The translations under genes were made by a program, and so were the position numbers. Below, piece by piece: positions 1 through 64,000 of a stretch of 64,000 bases of DNA. Within the stretch, counting starts at the first letter, position 1. Each line of letters begins with the position of its first letter. The stretch is from Rhodospirillales bacterium (GTDB lineage Bacteria > Pseudomonadota > Alphaproteobacteria > Bin95): positions 1,248,894-1,312,893 of the forward strand of contig JAYQLI010000035.1 in NCBI GenBank assembly GCA_038143065.1. Reading direction: 5' to 3'. The notes under the pieces are model-generated. The model searched no databases and was not told the origin of the DNA. It worked only from the letters and a program-made list of their open reading frames with translations.

Positions 1-711
1 GGCGTCGCTATCGGAGTTGCGCTTCTTCCCCAAATATCTCGTGAAACCAGAGCTGGAAACGATGTTTCAGCAAGAGCTACTCTCAATCGAGCTCAAGAGC
101 TTAGCCTGTGGTTAACTCTTCCAGCTGCCGCAACTGCAATTTCAATTCCAGAGACGCTTGTTAGCGCCCTCTTCGAACATGGAGCCTTTGATCGAGCTGA
201 TGCGCGCGCGACAGCCTTAGCGTTAGTAGCTTACGCGGCAGGGCTCCCAGCTTTTGTTTTAACGAAAACTCTAGTTCCCGCCTTTTTCGCGAGAGAAGAT
301 ACTAAGACGCCAGCTAAAGTAGCGGCGTTATCGGTAGTGGTGAATATTGCACTTGGGCTCATCCTTATGTGGCCCCTTGGGCATGTAGGCCTGGCACTTG
401 CAACTACATTTTCCAGCTGGCTTCAAACCATTTTTCTTAGTAGGCACCTGATGCAGCGGGGCTGGTTCACCCCTAATAAGCAAATGCCGAGGCGGATCAT
501 TGGTATGGTTGCAGCATCCGCAGTGATGGCCACAGCACTTCACTTTGCTGGCCCTCTGGTGCTTGAATATACTGGAATAACTCGACTTATTACTGCAATT
601 GGTCTCTGTCTTGCAGGAGCTCTATTCTATCTTATTTTGGCTCATTTAATTGGATCAGCTCGCATAGATGTCGCTATCGCAGAATTTCGTGGCCAAACGA
701 GTAAATCTTGA
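1..711 (+). CDS. murJ: Lipid II flippase MurJ (MviN), 3' part; truncated at window start
   Basis: The frame is open from base 1 (GVAIGVALLPQISR...FERGAF-like FEHGAFD...FFAREDTKTP...GLALAT). Hydrophobic MurJ C-terminal motifs, upstream of trpS as in Alphaproteobacteria. Confidence 0.92.
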   Translation, partial: GVAIGVALLPQISRETRAGNDVSARATLNRAQELSLWLTLPAAATAISIPETLVSALFEHGAFDRADARATALALVAYAAGLPAFVLTKTLVPAFFAREDTKTPAKVAALSVVVNIALGLILMWPLGHVGLALATTFSSWLQTIFLSRHLMQRGWFTPNKQMPRRIIGMVAASAVMATALHFAGPLVLEYTGITRLITAIGLCLAGALFYLILAHLIGSARIDVAIAEFRGQTSKS

Positions 712-776
712 CTGCGGCACACCTGCGGCCTGATAACAGCACTCTCGACCCTCAAGATTTCTAGAGTTCCAGCCCT

Positions 777-1778
777 ATGAAAAGAATATTCTCTGGCATG
801 CAGCCTACCGGGAACTTGCACCTTGGAAATTACTTGGGAGCAGTCCGCAACTGGGTTTCTTTACAGCGTGATTACGAATGCTTCTTCTGCATTGTGGACA
901 TGCATGCAATTACCGTTCCCCAAAACCCTACAGAACTTCAAAGGGCAACTCGAGAAGTCACGGCCGCTTATATTGCTTCTGGCGTCGATCCAAAGCGGTG
1001 TGCCATTTATCACCAATCTGCGCTCGGAGGTTATCACGCTGAACTTTCCTGGATCTTAGGCACGATTACACCTTTAGGCTGGCTAAACAGAATGACGCAA
1101 TTTAAGGAAAAAGCTGGCAAGCGAAGAGAGCAAGCAAGTCTTGGCCTCTTTGGCTACCCCGTACTTATGGCAGCAGATATCCTTCTCTATCATGCAACCC
1201 ACGTTCCAGTTGGCGAGGACCAAAAACAACACTTAGAGCTAGCCCGCGATATAGCAGGGGCTTTCAATAATCAATTTGAAGAAGATTTCTTTCCGTTGCC
1301 AGAACCTCAAATATTTGGCGAAGCAACTCGGGTAATGAGTTTGCGTGACGGAACTTCAAAGATGAGTAAGTCTGATACATCAGACCAATCACGCATTAAC
1401 TTAACCGACGATGCCGACGCAATCGCGCAAAAAATTAAACGAGCAAAAACTGACCCAGAAATGTTGCCCGAACAGATAGAAGGCCTTGAAGGACGGCATG
1501 AAGCTGCAAACTTGGTAGGGATCTACGCAGCTCTCTCAGACAAAACAACTTCAGAAGTGCTCTCTGAATTTGGTGGTAAAGGATTTGGGCAGTTCAAGCC
1601 TGCACTTGCAGATCTTGCCGTGTCTGTACTGTCACCAATCACTAGCGAAATGCGCCGTCTACTCGCTGATCCGGCAGAGATCGATCTTATGATTGCTGAT
1701 GGTGCTACTCGCGCGCGAACTGTCGCCGAACCAATTTTAAAACGAACTAAAGAACTAGTCGGGTTCCTCGAAGTTTAA
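777..1778 (+). CDS. trpS: Tryptophan--tRNA ligase
   Basis: [16 protein letters not shown] (HIGH-like), [10 protein letters not shown] and KMSKS motifs. Confidence 0.98.
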
Positions 1779-1797
1779 AAAATTACAGATTTAGTGT

Positions 1798-2819
1798 TCA
1801 CGCCATTCCTTTGTCGAGTTCAGCTCTTGTTCCCATATTCGAATGACAATCAGCTGCTGCGCGCAGAACATGGACGGCAAGCGCTGCTCCCGCGCCTTCG
1901 CCTACGTTGATTCCCAATTCGAGGATCGGAGGGGCTTCATATAGTTCTGTTAAGCGCTGATCGGCAGCGGATGTTCCAACATGGCCAAGAATACAGTGGC
2001 GAGATCCACCAGGCACCTGCTTTTCCACTACAGCTGCTGCGGCCGCAGGTATTAACCCATCTAGGATCACAGGAACTCGTCCCATTCGGGCAGCCACTAT
2101 TGCTCCTGCCATTGCCGCAATTTCAAGGCCACCTAACCTAGCAAGAAGCTGGAAGGCCGACGTGCCAGATTTACTATGCAATAAGACACCCTCTGAGGCA
2201 GCATTAGCTTTATTTTTCTTAAGATCCCCTTCTTCCGCCAGCCAATCAGATGGATCTTCTTCATAAAACGCCGCAAATAAAGCCGCTGCTGCTACATCCC
2301 CTCCAACACCGACTTGACCAAGGACAATCGCATCAACTCCCTGCTCTACCGCCATCATTCCGTAAGCCATTGCTTTTGCACATTCTGCATCAGTCATAGC
2401 GGGGGATTTAGTGAAGTCAGCAGTTGGGGAGTCCAAGGCAAGCTCGAACACACGCAGGTCAGCATCAAGCACTTGTGAAATTGAATTTACCGCACCTAAA
2501 CCAGCACTGTATCCTGCAACTTTTTTGCAGTTGCTTTACCAGTCCGAGAGGATATCTCGCGAGATAAAGCTATTCCGTGATTACCGGCAAAAATGCATAC
2601 TGCTGGTCTCTCTAGTTTTGGAGGATGGCGAGCTTGCCAAGTTGCAAGCCACTCAGCCAGTGCCTCCAGACGTCCGAGGCCTCCTTTGGGCTTAGCAATG
2701 AGCCTATCACGCTCGAGAACTTTAGTGGCGCTTTCCAAGTCAGGTCCTGGAAACTCTCGAACTAAAGCTGCTATTTCATCAAGCGAAACTTCGGGCTCCG
2801 CACCATTGCTAGTTGACAT
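1798..2819 (-). CDS. cobT: Nicotinate-nucleotide--dimethylbenzimidazole phosphoribosyltransferase (CobT-like); split by a frameshift near 2500, divergent active-site motifs
   Basis: KPKGGLGRLE, FAGNHG, LGGLEIAAMAGA, VILDG and GEGAGAALA motifs spread over ORFs 2496-2819 and 1798-2472. Confidence 0.85.
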
Positions 2820-2875
2820 AAGCTATGATCCTCATTCGCGCAGACTTCATTTTAATCATATAGTAGGGGTTAGGG

Positions 2876-3496
2876 ATGACGACGACACACTTTTGGTGGC
2901 TGCGGCACGCACGTGTAGTTGATAATGGTGGACTTATCTACGGCGGCGCCGAAATTGATGCCGATACAAGCCATAAACCTACATACGAAGCTTTAGCAAG
3001 ATTATTGCCTAAATCTGCAACCTTCATTTGCTCCAATTTGTCACGAACAGCCCAAACGCTTGCGGCCGTGCGCGAACAGGGGCGACATGACATCCCAAGC
3101 CACATCCCTACTGATGAGCGGTTAAACGAGCAATCCCTTGGAGATTGGCATGGTCAGCCAATTCAGAGTGTTTTTCCCCACGGAGGACCTTGGCCGCACT
3201 TTTGGATGTTAAATGCCAACGAGCGTGCTCCTGGCGGGGAGAGTTTTGCAGACTTGTGTGCTCGAGTGACCCCGGCCATTCACGAAATGGCTGAAACTTA
3301 TGCGGGCGCTAATATAGTGGTGGGAGCTCACGGGGGAACAATCCGCGCAGCCATTGCTTTAGCTCTCAACCTTCAGCCGTCAGCTGCCCTGGCCTTCAGC
3401 ATAGAAAATTGTTCGATCACGCGCATAGATCACTTAAAAAGATCTAACTCTCAACAAGCTTGGCGTGTCTCTGGGACAAACTTACCTCCATGCTAA
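2876..3496 (+). CDS. Histidine phosphatase family protein (CobC/alpha-ribazole phosphatase-like)
   Basis: LRHA, SNLSRTAQT, EQSLGDW, PGGES and AHGGTIR motifs; divergent from cobT. Confidence 0.85.
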   Translation: MTTTHFWWLRHARVVDNGGLIYGGAEIDADTSHKPTYEALARLLPKSATFICSNLSRTAQTLAAVREQGRHDIPSHIPTDERLNEQSLGDWHGQPIQSVFPHGGPWPHFWMLNANERAPGGESFADLCARVTPAIHEMAETYAGANIVVGAHGGTIRAAIALALNLQPSAALAFSIENCSITRIDHLKRSNSQQAWRVSGTNLPPC

Positions 3497-4708
3497 ACGC
3501 TGCCAATCATTGTCTGATTGAGAAGCGGCATTTTCTGCGTCATATGCGAACAGCCATTCTTGACCGGGCGGAAATCCATCGCCAATGCTCGTCTGCATAG
3601 AAGTGAAGCGTTGGTTTCGCCTTTGTATTTGCTGTTCATCCGACATATGAAATAAATTCTGTGCAGCACGACTGGCTTCCTGGACTTTGTCAGTCCTCGT
3701 TTTACGGATCGTCTGATAAGTTCTAAGCGCATCATCAATATTAGGAGCCAAAACTAGTCGACGAGCTAAAACCCAGGCGTCTTCAATGGATTGGGCAGCA
3801 CCTTGAGCATGATAAGGAAGCATGGCATGGGCAGAGTCACCAATTAAAACCGTCCTTCCTCGCACCCAATTATCCAGTGACTTTCTATCAAAGAGAGCCC
3901 ATTTATGAGGGGGCTCAGATCCCTTTATCAAGCCACGAATCATTGGATGCCATCCCTCGTATTCGTTTAAGGCTGCCTCGGTTGTGCCTTGCGCAGTCCA
4001 ACTTTCTCTAGTGTCCCCATCTGATGGCCCAATGCCAATCCAGTTGAGCAAATCACCTCCGGAAACATAGTAAATGACCATGCTGCGGTTTGGGCCCAAC
4101 CAAATATAACTATCTTTTTCAAAGCCAAGCCTCTGAGCGGTTGAGGCGGGTGTTAACCCTCGCCAGGCCATGCACCCAGAAAATTGCGGCGGTTCAGGCT
4201 CGAAAAGTTCTTCCCTTATTGCACTTTTGACACCATCGGCAGCCACAAGAATATCACCCTGAATAATCTCGCCATCCTCAATTTTTGCCCAAGGTTGGTC
4301 CCCGTTCTGTCCGGTTTCAACTACACAAACAGACATCCTAACACGTGGATCCTCTCCAATTTCATCAAGAATTGCTCTCAGAAGGTCGGCTCGATGGGCA
4401 TGAAGATAAGGCTGACCAAAAGCTTCAAGGGCCGCATCTCCCAAGGGAGTAGTTAATAATGGGCGACCGGTTTCCCAATCGACAAACCTATGGCACCTAG
4501 GTTGAACTGTTCTTGGGGCTAAACGCCTTAAAATTCCCAAATAATGAAGCGTTCGTGTAGCATTTGGGCTTAGCTGAATACCGGCGCCTACAGGTTTAAA
4601 TTCCGCAGCCAGCTCTAAGAGCACATAGTCTAAACCCTGTGATCTAAGCGCTAAAGCAAGAGCCAAACCTGCAACACCACCCCCTACAATCACAACGCGC
4701 ATCATCAA
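3482..4708 (-). CDS. FAD-dependent monooxygenase (salicylate hydroxylase / 6-hydroxynicotinate 3-monooxygenase-like)
   Basis: GGGVAG dinucleotide motif, ADGVKS and GDSAHAMLPYHAQGAAQSIEDA. Confidence 0.9.
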   Translation of the reverse strand: MMMRVVIVGGGVAGLALALALRSQGLDYVLLELAAEFKPVGAGIQLSPNATRTLHYLGILRRLAPRTVQPRCHRFVDWETGRPLLTTPLGDAALEAFGQPYLHAHRADLLRAILDEIGEDPRVRMSVCVVETGQNGDQPWAKIEDGEIIQGDILVAADGVKSAIREELFEPEPPQFSGCMAWRGLTPASTAQRLGFEKDSYIWLGPNRSMVIYYVSGGDLLNWIGIGPSDGDTRESWTAQGTTEAALNEYEGWHPMIRGLIKGSEPPHKWALFDRKSLDNWVRGRTVLIGDSAHAMLPYHAQGAAQSIEDAWVLARRLVLAPNIDDALRTYQTIRKTRTDKVQEASRAAQNLFHMSDEQQIQRRNQRFTSMQTSIGDGFPPGQEWLFAYDAENAASQSDNDWQRLAWR

Positions 4709-4831
4709 AATCCCAAATAATTATAAGACTATGCAAAACAATCATAGCAGACCTTTAGTCAGTCGCATTGACCACACAAAAAAGCCTAATATCTTGAGCG
4801 CAATTTTGAGAAATAAAAAATTGCGGCCATC

Positions 4832-5398
4832 ATGACTTTAAGCCCCGAAACAGAACGACACCTGATCCATACGCGTCAAGTTGAATGCCGTGGATACGCA
4901 CGTGATGATGGTCTTTGGGATATTGAGGGAACTCTTGTTGATTTGAAAACCTACCCTTTTGAGAATTCTTGGCGAGGACTTGTGGAGGTTGGTTCTCCCG
5001 TTCATGAAATGACAATCAGAATTACGGTTGACGACCGGCTCAATATTATTGAGGCCGAAGCCTTTACTCGGAACAGTCCCTATGAAGTTTGTCCTTCCGC
5101 ATCCTGGGGCTTCAAACGCCTCAAGGGGCTTCGAATTAAAGGCGGCTGGATGAATCAAGTTAAAGAGCGCTATGGGGGAGCTAAAGGCTGCACTCATTTA
5201 TTAGAAATGCTGTACCCAGTTGGCACCACCGCCTTCCAGACAGTTTTTGCTTATCGAGAGCAAAATTTGCGCAAGCAAGGAATGTCAGAATCTGAAGCTT
5301 TACGCCGCAAAGGCCCGCCGCCAAATTCTTGCTATGCTTTCGCGGATGAAAGCCCAATCATGAGGCGTAAAAATACAACCGCTGTACAACCAGATTAG
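4832..5398 (+). CDS. DUF2889-family protein
   Basis: HTRQVECRGYARDDGLWDIEG...HEMTIRITVD...CP...GCTHLLE pattern. Confidence 0.75.
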   Translation: MTLSPETERHLIHTRQVECRGYARDDGLWDIEGTLVDLKTYPFENSWRGLVEVGSPVHEMTIRITVDDRLNIIEAEAFTRNSPYEVCPSASWGFKRLKGLRIKGGWMNQVKERYGGAKGCTHLLEMLYPVGTTAFQTVFAYREQNLRKQGMSESEALRRKGPPPNSCYAFADESPIMRRKNTTAVQPD

Positions 5399-5408
5399 GA
5401 AAGAGATT

Positions 5409-5624
5409 ATGACCCCATCAGAATTTGCCCGCTCTGAGTTATCTGGATTTCTTGAAAAGGTTGATGCGGGCAACATGGATAAAGCGGCCATAATCAGAGC
5501 TTTATTAGACGCAGCCGCAGAGGCTTTGGTCGAAATTACAAGCGTGGAAGACACGCAGAATGAACTCTCTTTTATCGCTAACAATATTAGTGGTGATGAA
5601 GACTACTCATTTATGCGCCCTTAA
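5409..5624 (+). CDS. Small acidic hypothetical protein (71 aa)
   Basis: AGGA RBS-like element upstream; follows DUF2889 closely; ends EDYSFMRP. Confidence 0.65.
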   Translation: MTPSEFARSELSGFLEKVDAGNMDKAAIIRALLDAAAEALVEITSVEDTQNELSFIANNISGDEDYSFMRP

Positions 5625-6387
5625 CAGATGAGTGCCTTTGGTCAACGATCTTTCGAACGAGGTACAAGTCAGATACTTTGTCTACATCAATCGCAGCTTC
5701 GGCTATTGGCATCCTAATTGCTACAGCTTTAACACCGATCTTTTTTGATAGCCGCTCCATGGCCTTATCAAGAGTAAGACGCCTGAGGGCGTAAAGAGCA
5801 AAGGCCCAGACGTCCACAGACTTAAGAAATACCCATGGCCTTTTCCGATTACGATCAATCTTATGCCAAAAATCCAAAGCACCAGTTGCGTTGGAAGTTG
5901 CAAGAGCAAAAAGATTGCAGCCTGAATACCCTCCCTCTGCGAATTTAATGTACGTTCGTTTAACATCAGGATACGCCGAACTCACCACATCTTTGGAAGC
6001 AAGAGCCACAGAGACCTCAGCGCGTGTTTCCGTGGATTTTTCGAGAAATATTTCCACCATCTCTGCAGTCAGAAGGGCATGGTCCCCAGTGACAACAAGA
6101 AGAGGTGCCCCCACTTTCTCTAGTATATCGCGAACTGTATCGACTACTCGCTCAGAGGCTTTCAGCACTTCTGGTTTTGGTTTGATTTCGTCAACAAGAT
6201 CTAGATTTTCAACAGAGACTAGGACCCGGCCAATAGTCGGAGCTTCATTAAGGGCGATGATCACTCTTTGAAGGGAAGACAGACCATTAATATCGACTAG
6301 GTTCTTGTTACTAACCTTCTCTGAAATGGCTAATGGATCGCCTGGGCGGCTTGCAGCTAGCACTAAGGCCGTCCACTTTTGCCTCAC
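5611..6387 (-). CDS. MobA/NTP_transf_3-like nucleotidyltransferase (sphingolipid-cluster type)
   Basis: ALVLAASRP.DPLA...K.L, LVVTGDHALLT, YSGCNLF and AAIDVDKVSD motifs; 4-bp overlap with the bCerS-like gene. Confidence 0.8.
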   Translation of the reverse strand: MRQKWTALVLAASRPGDPLAISEKVSNKNLVDINGLSSLQRVIIALNEAPTIGRVLVSVENLDLVDEIKPKPEVLKASERVVDTVRDILEKVGAPLLVVTGDHALLTAEMVEIFLEKSTETRAEVSVALASKDVVSSAYPDVKRTYIKFAEGGYSGCNLFALATSNATGALDFWHKIDRNRKRPWVFLKSVDVWAFALYALRRLTLDKAMERLSKKIGVKAVAIRMPIAEAAIDVDKVSDLYLVRKIVDQRHSSVKGA

Positions 6388-7540
6388 GTTAGATCCTTTC
6401 GGAAAATTCTATATGTTTTATAAAGCTCTGCGCCACCAAACTCGGCAATGCGTCGCATCGGCTCATTGGTATCCAAAACCCATGACAACTCCATACGCTG
6501 GTAACCCTTGCGGCGATGCACTTCAATCAACGCATTCACCAATGCCATACTGATCACTGGGCCAAGTGCGATGTCAGCTTGGCACGCTTTATTTACTCCC
6601 ATCAACAACACCCTGGAGGACTTCACACCAACAACTTTAAGACGCCATAAAAAGCGTAAAATACCTAGCTTTTTTGCACCATTTAGTCCTGCGAGCGCTT
6701 CATTAACGTTAGGCAAGCTCACGGCCATTCCCACCGGACGGCCTGCAATTTCAGCAATCAATATCAATTCATAATCAGCAATAGCCCTCAAACCGTGGGC
6801 AAACGCATTAATCTCCCTTTTGACATTGGGACATATCCCCAATTGTCGGACCACGCATCATTGAATATGTCTAAAATAGCAGACAGATCTTGCTTAAATT
6901 TTTTCTTATCGAATGGGCGTAAAATAGCTCCATCAATAGAAAGAAACTTCTTAGCAAAAGTGGAAAGGCGGCTCGATGATCCTCCAGAAGGGTCATAGAT
7001 GTATGAAAGCAGGTCTTTCTCCGGTTGATAACCAGCCGCCAAAATATGCTCTTGGGACCAAGTCGGATCGTGCCCCATCATAATCATAGGTGGCGTGTTA
7101 AAACCATCCACAAGAAGACCCGACTCTTCATTAATCGAAAGGGTGAACGGTCCAATCGCTGAAACCACCTTTTTACTTGCCAGCCAATCTTCCGCCTGCA
7201 CTAACAGTCTTTTGTATAATTCTGCATCGTTAGCTCCAATTATGAAGCCAAAGTGACCTTCGCTGTTGCTGTACCTTTTCTGGTGAACATTGTTGACCTG
7301 CGCCGAAATACGGCCCACAGGGTTTCCAGCGCCATCTAATGCAACCCAGAACGCTGCCTCCCCGTTGCCATAAAATGGATGCCTACTGGCATCCAAGCGC
7401 TGAGCCACTTCCATTTCTAACGGAGCGACAAAATTAGGGTCACTCGACATAACGAATTTTGGAACGTCGAGAAAAGCTCGCCTTTCCCGTTTTCCTATAA
7501 CTGGGAGGATGCGGACATCCTGCAAACTCAGCTCCCACAA
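6384..7540 (-). CDS. Bacterial ceramide synthase (bCerS/YghO-like GNAT); frameshift near 6820
   Basis: DPNFVAPL, VGRISAQ, GHFGF, GPFTLSINEESGLLVDGFNTPPMIMMGH, FNDAWSDNWGYVP, LPNVNE, ELSWVLDTNEPM and YKTYRIF motifs across two ORFs joined at an A-run. Confidence 0.8.
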
Positions 7541-7968
7541 GAGTTTAAAAATCGATGTATTAAACCAAGGTCATGGCAGGGTAAATGAAGAACACAGCCT
7601 CAAACAGTGAAAGGGCCGCATTAGTATTAAGAACATATCGTATGGCAGTTAGGGCAGTCTCAATTATTTAATCCATTATGCATGATGCCAGAAAATCCAG
7701 CCACTCGATAAGATAAACAATTCTGAAAATATGAAAGTCTTCCATTATTAGGTAGACTTATGCTGATAAGTGAGTGAAAACGCGGCACTTACGTTGGCTG
7801 TTGAGAAGCGGTCAAAATGATTTTTCAGCCGTCAAAAAAAGTTTGACCTGGCGAGAGGAAAATGATCACCACAGTTAACTGCCCGAAGGTGAGCGACAGG
7901 GCAAAAGAAAATCAAGTGAGTTTTAAAGGGATGCATCCCAGCGGAATGATACAACGATTGTTGAGATA

Positions 7969-9132
7969 ATGGACCGGATTGATCGTTACATTTTAGCTCT
8001 ACTGATACCTCCATTCTTAGCCGCGTTAGCTGGAGCAATGCTGCTCCTTATGCTGGAGAGAATGATTAGAGTTGTTGAACTCGTTGGCGAGCATAATGGC
8101 TCTATTAGCTATGTCTTCGACATCATGATCAGCTTAATTCCACACTATCTTGGCCTTGCTATTCCTGCGGCACTTTTCGTGGCCTGCTTTGTCGCTTTCC
8201 GACGGCTCGCAAATACAAGCGAACTAGACGCTTCAGCCAGTATAGGAAGAGGACTGGGCCGTCTGGCGCGTCCAGCGTTCTTTTTTGCCGTTCTACTCAC
8301 CCTAATTTCAAGCCTGGTGCATAGCAATCTCCAGCCACATGGGCGTTTTGAGTATAGGACCCTTAAATTCCATCTTGCTAATTCCTCTATTACAGAGGCT
8401 CTTCAATCAGGTAATTTTGCCGAATTTGGCGATATTACCTTTATCGTTGAAAGTGGGCGCTTGGGTGATGTTGGATTTGGAAAGGTTTTTGTTCATCAGC
8501 GAGGGTCGAATGGATCCAGTCGAACCATTACATCCCAAAAAGCTACAGTAATTGAAAATCAGGCCAACGGGGATATCGCTATAGGCCTTGAAGAAGGGCA
8601 ATTATTAGACGAAAGCCCTGATGGTCAGCTTGCTGTAATTTCGTTTAGAAATCTCGATTGGCCAATCGACAGGAAACTTCTTGGTTCATACAAACCTCGA
8701 GGTTGGATTGAGTCAGAGTTAACATGGCCAGAATTATTAGCTGCAATTGAAACTGGTTCTACACTCCTCTCTGCCGATCGCATTGAATCAGAATTAAATG
8801 CTCGTATGGCAAGAGCATTCACATGTCTTTTAATTCCACTACTTGCTATACCGCTTGCAATAGCTGGAAGGCGCAAACGCTCTGTTTCATCCATAGCAAT
8901 TGGCGTCATCACTTTGCTTGTATATGTCCAAAGCTTAAAGTTTGTTGAGGAGACGGCGGATTTAGGCACTATTCCTCCAGCTTTATCGATTTGGTCACTG
9001 TACAGCGCTCTACTTTGTTTTTCCCTTTTTATCTTCATTCGGGCTTGGCGTGGTGTAGGTTTTGAAATCATACCCTATTTGCCCGCTGTAAAACTTTTAG
9101 CCAGAAAATCTCAAGTTGAGAGGCCAACATGA
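7969..9132 (+). CDS. lptF: LptF-like (YjgP/YjgQ family) permease
   Basis: IDRYIL...PF, 3 TM, L..TSELDA, periplasmic domain, then 3 TM. Confidence 0.85.
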   Translation: MDRIDRYILALLIPPFLAALAGAMLLLMLERMIRVVELVGEHNGSISYVFDIMISLIPHYLGLAIPAALFVACFVAFRRLANTSELDASASIGRGLGRLARPAFFFAVLLTLISSLVHSNLQPHGRFEYRTLKFHLANSSITEALQSGNFAEFGDITFIVESGRLGDVGFGKVFVHQRGSNGSSRTITSQKATVIENQANGDIAIGLEEGQLLDESPDGQLAVISFRNLDWPIDRKLLGSYKPRGWIESELTWPELLAAIETGSTLLSADRIESELNARMARAFTCLLIPLLAIPLAIAGRRKRSVSSIAIGVITLLVYVQSLKFVEETADLGTIPPALSIWSLYSALLCFSLFIFIRAWRGVGFEIIPYLPAVKLLARKSQVERPT

Positions 9133-10180
9133 TTGGGCATCTTGACCGTTATCTCCTATCAAGGGTTACAGTTAGCTTTATTATTGTGTTTGTGAGTATT
9201 GCAGGTTTAGCGATATCCCTGGATATACTCTCAAACGCTGATAAGGCTGCTCAAGCAGGTGGTGTGCTGACTTACGTTTCTGCACGGCTCCCCATTCTGA
9301 CTCTAAAACTAGCTCCAATAACAGGACTTTTAGCAGCATTGATTTCTTTATTGGGTCTTTCAAGGTCTGGCGAACTAGCGGCAGCCGGTGCATTGGGAGC
9401 CAGCCAAGTTCGGACTATCAGGGCTCTGTCACCAATAGCCTTCGCTATAGCTGGATTGATATTTGTTGTAAGTGAATTTGCTGTTCCCCCGGCTGCACAA
9501 ACTCTTCGTGCAATGGGTTTAGAACCTTTTGCAAGAATAGCCCAACCAACCGATGCCATCTGGCTACGGGATGGCCTTGATATCGTCCGTATCGAAAAAG
9601 TGTCGGATAATGAAACAAAAATTGAGAATATAACAATTTTCAAACGCTCTGGCGCGGGACAACTAACCTTTGAAATTCAGGCACATAAAGCAATAAAAAA
9701 AAGAAGACAGCTGGCAGCTACAAAACGCTGAGATTCTAGATTTGAGCGACCAGAGCAAGAAAGTGGTAGATATAGTAAAATGGTCTCCAGCAATTCTTGT
9801 TGGCTCATTTGCCTCCCTAGCCTCACATCCTTCCGAGCTAACTCTCAAAGAATTGCAGTCTCTCGCTAATGCCATCAGTATTAGTCCAAAACCAAAGTAC
9901 TATTACGACCACTGGATACAGCTACGGTACTCGGCACCATTTTCGTCCGCGTTAATGTTATTGCTGGCCATTCCGTTTGCAGGGCAAATGGCTCGTGGTC
10001 GGTCAGTTGCTACTCCTTTGGCCCTCGGCCTGCTAACGGGATTTGGGTTCTTTGTCTTTGAAAACCTTGCAACGGTAGCAGCTGAGTCTGGCGCCATTGG
10101 GCCCTACAGTGCGTGGGCCCCCCGTCGCCTTGCTTCTAATTTTGCTTAGTATGGTTAGCTTCAAGGAGCAGCCAGGATGA
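9129..10180 (+). CDS. lptG: LptG-like (YjgP/YjgQ family) permease; frameshifts near 9700 and 10120
   Basis: LDRYLL, LSRSGELAA..ALGAS, SEFAVP, IWLRDG. The frame can be restored at A8 (9694-9702) and at a C-run to end at TGA 10178-10180. Confidence 0.8.
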
Positions 10181-11147
10181 AGGCTACAAAAAATTTGGAG
10201 CCTTAGTAAATCTGGCAAGCCGCCGGAATTCAAGACAACCTCCAGACATTACCTATCTAAGATCACAAGGAATATTAGTAGAGACGCCTTCCTCTTTGGC
10301 AGAGCTCCACGCAGCCATAAATAGGCTGGGAGATGCAGGGCTTGACGTCCTTGCAGTTAGCGGTGGAGATGGAACAGTACTGTCAGCTCTTACCGCTATA
10401 CTGACAGGACAAGCTTTTGAGAGACAACCTATCCTCTGCCTTACTCCAGATGGCGCAACCAATATGACGGCGGCCGATATAGGTATTTCATCGGGTAAAA
10501 ATAATCTCAACCGTGCTTATAACTTAGCAAAGTCTGGCCAAGGTAAATTGGTCAAGCGGCAAACCATTCGTTTGGATGGTGTTATGGATAAAATGGGGGG
10601 CACTGATCCTCAAGTAGGGATGTTTTTTGGGGCTATCGGGATTTGCAGGGCCATAGAATTTTGCCGAGTGAATTTGCACCGTCATGGAATTGTTGGAAGC
10701 TCTGCATCTTGGCTAACATTATTGCCTTTGCTTCTGAAAAACTTGGTTTTTAATCCTTCAGATGGTGTTTTGGCCGGAGCTCCTTTGGTTATTCGCGGAA
10801 TGAACGATTTTGATCAACATCACAAATTAGACGGAAGCTATTCGGTTTTAATGGCTTCCACTCTAGAAAAGCTTACTCTTGGCGCTAAGCCATTCTGGGG
10901 CAATGGATCCGGCCTTCCATTGACTGCAGTCCAGGCACCGCCACCAAGACTTTTTGCTAATATTTTGCCCTTACTTTTTGGAAACACAAAACGACCCAAA
11001 AGCCCCGGTTACGAAAGTCTCAAAGATGAAAGTTATGAAATAACATATACCGGACAAGTCACTCTTGATGGAGAGCTTTATGAGGCCCACGCATCAAGAC
11101 CGATCCGACTATCATCCGGTGGAGAGGTCCAATTTTTGGTAGAATGA
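10177..11147 (+). CDS. Diacylglycerol/sphingosine kinase family protein (ceramide kinase CpgB-like); frameshift near 10190
   Basis: ATG overlaps the lptG stop (ATGA). Restored N-terminus has VNLASRRN; catalytic SGGDGT, GATNMTAAD and LDGE motifs. Confidence 0.8.
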
Positions 11148-12023
11148 AAGTGGCAGATCTAACCGAGTTGATTATTGATGAACTTAGTCGTCCAACCGAA
11201 AAAAACGCGACCACACTGGTTAAAATCGCACGAGATCGCGTTATCGGCGTTAAGGCAGCTTTATTCTATGGGTCATGTCTAAGGGACGGAATAACAACCA
11301 ATTCAATTGCTGATCTTTATCTACTGATTGAGGATGACGCATCCAAAACAGAAAATTGGCTAATTCGCATTTTGAATCGTGTGCTTCCACCGAGTGTCAT
11401 CTACCTGGAGTGTGATAGCCCAGATGGAAAGCTACGAGCAAAGGCAGCAATTATGACGATGGGGCAATTTACTCAGCTCACAAGCGAAAGAGCCTTTCAC
11501 AGTTATTTCTGGGCACGTTTTTGCACAACCAACAAGGCTTGTCTGGGCCGAAAATGAACAACTCATCATCCAAATTGCCGAAGCGTGCAAATCCGCTGTT
11601 TTAACCTTTGCCAGCGAGACACATTTGCACCCACCGGCCAACAGTGAAGTCTTCTGGACAGAAGGTTTCAAACATACATACGCATCCGAACTTCGCTCTG
11701 AAGGACCTGATAGACCTCTTCAAATCTACTTAGCTGATCAAAATCGATATGATCTTATCTTTGACTTTCTAAACAGTAATCGACCTATATTTCGTGGAAC
11801 CCATTTTCGAAAAGTTCGAAGGCAGATTTTTGGAAAGCTGCTTTCAGTTGTTAGACTTCTCAAAGGAATGTCCACATTCGAGGGTGGGCTGGACTACATA
11901 GCGTGGAAAATTAATCGGCATAGTGGTGTGAAAGTAGCGATAAAGCCATGGCATCGACGCTGGCCACTCATTGCAGCGCCAGGGCTTGCATGGTCTGTTT
12001 GGCGTCGAGGTGGATTCAAGTGA
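11144..12023 (+). CDS. CpgC-like nucleotidyltransferase-fold protein; frameshift near 11520
   Basis: LFYGSCLR...ADLYLLIED, YFWARFAQP (restored), TYASELRSE, GKLLSVVRLLKGMSTFEGGLDYIAWKINRHSG. Coupled to the kinase gene. Confidence 0.7.
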
Positions 12024-12096
12024 CGCAACTCGTCAAAATGCTCTATAAAGGTCACAACAATTAGGTAATTCATCTCACACCGGGTTTGGCTACAAC

Positions 12097-12764
12097 ATGC
12101 CGACGCTTCATCACCTGCCACTTTCTCCCTTCTGCCGAAAGGTTCGGATAACACTGGGCGAAAAATCACTGCCAATAGAGCTTCGTGAGGAACGAGTATG
12201 GGATAGAAGGCGCGATTTTTTAGCACTCAACCCAGCAGGAAAAGTTCCCGTCTTGGAGATGGAAAGCAACCATGTTCTCGCCGACTCTCAGGCTATTTGT
12301 GAGTTTCTTGAAGAGATGGTGCCTTCTCCATCCCTTTTAGGCACTACGCCAGAAGCTCGAGCAGAAACTCGACGACTAATCGCGTGGTTTGATGATAAAT
12401 TCTACCGCGAGGTTACTCAGCATATCTATGGTGAAAAAGTTTTACGCAGGCAAACTGGGGTGGGTCACCTGATTCTGTTGCACTTAGGGCCGGTCGGACA
12501 AATGTAGCACACCATCTTAATTATATTGCCTGGCTTTGCGATAGACGCACATGGCTAGCCGCTGACCATTTTTCTTTAGCTGACATTACTGCGGGCGCAC
12601 ATATCTCGGTCCTTGATTTTCTAGGTGATATCGACTGGGATAGATTTGAGGGTGCAAAACTTTGGTACCAGCGGATAAAGTCACGTCCAAGTTTCAGATC
12701 ACTTTTGGCAGACCGCGTTAATGGTTTTCAGCCACCCCCGCATTACGCAGATCTCGATTTTTAA
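12097..12764 (+). CDS. fzlA: Glutathione S-transferase family protein (FzlA-like); frameshift near 12460
   Basis: LHHLPLSPFCRKVR...LNPAGKVPVL...WFDDKFYREV. The C-terminal part (SLADI...WYQRIKSRPSFRSLLAD...HYADLDF*) continues in another frame. Confidence 0.75.
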
Positions 12765-12824
12765 CAAATCATCCACAACTGATATGAACGAATTGGTATA
12801 GGTTGAGGAGACACACTGGAGATT

Positions 12825-15800
12825 GTGATGTCCCACGCTGAGTTTGTTCACTTGCGGGTAAGGTCGGCCTATTCATTATTAGATGGAGCTCTTCACGCCC
12901 CCGACATAGTTGACCTAGCCAAGTCAAACAACATGCCAGCACTGGCAGTAGTAGATAATCGCAATTTATTCGGCGCACTCGAATTTTCTATGAAAGCAAC
13001 TGGCGCCGGGATCCAACCAATTACTGGCGTTATACTGCCAATTTCACGCGACCAGGTTGAAATTGACCTCTCAACGTCGTCCACCAGCAGATGACCTTGT
13101 GCTTCTAGCGCAGGATCAAACTGGTTATGCAAACCTGATGAAGTTGGTTTCAAATGCTTATCTTTCCAGTGATGGCGACTATGATCCTGAGATCAAATTA
13201 GATAAACTTAAGGGAAATACCGAAGGGCTAATAGCGCTAACAGGTGGCCCAAATGGTGCCATAAATAGATTAATTCAAGAAAACCAATTTGAACGCGCTG
13301 AAACTCGGCTAAATCATTTAAAAAAATTGTTCCCCAACAGGCTATATGTGGAACTACAAAGGATTGATTTACCCGAAGAAATTGAGGTGGAACCAAATCT
13401 TATTAAGCTCGCATATTCGCTTGAATTACCCTTGGTTGCGACAAATGACGTCCGATTTGGAACGGCCGAGATGCATGAAGCTCATGATGCTTTACTCGCA
13501 ATAGCAGACGGTCGGCGGTTAGAAGACACCGATAGGCGACGGTCATCAGAAAATTATTGCTTCAAGTCAGCATCTGAGATGACGTTACTTTTTGCTGATA
13601 TTCCTGAAGCAATAAGCAACACGATAGTTATCGCAAAGCGATGCGCAGTAATGCCAGAACCACGGGACCCTATTCTCCCTGGTTTTGAAACTGAAGCCGG
13701 TCGCGATGAGGCAGAGGAATTAAAAGCCCAGGCAGAGCAAGGCTTAGCGAGGCGAATGGCAACTCTTGAGATAGATCAGGAAAAACAGAAACTCTATCAA
13801 GAGAGACTAGCTTACGAACTCAACGTGATCACCCAGATGGGTTTTCCTGGCTACTTTCTTATTGTTGCTGAATTTATCCAGTGGGCGAAAGCCAAAGGTA
13901 TACCTGTAGGACCGGGACGCGGTTCAGGAGCTGGGTCAGTTGTTGCTTGGGCTCTTACAATCACGGATCTTGATCCGCTTCAGTTTAATTTGCTGTTTGA
14001 ACGTTTCCTGAATCCAGAGCGTGTCTCGATGCCAGACTTTGACATCGACTTTTGTCAAGAAAGGCGAGACGAAGTTATCGCGCATGTTCAGCAGAAGTAC
14101 GGATCAGACAAGGTCGCTCAAATAATAACATTCGGAAAATTACAAGCTCGCGCAGTTCTCCGAGATGTAGGCCGAGTACTTGGAATGCCATACGGTCAAG
14201 TTGATCGGATATGTAAATTAGTCCCCAACAACCCAGCTAATCCTGTAACTCTTAGCCAGGCTATAGATGGCGAACCTGCTTTGCAGGAGATGCGGAAAAC
14301 AGACGAGCAAGTTGGCACACTCATTAACATCGCTTTGAAGCTCGAAGGACTTTATCGCAATACCTCTACCCACGCTGCAGGAGTTGTAATTGGCGATCGC
14401 CCTCTCGACAAACTAGTTGCTCTGTATCGTGACCCACGCTCAGAAATGCCAGTAACCCAATTCAACATGAAATCTGTAGAGACAGCAGGTCTGGTAAAGT
14501 TTGACTTTTTGGGCCTGAAGACACTCACTGTAATTAACGATGCAGTAAAGCTTCTTAAAAATCGAGGAATTGATCTAGATATAGATCGCATCCCATTAGA
14601 CGATAAAAAATCTTTCGAGCTTATGTCTAGCGGCAATACCGCAGGTGTATTCCAGCTTGAAGGTTCTGGCATGCGAGACATGCTCAAACGACTCAAGCCA
14701 AATCGGTTTGAGGACATTATTGCAGTCGTTGCCCTATATCGGCCTGGTCCTATGGACAATATTCCAAGCTACATCGCACGAAAGCATGGTGCCGAACCTG
14801 TTGCCTTCCCTCACCCGACGCTTCAGTCGATTTTGGAAGAAACATACGGGATCATAATTTACCAAGAGCAAGTGATGCAGATAGCTCAAGTGCTTTCAGG
14901 TTACAGTCTAGGCGGGGCAGATCTTTTGCGCCGAGCAATGGGAAAAAAGATTAAAAGCGAAATGGCCGCCCAGAGAGAAATTTTTGTTAAAGGAGCAGTC
15001 GAGCGAGACGTAGACGAGCATAAAGCCAGCGAAATTTTTGATCTGGTAGATAAATTTGCTGGGTATGGTTTCAATAAAAGCCACGCTGCAGCCTATGCCT
15101 TGGTGGCGTACCAAACAGCCTATCTGAAAGCAAACTACCCCGTTGAATTCATAGCTGCTTCTATGACGCATGATATGCAGAACACTGATAAACTAGGACT
15201 ATTTCGCCGGGAGTTGGATAGGATAGAAGCACCTCTCCTCCCCCCAGATATAAATGCCTCAAATCCAGTTTTTACAGTTGAAAAAAATAATGATGGAAAG
15301 CTAGGTGTTAGATATGCCCTTGGAGCAATCAGAAATGTCGGGCGTCCGGCAGCATTAGCCATAGTTGATTCTCGGGAGACAGGACCTTTTCAAAATTTAG
15401 GTGACTTTTCCAAACGTCTGGATTCTACTCGAATAAATAAGCGTCAAATTGAAGCCTTGGCCCGCGCTGGGGCATTTGACAACTTAGAGACAAATCGAGC
15501 CTGCGTTTTTGAAGGTGCAGAGGCTATTGCACGCGCAGCCCAAGCTGCTGCAGAAGATAGAAAAAGTAACCAATCCAATCTATTTGGCGAAGCAGATACT
15601 GGACCAAATTTACGACTGCCGGAAGTTAACTCATGGAGTGATGCCGAACAGCTCTCAAATGAGCTAGACGCAAAAGGGATGTACTTATCTGCTCATCCGT
15701 TAGACGCTTACCAAGCACAAATGAAAAAGCTCGGTGTAACAAGCATAGCGGACCTATTAAAAAATGGCCCACCTCCATCAACCCGGCGCAACCAAGAATA

Positions 15801-16308
15801 CAACAACTTCCATCGTGGCACAGAAGCAAATTGCCGAATTGCGGCTACGCAGCTTGGCCGACAAGAAAGAACTTCTGCCCGCGGCAGCCGGTTTGCCTTT
15901 GTTCAACTTTCAGACGCGACTGGCGTTATAGAAGCCACCGCATTCTCCGAAGTATTATCCTCATCTCGTGATCTTCTTGACTCAGGACGCCCCCTACTTC
16001 TCGGTATAGAAGCGCGACTTAGTGATAGTGGCTTACGTGTAGGTATAGCGAGTGTGCGAGACCTCGAGGAGGCCGCTGCCGATTCTGGGCGTGAACTAAT
16101 CGTTCATATTAGGAATACAGAAGCTCTAGAGCCTATTTCATCCGTTCTAAGCAATGAAAAACCAGGTCGTGCGACTGTTCGTTTGCTCTTGGAAGTTGAC
16201 CCAGCGCGTGAAATTTCAGTGGAATTAAAGCATAAAATTTCTCTGTCATCTGCAACTGCACAGGCCATGAAGTCTTTGCCTGGCGTAATTGATGCGAGGA
16301 TGGAATAA
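12825..16308 (+). CDS. dnaE: DNA polymerase III subunit alpha; frameshift near 13060
   Basis: FVHLRVRSAYSLLDGA PHP start, GPGRGSGAGS, PDFDIDF, HAAGVVI, KFDFLGL and GFNKSH. Confidence 0.97.
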
Positions 16309-16452
16309 AAAAAGCCACTAACGTCTGCCAAAATAAAAAACAGCATTTAACGCATTAAAATTTTACATCTAATAATTTACGTGGAATCTTGGCGTTGCAT
16401 CCTTTGCAATGGTGCTCATACTGATTTTTTACCAAGGATCGGATCCTTTTCC

Positions 16453-17532
16453 ATGCACGTATTTTCTGCAGATATTCTGAGGCGGCAAATTGAGGCCGTC
16501 CTGGCAGCCTGGGGCCTACCCGAAGAACGGTGTAAACTAATGTCAGGTCTCATGATTGAAGCAGACCTGCGTGGAATTGATAGCCATGGAATAGGGATGT
16601 TGCCCCACTACGAGGCCCGGCGACTGGCAGGTCTTGTGTTTCCAGATGCGACACCAGAAGTAGTAACTGACAATCCTGCATTTTGCATAGTAGATGCTGG
16701 ACATGGACTTGGGCACGCTGCAGGGGCAATGGCCATGGGTATGGCCATCGAAAAAGCAAAAAATACAGCTGTTGGTCTAGGCCTTGTAAAGCGGTCAAAT
16801 CACTATGGAGCTGCTGGTGTGTACGCCACCATGGCCAGTGATCGAGGGCTAATTGGCATTAGTATGACCGGAACCAGTCAACGATCTATAGTTCCTACCT
16901 TTGCAAAGGAACCGATGTATTCCACTAATCCAATTGCTTGCGCAGTACCCGCTGGAGAGCGTCCAGCATTCGTTCTGGATATGGCAACATCGACTGTTGC
17001 AGTCGGAAAACTTGATATCTATCGACGGCTGGGCCAGTCATTGCCAGCAGGGTGGGCGCTTGATGAAGACGGCGGCATTAGAACTGATGCCCAAGCCGCT
17101 TTTGACGCGAGACCCCGCCGGATGACGCCATTAGGTGGCGATAGAGAAAGAGGCAGCCACAAGGGTTATGGGCTAGCCATTATGGTTGACATTCTTTCTA
17201 GCGTCTTAACCGGCTCTTGGTTTGGGGCACATGACCTAAAAACAGGAAAAACTGGGCAACACCACAATATTGGTAGCTTTTTTCTTGCTGTCGATCCTGA
17301 ATTCTTTCGGGATGAGGGAGCAGATTTTGAAGGGGATATGGATGCTCTTATTGACACGCTAAAGGCTACGCCCCCCGCTGACCATTCCCAGCCTGTTATG
17401 GTTGCAGGCGAACCTGAGCAAATTGCTAAGATGAAACGGGAGCAGGATGGGATACCTATCTCTGATACATTACTTGAGGAACTTCGGAAGGCTTCCGAAA
17501 CAAGTGGCGCTGCTTATCTTCTAGGAAACTGA
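16453..17532 (+). CDS. Ldh_2 family (malate/L-lactate/sulfolactate-type) oxidoreductase
   Basis: ADLRGIDSHG, SNHYGAAG, STNPIA, LDMATS and SHKGYGLA motifs. Confidence 0.9.
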   Translation: MHVFSADILRRQIEAVLAAWGLPEERCKLMSGLMIEADLRGIDSHGIGMLPHYEARRLAGLVFPDATPEVVTDNPAFCIVDAGHGLGHAAGAMAMGMAIEKAKNTAVGLGLVKRSNHYGAAGVYATMASDRGLIGISMTGTSQRSIVPTFAKEPMYSTNPIACAVPAGERPAFVLDMATSTVAVGKLDIYRRLGQSLPAGWALDEDGGIRTDAQAAFDARPRRMTPLGGDRERGSHKGYGLAIMVDILSSVLTGSWFGAHDLKTGKTGQHHNIGSFFLAVDPEFFRDEGADFEGDMDALIDTLKATPPADHSQPVMVAGEPEQIAKMKREQDGIPISDTLLEELRKASETSGAAYLLGN

Positions 17533-17536
17533 AGCT

Positions 17537-18374
17537 ATGCCAACAGAATTAGAAAAAATTGAGCATGCTGGAGTTCGATTGAACACCCAACATGCTCACG
17601 GAATTATTACTTCGCGAGTTTGGGGAGAAAAAAAATCATAAGCAGGGCACTATCGTTCTTCTTCATGGCAGCTTTGGTGCTTGGTCGCACTGGGCAAAAA
17701 ACATCGTTGAACTCTCTCGTTTTAAAAAGGTTGTAGCGATTGATCTCCCTGGTATGGGCGATAGTGAACAACCCCAGAACCAATTTCCGCTGAGATTATG
17801 GGAAAACTGGTTGCTGAAAGTATTGAACAAACACTTCAACCGGATGAACGGTTCCAGCTGGTTGGATTCTCATTTGGCGGCATAGTTGGTGGGCAAACAG
17901 CATTAATCATGGAAGATCGAATAGATCGTTTAGTTGTAATCGGTTCAAATGCACTTGGCCTGCCTATAGATGATCGGGCTCCTCTTATGAAGCCTTCCAG
18001 TAAGATGGCCAAAAATGAGTTGAGAGATGTCCATCGTAACAATCTGGGTATCTTTATGTTTGGCGACAATTCTAAGATAGACGAGATGGCATTGGACCTG
18101 CAGACGATAAATACGAGGAAGGCCCGAACCCGAAGTGGCTCTATCCCTCACGGAAGAAGCCTGCAGGATGCATTAAAAAAATTAAGGATCCCAGTTCGTG
18201 GCATTTGGGGCGAAAAAGGACGCTACAGCTGGACGATATTTAAGTGAACGGCAACAGCTTTTTGAAGCTCTTCCCCATTGCCAAGCCTTCACAATTATTC
18301 CTGGTGCCGGACACTGGGCATCTTATGAAGAACCAGAGATAATAAATTCAATCCTACTCGAAGAGGATAAGTAA
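17537..18374 (+). CDS. Alpha/beta hydrolase; several frameshifts
   Basis: LLHGSFGAWSHW, DLPGMGDS, nucleophile elbow GFSFGG, IWGE.D and IPGAGHW pieces across frames. Confidence 0.75.
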
Positions 18375-18376
18375 TT

Positions 18377-19234
18377 ATGAAGCTCTGCGCACAATTCCCG
18401 ACACGATTTATTGGAAATGACCCTCAAAAAATTAAAGACTGGGCACAAGCTGCGGAAGACTTGGGATATTCTTACATCGAAGTTCCCGATCATGTATTTG
18501 GCGCTCAGGCACGAGATGGATGGACCCCTAATTACAATGAAAATGAGCATTTTCACGAGACATTTGTAACTCTTGGTTTTCTGGCCGCATGCACCACAAC
18601 CATCAGACTTTCCTCAGGGGTTCTTATTCTTCCTCAACGACAAACGGGGGTTGTTGCCAAGCAGGCTGCAGAAGCTGACTTATTATCAGGGGGAAGGCTT
18701 CGATTAGGAATTGGCGTTGGTTGGAATCATATTGAGTACGAGGCTTTAGAAACAAATTGGAAAACGAGAGGCGCCAAACAAGCCGAGCAAATAGAAGTCA
18801 TGCGACTTCTTTGGTCAGAAGAATTGGTTACCTTTAAAGGCCGTTTCCATGACCTAGACCGAGTAAATATAGTTCCTGGACCAGTACAAAGACCCATTCC
18901 CATCTGGCTTGGAGGTACGGCGGACGCTGTCCTTCGTCGAGCTGCAAAGTTAGCAAATGGTTGGATGCCTATTATGCCTCCTGGAGAGAAGGCTGAGGAA
19001 AAGTTAGAACAATTCAGGGAGTATCTTGTTGAAAATGGAAGGCAACCAGACGAGGCCCCTGTAGAAGTTTGGCTGCGAGCAAATGAAATGGACCCTGAAG
19101 CTTGGGGTCGAGACGCAGATTACTGGCGGCAAAATGGCATCTCAATGGCCATGCTATATCCAATGTTCCATGCAGGTAACTTAGATGGTCAGATAGAGAT
19201 ACTGCGTCGTTTTAAGGAAGCAGCAAAGGGCTAA
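18377..19234 (+). CDS. LLM-class (luciferase-like) flavin/F420-dependent oxidoreductase
   Basis: AEDLGY...PDHV, VLILPQRQT..VAKQAA..D.LSGGRLRLGIGVGWN..EY and PIPIWLGG. Confidence 0.9.
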   Translation: MKLCAQFPTRFIGNDPQKIKDWAQAAEDLGYSYIEVPDHVFGAQARDGWTPNYNENEHFHETFVTLGFLAACTTTIRLSSGVLILPQRQTGVVAKQAAEADLLSGGRLRLGIGVGWNHIEYEALETNWKTRGAKQAEQIEVMRLLWSEELVTFKGRFHDLDRVNIVPGPVQRPIPIWLGGTADAVLRRAAKLANGWMPIMPPGEKAEEKLEQFREYLVENGRQPDEAPVEVWLRANEMDPEAWGRDADYWRQNGISMAMLYPMFHAGNLDGQIEILRRFKEAAKG

Positions 19235-19235
19235 A

Positions 19236-20403
19236 ATGATCAATATGATCACAGATAGCCCAGCTGTCCGAGCCCAGAAACTCGCACCACTAATTTTGGC
19301 GGCGGCTGAGGAAATTGAACTAACCCAGGATTTTCCTCGGCCTGTCTTTGAGCAGATAATATTTTCTGGTTTATTTCGCCTCTTTCTTCCAAAATCTCTG
19401 GAAGGAGAAGAGGTAAGTCCAAGCCAATATCTTGAAGCCTTAATAGAGATAGCAAAGGCTGATGGTTCAGTGGCATGGAACATGTTTGTTTCAAATTCAG
19501 CGTGCCTATTGGCACCCCATATACCCTTTGAAACTGCTAAAATGATTTGGTCGGATCCAAAAGCTGTAATTGCTTGGGGGCCACCTAATTCCCAAAAACT
19601 TCAGGCCGTAGAGGGCGGATACAAAGTTTCCGGAGTGTGGTCATTCGCAAGCGGGAGTCGGCAAGCTACTTGGATGGGAGCTCATGGTCATGTTCAAGAA
19701 ATTGATGGCTCAATCCGGGTAAACCGACAAGGACGTCCAATCACACAGACTGTGCTTTTCAGGAAAGATGAGGCGACACTTCTTAATGATTGGCAACCTA
19801 TGGGACTACGCGGGACTTCCTCCGGTTCTTACAGTGTAGAGAATGTCTTCGTACCGGAGGATCAGAGTGGCACTCCGGGAAACACCAGAGTGCAGAAGAG
19901 ATCCTGGCCCTCTATTTGCCTTTCCAATGCAAGGGCTTTACGCAGTTGGCGTCTTGGGCTGCGCACTTGGATTAGCAAGCGCTATGATGAAAGACTTTCA
20001 TGGACTGGCTGTAGCAAAAACTCCTAGAGGACGTGGGCGTCTCGCGGATGACAAACTAACTCAAGCTAAATTTGCTCAACATCACGCCAGCCTGAAAGCC
20101 GCAAAATCCTTCGCCGATCAAACCCTTTCTAAACTCTATAATGAGGCTCCAAATGAAGGGGCTATAGGCCTCAAGGAGCGAGCATCTGTTCGCCTCATTT
20201 GTAGCCATGGCATTCAGGCTTCTGTGGAGGCTGCAGACTGGGTCCACAGGGCCGCTGGGGTGTCGGCTATTTTTCCTGAATCCCCTTTTGAACGCCGATT
20301 TAGAGATATCCACACGCTCTCTCAGCAAATTCAGTCCAGGGCTGCTCATTTCGAAGCTGTTGGAGAAATTCTTTTGGGTGGTGAGCCCGAAGTTTTCTTT
20401 TAA
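19236..20403 (+). CDS. Acyl-CoA dehydrogenase-fold flavin monooxygenase (HsaA/PigA-like); frameshift near 19875
   Basis: ADGSVAW, GVWSFASGS, WQPMGLRGTSS and AGVSAIF...FERRFRDIH. Confidence 0.85.
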
Positions 20404-20414
20404 GGAGAAGTCAC

Positions 20415-21302
20415 ATGCGTATTGGTTACATTGGACTTGGTGCTATGGGCAGACCAATGGCGGTTAATATTACGGAAGCTGGCCATGACGTTGTTGTTTT
20501 TGATCTAAATGAAAACCAAACTAAAATTCTAGCCCAGCGAGGCGCTTCAGTGGCCAGATCTCCGAAGGAGGTTGCAGACGAAGCTGACTATGTCCTGACT
20601 TGTTTACCTAGCATTGCAGCCGCAGAAGCAGTCGCCCTCGGAAAAGATGGGGTAATAGCGGGTTCCAGAGCTAAGGCTTTTGTAAATATGGGCACAACTG
20701 GAAGTGCTTTTGCGCGGTTAACAGCTGAAGCAATGAATGCTGTAGGCAAGGCTTACTTGGATGCTCCCATCTCTGGAGGGCCTCCTGGCGCCGAGGCAGG
20801 GACGCTTGGTGTAATGTGTTCTGGTGATCGGAGTACTTTTGAGGCACTTAAGGACAATGCATTAGAAGCAATTTCAGCAAAATTAGTTTACTTGGGAGAA
20901 AAACCTGGGGCAGCTCAGGTAATGAAGCTGGTAAATAATATAATTTTCTTTGGGAACGTTGCAGTAGCCATGGAGGCGCTAACACTTGGAGCTAAAGCAG
21001 GCTTAAGTACCGAACAAATGCTAGAAGTTATCAATGCATCTTCAGGCCGAAATACTGCCACTGAATGGTTAATCCCAAACCATGTTCTAAATCGTGCGTT
21101 CGACTTTGGTGGTGCAAATTACATCATTGCAAAAGACCTTGACCTCTGGCGACAGGAGGTAGAAGCATTCGAGACACCAATGCAGCTCGGAGTGAACATG
21201 CGGACCCTTTACCTTCAATCAATGTGGAAGGAAGGAATGGACGCCGACATCACGACACTGCTCAAAACACTAGAAGAAATTGGTAACACCAAATTGGTTT
21301 GA
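20415..21302 (+). CDS. NAD(P)-dependent oxidoreductase, 3-hydroxyisobutyrate dehydrogenase family
   Basis: GYIGLGAMG, LDAPISGG, KLVNN and KDL motifs. Confidence 0.9.
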   Translation: MRIGYIGLGAMGRPMAVNITEAGHDVVVFDLNENQTKILAQRGASVARSPKEVADEADYVLTCLPSIAAAEAVALGKDGVIAGSRAKAFVNMGTTGSAFARLTAEAMNAVGKAYLDAPISGGPPGAEAGTLGVMCSGDRSTFEALKDNALEAISAKLVYLGEKPGAAQVMKLVNNIIFFGNVAVAMEALTLGAKAGLSTEQMLEVINASSGRNTATEWLIPNHVLNRAFDFGGANYIIAKDLDLWRQEVEAFETPMQLGVNMRTLYLQSMWKEGMDADITTLLKTLEEIGNTKLV

Positions 21303-21342
21303 TATTTTCAAAAATAAGAATTGAAAAGGAAGGTAATTTGCC

Positions 21343-21744
21343 ATGGCTGAGTTTAAATATTTGCACACGATGATTAGGGTGAAGGATCTGGATAAATCTC
21401 TAGATTTCTACACTCGTCTCCTGGGAATGCAGGAACTGAGAAAAAAGGACTTCCCAACGGGAGACTTCACGCTGGCCTTTGTCGGTTATGGTGACGAAGT
21501 TAACAACACTGTTATCGAACTCACTCACAATTGGGGCCAAGAAGAACCGTACGATCTGGGTAACGGCTTTGGGCACTTAGCCTTAGGAGTGAAGGATATT
21601 TACGCTACCTGCGAAAAACTAGCGAATGAAGGGGTTTCAATTCCACGTCCCCCAGGCCCAATGAAGCATGGTGGAAGTGTTATCGCGTTCATTGAGGACC
21701 CGGACGGCTATAAAATCGAATTAATTGAAAAGAAAGATATGTAG
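21343..21744 (+). CDS. gloA: Lactoylglutathione lyase (glyoxalase I)
   Basis: LHTMIRV, IELTHNWG, FGHLALGV and DPDGYKIELIE. Confidence 0.95.
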   Translation: MAEFKYLHTMIRVKDLDKSLDFYTRLLGMQELRKKDFPTGDFTLAFVGYGDEVNNTVIELTHNWGQEEPYDLGNGFGHLALGVKDIYATCEKLANEGVSIPRPPGPMKHGGSVIAFIEDPDGYKIELIEKKDM

Positions 21745-21752
21745 ATTGAATT

Positions 21753-21786
21753 TGGCGGAAGCAGCCATTACTTCCGCCATTTTTTC
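21753..21786 (+). terminator. Rho-independent terminator after gloA
   Basis: 9-bp stem TGGCGGAAG/CTTCCGCCA followed by a T-run. Confidence 0.8.
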
Positions 21787-21929
21787 TCCGCTATTTTGCT
21801 TAGATAAGCTGTCGGAAAAGTCTGAAGTATCGCTCGTGTAAACGAAATTTGTTCGCTATGGCGATAAATACAGAAATTGCATTATTAACTTTAATTATAG
21901 ATCCAAATCCCATTCTGAAGGAAAAAATT

Positions 21930-23453
21930 ATGGCTCCTAAAGTAACATTGCGGCTGAACAATGCTGACAACGTGGTGGTTGCACGCGTCGACCTTGCTCC
22001 GGGAGCTTTAGTGGAAGGAAACGTAACTGCTCAGGATCATGTTCCCGCAGGTCATAAAGTGGCAACAGGACCGATAGCAAAAGGCGAAGCTGTAAGGAAA
22101 TACGACCAGATAATTGGATTTGCCTCATTGGATATTAATCCTGGCGACCATGTTCACGTCCATAACTGTGCAATGGGAGATTTTGAAAGAGATTATGCAA
22201 TCGGATCCGAAGTGAAACCGATTGATTATGTTACTGGTGATGAACGTGCTTCTTTTGAAGGCTATGTTCGCTCTAACGGCAGAGTTGGGACCAGAAATTA
22301 TATAGGTGTCTTAACTAGTGTGAATTGCTCAGCTTCTGTAGCCAGATTTATTGCAAGGGACATGGAAAGATCTGGCCTATTAGAAAATTATCCCGGGGTA
22401 GATGGGGTTGTTGCACTTACGCACTCAACTGGCTGCGGCATGGCTGGTGCTGGCGAAGGCTATGAAAATCTGCAACGGGTGTTATGGGGACATGCTAGGC
22501 ACCCAAATTTTGCCGGCATCCTGATGGTGGGGCTTGGCTGTGAAGTTAACCAGATCGATTTTCTTTTAGAAGCATACGGCATTGATAGAGGGCCCCTTTT
22601 CCAAACAATGAATATCCAGGACGCTGGTGGAGTTCGAAAGACAGTCGACTGGGGAATGGATATGGTAAAAGAGATGCTTCCAGAAGCATCAAAAGCAAAA
22701 CGGCAAACCGTATCCGCAGAGCATCTCTCAGTTGCACTGCAGTGCGGGGGTTCGGACGGTTACTCAGGCATCACTGCAAACCCAGCTTTGGGCTATGCAG
22801 CAGATCTCGTTACCCGTCATGGGGGACAAGCGATACTTGCAGAAACTCCAGAGATTTATGGAGCGGAACACCTACTGACCCGCCGCGCTGTTTCAGACGC
22901 TGTAGGCAATAAACTTATAGAACGAATTAAGTGGTGGGAGGATTACACAGCTCGGAACGGAGGAGAAATGGATAATAATCCTTCGCCAGGAAACAAAAAA
23001 GGTGGCCTCACAACCATCCTTGAGAAATCACTCGGTGCCGCGGCTAAGGGAGGCACCACCAACCTTGCAGGGGTCTATAAATATGGCGAGCCTGCCACTG
23101 CCAAGGGCTTCGTTTTTATGGACAGCCCTGGCTATGACCCAGCATCGATTACTGGGCAAGTAGCTTCAGGAGCCAACGTTGTATGTTTCACCACTGGCCG
23201 CGGGAGTGTGTATGGAAACAAACCGTGCCCATCCATAAAGCTCGCCACTAATACAACAATGTATAATAAAATGTCCGAGGACATGGATGTAAACTGTGGT
23301 GAAATTGCCGATGGTAACGTTTCTGTAGAAGAGAAAGGGACGGAAATTTTCCGCAAATTCCTCTCAATAGCCTCAGGCGAACCCTCTAAAAGTGAGGCAC
23401 AAGGCCTCGGCGATGCAGAATTTATCCCCTGGCAAGTTGGCGCTGTAATGTGA
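21930..23453 (+). CDS. UxaA/GarD-family sugar-acid dehydratase (SAF plus GD_AH_C domains)
   Basis: DNVVVA, GHKVA, HVHVHN, VGTRNY, SVNCS, GLGCE, QCGGSDGYSG, NPSPGNKKGG and FTTGRGS. Confidence 0.9.
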   Translation: MAPKVTLRLNNADNVVVARVDLAPGALVEGNVTAQDHVPAGHKVATGPIAKGEAVRKYDQIIGFASLDINPGDHVHVHNCAMGDFERDYAIGSEVKPIDYVTGDERASFEGYVRSNGRVGTRNYIGVLTSVNCSASVARFIARDMERSGLLENYPGVDGVVALTHSTGCGMAGAGEGYENLQRVLWGHARHPNFAGILMVGLGCEVNQIDFLLEAYGIDRGPLFQTMNIQDAGGVRKTVDWGMDMVKEMLPEASKAKRQTVSAEHLSVALQCGGSDGYSGITANPALGYAADLVTRHGGQAILAETPEIYGAEHLLTRRAVSDAVGNKLIERIKWWEDYTARNGGEMDNNPSPGNKKGGLTTILEKSLGAAAKGGTTNLAGVYKYGEPATAKGFVFMDSPGYDPASITGQVASGANVVCFTTGRGSVYGNKPCPSIKLATNTTMYNKMSEDMDVNCGEIADGNVSVEEKGTEIFRKFLSIASGEPSKSEAQGLGDAEFIPWQVGAVM

Positions 23454-23636
23454 TTTAGACTGCAAAACAGTGGAACTGTGATCGGAAGTGCTCGCCCAAG
23501 AGCACTTACTCATTGAAAAGCCAAACCCTGTGACCCTGAAAGTGCAGCAAGTCTTAAACAATCAATATTTTTAAGAATAATTGGGACTAGGCCTCAAGTA
23601 CTGCCTTCACTGGGAACATCATCGCTAAGTTTTGGC

Positions 23637-25934
23637 TTAGGCCCCTCCTTTAATAATATTCTTAGAAGTTTCTTTATCTTCTGTCTCGTCTTCCTGCTCG
23701 GTAACAGAAGATTTAATTTCATGGCTAAGAGCGATGCGGCCCACAGGCGCTTGCCCGTTCTTATCTTCACCAAAGTAAATCGTCTGATGTGGAAACGGAA
23801 TTTCTATCCCTCTAGCGTCAAATACACGCTTAAGGATGGCATTATATGCACGCCCAATCGCAAATTGTTTGCCAGGCGCGCACTTGATCCGTGACCGCAC
23901 GTTTACAGCACTGTCACCAAAAGTGGTAAGACCAAACCAGGTCATATCCTCTAGAATATCTGCTTTATATTCTTCCATTTCACGTAACTCAGCAAAAGCA
24001 TCAAACATGTCCTGCTTTGCATCATCAACATCTTCACGATAAGCAATGCCCATATCACATACGTAGTGACCAAACTCACGCATGTAATTTGAGACACTAT
24101 TCAGGGAAGAAAAAGGAATAATATGAAAAATCCCATGCAGATCACGCAAACTCACCGAGCGAACTGTTAATCGTTCAACAGTTCCAATGGTGTCTCCTAC
24201 CTTTACAACATCGCCAACATTCATGGCATTTTCAAATTGGATAAAGATGCCGGTTATCACATCCTGAACAAGCTTCTGAGCACCAAAGCCGATCGCAAGC
24301 CCAAGTACACCAGCAGATGCTATCAAAGGAGCTATGTCGACACCCAACTCCGAGAGTGCAAACATTAGAGTGGCGGCTAAAATGGTTATGGTTGCGGCAT
24401 TCTTAAGTAGGGTAAGTAGCGTACTCTCGCGAGCTGTTGGGACGGAACCAAAATCGGGTTCAGTCTGTAATCAACCCACGAATTGATCACCAACCAAATA
24501 ACAAAACCAATGATTAGCATGAAAGTAGCGCTGATAACTGATGCAGCTGCATTGGCACCAATTTCACTCGCCAGCCAAGCTCCCACATTGATAATGCCGG
24601 CCGTATCCAGCGCAAATGCAACGACAGAAACTGCAATAAATCCTTGCACCAGAGCAAGCGCCCTTGGCACAAATAAGTTCAATCTGCGCTCTAACAATGG
24701 CAATCGCTGATTTACATCTGGAGGCAAATGCAACCCGTCCTTAATGGATCGAGAGATGCCGTTGGCCGCAATGCTACCGAGAATTATTGCACCTAGGATC
24801 TGGCCTGATGCTCCAATCACAGGCAGTAAAACGGTAGTCGGGCGTGTTAATACAATCAGCAAAAGAATAATGAGGTAACCTATTATTGGCCAAAACCAGC
24901 CGCGGGCGATTAAACGGTGCAGGGCTGAGCCTAGCTTCCATTGTCGAGCTTCTAGCAGCCACGCGGTTACTCCAACTCGATTTAGAAGAACCATTGCCAG
25001 TAAAATAAAAATTGCCGTGAGGGATATAATCACACCGGCGGCATGGCCAGCAAAACTGGAAACTTGATCACTTAGAATTGGTGCTACCAGCATTTGGCCA
25101 TAGCCCAGCACACTAACTACAACACTTATCCAGTAATTGAGCCGTATTGCTCCATTATCGGGCAGCTGGATAGGTCTGAGTCCGCTGGTTGCCGGTGAAA
25201 GCACTGTCCGAACGCCAACCTTTGCAAACTCAACAACAAGAAATGCGTTCAGATACAGAGCTTGCAAAGTACCCACTTCACCAACTGGGCCAAGGGCTAC
25301 GGCAGATACTCCATATCCAATTGCCCAAGCTAAAACCACGACAACCAGATCAATAACCAAGGAGCCCGCTACGAACCCAATTTTTTTGAATAGGAGAGCG
25401 CTTGTTGCGATATCGCCAAATTTTCTATCAATGCGCTTACCTAAGGAACGAAACATAAAAAATGAAGTGATAGTAACCAAAATGATCAAGGCGAGATCGG
25501 TAAATGCCCCCCAGAGCACGGAAGCTTCCGCACCACTCAAACTCTTGAATATCAGGGGTGCATTTTGCAAACGAACCCAAAACTCTTTCAATGCAATGGA
25601 AATTGAATTTGCAGCAGCCTTAGTTCTTTCGGCCACAACAATCCCAAACGAATTAAAATTAGACTTCTTAGATTCAGAAACTGCGGCCACTTTTGCCCCT
25701 GAGCCTTTACTTTCATCTTTGCCTGCGAAGCTCTCCAACTCGGCAACAAGGGCTTTACGAATTTCTTCATTCTGCAGAGCTTGCGAAAGAGATTTCAGTT
25801 GATGAGAAGTCAATGCTTTTTCAGAGATTTGAGATTTAGTGCTGTCAGGATTGCTTAGGAGCGGCAACCTGAGCTTGCGAAACAGTCGCTGCACATATTG
25901 TCGAGACTAAAAAAGCAAAAATGAAGGAGCGCAA
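23637..25934 (-). CDS. MscS-family mechanosensitive channel (YbiO-like); frameshifts near 24450 and 25870
   Basis: C-terminal GLAIGFGAQKLVQD...GTVERL..RS...IPFS...GIEIPFP; multi-TM N-terminus; signal-peptide-like start TTG at 25934. Confidence 0.85.
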
Positions 25935-26103
25935 TTAACCAGTCCGATCGTTATGATTTTTGGGAAGATACCTGTGCTCACCCCTTGGCTGCAACAATTT
26001 CTCGCTAGTATGGTCAAACTGCTTTAGTTGCGCTTAATTCCCTTGGATACTATATCCGTGAGCAGGAACGCTTCACGTCGATTGACGATGTACCCTCAGG
26101 AGA

Positions 26104-26499
26104 ATGATTTTGAATTTTTTTCCCCCAGCCTATGCCCAGTCCGCCGGTGGCGGTGATGCTCTGACATCATTCCTGCCGTTCATTCTGATTTTTGTAGTAT
26201 TCTACTTCCTCCTCATTCGGCCACAGCAAAAACGCGCGAAAGAACACCGTGAGATGGTTGCTTCGCTGCGACGCAATGATCGTGTTGTCACAGCTGGTGG
26301 AATAATAGGGAAAGTAACCCGAGCTCCTGAGGATGGAGAAGTAGAAGTAGAAATAGCAGAAAACGTTCGGGTAAAAGTTGTTCGTGAAACGATTACGCAA
26401 GTCGTTAAAAAATCTGCGCCCGAAGGTAATGCACCTCCACCACCAGCCAACCAAGACAGCAAGCCTGGTGGAATGCTTGGCGGCATCTTCAAGCGTTAA
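26104..26499 (+). CDS. yajC: Preprotein translocase subunit YajC
   Basis: FYFLLIRPQQKR and VVTAGGIIG. Confidence 0.95.
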   Translation: MILNFFPPAYAQSAGGGDALTSFLPFILIFVVFYFLLIRPQQKRAKEHREMVASLRRNDRVVTAGGIIGKVTRAPEDGEVEVEIAENVRVKVVRETITQVVKKSAPEGNAPPPPANQDSKPGGMLGGIFKR

Positions 26500-26522
26500 T
26501 TTAAAAGGAACTCTTTGTCGCC

Positions 26523-28093
26523 ATGCTGTACGTAGAAAAGTGGAAGGCTATGCTGATTGGGCTGATTTGTGCCCTTGGCTTGGTCTATGCATCCCCAAAT
26601 ATTTGGCGCAGCAATGGTGATGAAAGCGGCTCCAGCATTCCAAGTTGGCTACCCCATAAGACCTTGAGCCTTGGTCTTGACCTCCAAGGCGGGGCCCATC
26701 TCCTTGCTGAAGTCGATATAGATGCTGGGATTAAACAAAGGGCTGCATCTTTTGAAGATACAGTCCGATCTGCCCTCCGGGGAGCGGAATTCGTCGATCG
26801 GCACCAGAAAGACTGGGTGCAGCAGTTCGATTCCGCACGCTCGACCCTGCGGATACTGCTAGAGCAGCTGAGTTGGTCCAAGAAGCAGACCAAAGTGCCG
26901 AGGTCACAGTAGGAGAAAACGGATCAATCACCGTCGGCTTTAGAGCTGACGACGAAGCGCAGTTGAGGACAACAATTCTTAGCCAGGTTATTGAGATCAT
27001 TCGAATTAGAATTGATGAGCTAGGTACGAAAGAACCTATCATTCAGCGCCAAGGGGATAACCGAGTAGTAATCCAGGTCCCTGGGTATGATGACTCTGGG
27101 AAGTTGAAAAATATTATTGGGACTACTGCACAACTAAATTTCCGCCTAGTAGACCCCAATTCTGATCCCTTAACTTTCACTCCAAGACCAGGTTTTGAGG
27201 TTCTAGATGCACAGGACAGTCGACCAGGACGGCTCAGTAAATATGTAGTGAGAACTTCTCCGTCTGTTCCCGGAGATCTTCTTGTTGATGCCCAACCATC
27301 ATTTCAAGACAATCGACCAGTAGTTTCTTTCCGCTTCAATGGCGAAGGTGCAAGGCGATTTCTTGATTTAACCGGAAAACACATTGGCGAACCACTCGCT
27401 ATCGTCCTTGACAAACAGGTGATCAGCGCCCCAACCATCCAAGCTGCTATTGGTGCAAACGGCATTATAACCGGACAGTTTTCGGTAGCAGGCACACAAG
27501 AGCTTGCCCTCCTTCTTCGTTCTGGAGCTTTGCCCGCACCAGTCCAATTTTTGCAGGAGTCAACCGTTGGCCCTTCACTTGGCCAAGACTCCGTTGAAGC
27601 AGGCAAACTTGCTTCAATAGTTGCATTCGTTGCGGTGGCTGTATTTATGGTAATTGCTTATGGGCTCTTTGGTGTCTTCGCTGCGCTAGCCTTGATATTC
27701 AACGCGGGGTTAATTCTCGGAACCCTCTCTGCACTGCAAGCAACACTGACCTTACCTGGCATTGCTGGAATCGTTCTTACAATTGGTATGGCAGTCGATG
27801 CTAACGTGCTAATTTTTGAGCGTATTCGAGAGGAATTAGCTTCGGGTCAATCAGTCGTTTCTGCCATAGATGGTGGGTACCGCCGGGCCTTATCATCTAT
27901 CATTGATAGTCAAGTAACCACTTTAATTGCGGCAGTGATCCTCTTCGCTATGGGTTCAGGCCCTATCAGAGGCTTCTCCGTTACTTTAACCATCGGCATC
28001 GTGCCCTCTCTTTTCACTGCAATTTGGGTAACTCGACTTATGGTAGTCACTTGGCTTCGTGCTGGCCCTCGTCGCAATACTCTACCCATTTGA
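26523..28093 (+). CDS. secD: Protein translocase subunit SecD; frameshift(s) near 26780-26880
   Basis: LGLDLQGG, RIDELG..EP.IQRQG, LRSGALP, VGPSLG and GMAVDANVLIFERIREE. Confidence 0.95.
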
Positions 28094-28107
28094 ATGGAAA
28101 CTGAAGA

Positions 28108-29058
28108 ATGACGATTATCCCATTCCGATTTTTTCCGAAGCGACCAAACTTCCAAATTATAAATGGAAGACGGCTTGCTTATATCTTTTCCGGGTCTGCC
28201 ATCATCGCTGCACTTTTAGCAATGATCCTCTTGGGCTTGAATCTGGGTATCGATTTTCGCGGCGGGGCGCTGATCGAGACGCGCTTTAAAAGTCCTCCGT
28301 CCATTTCTGAATTGCGAGGAAAAGTAGACAGCCTTGGACTTGGGGAGATTACAATCCAAGAGTTTGGTAATCCTAACGACATTTTAATTCGCATACAGAA
28401 GCAACCAGGCGCTGTTGAAGATCAAACGCAAGCTATCAAAACTGTTACAGATGCACTCGGTTCTGACGTTGAAATACGTCGAACAGAATTCATTGGCCCC
28501 ACTGTTGGCGAAGAGCTAAAAGAAGCAGGTGCAATCGCCGTGCTTCTGTCATTGATTGGCATCGTAGCCTATGTGTGGTTTCGGTTTGAATGGCAGTTTG
28601 CCATCGCAGGCATAGCAGCGTTGGTACATGACGTTGTAATAACGATAGGGCTATTTGCCGTTACGGGTTGGGAGTTTAATCTTGCAACGATTGCTGCTTT
28701 GCTAACGATTGCTGGTTACTCGATCAACGATACAGTTGTTGTGTTTGACAGAGTACGCGAGAATTTGCGCCGATTTAAACAAGAGCCACTTCCAAGCCTC
28801 TTGAACAGAAGCGTGAATGACACCTTATCCCGAACAGTCATGACCAGCTTAACAACAATGATAGCACTAATTGCTCTTGCTATCTTTGGTGGTGAAGTTA
28901 TCCGTGACTTTACCTATGCCCTCATCTGGGGCGTTGTGATTGGAACTTACTCATCAATTTTTATCGCATCTTGTTTTCTTCTTTTCTTTCGTGACGTACG
29001 AAATACGCGTCCTTCAAACAGTGATCACGATCAAGAAATAGAAACTGCAAATGGATAA
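28108..29058 (+). CDS. secF: Protein translocase subunit SecF
   Basis: LGIDFRGG, GPTVG, HDV and GYSINDTVVVFDRVRE. Confidence 0.97.
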   Translation: MTIIPFRFFPKRPNFQIINGRRLAYIFSGSAIIAALLAMILLGLNLGIDFRGGALIETRFKSPPSISELRGKVDSLGLGEITIQEFGNPNDILIRIQKQPGAVEDQTQAIKTVTDALGSDVEIRRTEFIGPTVGEELKEAGAIAVLLSLIGIVAYVWFRFEWQFAIAGIAALVHDVVITIGLFAVTGWEFNLATIAALLTIAGYSINDTVVVFDRVRENLRRFKQEPLPSLLNRSVNDTLSRTVMTSLTTMIALIALAIFGGEVIRDFTYALIWGVVIGTYSSIFIASCFLLFFRDVRNTRPSNSDHDQEIETANG

Positions 29059-30332
29059 GAAGTATTAAAAGCTACATATCTCTCTGGGATAAATCTGCCC
29101 AGGAAACTAAACATAGCCCGGATGCTGCGATCAATATAAATACTGACGTGGCAATTGTTGGAGGCGGCTTTACTGGTCTATCGCTGGCGCTACACCTCTC
29201 TGAAGCTGGGGTAGCTGCTCATGTTTTTGAAAGCGAAGAGATTGGTTTTGGTGGATCGGGTCGAAATGTAGGACTGGTAAACCCGGGGATATGGCTACCT
29301 CCAGATGATGTGCGCAAATTACTTGGCAAAACTCGAGGTCAGAAATTTTTAGACCTTTTTGGACAAGCACCTGAATACGTATTTAATCTTATTGAACGTT
29401 TTCAAATTCGTGCTGAGGCAACAAAAGCAGGCACAATCCATGCCGCACACGCACCGGCCGGCATGAAGGAACTCAGGGGACGATATGCCACCTGGAAAGC
29501 AATGGGGGCACCTGTTGAGCTGCTGAGCCGAGAAGAGATAACGGCCAAAACAGGAACGGAATCCTTCTTCGGCGGATTATTGGATAATAGGGCCGGTACA
29601 ATTAACCCGATGGGCTATGCTCGGGGCCTAGCTCGCGCAAGTAGAGCAGCTGGCGCCAGTATTTCAACAGGGACGCGAGTTACTTCCTTATCAAAAGATG
29701 GTCCTTACTGGCGTTTAAATTTAGACCGTGGAGAGACAGCATTAGCAAATAGGGTAATTCTGGCTACAAATGCCTACTCAAATGAAATATGGCCTGGTTT
29801 GTCTGATATCATTACGCCTATTCATTATTTTCAAATTTCCACAGAACCATTAGGCGAAAAATCAAAAGACGTACTCCCCGAAGGCCATGGGCTTTGGGAC
29901 ACCGCAAAAGTTATGTTTTCACTTCGACGGGATATCTTTGGGCGCATCATTCTCGGAAGTATGGGAAAGGTTATTGGCGGAGAACGTGGACTAACTCGCA
30001 TATGGGCGCAACGGACTCTAAAACGTTTATACCCCAATTTAGAGAATGTGATATGGGAGCCGCCTTGGCATGGAAAGATTGGGATGACGCCTGATCACTT
30101 GCCACGCATATTCAATCCTGCGCACAACCTCTACGCATTGCTTGGTTACAATGGTCGAGGCATAACTACAGGAACGGTCCTCGGACAGGCTTTGGCTAAT
30201 TATCTCGTTTCTGGAAACCAATCAGACTTACCATTGGTTTTATCCCAGAAAGAGCAGGACAAATTACGTCTGCTTAAAGCAACACTTTTTGAAACTGCCT
30301 TCAAAGCTTACCGCGTATACAAAACTATTTGA
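29051..30332 (+). CDS. FAD-dependent oxidoreductase, DAO family (pipecolate/amine oxidase-like); start uncertain
   Basis: SLW...DVAIVGGGFTGLS, GGSGRNVG, ATNAY and GYNGRGI..GT. The open frame extends upstream of the track start at 29148. Confidence 0.85.
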
Positions 30333-30344
30333 TGGGAGACTGTT

Positions 30345-31092
30345 ATGACCCAAAAAGTAGCCGTCATAACTGGCGCCGCTCAGGGTATCGGATATGCCAC
30401 CGCAGAGGCTTTAAGAGACCAAGGTTTAACCGTAGTCATTACTGACATTAATGAGGACGGCGCTAAGGTAGCTGCCAAAAAGCTTGGTTGTAATGCCCAG
30501 GGTTATCTGTGTGATGTTTCCCCCTGTTGAAATAGAAGAATTGTTTAATCAGATAGAGAAAGACATAGGTATTGCCTCGGTTTTGGTGAACAACGCAGGA
30601 ATAGCAATACCTAGTGATTTTCTAGAATTATCGATAGACCATTTTCAGCAAGTGATAGACGTCAATCTGACAGGAACCTTTGTCGCAACACAAAGAATGG
30701 CGAAAAGTATGATTAGGCATGGCTTAAAAGGGGCCATCATTAACATGTCATCAATAAACGCGCAGGTGGCAATCCCTACAATTGCAGCTTATTGCGCATC
30801 AAAGGGCGGGGTCATGCAGCTTACGAAGGCTGCGGCTTTAGCATTGGCTCCTTATGGAATACGCGTGAATGCTGTGGGGCCAGGCTCTATCGATACTGCG
30901 ATGATGTCAGGTGTGAATTCTGATGAAAATGCGATGAGGACTGTGCTTTCACGAACACCCCTCGGAAGAATTGGAAATCCGCGTGAAGTTGGTGATGTAG
31001 TTGCTTTTTTGGCCAGTGATAAAGCTAGTTACATTACAGGTGAAACTATCTATATCGATGGCGGCCGACTAGGAATGAACTACACATGTTAG
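30345..31092 (+). CDS. SDR family oxidoreductase; frameshift near 30520
   Basis: TGAAQGIG, NNAG, YCASKGG and TGETIYIDGG. Confidence 0.88.
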
Positions 31093-31102
31093 GTTTGCTA
31101 TC

Positions 31103-31480
31103 ATGACTGATGTCACACCAGTAATTCCATCGGGTCGAAATGTCATTGAGACCTATGGCGAAATGCGTTTTCATATATCAGGTGTTCGTTTTGAGACGCC
31201 CATAATTGTGCTTCCAGAGGCTATAATCGATTGGTCTGTCTCAACATGGGAAGACATAACTGAAGAGAGTTTTCAGCCATTACTTAGTAGCAATCTTGCG
31301 GATGTAGTCCTTCTTGGCTGCGGAAAAAAAGCAAAATTGCCATCCAGTGAATTAAGACGAAAATTTCGAGAAGCTGGCATGGTAATAGAGCCCATGGATA
31401 CTGGAGCCGCTTGTCGGACGTACAATGTATTAATGGCAGAAGATCGTCGTGTGGCCGCAGCGCTTATGCCTGTCGCCTGA
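31103..31480 (+). CDS. Mth938-like / NDUFAF3-family protein
   Basis: LLGCG...EPMDTGAACRTYNVLMAEDRRVAAAL. Confidence 0.9.
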   Translation: MTDVTPVIPSGRNVIETYGEMRFHISGVRFETPIIVLPEAIIDWSVSTWEDITEESFQPLLSSNLADVVLLGCGKKAKLPSSELRRKFREAGMVIEPMDTGAACRTYNVLMAEDRRVAAALMPVA

Positions 31481-31709
31481 TCCCTATAAACATTAGTTAA
31501 ACGACTATAAGTCAAGCTATTGCTCTCAGCCCGGCATGTTTGCCTATGTTCTTGACGTAAGTATGTGATTTGTTTTTTTGCTTTCCTACTAATAAGCGAG
31601 AGAAGAACGCACTGCACACCCTTAGTTTAGGCACTATCTAAACAGGACTTTCACATAACTGGATACCACGGTAGGCTTCTTCAAATTAATGCGGAGGGTC
31701 AGTCAGATT

Positions 31710-32546
31710 ATGCATGTTGGTGCGCATATTTTCTTCACAGACTATTCCATTCAACCGCAAGAACTGGGTCCAGCATTAGAAGCTCGCGGGTTTGAGTCTC
31801 TCTGGTTACCTGAGCACAGCCATATTCCATTACCCCGTGTTTCACCCTGGCCCGGAGGTGGCGAACTACCTAAAAAATATTACGACGTCATGGATCCATT
31901 TGTATCTATTGGCGCTATCGCAGCAACAACTAAAACCCTAAAAATTGGTACTGGTATCTGTCTTGTCATTCAGCGTGATCCAATCCAAACCGCCAAGGAA
32001 GTGGCTACTGCTGATAGACTTTCAAACGGCCGTTTCTTATTTGGCGTTGGTGCTGGTTGGAATGAAGAAGAGATGGCAGATCACGGAACAGAGCCAAAAC
32101 ATCGCTTCCGACTTATGCGCGAGCGTATCGAGGCAATGAAGGCAATTTGGACTCAGTCAAAGCCGTCATACTCAGGAGAATTTGTAGAATTTGGGCAGAT
32201 GATGACTTGGCCAAAACCGGTACAAAAACCACATCCTCCTGTAATTGTTGGAGGCGCATTTCCCTATGGTGCACGGCGAGCAATACGTTTTGGTGATGGT
32301 TGGATTCCCCTTGGCGGTACTCGTGGCGTGGATATAGCCAATCAGATGCCGCACTTTCGTCAGATGGCAGCTGAGGCTGGACGTAACCCTGATGAAATTG
32401 AAGTTAGTGTATTTGCAGCACGACCTAATGAAAAAGAACTCGAAACGCTAAAGGCAGCCGGTATTGCTCGCGTTACTTTTGATCTTCCATCCGCATCTTC
32501 GGATGAAGTTTTACCTCTTCTCGATAAGCTAGCACGATTGATTTAA
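31710..32546 (+). CDS. LLM-class flavin/F420-dependent oxidoreductase
   Basis: LEARGFESLWLPEHSHIP, RDPIQTAKEVAT.D.LSNGRFLFGVGAGWN.EE and PKPVQKPHPP. Confidence 0.9.
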   Translation: MHVGAHIFFTDYSIQPQELGPALEARGFESLWLPEHSHIPLPRVSPWPGGGELPKKYYDVMDPFVSIGAIAATTKTLKIGTGICLVIQRDPIQTAKEVATADRLSNGRFLFGVGAGWNEEEMADHGTEPKHRFRLMRERIEAMKAIWTQSKPSYSGEFVEFGQMMTWPKPVQKPHPPVIVGGAFPYGARRAIRFGDGWIPLGGTRGVDIANQMPHFRQMAAEAGRNPDEIEVSVFAARPNEKELETLKAAGIARVTFDLPSASSDEVLPLLDKLARLI

Positions 32547-32564
32547 TTTCTTGGAGAAATTCCT

Positions 32565-32762
32565 TTGCGGATATGTGTGGATCCCGACAAATGCGAAGGC
32601 CATAATCGTTGCTTTTCGCTAGCACCCGAACTTTTTGAGGTAGATGAATTTGGTATTGCTGCGACTAAGAATAACGGAGAAGTCCCAAAGGGTATGGAGG
32701 ACAAAGCAGACCTAGCAATCGCTAATTGTCCAGAATTCGCTATTTCAATCCTGGAGGATTGA
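32565..32762 (+). CDS. Small ferredoxin (P450-associated 3Fe-4S type)
   Basis: CEGHNRC...APELF...NCPEFAI (CxxHxxC...CP). Confidence 0.88.
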   Translation: MRICVDPDKCEGHNRCFSLAPELFEVDEFGIAATKNNGEVPKGMEDKADLAIANCPEFAISILED

Positions 32763-32766
32763 CAAC

Positions 32767-34025
32767 ATGAGTGATCGCAAACCAAGTATTCCCAATACTC
32801 GCGAAGGCTGTCCCGTTCATGACTGGGCAACAGACTACGACGTCATGGACCCCATCTATAACAGTGATCCAGGACCAATTTGGCAGGATCTTCGGGAACG
32901 GTGTCCCATCGCGCATTCAGAGAGATGGGGTGGGTCTTGGATGCCGACACGTTACGAAGACATCCGTGAAATGGCTCGAGCGGTTCCAACTCTTTCAAGT
33001 CGTGCCCCAGGGGTAATTCCTCCCTCCCCTGAAATGCGGGAAATTCTCATTCAGGAAGTAAAAGAATTTGGGGCTGAACTGCCACCAATTTCAGCTGACC
33101 CTCCTCTGCACAAACCCTTTAAGCAGCTAATACTTCCTTTATTCTCACCCAAGGCTGTCGACACGTATCGCCCTTTCACCGAACAATTAGCAAACAGCTT
33201 AATTGATCAGATCATTCAAAAAGGTCCCGAGATAGATGGGGCAACAGACTACGCCCAGCAACTTCCCCCAAGAGTGATTGCTCACAATATTGGGATTGAT
33301 GAGTCCCGTGCTGACGAATTTACAGAATGGGTCAGAGGGATCCTTGAACAGGGCCAAGCGGACGCAGAAATACGGCTTAAATATCGGCGGATAATCAGAG
33401 ATTTTTTCCAACAAATGATTATTGAAAGGCGGAATGCCCCTCGAGATGACGCCATTTCCAGACTTATGAAAGCAGAAATTGAAGGAGAAAAATTATCTGA
33501 CTATACAATCATAGGCGTTTGCTTTTTGTTATTGGTAGCCGGAATTGATACAACCTGGAGCTCTATTGGATCTGCGCTGTTTCATTTCGGCACAAACCCC
33601 GAGCACCGCCAACGGATTTATGCCGAACCCAATTTGTTCCCGACTGCAATTGAAGAATTACTGCGGTTCTATTCACCCGTAAAAATGGCGCGGCGAGTAC
33701 TAGAACCTATAAAATTCGGTAAGGTTGAGATGCAACCGGGAGATAAAGTGATAATGAATTTCCCAGCTGCTAACCGCGATCCTCAAATTTTTGATAGAGC
33801 TGAAGAGGTAGTTCTAGATCGCAAACAAAACCGTCACATAGCATTTGAGTTGGAATTCATCGATGTGCTGGTTCAAATCTAGCTCGGATGGAGATGGATA
33901 TTGCTCTTCGTGTCTGGTTTAACAGAATTAAGGACTTTGAAGTAATCCAACCTAAAAAGGTTATATGGTCTGGTGGCCAAGTTCGTGGCCCTCGGGTCAT
34001 GCCAATGAGAATTTTAGGGGCTTAG
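32767..34025 (+). CDS. Cytochrome P450; frameshift inside the heme motif near 33847
   Basis: DPPLH, AGIDTT, EELLR and ANRDP. Restoring one G gives FGVGIHRCAG and the frame ends at TAG 34023-34025. Confidence 0.9.
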
Positions 34026-34028
34026 GGC

Positions 34029-34440
34029 CTAACTCGGCATTTCATCAGATTTAGGTAAGTTTGGGTCTAATTGGTTCCAAGGTTGAGCAGACCTTACAAA
34101 GATGTCTCTAGCCGGTTGATAGGAACTTGGATCATCCAAACTTCCCGCATAAAGAACAGTAAAGTATTTTGAAATATCATTTCGAATAAATAGAGGTGAT
34201 CCACAATCACGAGCAAAAGGCGCGATGTATCGCATGGCCTCGGTCCGCCTGACGCGTAAACCACTTGGGCTCACCCTTTTCAAGGTTGAAATTTTCACTC
34301 TTGAAACCCATACCCGGAAAATAGGCACTGCCCGTTGCCTGCTGACAATCTCTACAATGACAATTACCCATATAGCGCGGTTCACCCACTGCTCTGTAAC
34401 GGATCGCACCACAAGCACAACCACCCGTAAAATCAGTCAT
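34029..34440 (-). CDS. GFA (CENP-V) family protein; frameshift near 34210
   Basis: GGCACGAIRY, CHCRDCQ and FCRDCGSP (restored). Confidence 0.85.
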
Positions 34441-35561
34441 AAGACATCTCCCTTCTGGACTCCCTTTATCCTATCCCATTCAGCCTGAACTTCTGGGTCC
34501 GGATCATTACGATACATCAAATTTGCCCTCTCAGGTTCCAATCGGCTGAGAGCCCAGATAGCGGCACGGCGAACTAAAGGTGATGAGTCAGTGGTTAATT
34601 GAGCGGCGGTTCCTGCCAGCTCTGGTAAATCGGAGTTACCAATAGCAATGGCAACATTTCTTACAAACCTATCACGGCCTGTGCGCTTGATCGGAGATCC
34701 TGCAAATACCTGCCTGAACTCTGCATCATCAAGGCCAGCTAGCTCTTTAAGCTTAGGAACTTGAAGCTCAACTCGGGGCCAAAGAGCGGGTTCTTTTGGT
34801 AATTCTGCAAATTTATTCCAAGGGCATACAGCCAGGCAGTCGTCGCAGCCATAAATCCGTCCCCCCATAGCCTCCATTAAGTCGTAATCAATATGGCTCT
34901 TATGTTCGATTGTAAGGTAGGAGATACAGCGACGAGCATCTAGCTTATAGGGCGCAACAAATGCATCAGTTGGACATGCTTCCAAGCAATTCCGACATGA
35001 TCCACAATGGTCTAATTCCACCGCATCAGGCGTTAGGTCAATATCCGTAAACATCTCACCTAAAAAAAACCAATTACCTAGCCCGCGGCTAACGAGGTTC
35101 GAATGTTTACCCTGCCAACCTATTCCTGCGCGCTGAGCAAGGTGCTTTTCTAATACAGGGGCGGTATCAACAAAAATTTTTACTTGCGCTCCATGAACCT
35201 CATTCGTCCATCTAGCTAAACGCTTCAAACGCGATTTCAAAACGTCGTGATAATCTCTAACTGTTCGCGCGTAGACGCTTATCTCGCCACTTTCAGGATC
35301 GCTAACAGAAGAAAGAGGGTTTTCTGGTGGCGCATAACTCATAGCAACAACAACTACGCTACGAGCTTCAGGCCATAACTTTTTAGGGTCCGCTCGCCTT
35401 TCAGCATGAGTTGCCATCCAACCCATATCGCCATGCATACCAGACTTTAAGTACTCAGCTAGCCAAGCCTTTGCATCCTCTGAGCTCTCCGCTGGAGCAA
35501 ACCCGATTGCATCAAAACCTAGCGCTAAACCCTCTGAGCGGATCGCTGACGTTAGATCCAC
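34437..35561 (-). CDS. queG: tRNA epoxyqueuosine(34) reductase
   Basis: DYH, VDTAPVLE, GWQGKH, CGSCRNCLEACPT, CISYLTIE and YGCDDCLAVCPWN. Confidence 0.96.
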   Translation of the reverse strand: MDLTSAIRSEGLALGFDAIGFAPAESSEDAKAWLAEYLKSGMHGDMGWMATHAERRADPKKLWPEARSVVVVAMSYAPPENPLSSVSDPESGEISVYARTVRDYHDVLKSRLKRLARWTNEVHGAQVKIFVDTAPVLEKHLAQRAGIGWQGKHSNLVSRGLGNWFFLGEMFTDIDLTPDAVELDHCGSCRNCLEACPTDAFVAPYKLDARRCISYLTIEHKSHIDYDLMEAMGGRIYGCDDCLAVCPWNKFAELPKEPALWPRVELQVPKLKELAGLDDAEFRQVFAGSPIKRTGRDRFVRNVAIAIGNSDLPELAGTAAQLTTDSSPLVRRAAIWALSRLEPERANLMYRNDPDPEVQAEWDRIKGVQKGDVL

Positions 35562-35566
35562 TGGAG

Positions 35567-36349
35567 CTATCTAAGACCTTTAAGAAATTTTGCACGAGCT
35601 GCAGCTCCCGCCATGAGAAATCCAAGATCGCTGCCGCCAAGGATAAGTTGCGCGCCCATACCAATGTATCGGCTTGCCAAGTCTTCGTCGTATATACCTC
35701 CCATGCCGAGGTGCTTCCCATTGTTTTTGCATGCACTTGCTACCCGCCCATATGCTGCTTTCACTTTTTCGTGACCAAACTGGCCAGGGATGCCCATTTC
35801 GGCGCAAAGATCATTCGTTCCAATTAGAAGACAATCGACACCTTCAACTGCTGCCATCGCATCAGCTTGTTCTACAGCGCTAGCACTTTCTATCATGCAA
35901 ACAACTAGGATATTGTCATTGACCAAGCCAACCTGCTTTTCAATACCTACCGCCTCATACGCAAGTTGAGGGGCAAGGCCGCCTACAGATCTTTTTCCAA
36001 GAGGAGGATGCAAACACTGATCACGTATCATTGTTGCCTCTTCAACATTTTCTACATGGGGAGCAACAATTCCCTGAGCACCCGAATCAAGGGGTCTACT
36101 CATAAGAAAGCTGGCGTGATGCGATGGTCGAACTAAAGGAGTTATTCCTGCATCAAGTCCTGCAGCACACATGTCAGCTGCTGTATCAATGGTCATTGAA
36201 TTATGCTCAAGATCAATAAATAGCCAATCAAAACCACACACTTTAGCAATCTTGACTGTGTCAACAGTGCGAGCCTGGCGCATGCCAAACCCTATAGCTA
36301 GCTCACCTGCTTTCAACTTATCTTTAGCAAGATTTGGGATAGCTGGCAT
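35567..36349 (-). CDS. HpcH/HpaI aldolase family protein
   Basis: GFDWLFIDLEH, MIES and IGTNDL. Confidence 0.9.
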   Translation of the reverse strand: MPAIPNLAKDKLKAGELAIGFGMRQARTVDTVKIAKVCGFDWLFIDLEHNSMTIDTAADMCAAGLDAGITPLVRPSHHASFLMSRPLDSGAQGIVAPHVENVEEATMIRDQCLHPPLGKRSVGGLAPQLAYEAVGIEKQVGLVNDNILVVCMIESASAVEQADAMAAVEGVDCLLIGTNDLCAEMGIPGQFGHEKVKAAYGRVASACKNNGKHLGMGGIYDEDLASRYIGMGAQLILGGSDLGFLMAGAAARAKFLKGLR

Positions 36350-36392
36350 TTTTGCCTCCTTAGCAACATCGTCGATAATTTTGCCCCATAGC

Positions 36393-37280
36393 TTAAGCGG
36401 GGTCCATCCGCTGGAAGATTAACAAAGTGGAGAAATCTCCAAAATCAATTCTCGCTCGGGTTTGAGCTTTAACGACGGGCTTTCCGCGCCATGCAACACC
36501 AAGACCAGCTCGGCGCAGCATGGGAATATCGTTAGAACCATCTCCCACAGCCAGAACGGCCTCTGGGCCGATTTCAAGTCTTTGCATAGCCGCTTCAAGA
36601 GCCTGCACCTTTGCCGCGCTATCTAAAATTGGCTCAATTAACTCCCCCGTTATTATTCCAGAATTAATTTCAATATCGTTAGCCTGGTTACCGTGAAAGC
36701 CAAGTTGGTGCGCAACCTTGTCAGTAAAAAACTTGAATCCACCAGAAACCAGCAGACACTCCGCACCCGAATTTGCCATTGATCTCACGAGCACATCAGC
36801 ACCTGGAGTTATCGAAATATTGGAATATACGTCTTCTAAAATACCTGCCTCTACGCCAGCTAAAAGACGGACCCGTTCTCGAAGTGCCGTTTGAAAATCG
36901 ATTTCACCATTCATTGCACGACTTGTGATTTCAGACACTCTATGCCCAACACCGGCTCTAGCAGCCATTTCATCCAACGTTTCTGAAGCAACTATGGTGG
37001 AGTCCATGTCTGCAATCATGAGCCGCTTACCTCTGTGCTTGGCTGGCTGCAAAGCATAATCAACAGGTTTATGGCCAATAGCTAAGCGAACGGCATCGGC
37101 GATATGTTCGTTCCAGGGGTCGCCCTCCCATCTGATGTCTGCAGCACGATCATTAGAAAAGAATTCCACTCCATCTACGGAGTGCGCACCTCCAACACCT
37201 AGCGCAGTAACAGCAATTTCGCTAACTGAAGTCTCGAGCTTGCAGTCAGGAGGCGCTACAAGAGTAAGTATGGATTCCAC
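36393..37280 (-). CDS. serB: Phosphoserine phosphatase
   Basis: ADMDST, AMNGEIDF, VSGGF and VGDGSND. Probable start is GTG at 37280. Confidence 0.93.
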   Translation of the reverse strand: MESILTLVAPPDCKLETSVSEIAVTALGVGGAHSVDGVEFFSNDRAADIRWEGDPWNEHIADAVRLAIGHKPVDYALQPAKHRGKRLMIADMDSTIVASETLDEMAARAGVGHRVSEITSRAMNGEIDFQTALRERVRLLAGVEAGILEDVYSNISITPGADVLVRSMANSGAECLLVSGGFKFFTDKVAHQLGFHGNQANDIEINSGIITGELIEPILDSAAKVQALEAAMQRLEIGPEAVLAVGDGSNDIPMLRRAGLGVAWRGKPVVKAQTRARIDFGDFSTLLIFQRMDPA

Positions 37281-37302
37281 GAGAAATTGTCCCCTTGGCG
37301 AA

Positions 37303-38223
37303 ATGCGCCCTGTCATTGTCGTAACTGGCCCTACAGCAAGCGGCAAGTCAGCATTCGCACTTGAAATTGCGAGGCAGTTTAATGGGGTTGTGATAAACGC
37401 AGATAGCATGCAGGTCTATAAAGGACTTCGAATTCTAACAGCTAGACCCACACCAGAAGAGGAAGCACAAGCCCCTCACAAATTGTACGGCTGGCTAGAA
37501 CCAGATGATGTGTGCTCGGCAGGTCGGTGGGTACAGGCAGCCTTGGCAGAAATCAAAAAATGTCATGACTCTGGCCTCACCCCAATTATTTGTGGAGGAA
37601 CCGGGTTTTACATTGAAGCCTTAATCAAAGGCTTGCCTCCCACCCCGTCGATTCCTCCCGACATCCGTGCTCAGGCAAGGGTGGACGTTGCTAAAGATTA
37701 TGAAGGTCACTATTCCGTGCTCGAACGGGCTGATCCTAAATCAGCGGCTCGAATTCACGATCCGCAACGTCTATCTCGTGCACTAGAGATTTGGCGGACA
37801 ACAGGAAAAATTCCCTCGGAGGTGCTCCATACTCCACCAGCGCCTCCTAAAGGGTTAGTTTTCAATGTAACAGCAATAATGCCAGAACGAGATCAACTTT
37901 ATGCTCGTATCAACTCTCGAACCAATATCATGGCTAACCTTGGTGCAGTTGAGGAAGCAACAGCCTTTCTTGCTCGCAATCTAAATCCCGAGTTACCAGC
38001 AATGAGGGCGATTGGGGTGAAAGAATTTGCCTCAGTCAATAAAAGTGAAATTTTATTACAAAATGCAATTGAAGCAACATCGCAAGCCACGAGACGCTAC
38101 GCAAAACGCCAAAACACCTGGATCAAGCAACGATTAGAAGTGGATTTTGTTTTAAATATGGAAGAAAATGTTAATTTACATGATGATTTTATAATAAAAT
38201 TATATAAAAAATTATTGACCTAA
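37303..38223 (+). CDS. miaA: tRNA dimethylallyltransferase
   Basis: GPTASGKS, NADSMQVY, GGTGFY and TRRYAKRQNTW. Confidence 0.95.
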   Translation: MRPVIVVTGPTASGKSAFALEIARQFNGVVINADSMQVYKGLRILTARPTPEEEAQAPHKLYGWLEPDDVCSAGRWVQAALAEIKKCHDSGLTPIICGGTGFYIEALIKGLPPTPSIPPDIRAQARVDVAKDYEGHYSVLERADPKSAARIHDPQRLSRALEIWRTTGKIPSEVLHTPPAPPKGLVFNVTAIMPERDQLYARINSRTNIMANLGAVEEATAFLARNLNPELPAMRAIGVKEFASVNKSEILLQNAIEATSQATRRYAKRQNTWIKQRLEVDFVLNMEENVNLHDDFIIKLYKKLLT

Positions 38224-38243
38224 TATACCAATCAAATTATCTT
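38215..38243 (+). promoter_or_regulatory. Putative sigma70-type promoter of ilvIHC
   Basis: TTGACC-N17-TATCTT. A similar TTGACC-N16-TATCTT element lies at 4768-4795. Confidence 0.45.
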
Positions 38244-38309
38244 GCGCGCCGAAAAAATATTCGAAAGTAATTTTGTTTCAATTTAAATCTGGTGTTACTG
38301 GAGTTTCTG

Positions 38310-40076
38310 GTGAGCGAAGAAAAAATGACCGGCGCGGCCATGATAGTCCGCGCATTAATAGATCAGGGTGTCGAAGCGGTATTTGGCTATCCAGGCGGGG
38401 CAGTGCTCCCCATTTATGACGAAATTTTCAAGCAAAATCGCCTGAAGCACTATCTAGTGCGCCAGGAAGGTGGGGCGGTTCATGCTGCTGAAGGTTATGC
38501 CCGCTCTACCGGCAAGATTGGTGTTGTGCTCGTGACATCAGGGCCTGGTGCAACCAACGCCGTTACGGGACTAACAGATGCCCTTATGGATTCCATTCCA
38601 ATTGTTTGCCTAACCGGGCAAGTTCCGACACAACTTATAGGAAATGACGCCTTTCAAGAGGCTTATACCACCGGAATCACACGGCCCTGCACAAAACACA
38701 ATTACCTTGTGAAAGAGGTAAATGATTTACCTCGCGTGATGCACGAAGCCTTTCATGTAGCTCGTTCAGGCCGACCTGGTCCCGTTGTCATTGACTTACC
38801 CAAAGATGTTCAATTCGCAGAAGGTAGCTACAACAAGCCCCAAGCATTCGAACATCGGTCTTACCGTCCAAAAACCGAGCCAGAACCAGCTGCCATTGAA
38901 GAAGCCCTTGAGCTGATGGCAAAGGCAGAACGCCCCTTGTTTTATGTAGGCGGAGGCGTGATCAACGCTGGACCACAAGCATCAGACGATCTTCGAAGCC
39001 TGGTACGTTCCACTGGATTCCCTATCACTCAAACCTTGATGGGGTTGGGGGCGTTTCCAACGGATGACAAACAATCGCTCGGAATGGTTGGAATGCATGG
39101 GCTCTACGAGAGTAATATGGCAATGCATGACTGTGATCTTATGATATGCATTGGCGCTCGCTTTGATGATCGCGTGACAGGCAGGATTGATGCTTTCTCG
39201 CCAAACTCCATAAAAATTCATGTCGATATTGATGCATCTTCCATCAATAAAAACGTACGTGTTGATCTTCCAATCGTTGCCGATGCAGGCCGCACTCTAT
39301 CACTTTTGCTTGAGGGCTGGAGGTCAAAGAAATTAAAGACCAATGCAAAAGCAATCGACCTTTGGTGGCGTGTGATAGACAAATGGCGTGAACGTGATTG
39401 CCTTGCCTATGACAAAGCCTCCAAGATTATCAAGCCACAACTGGCACTAGAGCAACTCCAAATGGCAATGGAGAAATCTGGCAAACAGTATTTCGTAACT
39501 ACGGAAGTCGGCCAGCATCAAATGTGGGCAGCTCAATTCCTTCAATTCAGAGATCCCAACCGATGGATGACATCCGGCGGCCTCGGTACTATGGGGTATG
39601 GCCTACCAGCAGCGACAGGCGTTCAGGTAGCTCATCCAGATGCACTTGTAGTTGATGTATCAGGCGAGGCCTCATTCCTTATGAACATGCAGGAAATGTC
39701 CACAATTTCGCAGTACAAACTGCCAATCAAGCTCTTTATTTTGAACAATCAATGGATGGGCATGGTTCGGCAATGGCAAGAGTTACTGCACGGAAGCAGA
39801 TACTCGGAAAGTTATACGGACAGTCTTCCAGATTTCATTAAACTTGCCGAGGCTTTCGGTTGGACCGGCCTTGTTGCAAATGAGCCGGGGGAACTTGATG
39901 ATGTGATCAATCGCATGATTGAAACTGATGGTCCGGTGATTGCTGATATCCGCGTAGATCAAAAAGAAAACTGTTTTCCAATGATACCATCAGGAGCCGC
40001 TCACAACGAAATGCTAATGGGCCCCAATGCAGCCCAAGCAGCCGAAGTTAGTGACGCCGGCAAGGCTCTCGTTTAA
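38310..40076 (+). CDS. ilvI: Acetolactate synthase large subunit
   Basis: FGYPGGAVLP, TSGPGATN, GARFDD, GQHQMW, SGGLGTMGYG and MVRQWQ. Confidence 0.96.
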   Translation: MSEEKMTGAAMIVRALIDQGVEAVFGYPGGAVLPIYDEIFKQNRLKHYLVRQEGGAVHAAEGYARSTGKIGVVLVTSGPGATNAVTGLTDALMDSIPIVCLTGQVPTQLIGNDAFQEAYTTGITRPCTKHNYLVKEVNDLPRVMHEAFHVARSGRPGPVVIDLPKDVQFAEGSYNKPQAFEHRSYRPKTEPEPAAIEEALELMAKAERPLFYVGGGVINAGPQASDDLRSLVRSTGFPITQTLMGLGAFPTDDKQSLGMVGMHGLYESNMAMHDCDLMICIGARFDDRVTGRIDAFSPNSIKIHVDIDASSINKNVRVDLPIVADAGRTLSLLLEGWRSKKLKTNAKAIDLWWRVIDKWRERDCLAYDKASKIIKPQLALEQLQMAMEKSGKQYFVTTEVGQHQMWAAQFLQFRDPNRWMTSGGLGTMGYGLPAATGVQVAHPDALVVDVSGEASFLMNMQEMSTISQYKLPIKLFILNNQWMGMVRQWQELLHGSRYSESYTDSLPDFIKLAEAFGWTGLVANEPGELDDVINRMIETDGPVIADIRVDQKENCFPMIPSGAAHNEMLMGPNAAQAAEVSDAGKALV

Positions 40077-40089
40077 GGAATTTATCATC

Positions 40090-40632
40090 GTGGCAAATTC
40101 AACTTCAGTGTATGAAACGCAGTCTCGCGTTGACCCAATAGAGCGGCATACACTTGCTATACTTGTAGACAATGAACCCGGTATTCTCGCGCGCGTTGCA
40201 GGCCTTTTCTCAGGGCGCGGTTACAATATTGACAGCTTAACGGTTGCTGAAACTGACCATATGGCTGGGCTATCCCGTATCACCGTTGTGACTACCGGCA
40301 CACCCATGATTATTGAGCAAATCAAAGCACAGTTAGGTAGACTCGTACCTGTACATGACGTTGCAGATCTTACTTCCGAAGGCCCGCATGTGGAGAGAGA
40401 ACTTGCTCTGGTAAAAGTCGCAGGAAAAGGCGAACACAGAGTTGAAGCACTCAGAACTGCAGATATATTTCGGGCACGTGCAGTGGACAGCACCACTGAT
40501 AGCTTTGTATTTGAAATCACTGGATCTAGCGAAAAAGTGGATGCATTTATCGATTTGATGAAACCCTTGGGGTTAGTGGATGTAGCACGCACTGGTGTTG
40601 TAGCCATTGCGCGAGGCGCCAACGCGCTTTAG
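40090..40632 (+). CDS. ilvH: Acetolactate synthase small subunit
   Basis: LVDNEPGILARVAGLFSGRGYNIDSL and ERELALVK. Confidence 0.95.
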   Translation: MANSTSVYETQSRVDPIERHTLAILVDNEPGILARVAGLFSGRGYNIDSLTVAETDHMAGLSRITVVTTGTPMIIEQIKAQLGRLVPVHDVADLTSEGPHVERELALVKVAGKGEHRVEALRTADIFRARAVDSTTDSFVFEITGSSEKVDAFIDLMKPLGLVDVARTGVVAIARGANAL

Positions 40633-40711
40633 AACCCGCCTTCGCAAACTAATTTGACGCCAGTCTAACAAAGTTAACAACGAAAAAATTCTATAAATGA
40701 GGAGAACGCCA

Positions 40712-41731
40712 ATGCGCGTCTATTATGATCGGGATGCCGATGTAAATCTGATAAAGACTAAGAAAGTTGCTATTGTCGGCTACGGAAGCCAAGGACATGC
40801 ACACGCCAACAATTTGCGTGACTCTGGTGTCAAAGATGTAGTTGTTGCCCTGCGTCCTGGATCTGGTTCAGCAGCAAAAGCAGAAGGAGCTGGCTTCAAA
40901 GTGATGAGCCCAGCAGACGCTGCACAATGGGCTGACGTTGTAATGATCCTAACCCCAGATGAAGGTCACGCCGACCTTTGGGAACAGCATTTACGTGATA
41001 ATATGAAACAAGGTGCCGCTTTGGCAGTTGCACATGGCTTGTCGCTGCACTTCAATCTGGTTAAGCCTCGAGATGATCTCGACGTGTTCATGGTCGCCCC
41101 TAAAGGCCCAGGACACTTGGTCCGCACCGAGTACGTGCGCGGAGCCGGCGTACCCAGCCTGTTAGCAATCCATCAGGATGCAACAGGCAATGCTCATGAT
41201 ATTGGCCTGTCATATTCTTGCGCAAACGGCGGTGGCCGCGCGGGAATTATCGAAACCACAATGAAAGAAGAATGTGAAACCGATTTATTCGGCGAACAAG
41301 TTGTACTCTGCGGCGGTCTCTCTGCCCTTATTCAAGCAGGCTTCGAAACCCTTACTGAGGCAGGTTATGCTCCAGAAATGGCGTATTTTGAATGCGTCCA
41401 CGAGGTAAAGCTTATCGTCGATCTCATTTATGAAAATGGCCTAGCTGGTATGCGTTACTCAGTCTCCAACCCAGCTGAGTATGGAGACTACACAAGGGGG
41501 CCTCGCGTAATCGACGCCTCTGTTAAGGAGCGCATGAAAGAAATCCTTGGCGAAATCCAACGCGGTGAATTTGCACGAGAGTTTGTCCTCGAGAACAAGG
41601 CTGGTCAGCCTTCATTCCTCGCAAAGCGTCGAATTGGTGCAGAGCACGAGTTAGAAGTTATTGGCGAACGCCTACGCGGCATGATGCCTTGGATTGCCGA
41701 AAACGCAATTATAGATAAAAGCAAGAACTAA
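40712..41731 (+). CDS. ilvC: Ketol-acid reductoisomerase
   Basis: [25 protein letters not shown] and AYFECVHE. Confidence 0.97.
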
Positions 41732-41737
41732 TCGGCA

Positions 41738-41780
41738 AGGGCCAGCGCATTAAAACCGCTGGCCCTCACCCTTGGTTTTT
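41738..41780. terminator. Hairpin terminator between convergent ilvC and yceI-like genes
   Basis: 10-bp stem AGGGCCAGCG/CGCTGGCCCT. Confidence 0.7.
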
Positions 41781-41831
41781 TAGACAAGCCTAAAATTATT
41801 TCGTCATCAAACATTGGCGCAATAACTATTT

Positions 41832-42389
41832 CTACAGAGATTTTTTTGCCACAACATCTATTCGGACAATAACATTATCTTTGATGAAATCCGTAGAACG
41901 CCATTGCCCATCTCCTACATTGAACGCAAGACGGGAAAGAGCAACTTCCCCCTTCATATGAGCGTCCGGGCCGGAAATTGATAATGTAAAAGGAAGCTCC
42001 AACTTAGTTTTGATACCTTTTATTTCCAATGTTCCATTGGCAACATAACGGTCCTCTTCTAGGTGGCGAAACGAATCAGCCACGAAAGTCGCTTGAGGGA
42101 ATACATCGACCGACAGCCAATCACGTTTTCGAATTTCCACGTCTCTTTCTTTATAGTTTGTATCGATGCTTCCCGTTTCAATGTCTACACGAACTGAACT
42201 CGCGCTAAGATCTGTCTCGTCAAAACTAATTGTTGCATTCCATCTCTTAAAGAGACCTTCAACTGGAGAGTTCTGCCAATACGTAGTGAAGCCAATTCGG
42301 CTAGCGCCAAAATTGACATTCCAAATTGGCGCCTCTGCAAAAGCAGGGGAAATACAAAATAAAGTCATAAACAAAATTAGGTATTTCAA
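41832..42389 (-). CDS. YceI-family periplasmic lipid/polyisoprenoid-binding protein
   Basis: Signal peptide, S.IGF, SIDT...RD, FPQATF, GTLEIKG and RLAFNVG. Confidence 0.85.
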   Translation of the reverse strand: MKYLILFMTLFCISPAFAEAPIWNVNFGASRIGFTTYWQNSPVEGLFKRWNATISFDETDLSASSVRVDIETGSIDTNYKERDVEIRKRDWLSVDVFPQATFVADSFRHLEEDRYVANGTLEIKGIKTKLELPFTLSISGPDAHMKGEVALSRLAFNVGDGQWRSTDFIKDNVIVRIDVVAKKSL

Positions 42390-42555
42390 AACATTCTCTT
42401 GTCTTACTGCATCAAAGTTCAGCAGAATAACCCCATCTCGCCGATAAGCAATTACTGACAGCATAAATGGAATCCGCCAACCCATCCTGCAACGCATCTC
42501 AGGGAATAACGAAAGCAGCAGGTCATCTAATCCACAAAAGGAGACTCAGAAATCA

Positions 42556-43344
42556 ATGACAGAGAAACTAAAATTTGAAGTCCGAGACGATAAGGTTGCT
42601 GTGATTACTTTTAATAATCCAGAAAAATTAAATGCATTCTCAATTGAAATGCTAGAAGCATATATTGATCGCCTGCGGGAGTGTGGCGATCGTGATGACA
42701 TCCGCTGCGTAGTTATTACGGGCGAAGGCCGAGGCTTTTGCTCTGGTGGGGATACCGGCGGAATGGGTGGTGCACAGACTACAGTAACAGCGGTTAAGTC
42801 TGGTCTTTGGGATAGAATTCAAAAAATCTCACAAGAGATACAAAACCTCGACAAACCAGTTCTCGCTGCAGTGAACGGTGTTGCAGTAGGAGCTGGAATG
42901 GATATGGCCCTACACTGCGATATTAGATATGCCGCAAAAAGTGCACGCTTTGCTGAGACCTATGTCAGGATGGGTCTAGTACCAGGAAATGGGGCATGTT
43001 GGTTTTTACCACGAATTATCGGCGTCCAAAAAGCTTTAGAACTTCTTTGGACTTCAAAATTTGTTGATGCCGAAGAAGCTAAAAATATTGGTCTTGTCCT
43101 AGACGTTTTCGACGATGATCAGCTTCTTGATAGAGTATTGGAGATTGCTTCTGGCATCGCAGCTGGCGCACCAATATCTGTGCGCTTGATAAAGAGGTTG
43201 GTGTACCAAAATCAAAACATGGATCTTCGCTCAAGCTTAGACATGGTGTCGTCGCACATGACCTTAGCTCGTATGTCTGAAGATCATGTTGAGGCAATTT
43301 CTGCTTGGCGTGAGAAACGCCCAGGAGACTTTAAAGGCTACTGA
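42556..43344 (+). CDS. Enoyl-CoA hydratase/isomerase family protein
   Basis: NNPEKLNA, FCSGGD, AVNGVAVGAG and EKRPGDFKG. Confidence 0.92.
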   Translation: MTEKLKFEVRDDKVAVITFNNPEKLNAFSIEMLEAYIDRLRECGDRDDIRCVVITGEGRGFCSGGDTGGMGGAQTTVTAVKSGLWDRIQKISQEIQNLDKPVLAAVNGVAVGAGMDMALHCDIRYAAKSARFAETYVRMGLVPGNGACWFLPRIIGVQKALELLWTSKFVDAEEAKNIGLVLDVFDDDQLLDRVLEIASGIAAGAPISVRLIKRLVYQNQNMDLRSSLDMVSSHMTLARMSEDHVEAISAWREKRPGDFKGY

Positions 43345-43365
43345 TTATCCTCAATGTTAGATATT

Positions 43366-43400
43366 TAAATCCCCTCGGCATCATGAGCCGAGGGGATTTA
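43366..43400. terminator. Bidirectional hairpin terminator
   Basis: Perfect 14-bp inverted repeat TAAATCCCCTCGGC/GCCGAGGGGATTTA between convergent genes. Confidence 0.75.
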
Positions 43401-43481
43401 GCTGGTGTTTACCCATCTCTCCAAGCACCCAACTTCAAGTTAAAATCTTGGCACGTTAGGTGCGGGTTAATAGAATATTTT

Positions 43482-44421
43482 CTAAAGAGCAGGAGCAATT
43501 ATTTCCGCAAAACGCGCCAGATTACGAGTTTGCTCTTCCGCATCAGCGCCTCTGTATCGGATTATAATTTTCTCAAACCCCGCATCTATGACTGATTTAA
43601 GATCATCAATGATATCTGCTTCGGACCCAGAACCCATATCACGACCTCCAAAGGGTCCCTGCTTTGCTTCCCCAGGGCTTAAGAAAAGTTTGTATACGAG
43701 TTGAATATCACTGAAATTTCTACCTTCGGCTTCAGAAATACCTCTCAAAGCTGCAAGCCTTTCAGGCATTTCCTCCCGACCAAGTGCCGTCGCAAGCCAG
43801 CCATCGCCACGCCTAACTATCCGCCTGAGCGCTGGATCTGAAACTCCTCCTATGAGGATTGGAGGATGTGGTTTTGGAAGGAACCAGGAACCGACTGAAC
43901 TGGATCAAATCGATAGGTCTGCCCTTCAAAACCAATCTTTCCCCTTCGCACATAGCCTTGAATATATCTAAATACTCGTCTGTAGCTTTACCACGTAGCT
44001 TAAAATCAGGTGTCTGAAGGGCTTCAAATTCCTCTCGCAGCCAGCCTACACCAGCTCCTAACACAATCCTTCCGCCAGAAAATTGATCCAGCGTAATAAG
44101 CATGCGAGCGGTTAGTACTGGGTTTCGATAGGGAATAATTAGAACTGCTGTTCCCAATTTTATCTTGGAGGTGGCTCCAACAAGAACCCCCATAACAGCC
44201 AATGGTTCGAAGAGGGGGTCGTTGGTTGGCGCTGGAAAATTACCGGTAGCACTAAAAGGATATTTCGACTCAAATGAGGCTGGAAAAGCTACATGATCAG
44301 CCAGCCAAATAGAGTCAAAACCAACATCTTCAGCAAAATGAGCCAGACCTATCACCGTTTCTGGATCTGCCAATGGTCCATAGATACCCACGTCTAACCC
44401 GAACATATTCAAATCAGCCAT
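43482..44421 (-). CDS. LLM-class flavin/F420-dependent oxidoreductase; frameshifted at 43870-43945
   Basis: GFDSIWLADHV, YRNPVLTARM..TLD.FSGGRIVLGAGVGWLREEF and PHPPILIGG. Confidence 0.85.
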
Positions 44422-44539
44422 GACAATATCTCCTTATGATCTGAAGATTAGAAATATAATTTGAAAACACAGGGTCTTCACGTACGAGTTTCCATCGTTA
44501 AGCTCTTTAATAGAATAACACTAGGAGCTGTCGGCAACT

Positions 44540-46827
44540 ATGACCCGTCCACTTGAAGGTATCACCATTCTTGATCTGTCTACTGGTAATGCCGGAGCAT
44601 TCGCCACAATGCTCCTATCTGATTGCGGTGCGAGAGTTTTACGAGCTGTTGGTAAGGCCAATCCCCTTTTTAGGGATGGCGGGTTTGTAATTTGGGATCG
44701 TGGCAAAGAAGCAATTGATCTAGACATTGATGCTCCTGGTGCCAAAGAAAAGATCGAAGCGTTGCTTGCTGAGGTAGATGTTCTAATCGAAGACTTTGCC
44801 CCTTCATCTCAACGCCAATTATTAGTGGATCGGGAGAGGATAAAGGCTCTAAACCCACGCATAGTGGCCTGTGCCATTACTGCTTACGGTCGTCATGGTC
44901 CATTAAAGGACGACTTGCCTATAGATGATCTTATTCTGGCTCGCTCTGGCGTACTGGGAGGGATGCCTGGGTTTCGAGAAGCGCCAATCCACACCGTACA
45001 CCCTCTCCCAAGTGTTGGAGCTGCTATTTTTGCATGTATTGGTGTTGCAGCCAGTCTACTTGCACGCGAAGAAACTGGCCGTGGGAGAATGGTTGAGACC
45101 TCATTACTGGCGGGCGCACTACTTTATCACCCCAAGGTTGAAGGCGAAGGCATAGCAAAGCATGTATTCCAAACCCACCCATCAGGATCTGCACCTTTCT
45201 ACAGTGTTTACGAGTGCCAAGATGGAAATTACATCCAACTCGGCTGTGTCCATGAAGGCTTCATAGCTCGCTGTGCCCACCTCATGGGGATTTCCGATTA
45301 CGTGAAGGAGCCCCGCTTCCTTCAGGGTCGAGGCGGAGCTACTCCTGAAGATGAGCAGGAAATGCGAGACTGCCTGACAGAAATAATGAAAACTCGAAAA
45401 GCAGATGAGTGGGCTGCTGCCCTGGAGGAGGCTGATGTTCCCTTTGCTCCGGCGAGACACGCGGAAGAAGGACTAGAGGACCCACAGGTCATTCACAACG
45501 GCATGGTAAAAACGCTTGAGGATCCTGACCAAGGCTCCGTAGTTCAGATGGGGACTCCAATTATATTTACCAAGACCGCTGTATCCCCCAAGGACCAAGG
45601 GCAGCCCATATTTCAGAAGCTCCTAGTGCAAAACGAACCACAAATAGTGTGATTACATCCGAGACTGTAGATCCCCCTCCCCTTCAAGGAGTTCGCATTT
45701 TGGAGATCACAAATCTAATAGCCGGACCAACTTGCGGCAGATTATTAGCTGACCTTGGGGCTGATGTGATAAAGTTAGAGCCTCCTGGGGGCGATATATC
45801 TAGACCAATAGGGCGAACATATTTCTATAACGTTAACTTTAACAAACGTTCTATTTGCTTTGATGCTTCAAAACCTGGAGCAAAGGCAGCAATCCAAAAA
45901 ATTGCAGCTACGTGTGATGCCGTGCTCGCAAATCTCAGACCAGGCGCCACCGAGCGCATGGGCTTAGGTCCAAGCGTAAACCCAAATTTAATAGAAATGC
46001 ATATTACAGGCTACGGATGGACAGGCCCATATTCAAAACGACCTGGCATCGATCCTTTGGCTCAGGCACTGATGGGGCTTCAACGCGCTCAAGGTGGCCC
46101 CGATAACCCACCGTCTTTCCCTGCTCAACTTGCTCCCACTGACTATACTACTGGAGCTCTTGGTGCCTTTGGCATGGTCACAGCGCTTTATCACTTAAAG
46201 CGAACTGGGGAACCACAGAGGATTGAAAGCAATCTTCTGAACGGGGGCGTTGTGCTATCATCCGCATGGTTTAGTCGCTATCGAGACAAACCTAAAAGAC
46301 CTTTAGCCGATCAACAACAATTTGGTCTTAATGCATATCATCGTCTCTACAAGACAAGTGATGGATGGATATATACTGCGGCTGATACTGAAGATCAGCG
46401 CATTGCATTGAAAAAATTCCTGGATCTTGTGAATTCAGATGATCAAGGGTTACAGCACCCAGCACGTTCACCATTTGCTGAGGCTGCTTCAGAACAATTT
46501 AAAACTATGACCACAAATTTAGCTCTACAAAGTCTCAAAAAAGCGGGCATACCTGCCGCTGAAGCACAGCCAGGTGACAGCCAATATTTTCTTCAAGACC
46601 AAAATTCTCATGACAATAATTTTGTGTGTGAACGCATCCACCCCAAAGTCGGCAAGATGCAAACTGCTTGGAATTATATACAGTTCAGTCAGACGGGTCT
46701 TACGGCTGGTAAACCCACTCCTCTGCTTGGAGAGCAAACAGCAGAAGTGCTTGCAGAGGCTGGTTTGGATCAAAGTGATATCAAAAATCTATTCATGTCG
46801 GGTGCCGCAATAGCAGAGGAGCCTTGA
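44540..46827 (+). CDS. Double-domain CaiB/BaiF (class III) CoA-transferase; frameshift near 45590
   Basis: Two tandem PL.G..ILD/E modules. The second ORF's frame is open back to about 45590, so the halves are fused. Confidence 0.82.
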
Positions 46828-46879
46828 TGAGACCTATTTTCAATGCAAAGCTCTGCTATCAGTATTTAAGGAGTCCAGT

Positions 46880-47497
46880 GTGGCAGATCCGTTAACTCTT
46901 GAAATCTTCACGGACTATGTTTGACCGTGGTGTTATCTCAGCACCGGGCGTGTTGAAAAACTCAAAGAGACCTTTGACATTCAAGTGAAGTGGGTACATT
47001 TCCCCCTCCACCCTGAAACACCGATGGAAGGCCGTTCATTAAAAGACCTTTTTGCCGGGCGCGATTACGATCCAGAGAAAATGTACCAGCAAATGAAAGT
47101 ACGTATGGATCAGGAGGGCCTCCCCTACGGCAAGCGCACTCACACCTACAATAGCAGGCTAGCTCAAGAATTGGGCGTTTGGGCTGACACACAAGTTGAC
47201 GGCGAAAAACTGCATGACCTCCTCTATCGAGCTTATTTCGTACATTCAAAAAATATTGGTGACATCAACGTACTAATAGATCTTGTTGCGGAGGCTGGCC
47301 TAGACGTTGGAGATGCAAAAAAAGCTCTTGAAGCTCGCAGCTTTAAAGAAGTTGTTGATGCTGACTGGAATAAATCAAAACAATATGGGGTAACTGGTGT
47401 ACCTACATTTGTAGCGAGCGGCTACGGAGTTGTTGGCGCTCAACCTTATGAAACCTTAGAAGCATTGTTAGATAAAGTAGGTGCGGTAAGACGATAG
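46880..47497 (+). CDS. DsbA/FrnE-family thiol-disulfide oxidoreductase, selenoprotein (UPWC; TGA at 46922-46924 = Sec15)
   Basis: RBS AAGGAG (46868-46873), then GTG start reading ...IFTDYV-TGA-PWCYLSTGR..., in frame with track ORF 46985-47497 (FPLHPETP, GVTGVPTF, GAQP). Confidence 0.88.
46938..46956 (+). promoter_or_regulatory. Putative bacterial SECIS element
   Basis: Stem TCAGCAC/GTGTTGA (one G-U pair) with loop CGGGC. The loop begins 20 nt after the UGA and has G at its second position. Confidence 0.6.
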
Positions 47498-47592
47498 GTA
47501 GAGAGCGGTTAGTTAAAACCGCGATCGCTGAGGATATCAAATTCGTCAAATTGCAACCAACCCATCAATGACCCCTGGGGCCATTTTCGTTC

Positions 47593-48438
47593 TCAAGAAT
47601 CTGCCTTCTTGAGGCCGTCATGTCTCAAACAGAAGTCCCTCAGCTGCTCGCAGCAGACCGCCGGAAATAGCAATTGGACCATGTGATAGTTCGTCGGGAG
47701 TTTCCGCATCGAGAAATCGGAGAGGCTGTTTCGCAAAAGTCTTTCTTGAGATTTTGACGTGATCTGACCCTCTCCCGGGTAGAGACCCAAGACCGGGACT
47801 TTTACGTCTTTCAGAATATCCGTAACGTTGGCTTGGTTGACAATGCCTGACATCCGGACCTGGAGGTCTGGATCGCCTTTGGAGAATTCGTTGACATACC
47901 ATTCATACAGACCGGGATTTTCATCAGCTGGCAAGCGAGTGATTTTGGTGGTTTCCGAAACCCACTTACGGATTCCAAGTTTTTCCATAGCCTCGATCCG
48001 AGAAGCATAGCCAAGAGCATAGCGCTCCTTCATTTCTTCTTCGATGAATACCGGTGTCGATACCAACGTTAGCGTCTTGATCAGTGATGGGTGCTGCGCA
48101 GCCAGAAGCAGTCCCAAGATACCACCCATTGATTCGCCACAGAAATGGACCTTATAAACCCCTAATGCACCGATGACTTTGAGCAAATCTTCGATAAGGC
48201 TTTCAACGCTGAGGTCGACAGCTGATCCATCAGCGAAAATGGACTTTCCCAACCCTCGCATGTCAGGTCGTACGATCCGGAAATCCCTGCTCAGATAAGG
48301 CACCCACTGATACCAAAACTGGGCGTTTCGTCCATTACCGTGCAACAAAATTAAAACCGGGCGGCGTTCCCAAGGGTCAGTGTGATCGTCGACCTCATAA
48401 TTGAGGGGGGTCCCATCATTTGCTTGGATCATAGGCAT
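47593..48438 (-). CDS. Alpha/beta hydrolase
   Basis: LLHGNGRN, PDMRGLGKS, GESMGG nucleophile elbow and C-terminal His (YHMV). Confidence 0.88.
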   Translation of the reverse strand: MPMIQANDGTPLNYEVDDHTDPWERRPVLILLHGNGRNAQFWYQWVPYLSRDFRIVRPDMRGLGKSIFADGSAVDLSVESLIEDLLKVIGALGVYKVHFCGESMGGILGLLLAAQHPSLIKTLTLVSTPVFIEEEMKERYALGYASRIEAMEKLGIRKWVSETTKITRLPADENPGLYEWYVNEFSKGDPDLQVRMSGIVNQANVTDILKDVKVPVLGLYPGEGQITSKSQERLLRNSLSDFSMRKLPTNYHMVQLLFPAVCCEQLRDFCLRHDGLKKADS

Positions 48439-48478
48439 AGCTGTTGACCCTTTTATTCGGGTGGTGCGCCAGCGTCGA

Positions 48479-48700
48479 TCACCGGAACAGCCAGCGAAGG
48501 TCGATAAGCGTCTGTAAAAGGCCCGCCGGCGACTATAGATTTAGTATATCCACCAATCCCAAGATAAACGCGACAGCTGCAATTTTGAGGGAGCTGATCC
48601 TCCGCCAGTCCCCTTTGGCCTGGATTTATATCAACAGAATGAAGAAGGTGATCCGCGCAATAAAGACCCCGGCAAATCGCTGTGGGCCTATCCATGTTTC
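48479..48700 (-). pseudogene. Degraded C-terminal remnant of a membrane protein (TctB-like tripartite transporter subunit)
   Basis: Minus frame reads ...FAGVFIARITFFILLI*IQAKGDWRRISSLKIAAVAFILGLVDILNL*SPAGLLQTLIDLRWLFR*, with two internal stops and no start. Confidence 0.4.
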
Positions 48701-49920
48701 TCATTTTCAACTTTCTTTAGATTGCTTTGTCCGTTTCGCATTCCGAGTACCAGCGCACCAACACCCACCAACACACATGCACTTAATGTTAAGAAGGCTA
48801 AGCCCCACGCGAAAGGATCAAACCTTCCACCGCCAATATCGAGCATAAATCCAAAGAGTACTGGACCAATTAAACTACCCAAGGCATTAGCAAACGCCAT
48901 CAAAGTTACTGCTGCGCCGCGCCTACCGGTTTTCGCTACCTCAGCAGCTCCGCCATTTAGAGCACCTGAGTCCGCAAGGACAAAAATATTATGCATCAAA
49001 ACTAGAAAAACAAATAACCAGAGCGGGCCTTCAATCGCAAAACCAACAGCCCCACATGCCAATGCCGACAACGCCATTGCTACTGCAGAGGCATATGCAA
49101 ATCCCTTTCTATGGCCAAGTTCACCACCAACCATACTACAAGGCATGCCAATCAATACTAGAACGGTGGCAATGACTAGTATGGTTTCATGATCTAACCA
49201 CGACCATCGCTCACTTACGACTACGAGCATGACAACGGTCCAACCACGAACAGCCAATAACTCCACGGTATGCATAGTTGCGGCAATTATAAAACCACGC
49301 ATTCGTGGATCCAAAAACTCGTCTCTGAAGTCGAAAAGTGCTCTCCTTGGACCACTGGCAACTTCAGGCTCTGATGTTTTCAAAAAGGTGAATATCAGAA
49401 AGAAAGCAAAGGCGTTTGTTACCGTTGGCAAAATAAAAGCTGCACGCCAGCCAAAAGAGTCTGCGAGGAGACCCGCTATTATAATTGAAAAGCTAGTAGT
49501 TGTTGCGAAACTAGAAACATAGATAGAAGCACCTCGCCCTCTTTGTTCTGGAGACACGCGATCAGTAATAGCTTTAACACCTGGCATATATGTAAAAGCA
49601 AAACCAATACCTTGAAGCACCCGAAAAGCTACAGCACTCCAAAGCCCATCCGCGAGCAACGCAAAGCCTAAGTACCCAATCACATTAAAAAGTGTTCCCG
49701 CAAGCAATAGACGCTTTGCGTCTATCCTCTCCGAAAAAGCAATGATTGGCACCGCCGCCACATAAGCAAGGTATTGAGAGCTATTAAGCCAACCAGCTTC
49801 AGTATTTGTTAGGCTCCAAATTTCAATGAATGTTGGCAACAGTGCCGCCATAGCATGCAGGCCTGACAATGTCAGACCAAGATAGATACACATCAAAACT
49901 AGAAGGTGGCTGAAAGACAT
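48688..49920 (-). CDS. MFS transporter
   Basis: About 12 hydrophobic segments; SERIDAKR, FRVLQGIG...YMPG and GWRAAF. Confidence 0.9.
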   Translation of the reverse strand: MSFSHLLVLMCIYLGLTLSGLHAMAALLPTFIEIWSLTNTEAGWLNSSQYLAYVAAVPIIAFSERIDAKRLLLAGTLFNVIGYLGFALLADGLWSAVAFRVLQGIGFAFTYMPGVKAITDRVSPEQRGRGASIYVSSFATTTSFSIIIAGLLADSFGWRAAFILPTVTNAFAFFLIFTFLKTSEPEVASGPRRALFDFRDEFLDPRMRGFIIAATMHTVELLAVRGWTVVMLVVVSERWSWLDHETILVIATVLVLIGMPCSMVGGELGHRKGFAYASAVAMALSALACGAVGFAIEGPLWLFVFLVLMHNIFVLADSGALNGGAAEVAKTGRRGAAVTLMAFANALGSLIGPVLFGFMLDIGGGRFDPFAWGLAFLTLSACVLVGVGALVLGMRNGQSNLKKVENEKHG

Positions 49921-49951
49921 TTAAGGCGAGAAAAATTCTTAGTTCAAATTG

Positions 49952-51103
49952 CTAAAATAAAATTTTACTTGCTATCTCAGCACCCTTAGCCATTGAACGG
50001 AATTTCGACCAAACAACACTTGGGGCAACACGCCCTAAACCAGCAGAAGTATCGAAACCACAATCAGTACAAGCTATCACTCGCCCCGGATCGCCTATTG
50101 CTCTAGCTACATTTTCTAATCTGTCCGCAACGACCTGTTCGTGCTCAACAAAGTTGGTGAGAGTATCAATCACCCCCGCAGCTATGAACTGATTATCTTT
50201 TGGCGGGCTATCCCTCAGCACTCGCCATTCGTGAGCATGCCTGGGATTGGCAAATGGCAAAACAAAACCACCAACAGGTGCTTGCTTTACGATGTGCCAA
50301 AAGTCACCAAGAGGTGTGTCGTGATCATGGGGTGATTCTACATTACCCCAACATAGGTGCAGACGTATCCGATCTGACGGCAAACCCTCTATAGCCTGAG
50401 CGATGGCATGTATAGCTCGCTCAACAAACTCAAGGAATTCCTTAGGACGTCCATTATAGGTTAAATGGCCTTCTAAACCGAGCTCGGGACAATCCAATTG
50501 AAGATCATGACCATGAGCAAGAATGATTTCGTATTCGACTCTCAGTGCCTTAGCAAGATCGGCCAAATAAGCCTCTTCATTATCATAGAACTCGTTCTTC
50601 ATTGCTGCACAGACAATGCCAGGTGAAGGCGCAGTTAGAAAAGTTCGAGTAAACTCATAATTCTTACTTTTGAGAGCTTCATCAAAATCTGAACACTCTT
50701 GCTCACATGCTTCCGGTTTCGCATGAGAAATTGCTCCGATAGCCTTTGGCGGCTCCATATTTGAAACGACAGGTCGAAGTGATGCCTGCTCTTTCATCAT
50801 CTCAGCAAAGTCCGGATGACTGATCAGTTCTGCCCTCGGGGGGCGTGTCCAACGGCCACCAAGACCTGTCAGACGATGTCGAAGATAAAGAAAAAACGCC
50901 TCTCGTTGTTGTTCACCATTGTTGGCAATATCTACTCCATTTTCCGACTGCTGCTCTAAAACATGAAAAAGAGCATCGCGCCCCGCCTAATTTAACTCTG
51001 CAGTATTAACCTCGCCACCTTGGGCACTTCTGGCATAAAGGCCTGTAAGCGCCAACGGACGAGGCAGGCTGCCTGCATGTGTGGTCAAGATACGGTCCAA
51101 CAT
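49952..51103 (-). CDS. Cobalamin-independent methionine synthase II / epoxyalkane:CoM transferase-like protein; in-frame TAG at codon 39
   Basis: MLDRILTTHAGSLPRP...N*AG...GVDIANNGEQQR, in frame with ORF 49952-50800 (LQLDCPEL, HLCWGN, ANPRH, GVID, TDCGF). Confidence 0.85.
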
Positions 51104-51353
51104 AAAAAAATCTCCAAAACACTCGTAATGAAATTATAGAATTTATTTTTGGTAACACAGAAGTGTTTTTGAAAAGCGTAGTCTTTAACTAATCAATATC
51201 AGAATTGTTTCTTAAAGTTGGTATAATAGCATCTCTATCGTGCAGTGGAGAGGCAAGAAGTGAGGAAGTTGAGCCTTTGGGTTTGACAACACAATCAAAA
51301 CGCGCCCTCCTAGCGACTGAGGGAAAAACGAAACCTTTAAAGTAGAGATGTAA

Positions 51354-52112
51354 ATGTCCGATATTTCAAAAATCGCTATAGTTACTGGGGCAGGATCAGG
51401 TATTGGCCGAGCGTCCGCATTGGCACTTCTTGCCAATGGCTGGTCGGTAGTTTTGGCTGGCCGGCGAGAAGAAGCTCTAGCCGAAACTATGTCTGAGGCT
51501 GGTCCAATGAGCGCAAAGGCGCTGCCAATAGCGACGGATGTAACAGACCCTGATTCAGTAAAGGACCTTTTTAACGCGGTTAAGACAAAATTTGGACGAC
51601 TGGACTTTTTATTTAATAATGCGGGAGGCGGCTCACCTCCAGACCCGTTTGAGGAAATCTCTTTAGAAACTTGGCAACGTGTATTGAATGTAAACCTCAC
51701 TGGTCCATTCTTATGCTCTCAGGAAGCTTTCCGGATCATGAAGGATCAAAGTCCTAGAGGCGGCAGGATTGTTAACAACGGTTCAATCTCTGCTCATGTT
51801 CCACGTCCTTTTTCAGCTCCATACACCTCCACTAAACACGCCATTACTGGCCTGACGAAAGCCACGTCCTTAGATGGTCGCGCTTATGATATTTGTGTGG
51901 GCCAGATAGACATTGGAAATGCTGCAACACCAATGACCCAGAGGATGCAAACTGGAGTACTTCAACCTGACGGCACAACACGTATCGAAGCCACTATGGA
52001 CGTTAAGGCTGTAGCAGATGCAATTGTCTATATGGCCAACCTTCCATTAGACGCCAACGTTCATACAATGACAGTTATGGCTAGCAAAATGCCATATGTT
52101 GGTCGCGGCTAA
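51354..52112 (+). CDS. SDR family oxidoreductase
   Basis: [19 protein letters not shown] and YTSTKHA. Confidence 0.92.
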
Positions 52113-52127
52113 AAGAAAGCCAAAGGA

Positions 52128-53072
52128 ATGAATGAAACAAAAGACCCGGGCACGTCTCGAGCGCTTTGGTATACCGGTGCACCACTTGACCGATTATCTC
52201 ACAGGCGAGCCGATGACGGCTGGATGAATAATAAGCTTTATGATCCACAAAGTCGGATAGTTGCAGTTTGGCGAGATAAAAGCCTGGTTCACAATGAAAA
52301 AGAAGGTGCCTTTTTGCCTACAGTGGGTGAGGCCAAGGAACTTCTAGATACTGGACGCTTCCATAGCTTTTTGGGCGTGAAAGAGGGAATTGCATATTTT
52401 GGGATTGATTTATCCCATCATGAGGATCCGTATCAGGCACATCCACACATTGATAATAATGGCACGTTTGAAGATCTTCGTGCCGTTGGCCCATCTCTAG
52501 AACAGCATGAAGGATCAATACTAGCGCACGCCCGAGGGCTAATGTTTTGGCATAAGCGCAATGGTTATTGCGGCGTATGCGGTGCTGAAACCCAACCTGA
52601 AAAAGCTGGCAGTCAACGCCGATGTACTAATGTGGACTGCAACACAGAACACTTTCCGCGCACTGATCCAGCTGTGATTATGCTTGTTTATAAGGGCGAT
52701 AAATGTCTCCTAGGGCGCACCCGTAATTTTATTCCCCAAATGTACTCAACCCTTGCAGGCTTTGTAGAACCTGGTGAGAGCCTGGAAGAGGCGGTTGCGC
52801 GAGAAGTATTAGAAGAAACGGCTGTGATCGTAGACCCAGCAAAGGTTCGCTATTGGGCGTCCCAGCCTTGGCCCTTCCCTGCATCTCTTATGTTGGGCTT
52901 CCACGCTGAAGCTGACAGTGAAGAAATAATGGTGGACGAAGAGGAACTTGAGGAAGCACGCTGGATTCATAAAAGCCAACTTAGTCACTTAGAAGATTTT
53001 GATATGCGGTTGCCACGTCGTGACTCAATTGCATACAGACTCATCGTCTCTTGGATGAATGGTGAGGCCTAA
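52128..53072 (+). CDS. nudC: NADH pyrophosphatase / NAD-cap decapping enzyme
   Basis: CGVCG...C....C zinc ribbon, FPRTDPAVI, Nudix box GFVEPGESLEEAVAREVLEE and SQPWPFP. Confidence 0.94.
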   Translation: MNETKDPGTSRALWYTGAPLDRLSHRRADDGWMNNKLYDPQSRIVAVWRDKSLVHNEKEGAFLPTVGEAKELLDTGRFHSFLGVKEGIAYFGIDLSHHEDPYQAHPHIDNNGTFEDLRAVGPSLEQHEGSILAHARGLMFWHKRNGYCGVCGAETQPEKAGSQRRCTNVDCNTEHFPRTDPAVIMLVYKGDKCLLGRTRNFIPQMYSTLAGFVEPGESLEEAVAREVLEETAVIVDPAKVRYWASQPWPFPASLMLGFHAEADSEEIMVDEEELEEARWIHKSQLSHLEDFDMRLPRRDSIAYRLIVSWMNGEA

Positions 53073-53087
53073 AAAAAGGACTAATTC

Positions 53088-53849
53088 ATGCGTCTTCAAA
53101 ATAAAATTGCCCTGATAACTGGTGGAGCTTCTGGATTTGGGGAAGCTATTGCCAAGCAATACGCAGCAGAAGGTGCTGCGGTAATGGTGACTGACCTCGA
53201 TCCCGTTGGCGCACGGCGCGTTGCAACTGAGATCAACTCATCAGGAGGGCGCGCCGAGAGTCATCAAGCAGACGTTACAAAAGCTGCTGATGTAGAGGCC
53301 ATGACTGAAGCTACGATTAAGGCGTTTGGTGGATTGGATATCCTCGTAAACAATGCCGGAGTACCGCAACGGATTGGTCGATTTGAAACCGTATTGGAAG
53401 ACGCAATAGATCGTATCTTTGACGTTAATGTAAAAAGCTGGCTTAAAACTACCCGAGCTGCATTACCACACCTAGAGGCACGTGGCGGCGGATCAATTGT
53501 AAATACAGCATCAATTGCGGGGCTTAGACCTAGACCTGGTGCAGCTTGGTACAACGCATCTAAAGCAGCGGCATGCAGCCTTACTATTTCTATGGCTTCG
53601 GAACTTGGCGAAAAAAATATTCGTGTAAATGCTCTATGCCCAGTGGCTGCTGAAACTCCTTTATTTGAAGAGGTAGTAGGCGGTCAAATCACTGATGAAG
53701 ACCGGCAAAGATTTATTTCAGGTATTCCCTTAGGGCGGCTTGCAACCCCAGCAGATGTTGCCGGAGCTGCTGTTTATCTCGCTTCAGATGATGCTCAATT
53801 CTTAACGGGAGTCCTCCTACCGATAGATGGTGGACGAACGACGCTTTAA
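53088..53849 (+). CDS. SDR family oxidoreductase (FabG-like)
   Basis: TGGASGFG, NNAG and YNASK. Confidence 0.92.
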   Translation: MRLQNKIALITGGASGFGEAIAKQYAAEGAAVMVTDLDPVGARRVATEINSSGGRAESHQADVTKAADVEAMTEATIKAFGGLDILVNNAGVPQRIGRFETVLEDAIDRIFDVNVKSWLKTTRAALPHLEARGGGSIVNTASIAGLRPRPGAAWYNASKAAACSLTISMASELGEKNIRVNALCPVAAETPLFEEVVGGQITDEDRQRFISGIPLGRLATPADVAGAAVYLASDDAQFLTGVLLPIDGGRTTL

Positions 53850-53871
53850 TATTTCATGGAGAAAGCTTCAA

Positions 53872-54789
53872 ATGAGTGAAGTATCGGCTTTTATCGGTAT
53901 TGGTCGTATGGGCGCCCCAATGGCGCGAAATCTAGCTAGAAACGCCAATACTCTTGGAAGAAGAGTGCGGGTCTACGATAAGTCAGCATCAGCGATAGCT
54001 GCCTGCAAAGATGCTGGTGCAGATGCAGCGGGGTCACTTAGTGAAGCAGTTGATGGTGCAAATGTAATTTTTTCAATGGTACCAGCCGGCCCAGACGTGC
54101 GTTCATTATACATGGACGAAGGTGGTATCTTTGACACCGCCGCCAAGGGAGCACTCCTTATTGATTGCTCAACCATCGACGTTGCAACGGCTCAAGAAGT
54201 AGCACAAGCAGCACGTGAAAGGGGCTTTCGTATGCTTGATGCTCCAGTCTCAGGCGGGGTTGCTGGAGCTGAAGCCGCAACCATAACTTTTATGGTTGGG
54301 GGTGAAGCGAGTGATTTGGAAGAAGTTCGACCGCAACTAGAAAAGATGGGGGCTAAAATTGTCCATTGTGGCCCTTCTGGCATGGGAGAGGCCGCAAAGA
54401 TCTGTAATAACATGATAACAGGCATTTCAGCAGTTGCTGTTGCCGAAAGTTATGCAATTGGGCAACGCCTCGGTCTTGATCCAAAAATTTTGTATGATGT
54501 AGTTTCTACCAGCTCAGGACAAACCAACATTGGCACACGCAATCCCCCAATTGCGGGAATTGTTGAGACAGCTTCAGCTAACCGTGATTTTGAGCCCGGC
54601 TTCACCATCGCATTAATGTTGAAAGATCTTAGACTTTCCCAAGCTGCAGCAAAGCAGGTTGACCAAGCAAGCCCTGTCGGTGCGGCAGCAGCTGAAATTT
54701 TTGCCCTCGCGGCCAATGCTGGTCTTGCACATCTTGATACAGCGGGCGTCTTCAGACTAATCGCAGGCAACCAGCCGCCTCCAAAATGA
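53872..54789 (+). CDS. mmsB: 3-hydroxyisobutyrate dehydrogenase
   Basis: FIGIGRMG, IDCSTID, DAPVSGGV.GA, AKICNNM and LMLKDL. Confidence 0.82.
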   Translation: MSEVSAFIGIGRMGAPMARNLARNANTLGRRVRVYDKSASAIAACKDAGADAAGSLSEAVDGANVIFSMVPAGPDVRSLYMDEGGIFDTAAKGALLIDCSTIDVATAQEVAQAARERGFRMLDAPVSGGVAGAEAATITFMVGGEASDLEEVRPQLEKMGAKIVHCGPSGMGEAAKICNNMITGISAVAVAESYAIGQRLGLDPKILYDVVSTSSGQTNIGTRNPPIAGIVETASANRDFEPGFTIALMLKDLRLSQAAAKQVDQASPVGAAAAEIFALAANAGLAHLDTAGVFRLIAGNQPPPK

Positions 54790-54832
54790 CGCCTATGTGC
54801 TACATTTGCTAATACCTTTTTCAGAAAAGCTT

Positions 54833-55170
54833 TTAGGCCTGAATGCTGACAACTACTGCTGCACTAGCAATTACAGCAACGTCATCTCCAGAGTCGTCGT
54901 AGATATCAAGCCCCCCTTTTCGGCAGACACTTTTACTTGTCCAATTGGAAAACGTGCCTCCACAGCAGCAAGATCAACTTCCTCAGGCTTTTGCACCCCG
55001 ACCATAACTTCAACTATTAGCTTTGACGTATCAACATCTAACGTTCGGACGAAAGTCATAGAGCTATGATGGAGAGCGTCGTCACAGGCCCGAATTGCAG
55101 CTTTTGTGTAATCACCTCCATGCAAGTCATTACCTGCGCCCATCTCTACAATAATGCGCTTTTTTGACAT
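54833..55170 (-). CDS. Lin0512-family protein (copy B); frameshift near 54905
   Basis: RIIVEMGAGNDLHGGDYTKAAIRA..DALHHSS, FPIG, GGL and restored AVIASAAVVV. Confidence 0.85.
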
Positions 55171-55183
55171 GCTATTTCCTTTA

Positions 55184-55521
55184 TCAGACATCTAGGTAGA
55201 CAGCTGCTGCTGCGAGAGCAAGCAGAGAAACATCAGAAGAATTAGGTTTAGGGATAGCTAAGCCACCATCAACACACTTCACCTCACCAGTACCGTGCGG
55301 CAATACTTCAAGAACCTTGGCTTTATCTACACTTTCTGGATTTGGAACTGCGATAGTTACCTGCACTCGCATGGCATCCACATCCTGATCCACCAAATTC
55401 CCAATAGTTAATGAATTATGCCATAGCGCATCCCTCAAAGCACGAACGGCTGCCTTGGTGCTATCCCTCCTCGAATGTCGGTGCCCATACCAATTTCTAG
55501 GATCATACGTTTCCAGGCCAT
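55184..55521 (-). CDS. Lin0512-family protein (copy A); frameshift near 55466
   Basis: Restored MAWKRMILEIGMGTDIRGGDSTKAAVRALRDALWHNSL...LPHG...GGL...AAAAVYLDV. Confidence 0.85.
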
Positions 55522-55535
55522 CAGACACTATCTCC

Positions 55536-56434
55536 TCAAATATTTGGCATCACTTCAGATGAAATTCGATCGAGTATATCCTCGTGGAACGATCGCTCGC
55601 GGCTAGCAATGCTAACAACTACTTCGTGACAGCCCGCGTCAGCAAACGCTCTAAGAGTTTCAATAATGTCTTCGGTCGGTCCTGAAATTAATTTCCTGTC
55701 GTCTGGTTTACGATCCTGAGTTGAGGAGTCAAAACGGATGCCAGCATTTAAGGATATGTAAAGACCGTCTGGATCTCGGCCTTCTCCCTGCATTAACTGC
55801 GCTAAAATGGGTAGCTTTTCTCTAATATCGTTAGGAGACTGACGAAGAGTATGCCATCCATCTCCAAACCGAGCCGTACGTCGAAGTGCCGCCATGCTAG
55901 ACCCACCCACATGAATAGGAGGATAGGGTTTTTGCTGAGGTTTAGGTGAAAATTTCAAACCAGAATAGCGATAGAATTCTCCAGAATACTCTGGGATTTC
56001 TTGAGTCCAAAGTGCCTGAAGAGCTGAGAGGATTTCGTTTGCTCGCTTACCACGAGTTTTGAAATCAACACCAAGATTGACGTACTCATCCTCAGTTGTA
56101 GCGACGCCGACTCCAAGATCGACACGCCCATTAGAAAGTTTGTCGAGGGTCGCAACCGTTTTTCCCAAACGAGGGGGTCATGCCAGGGTAAAACAATTAC
56201 CGTGGTACCAAGCCGAACAGTTTTCGTTCGCATTGCCACAGCGCTTAAGATGGACAGCGGCTCATAATAAGGCCGATTATCCAAGCGGTCGGCAATATAA
56301 CTAGAGTGAAAAAGATGCTCACTCGTCCAGACGCTATTTAAGCCAACTGCCTCTGCTTTTTCAGCAAGGCTAACGATATCTAATGGATCTTCAAAACCTT
56401 GATTAGAGGGAAGACTGTAGCCGAGTTTCATCAC
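55536..56434 (-). CDS. LLM-class flavin/F420-dependent oxidoreductase; frameshift near 56165
   Basis: AEAVGLNSVWTSEH, LGTTVIVLPWHDP, TLDKLSNGRVDLGVGV and PKPQQKPYPPIHVGG. Confidence 0.87.
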
Positions 56435-57306
56435 AGGCTCACTGGGGCCGACGCGTAAACTGCATCTTGGTGTCCTGGAGCATAAACGCGATTGGAAATG
56501 TTAGGGTTCCGGTTTGTGTGCTCACGAGCGTAGAGGGGATGACGCATGCTCCTAACCTCGTGCTCTAAACGAACCAAAGGCTTCTTGCTTTTAAGGTCAA
56601 CAATATCAAGGAAGCGATATTGGTGCTGGTCACTCTCCTCGGTAATCAAGCCAAGCTTGAGTAGTTTTTCATATGGCCTGGAAAAATTTGCCAAATAGAT
56701 AGCAACATGATGCCCATCGTAATCAGCAAGTTTCTTCGATGTTTCTTTGAAAATAATTTTTTGACCTGGCCCAACCGAACCGGTAGCTGAGGTTTTACCT
56801 GCACTGGCCGGCGTATCAAGAATTTCTTCGTAAAACCTGGCGATGCCAGAAGAAGATCCTTTTGGAGCGTTCACCTCCATGTAAGGCATTCCTAGCATCA
56901 TGCCTGGGAATTTAGGCCCTGGCTCATGCACTTTGAAGCGATTACCCCAAGGGCACACAACTTCAACGTGATCCTTCTTCTCTGCAAACATAAACGACGT
57001 CTGCGCAAGGTCGTCCTTAACCATTTCAAGCCGTTCCAGCAAAGCTTCTCTGCCAGGAATAACAAGACCAGTTAGTCCCCTCAAAACCTGAGCCGGTCCA
57101 GTGGGGAGATGGAACTGACTTTTGCCGCAGTTGATCCACATGTTGTTAATGCCTGTTACAAGATAGGGATCCCGCGTTAATCCAAGGCCCATTACGTAGA
57201 AAATAGTCGAAAGACGTTGGTCGGGCGCCTTTACATTGAGGTGCTCTAAAAAGACAATATTTCCTAGGTCCTCAACTGTTCGATCATATTTGGTTTTCTT
57301 TGCCAT
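56431..57306 (-). CDS. Conserved hypothetical protein with a two-domain VOC/glyoxalase-like pattern
   Basis: LEHLNV...FYVMGLGL...QFHLP...CPWGN; second half ARFYEEIL...HHVAIY...LEHEVRS. Confidence 0.6.
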   Translation of the reverse strand: MAKKTKYDRTVEDLGNIVFLEHLNVKAPDQRLSTIFYVMGLGLTRDPYLVTGINNMWINCGKSQFHLPTGPAQVLRGLTGLVIPGREALLERLEMVKDDLAQTSFMFAEKKDHVEVVCPWGNRFKVHEPGPKFPGMMLGMPYMEVNAPKGSSSGIARFYEEILDTPASAGKTSATGSVGPGQKIIFKETSKKLADYDGHHVAIYLANFSRPYEKLLKLGLITEESDQHQYRFLDIVDLKSKKPLVRLEHEVRSMRHPLYAREHTNRNPNISNRVYAPGHQDAVYASAPVSL

Positions 57307-57437
57307 GCGCCTATCCTTTTTCATTTAGAATGGATTTTCCTAATGTTAGGTTGAATTGCCTAGATCTGCGAGAGTGAAAATTATCTACCAAGGGCTCAGT
57401 CGAAGTATTTCCATCTAAAAAGAATTGCAGCCGACCA

Positions 57438-58271
57438 TTAAAAAAATACCAGCTTATTTATTCCTTTGCGCATGGATAATAGTGGCAACAAATTTTTTGT
57501 TGTCATTCCAACAGTGCAACCAAACGCTGATGCAAGATCATTAACAACAGAGATTATACCGGTGTCCCAAGATGAACGAGCATCCCCGATCCTAGCGCTT
57601 GTTGCCATAACAGCACCGGCAGCAACACCCATAGAAGAAGCAGCGTAAATGCGCGCAACACCTGCTTTTTCTTTTCCAATACCGGCATCGTTAAGAACAA
57701 TACCGAGTACAGGTGCCTTTAAAATATAGCCAGGATTATTAGCAAGTAGTCCACCATGGCTTGCACAAACAACTATTTGCCCTGCATCCTCGTCTTTTAT
57801 TAAGGAAGCAGAATCACAGCCAATAACCATGGGCTCGTCAGTTTTTTGCGAAATAACAAACCGGCTTTCCGGTAACTCTGGCAACTCACTGCTCCACATA
57901 TCTGCTGTCAGCATCCGTGCCGCCGCCGCACCACACCCGAGTCCGACCGATACACCAGCTTTTGCCGCCGCTTTATTAATGAAGGAAATATAACCAGTAG
58001 ACATCATATCCTTACCATCACCAATGCGCGCCGACATACAGTCTACTGTGGCCGCCGGCATTCCAATTGCGTCTGCCCAATCCAGACCGCCAAAACCGGC
58101 TGCCTCCAAACCTCCACCTGCATCATTGAGGATAACGCCACGAGCTTTGCCTTTGGCCGCCAGATACGCTGCGTATACACCACCATGGGACGCTGCAACG
58201 AGGACTTTCCCCGCATCTTCTGACGCCAGCTTAGTGACACTATCCATAACGAGAATACGGTCTTCTGCCAT
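57438..58271 (-). CDS. Hypothetical protein made of two tandem copies of an unknown domain
   Basis: Repeated DS/EDAG/ASHGG/LNDAG.G/SARIGD/TG.IS..N motifs. A possible A-run frameshift near 57495 affects only the last residues. Confidence 0.8.
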   Translation of the reverse strand: MAEDRILVMDSVTKLASEDAGKVLVAASHGGVYAAYLAAKGKARGVILNDAGGGLEAAGFGGLDWADAIGMPAATVDCMSARIGDGKDMMSTGYISFINKAAAKAGVSVGLGCGAAAARMLTADMWSSELPELPESRFVISQKTDEPMVIGCDSASLIKDEDAGQIVVCASHGGLLANNPGYILKAPVLGIVLNDAGIGKEKAGVARIYAASSMGVAAGAVMATSARIGDARSSWDTGIISVVNDLASAFGCTVGMTTKNLLPLLSMRKGINKLVFF

Positions 58272-58278
58272 GAAAACA

Positions 58279-59988
58279 TTACTCTTTCATCATAGCATCA
58301 GATATCTTCTCCGCCGTCATCAGAGTTGGACCATTGGTGTTAGCGGAGGGCACAAATGGAAATAAGGACGCGTCGACTACGCGGAGTCCTCTGACACCAC
58401 GAACTCTTCCTTCATTGTCTGTTACTGCCATCGGATCATCATCGGCGCCCATTCGGCACGAACAGGTTGCATGCCAGGTGCCGGTGGCATTTGCTAACAC
58501 AAACTGATCCAAAGCATCGGAGTCTGTTAGCAAGGTCTCAAGTGTCACTCCGCCAGTTATGACCTTTTCAATCAGTAATTTGCGTACAGGCGCAGGTCCA
58601 TCCATCAACTTGCCAAGAAACCAAGTAATAGCCTTGTTGCGGCCATTAACTTTCGCAATCTTTCTAACCTGCTCGGTGTAAGCCGTCGGGAATGCGTTGG
58701 TAGCAACCTGGCTAACCGCCTCAGAGAGTAAGATCGCTGCGGATCTTTTAAAACCATCTGTAAGTCGGTCAAGATCACGCCGGTCACTACAAAGCCCAAA
58801 GTCGACTGAAGGTTCATCTCGCCAATTAGGCGATGTAAGCTTGATTTCACCGGTCGAATAAGTCCGGTTAACCCAAACAAGAAGAGACCCCATATGCTTA
58901 CCAACATCGTGCCAGGCAGATTTAGTCACCTGAGCTGCAAACATGTCACCATTAGGAGCATCGTGCATATTCGAAGAGAAACGCCAACCAATATGCATGT
59001 GGCGCACATCATCGCGCTTAATACGATTTTCAGCTGATAGATAACCTGAAACGCTCACAGAGGGATGGTCTTGTAAATTTTGACCGACTCCCGGAAGCGA
59101 TTGGCGGACATCAATACCAAGGTCCTTAAGATGACCCGCAGGCCCTATACCAGCACGCATCAAATGGGCGGGCGAATGCAGCGCTCCAGAACAAATGATG
59201 ACTTCCCTGAGAGCTGTGTGCGTTTCCTCTACAACTTTATGGCGAAAAGCTTTAACTCCGGTTGCTTTCAAACCTTCAAAAGTAATGGAAGCAACCCGTG
59301 TGTCCGCCAAAATCTTAAGATTAGTCCTACGACGAGTTGGAGGATCTAAATAACCTATTGCAGCTGAAACTCGACGATCGAATGCGTTCGAGATTGTAAG
59401 TGGGAAGAAACCATCCCGAAACTCACCATTCTGATCCTCGATGTATTCATAACCTTCGGCCTGTAGGGCTTTTTGGACTGCATGCGTATAACCCGTCCAT
59501 TGCTCCTCAAATAGACGGCGAACTGGGATTTTGCCCTCCGCACCATGATAAAAATCATCCGGAAAATCGAGATCTCGTTCGAATTTTCGGAAAAAGGGCA
59601 GGCAGTCATCCCATCCCCAACCCTTAACGCCTAGGTCCCGCCAACCATCGTAGTCAGTAGGAGCACCACGATTAAGAAGTTGTCCATTTATTGAAGACCC
59701 GCCACCCATTATGCGGGCTTGCTCATAAGAACGCTTGGGCGGACTAAAGGTAGGATCATTATGTTTTAATGGTTGAGTGGTCACCTTAAGCTCAGTCCAA
59801 TGAAACCTGGGATCAAAGTAGGCAACGCCAGGATAACTAGAGTGCACCTCAGGAGGGATACTACCGTGCGGCGTGTCTGGCCCAGCCTCAATAACTAAGA
59901 CCCGATTTGAAGGATTAGCAGATAAACGGTTTGCCATAACGGACCCTGCAGACCCGCCTCCTACAATGATGTAATCCCACTCTGCCAC
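58279..59988 (-). CDS. GMC-family oxidoreductase
   Basis: DYIIVGGGSAG, GGGSSING, GQNLQDHP, WHATCSCRMG, RVVDAS and ANTN. Confidence 0.93.
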   Translation of the reverse strand: MAEWDYIIVGGGSAGSVMANRLSANPSNRVLVIEAGPDTPHGSIPPEVHSSYPGVAYFDPRFHWTELKVTTQPLKHNDPTFSPPKRSYEQARIMGGGSSINGQLLNRGAPTDYDGWRDLGVKGWGWDDCLPFFRKFERDLDFPDDFYHGAEGKIPVRRLFEEQWTGYTHAVQKALQAEGYEYIEDQNGEFRDGFFPLTISNAFDRRVSAAIGYLDPPTRRRTNLKILADTRVASITFEGLKATGVKAFRHKVVEETHTALREVIICSGALHSPAHLMRAGIGPAGHLKDLGIDVRQSLPGVGQNLQDHPSVSVSGYLSAENRIKRDDVRHMHIGWRFSSNMHDAPNGDMFAAQVTKSAWHDVGKHMGSLLVWVNRTYSTGEIKLTSPNWRDEPSVDFGLCSDRRDLDRLTDGFKRSAAILLSEAVSQVATNAFPTAYTEQVRKIAKVNGRNKAITWFLGKLMDGPAPVRKLLIEKVITGGVTLETLLTDSDALDQFVLANATGTWHATCSCRMGADDDPMAVTDNEGRVRGVRGLRVVDASLFPFVPSANTNGPTLMTAEKISDAMMKE

Positions 59989-59994
59989 GACAAA

Positions 59995-60399
59995 TTAACC
60001 CTTTTTTGTTGGACGGGCTTCAGTTGGCCCACCCGCTTGTTTCCAGGCACCATAGCCTCCCACCACGTGCGCAACTGGTCCAAAACCCATGTCTTGCAAA
60101 CGTTTTGTAGCCAGTGCCGAACGCAGCCCACCTGCACAGAAAAGAACATACTTCTTATCCTGGCCAAAAACTTCTCTGTAGTATGGACTGTCAGGATCCA
60201 CCCAAAACTCAAGCATATCCCTGGGTGCGTGCAATGCACCGGGAACCTGTCCATCACGTTCAAGTTCACGGACATCACGAATGTCAACAAGTTGTACATT
60301 CGGATCATTTGCCAATTCCAGAGCGGACTCTATCGCAATATTTTCAATCTCTTTTTCCGCTTCAGCGCAGAGATCTTTAACTCCTTTGGTGATCTTCAT
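59995..60399 (-). CDS. Rhodanese-like sulfurtransferase (copy B)
   Basis: VDIRDVRE, GALHAPR, active loop CAGGLRS and GGYGAW. Confidence 0.9.
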   Translation of the reverse strand: MKITKGVKDLCAEAEKEIENIAIESALELANDPNVQLVDIRDVRELERDGQVPGALHAPRDMLEFWVDPDSPYYREVFGQDKKYVLFCAGGLRSALATKRLQDMGFGPVAHVVGGYGAWKQAGGPTEARPTKKG

Positions 60400-60405
60400 G
60401 GCTGA

Positions 60406-60813
60406 TTAGTCCTTTTTTGCTGATTTAGCTTCAATACTTTTTCCAGCCTCTTTCCAGGCTTTAAAACCGCCCTTGATGTGCGCCACGTTACTTGCCCCCA
60501 TATCCATCAAATCTTTTACGGCAATTGCGCTCCTCCAAGCACTCTGACAGTAAAACACATAAGTCTTGCTCTCATCTGCCATCCATTGTTTGTGGTACGG
60601 ACTATCTGGGGCTGCCCAAAACTCCAACATCCCGCGCGGAGCGTGTCGCGCTCCGGGGACCATTCCTTCTCTATCCAATTCTCTTATATCTCGAATATCG
60701 ACAATTACAGTGTTTGGGTCGTTGAGCCTGGCCTCGGCTTCATCCACACTCAAGACTGTTGCAACTGCATCAGCCTCCGCTAAAAGCGCTTTAAAACCGC
60801 GTTTCAACGCCAT
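60406..60813 (-). CDS. Rhodanese-like sulfurtransferase (copy A)
   Basis: VDIRDIRE, GARHAPRG, active loop CQSAWRS and GGFKAW. Confidence 0.9.
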   Translation of the reverse strand: MALKRGFKALLAEADAVATVLSVDEAEARLNDPNTVIVDIRDIRELDREGMVPGARHAPRGMLEFWAAPDSPYHKQWMADESKTYVFYCQSAWRSAIAVKDLMDMGASNVAHIKGGFKAWKEAGKSIEAKSAKKD

Positions 60814-61000
60814 ACTAAAAGCTCCCATTTAAATAGATCGTTCTAAAGATTAACTCCCCCTCTCCCTCAACGAAAGGTTTTAAAAATGGGTACAAGGGTG
60901 AGTAGTCAAATTTTTCCAATGCGAGGTTGAAGCATTGTATAAAAAAATGCTGTTATTCCAGTGGAAAAATTTTCGACATTTCAAAGAGGAGTCGTAACCG

Positions 61001-62374
61001 ATGTCAAAAATGCCAGCTACCGGAAATGATGACAGACAACTTACGGCCCCTATCGCGAGCTTTGCTGCAAACCTCAATCACAACGCCACACCATCAGAGG
61101 CAAGAAAAGCTGCTCGTCAGTGTTTACTAGATGTTCTTGGAGTGATGCTTGTTGGCGCCAACGAACCATTAGTCCAAATGCTTTCAGCGGAGGCAGAAGA
61201 AGCCGGAGGTAGTGAGCAAGCAACCGTCGTGGGCAAGGGTTTCAAAACCTCAGCTTCCCAAGCTGCTTTGGTTAATGGCGCGTGTGCGCATGCTCTAGAT
61301 TACGATGATGTACTGAAAGCAATGCTTGGCCACCCAACGGTTCCCGTTTGGCCTGCCCTTCTCGCAATCGCAGAGAGAGATGGTTATTCTGGGCGAGATA
61401 TCATCACGGCATTTATAGCTGGTTTAGAGGTCGAAGCCCGTATTGGAACACTCATGGCAACTGGCCATTATGCCAAAGGCTGGCATTCCACTGGTACGAT
61501 AGGAACGTTTGCCGCGGCCGCAGCAGTCGGCCGGCTTCTTAAGTTAGACGACGAGAAGATGACCCGTTGCTTTGGGATTGCTGGAACTCAGGCAGCAGGC
61601 CTCAAATCTATGTTTGGCACGATGTGTAAGCCACTTCACGCAGGGAAAGCAGCGCAGAACGGTGTACTTGCCGCAAGTCTGGCGAAACGTGGCTTCTCAG
61701 CAAAAGAAGATGTTCTTGATTGCTTTCAAGGCTTCGTAGATACGATGAGCGACGGTGGACTTGCTCCCGATGCCGCATTGGAAAATCTCGGGGAGCAGTT
61801 CCACGCACCGGACGTTCTATTTAAATATCACGCCGCTTGCTATGGAACTCATGGCCCAATTGAAGCTGCCTTAAAAGCAGCCGACCACCCTGCCTTTGAT
61901 GCAGACCTTAACGAAAAAGTAGACATTGTCGTCGCGCAACATTGTATCGGTATGTGTGATATTCCAGAGCCAACAACAGGACTCGAAGGCAAGTTTAGTT
62001 TAACTCACAACGTAGCTCTTGGCCTCCTGAAGCAAGCTGATGGCGCACTAGACCTGTATGATGATGCGAGGATGACGGATAAAGCACCGTCAGAGCTTCG
62101 TAAAAAAGTAAATGTAGCTTCGACCGATAAAATTGGTGCGTTTGAAGCAAATATCACCGTCCATCTTTCAAATGGTATTGTAATCCGAGAAACCCATGAT
62201 GCTGATGTGCCAGAACGTGATCTTGATCTGCAATGGGAAAAGCTGGGACGTAAATTCCGCACTCTCACCACTCCAATTCTTGGCGAAAGTAAGGTCGAAA
62301 AAATAATAGAACTAGTTCACAACTTAGACGACGCAGACAATATTTCGCCTCTTATGGAAGCGGTAAGGAACTAA
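61001..62374 (+). CDS. MmgE/PrpD family protein
   Basis: AALVNG...HALDYDD...HP, GWHSTGT, KPLHAG, KYHAACYGTH and KFS. Confidence 0.92.
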   Translation: MSKMPATGNDDRQLTAPIASFAANLNHNATPSEARKAARQCLLDVLGVMLVGANEPLVQMLSAEAEEAGGSEQATVVGKGFKTSASQAALVNGACAHALDYDDVLKAMLGHPTVPVWPALLAIAERDGYSGRDIITAFIAGLEVEARIGTLMATGHYAKGWHSTGTIGTFAAAAAVGRLLKLDDEKMTRCFGIAGTQAAGLKSMFGTMCKPLHAGKAAQNGVLAASLAKRGFSAKEDVLDCFQGFVDTMSDGGLAPDAALENLGEQFHAPDVLFKYHAACYGTHGPIEAALKAADHPAFDADLNEKVDIVVAQHCIGMCDIPEPTTGLEGKFSLTHNVALGLLKQADGALDLYDDARMTDKAPSELRKKVNVASTDKIGAFEANITVHLSNGIVIRETHDADVPERDLDLQWEKLGRKFRTLTTPILGESKVEKIIELVHNLDDADNISPLMEAVRN

Positions 62375-63387
62375 CGGACATAAAACTGTCGCCCAAACCA
62401 TCTCCAACGACCACTGCCGGCAGGCAGTGTGCAATTCACACGGTGCCTGCCAGGTGAAAACTTTTTTGGCAACCGTGCTTCAATGCGACGCTTTCCAAGT
62501 TGATTAAGTTGAAGTCGACCAATTCCGCTAGCGTAACATGCTAAAGTGGATAAAGCCCCAATCGATGGATCTACAGTAAAACCAAAGGCTGGTGGATTAT
62601 CATCATCACCAAGCATCATGTCACGCGGAGTAATATCACGGGCAATCAAGGGAATTGAACTAGCCAAGGTTCGAAAGCGCTCTAAGGCCCCGTAAGTTTC
62701 ATTTAACGCAAAACGCGGAAGATAAAACATATCCTCGAAATTGTGCAGCACGCCAGAATGCTGGCCAAAAGCCGCCAAATAACCTGCCTCTTGTATGGCC
62801 TCCCGAACATTTAGACTCGCTTCTCCATAAGGGTAAGCAAAGAGTTCCGGAATAAAACCGAGCTCAGATTTATACCGAGCATTGCTCTCGGCGATCTCAC
62901 GACGTACTTCTTCAAGCGGTAAATCAGCCAGGTGGGCGTGACTAGACGTATGAGCACCAATATCGAAACCCATCTGAATTGCACGCCTTACGTCATCCCA
63001 AGTCATGTAACCTGGCAACTTATCGTCAAGAGGCTTTGTGCTTACGAAAAGGGTGGCCGTAAATCCTGCTGCCTTAAGCTTAGGCAAACCATATTCGATC
63101 ACTGAGGCATATGCATCATCAATAGTAAGAGCAATGGTTTTGTCAGGCAAAGGTTGCTCTGATCTCAATCTGTCAACTATCTGAGAGAGGGGCAGAACAG
63201 TGAAGCCATTTTCCTTCAGATGGCGAATTTGAGAATCAAATTGCGCAAGCGTTGTATTCGTTGATGGATAAGAATCCTCACCAAATCTATGGTACATCAC
63301 AGCCACAGCATGCTCAAATGCAGAAGCAACAGTAGGCGACGCCGTTATCAATAACGCTAGTGTCAATATTTGAAGCCACTTAACCAT
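62371..63387 (-). CDS. Secreted polysaccharide deacetylase (CE4)
   Basis: Signal peptide, MYHRF, TIDDA, HTSSH and FAYPYGE. Confidence 0.9.
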   Translation of the reverse strand: MVKWLQILTLALLITASPTVASAFEHAVAVMYHRFGEDSYPSTNTTLAQFDSQIRHLKENGFTVLPLSQIVDRLRSEQPLPDKTIALTIDDAYASVIEYGLPKLKAAGFTATLFVSTKPLDDKLPGYMTWDDVRRAIQMGFDIGAHTSSHAHLADLPLEEVRREIAESNARYKSELGFIPELFAYPYGEASLNVREAIQEAGYLAAFGQHSGVLHNFEDMFYLPRFALNETYGALERFRTLASSIPLIARDITPRDMMLGDDDNPPAFGFTVDPSIGALSTLACYASGIGRLQLNQLGKRRIEARLPKKFSPGRHRVNCTLPAGSGRWRWFGRQFYVR

Positions 63388-63443
63388 AGTGTTTAATGCA
63401 CATGTCAGGAATATAATTGCAAGTCATTGAGGTGTTGGATTGA

Positions 63444-63917
63444 ATGCCAGACTGTATCCTCATCAGGGAAATCAGGGCAGCAGACGCTGAACCTATTGCT
63501 TGTTTGTTTCAGGAAACAATTGGAGATGGTGGGGCTGCTGGTTGGACCCAGGGTGCCATTGAAAACCTGATACAAGATAATGGTTTTGGATTTGTTGCAG
63601 AACTTAATAGTACTGTTATAGGGGCTTGCATACTGCTCAAATCAGGAGAAGATGCTGAGATCTTAAATATCGCAACAGACTTTAAATATCGACGCCTTGG
63701 AGCTGCTCATAAAGTACTGAGGGCTGCATTACTTGCCTCACAAGGCCTAGGCTATTCGAGAATATTTTTAGAAGTTGCGGAAGATAACTTTGAAGCAAAA
63801 TCCGTCTATCAAGCAGTTGGGTTCAGCAAAATTGGGATCAGGCCGAAATATTATAAGAGAGGTTCGACGCCCATAGATGCGGAAGTATTATCTTTAGAAC
63901 TCAAGTCTTTTCGATAA
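63444..63917 (+). CDS. rimI: GNAT acetyltransferase, RimI-like
   Basis: AEILNIA...RRLG, LEVAEDN..A...Y...GF..IGIRPKYY. Confidence 0.75.
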   Translation: MPDCILIREIRAADAEPIACLFQETIGDGGAAGWTQGAIENLIQDNGFGFVAELNSTVIGACILLKSGEDAEILNIATDFKYRRLGAAHKVLRAALLASQGLGYSRIFLEVAEDNFEAKSVYQAVGFSKIGIRPKYYKRGSTPIDAEVLSLELKSFR

Positions 63918-64000
63918 TTAAACTAAATAAGTTTTCACTTATCGCAATTAATGGCCCCACTATATGTCCAAGCTCTTTCGCTGATTTAGGTACATTTTGT

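Follow-up and report, generated by a model that had tools for sequence, protein, structure and literature searches.

A predicted FrnE/DsbA-like selenoprotein gene with an in-frame UGA codon and an intragenic SECIS-like hairpin in a Rhodospirillales bacterium

An in-frame TGA in an oxidoreductase gene

The window, by which is meant the whole 64,000-nucleotide stretch of DNA under analysis, includes at 46985-47497 an open reading frame of 170 amino acids. This is the product of standard gene calling, and the redox motif of its protein family is absent from it. The motif lies upstream in the same frame. An AAGGAG sequence at 46868-46873, read directly in the window, is followed by a 6-nt spacer and then by a GTG at 46880, with which an ATG aligns in relatives. 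Fourteen sense codons lead from this GTG to a TGA at 46922-46924, immediately followed by codons for P-W-C-Y. If the TGA is translated as selenocysteine (Sec, U), the product is 205 residues long and ends at a TAG (47495-47497), with the TGA as the sole interruption of the frame. A first-pass annotation of this DNA had described a ribosome-binding site, a GTG start, a TGA, a continuous frame and a downstream hairpin here, and all of them lie in the window where it placed them. The features are as follows.

46868-46873, plus strand: Shine-Dalgarno-like AAGGAG, 6 nt ahead of the GTG start, by direct reading.
46880-47497, plus strand: predicted FrnE/DsbA-like selenoprotein coding sequence, 205 residues, GTG start, TAG stop, from translation with TGA as U, the Pfam DSBA match and the match to FrnE 5cnw.
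46922-46924, plus strand: predicted UGA selenocysteine codon (U15), first residue of the U-P-W-C redox motif, TGC or TGT in Cys forms.
46931-46933, plus strand: codon of C18, the putative resolving cysteine, the only Cys in the protein and an invariant column of the protein alignment A1.
46932-46961, plus strand: predicted SECIS element inside the coding sequence, with lower stem 46932-46934 paired with 46959-46961, upper stem 46938-46944 paired with 46950-46956, and loop CGGGC at 46945-46949.
46985-47497, plus strand: the 170-aa ORF of standard gene calling with its GTG start at 46985, an artefact cut short at its N-terminus, with the active site missing.
47393-47407, plus strand: T-G-V-P-T, residues 172-176, invariant columns in alignment A1.

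The last of these is presumably the cis-proline loop that faces the active site, as in thioredoxin folds in general.

Contigs of two DNA and two RNA-library runs, from four studies, span 46866-47700, those from RNA libraries being no proof of transcription. Among the differences between these contigs and the window that were listed (40 of 61), none is at 46922-46924. Compared with the contigs of all four runs, the window does have one base more at 47583-47585, within or next to a T-run. This position is intergenic, just past the end of a hydrolase gene, and the difference is of the homopolymer-length type, as in selA (see below). A separate observation concerns a 151-nt contig of run X5, which comes from a different organism. 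It aligns only over the TGA and the hairpin (46922-46963) and is otherwise unlike the window, so that nucleotide conservation in this short segment is far above that in the rest of the gene.

The neighbouring gene on the upstream side terminates in a TGA of its own (46825-46827). TGA therefore serves this organism as an ordinary stop codon, which leaves no place for an alternative genetic code. A tandem pair of CoA-transferase family III genes occupies 44540-46827, with a 4-nt overlap, and ends 52 nt ahead of the candidate selenoprotein gene. A Pfam scan of 38 flanking ORFs from 20 loci found that neighbours differ between taxa. Among those 20 loci, a CoA-transferase III gene is upstream only in this genome (L021) and in one other of the same genus (L026). 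The neighbours at other loci include TauD, pirin, enoyl-CoA hydratase and GMC oxidoreductase, and many of the longest flanking frames have no assigned family. Because the flanking genes differ between taxa, they give no operon clue to function.

The protein and the conservation of its TGA codon

The readthrough product had been proposed to be a 205-residue DsbA/FrnE oxidoreductase, and it proves to hold a complete DSBA domain. Pfam DSBA (PF01323) spans residues 6-197 and profile positions 1-190 of 191, with an E-value of 2.3e-33. The best solved relative is FrnE (5cnw, 5cp1), which matches across residues 4-202 with an E-value of 1.4e-28, and its CPWC is aligned with UPWC. The U15 column is occupied by C, the first Cys of CPWC, in the eight Cys forms of alignment A1. 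Thus, the idea that the TGA sits exactly at the first Cys of the family motif holds for the Cys homologues and for the solved FrnE. We take COG2761 to be the FrnE group. The 205-residue product should be cytoplasmic, since its DSBA domain starts at residue 6, too near the N-terminus for a signal peptide to fit. No C-terminal CxxxxC is present in it, and C18 is its single Cys. Recycling of the enzyme must therefore use another route than such a tail.

The TGA recurs in relatives, as the first-pass reading of the gene would have it. A set of 61 genomes, made up of the window's own and 60 relatives, has the orthologue in 10 genomes at 66-100% identity: its own, eight of the nine remaining genomes of the genus and one from a different family. 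In all ten loci a single TGA occurs within the match, at the same codon. The best 80 loci of a scan of species genomes have TGA in 79 cases and TGC in one, which makes TGA the codon at this position in 89 of 90 related loci. An even sample of the class (401 genomes) includes 12 genomes with an orthologue at E <= 1e-40, all 12 with the TGA. A metagenome scan was seeded with Cys forms and yielded 80 loci, two of which were left out because they have no N-terminus. The 78 motif-holding loci comprise 59 with TGA, 11 with TGC and eight with TGT. According to their records, the sampled orthologues belong to Alpha-, Beta- and Gammaproteobacteria, Methylomirabilota and a Candidatus Cybelea MAG. One species-genome locus (L081:456) is peculiar in that its intact gene is preceded, at a distance of about 1.1 kb, by a second, truncated N-terminal copy. 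This copy keeps the TGA and part of the hairpin and diverges after codon +9.

What if the TGA is a true stop? The gene would then be decaying or split, and its product would be only the 170-aa ORF from GTG 46985, or nothing at all. Standard ORF calling yields exactly this ORF, and 45 of the best 120 database proteins are likewise short forms. However, a pseudogene would not keep the TGA, an intact 14-codon segment upstream of it, a start codon, a ribosome-binding site and frozen synonymous sites (see below) in 155 orthologues from several phyla, and the short product would be without the whole active site. We regard a true stop as extremely improbable.

The database forms themselves are instructive. 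The 120 best matches comprise 69 proteins with CPWC, 45 without the motif and six with R, W or G in place of Sec. Of the 45 short forms, 41 begin at [M/V]-R-[I/V/T]-E-K, which corresponds to residues 23-27 of the full protein (for example P0018, P0030 and P0058). In the common forms with S-T-V-R, this false start is a GUG codon within the apical loop of the SECIS element. In other words, the recoding signal itself supplies the mis-start. Two database proteins, P0003 and P0026, start at the point that matches the ORF at 46985-47497. Standard annotation does then truncate the gene, as had been anticipated. NCBIfam has no model for the protein (36 bits for the best match, against a cut-off of 190), and for this reason automatic pipelines keep truncating the family.

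The six exceptional proteins among the best 120 (P0008, P0009, P0088 and three others) have R in three cases, W in two and G in one, each one base from TGA. These could be real point mutants, or they could come from gene callers that use other tables. They are also what one would point to in support of a reading in which near-cognate suppression or another genetic code lets UGA be translated as Trp, Cys or Gly. Against this, the TGA that terminates the gene immediately upstream marks a normal stop, and the W and G forms may simply stem from those other tables. In addition, the genome has the full Sec machinery (selA, selB, selD and tRNA-Sec), and a conserved hairpin whose G-containing loop lies 20 nt beyond the UGA is the bacterial Sec signal and no feature of codon reassignment. 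Such a readthrough has next to nothing in its favour as a probability, and selenocysteine insertion is preferred.

A FastTree of 175 orthologues (155 Sec and 20 Cys forms) was built from rows that continue for 170 codons or more beyond the motif, with the SECIS columns removed and four duplicate loci dropped. Three Sec/Cys switches suffice to explain it. Perhaps Sec, and not Cys, is ancestral and dominant in the sampled FrnE clade across several phyla, in which case few selenoproteins of aerobic bacteria would be as widespread; the balance tips only slightly towards this view. If it is true, the SECIS element would be so rigid as to impose the peptide S-T-[G/V]-R-[I/V/T]-E, and public sets would hold a widespread selenoprotein mostly as an ORF truncated at the GUG of the SECIS loop.

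The hairpin downstream of the TGA

The loop CGGGC (46945-46949) begins 20 nt after the UGA and is closed by an upper stem of 7 bp. Its conservation was followed in a gapless alignment (A2) of 78 distinct 63-nt stretches, in which column n is window position 46906+n. The hairpin drawn in the first-pass annotation pairs columns 32-38 with 44-50, and 98.7% of its cells are paired over the 78 sequences. Registers slid along the upper stem are only 23-43% paired. All 78 sequences are paired at 36-46 (window 46942/46952), 57 of them with U-A and 21 with C-G. Pair 37-45 changes from A-U to U-A in two sequences, and pair 34-48 does so in one and is broken in five. Pair 35-47 changes from G-U to G-C in three sequences. 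Double changes thus occur in three of the seven pairs of the upper stem, and none of 500 shuffles reaches the observed covariation score.

The RNAalifold consensus of the 78 sequences is the same hairpin extended by a 3-bp lower stem, columns 26-28 with 53-55. In this lower stem, pair 27-54 is U-A in 38 sequences, C-G in 29, U-G in four and unpaired in seven. The model with both stems has 97.8% of its cells paired and four pairs with double changes, and again none of 500 shuffles reaches its score. The apical loops among orthologues are CGGGC, CGUGC, GGUGC or GGUCC.

How many independent events lie behind this covariation? A quick tree with 97 rows calls for five or more changes of pair 36-46 and seven of pair 27-54. 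A test of independent pairs finds three on well-supported branches, with a sign-test p of 0.25, and with so few pairs the sign test is powerless. The covariation therefore rests on few independent events. Compensatory pairing, which is expected of a bacterial SECIS element, is present, with a small count after correction for the tree.

Taken alone, the sequence folds no more stably than expected by chance, with z = -1.13 and an equally good fold in 29 of 200 shuffles. Consequently, the support for the feature beyond chance is comparative, coming from conservation of the TGA, covariation and frozen synonymous sites. In the window, two overlapping hairpins are near equal in energy, at -7.8 and -7.0 kcal/mol. 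The competitor pairs 46928-46934 with 46940-46946. It belongs to the minimum-energy fold of the window sequence and is also paired in 98.7% of cells over the 78 sequences, so it might be asked whether this is the functional RNA. However, it has no double-sided change and scores equal to shuffles, and it is broken in exactly the sequences in which the other stem has compensatory flips. In 62 of the 78 sequences it is less stable than the SECIS model. The conservation of the competitor is explained by the invariant codons for W-C-Y-L-S-T. It was rejected for want of covariation, and it is very unlikely to be the functional structure. The hairpin that shows compensatory changes is the one originally drawn, not the minimum-energy alternative, and the 3-bp lower stem extends it. 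Among Rfam families, none covers the hairpin and only a chance match to OxyS came up (E 9.5).

Codon usage provides an independent line of evidence. In 93 distinct Sec forms, Leu +5 is CTC in 92 of 93, Thr +7 is ACC in 88 of 91, Val +8 is GTG in 58 of 59 and Arg +9 is CGT in 91 of 93. The 59 Sec loci of the metagenome scan behave in the same way, with CTC for Leu +5 and CGT for Arg +9 in 58 loci each. By comparison, the 19 Cys loci of that scan use six codons at Leu +5 and five at Arg +9. Elsewhere in the gene, codon entropy is 1.0-2.1 bits for Leu, Thr, Val and Pro, and 1.4-2.1 bits for Leu alone. Synonymous sites are therefore frozen at codons +5 to +9 in the Sec forms. The stem follows the same division: all seven pairs are kept in 56 of the Sec loci and six of seven in the other three, whereas the 19 Cys loci keep two to five of seven. 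Since synonymous sites are frozen in Sec forms and free in Cys forms, the hairpin travels with the TGA and is no by-product of the protein sequence. Columns 36 and 46 (window 46942 and 46952) offer a ready pair for disrupt-and-restore experiments.

Selenocysteine decoding and relation to known systems

A selenoprotein gene needs a host able to decode it, and the first-pass annotation had predicted selA, selB, selD and tRNA-Sec elsewhere in the genome. All four were found, over curated cut-offs and on one contig (C35) of 2.86 Mb, with the reservation that selA has a frameshifted stretch in this assembly.

C35 594751-596061, minus strand: selA, 496 bits.
C35 592829-594709, minus strand: selB, adjacent to selA, 435 bits.
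C35 517788-518672, minus strand: selD, 280 bits.
C35 2209072-2209164, plus strand: tRNA-Sec, 71.5 bits, called SeC with anticodon tca by ARAGORN.

Among the ten TGA-bearing genomes of the set of 61, eight have selA over the cut-off; it was not found in the other two, G004 and G047, which are 87% and 77% complete.

The frameshift deserves attention. Compared with the 99%-identical copy in genome G008, selA (L001:1441-2871, minus strand) lacks one base in one A-run and has one extra base in another, 84 nt away. This indel pair puts 28 codons out of frame, and a TAA arises some 30 codons short of the usual end. If the lesion is real, synthesis of Sec-tRNA could be impaired in this strain. The gene in the window would then be a selenoprotein gene by descent, whose UGA mostly terminates translation. 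Yet both indels are in A-homopolymers and the frame is restored after 84 nt, which is the typical pattern of an assembly error, and the similar one-base difference at the T-run of 47583-47585 from the contigs of all four runs is of a piece with this. Nor is there any decay in the selenoprotein gene or in two CxxU candidates of the same genome (see below). The indel pair is therefore a probable assembly error, and impaired decoding in this strain is very unlikely.

The two candidates just mentioned are AhpD/CMD-like genes. One (L228; C35:2363168-2363644, minus strand) has an in-frame TGA in C-F-Y-U, followed by a hairpin with a GGUC loop; the other (L230; C35:262302-262655, minus strand) has an in-frame TGA in C-L-Y-U. 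Both are likely further selenoproteins of this genome. In the same genome, nothing passed the cut-off of the formate dehydrogenase alpha model, nor did any of its matches have an internal stop, and the Rdx/SelW model found nothing.

Taken as a whole, the gene at 46880-47497 (plus strand) is very probably a real selenoprotein gene that encodes a cytoplasmic DsbA oxidoreductase of the FrnE branch, with predicted Sec at U15. The way it would work can be outlined. During translation, the UGA at 46922-46924 would not be read as a stop. Instead, the mRNA hairpin at 46932-46961 would recruit SelB with Sec-tRNA(Sec), and selenocysteine would be inserted at the UGA. We infer both the binding of SelB and the actual incorporation of selenium from the paradigm of E. 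coli fdhF. In the finished enzyme, U15 would attack substrate disulfides and C18 would resolve the selenenylsulfide, so that the enzyme may reduce or isomerise disulfides in the cytoplasm. This last activity is proposed by analogy with FrnE biochemistry (PMC8945050).

The consequences are modest. The correct gene call is 46880-47497 with Sec at codon 15, and the genome should be recorded as selenium-using. The practical value lies in this correction of the annotation, and nothing else in the knowledge of selenoproteins is altered by it.

How does the element compare with a classic bacterial signal? The SECIS element of E. coli fdhF is an intragenic hairpin that closely follows the UGA and has a G or GU in its small apical loop. 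The hairpin described here is alike in being intragenic, in lying 3' of the UGA and in its G/GU loop (the loop of L073 is GGUCC). It differs in that its upper stem begins 13 nt after the UGA and no bulged U is evident.

The closest characterised protein is FrnE of Deinococcus radiodurans (5cnw, 5cp1), described in PMC8945050 as a cytoplasmic disulfide reductase/isomerase of the DsbA family. The likeness extends over the alignable residues 4-202, includes CPWC facing UPWC, and is shared in the absence of room for a signal peptide. The CP(W/F)C motif in a DsbA-like domain predicted to be cytoplasmic marks FrnE proteins, which that text predicts to be cytoplasmic (PMC8945050), and the protein in the window has this motif through the alignment of UPWC with the CPWC of 5cnw. 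There are two differences. Sec replaces the first Cys here, and the C-terminal CxxxxC tail that regenerates the D. radiodurans enzyme is missing. According to the same paper, the CxxxxC is present in many FrnE members, though not in all, and other means of recycling have been proposed for homologues without the tail (PMC8945050).

The nearest selenoprotein precedent is older. In the Sargasso Sea data, Zhang, Fomenko and Gladyshev (2005) described a selenoprotein family named 'DsbA-like protein', which comprises nine sequences assigned to COG2761, with UxxC, widespread Cys homologues and a predicted SECIS element (PMC1088965). The statement that DsbA-like UxxC selenoproteins were already known was thus accurate. 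A 2006 survey by the same authors counted four such DsbA-like genes in sequenced bacteria (PMC1794560). In a 2026 review, the family is 'DsbA-like protein form 1', with PF01323 and UxxC, and nearly all such proteins are called bioinformatic predictions (PMC13188914). The gene in the window has the features of form 1: a DSBA domain over the whole protein, a TGA at the first Cys of CxxC, a stem-loop with G in its loop, and a genome with selA, selB, selD and tRNA-Sec. The comparison with the 2005 family, whose first examples were of marine origin, was made by its description of family, motif and stem-loop, and at that level no difference was found. The two share the Pfam domain, a UxxC with Sec first, widespread Cys homologues, and a predicted stem-loop directly downstream of the UGA whose small apical loop contains a G. 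It is likely that the gene belongs to the same orthologous group as the Sargasso Sea entries. Since all testable defining features of the DsbA-like family are present, the gene is a member of a selenoprotein family already known since 2005.
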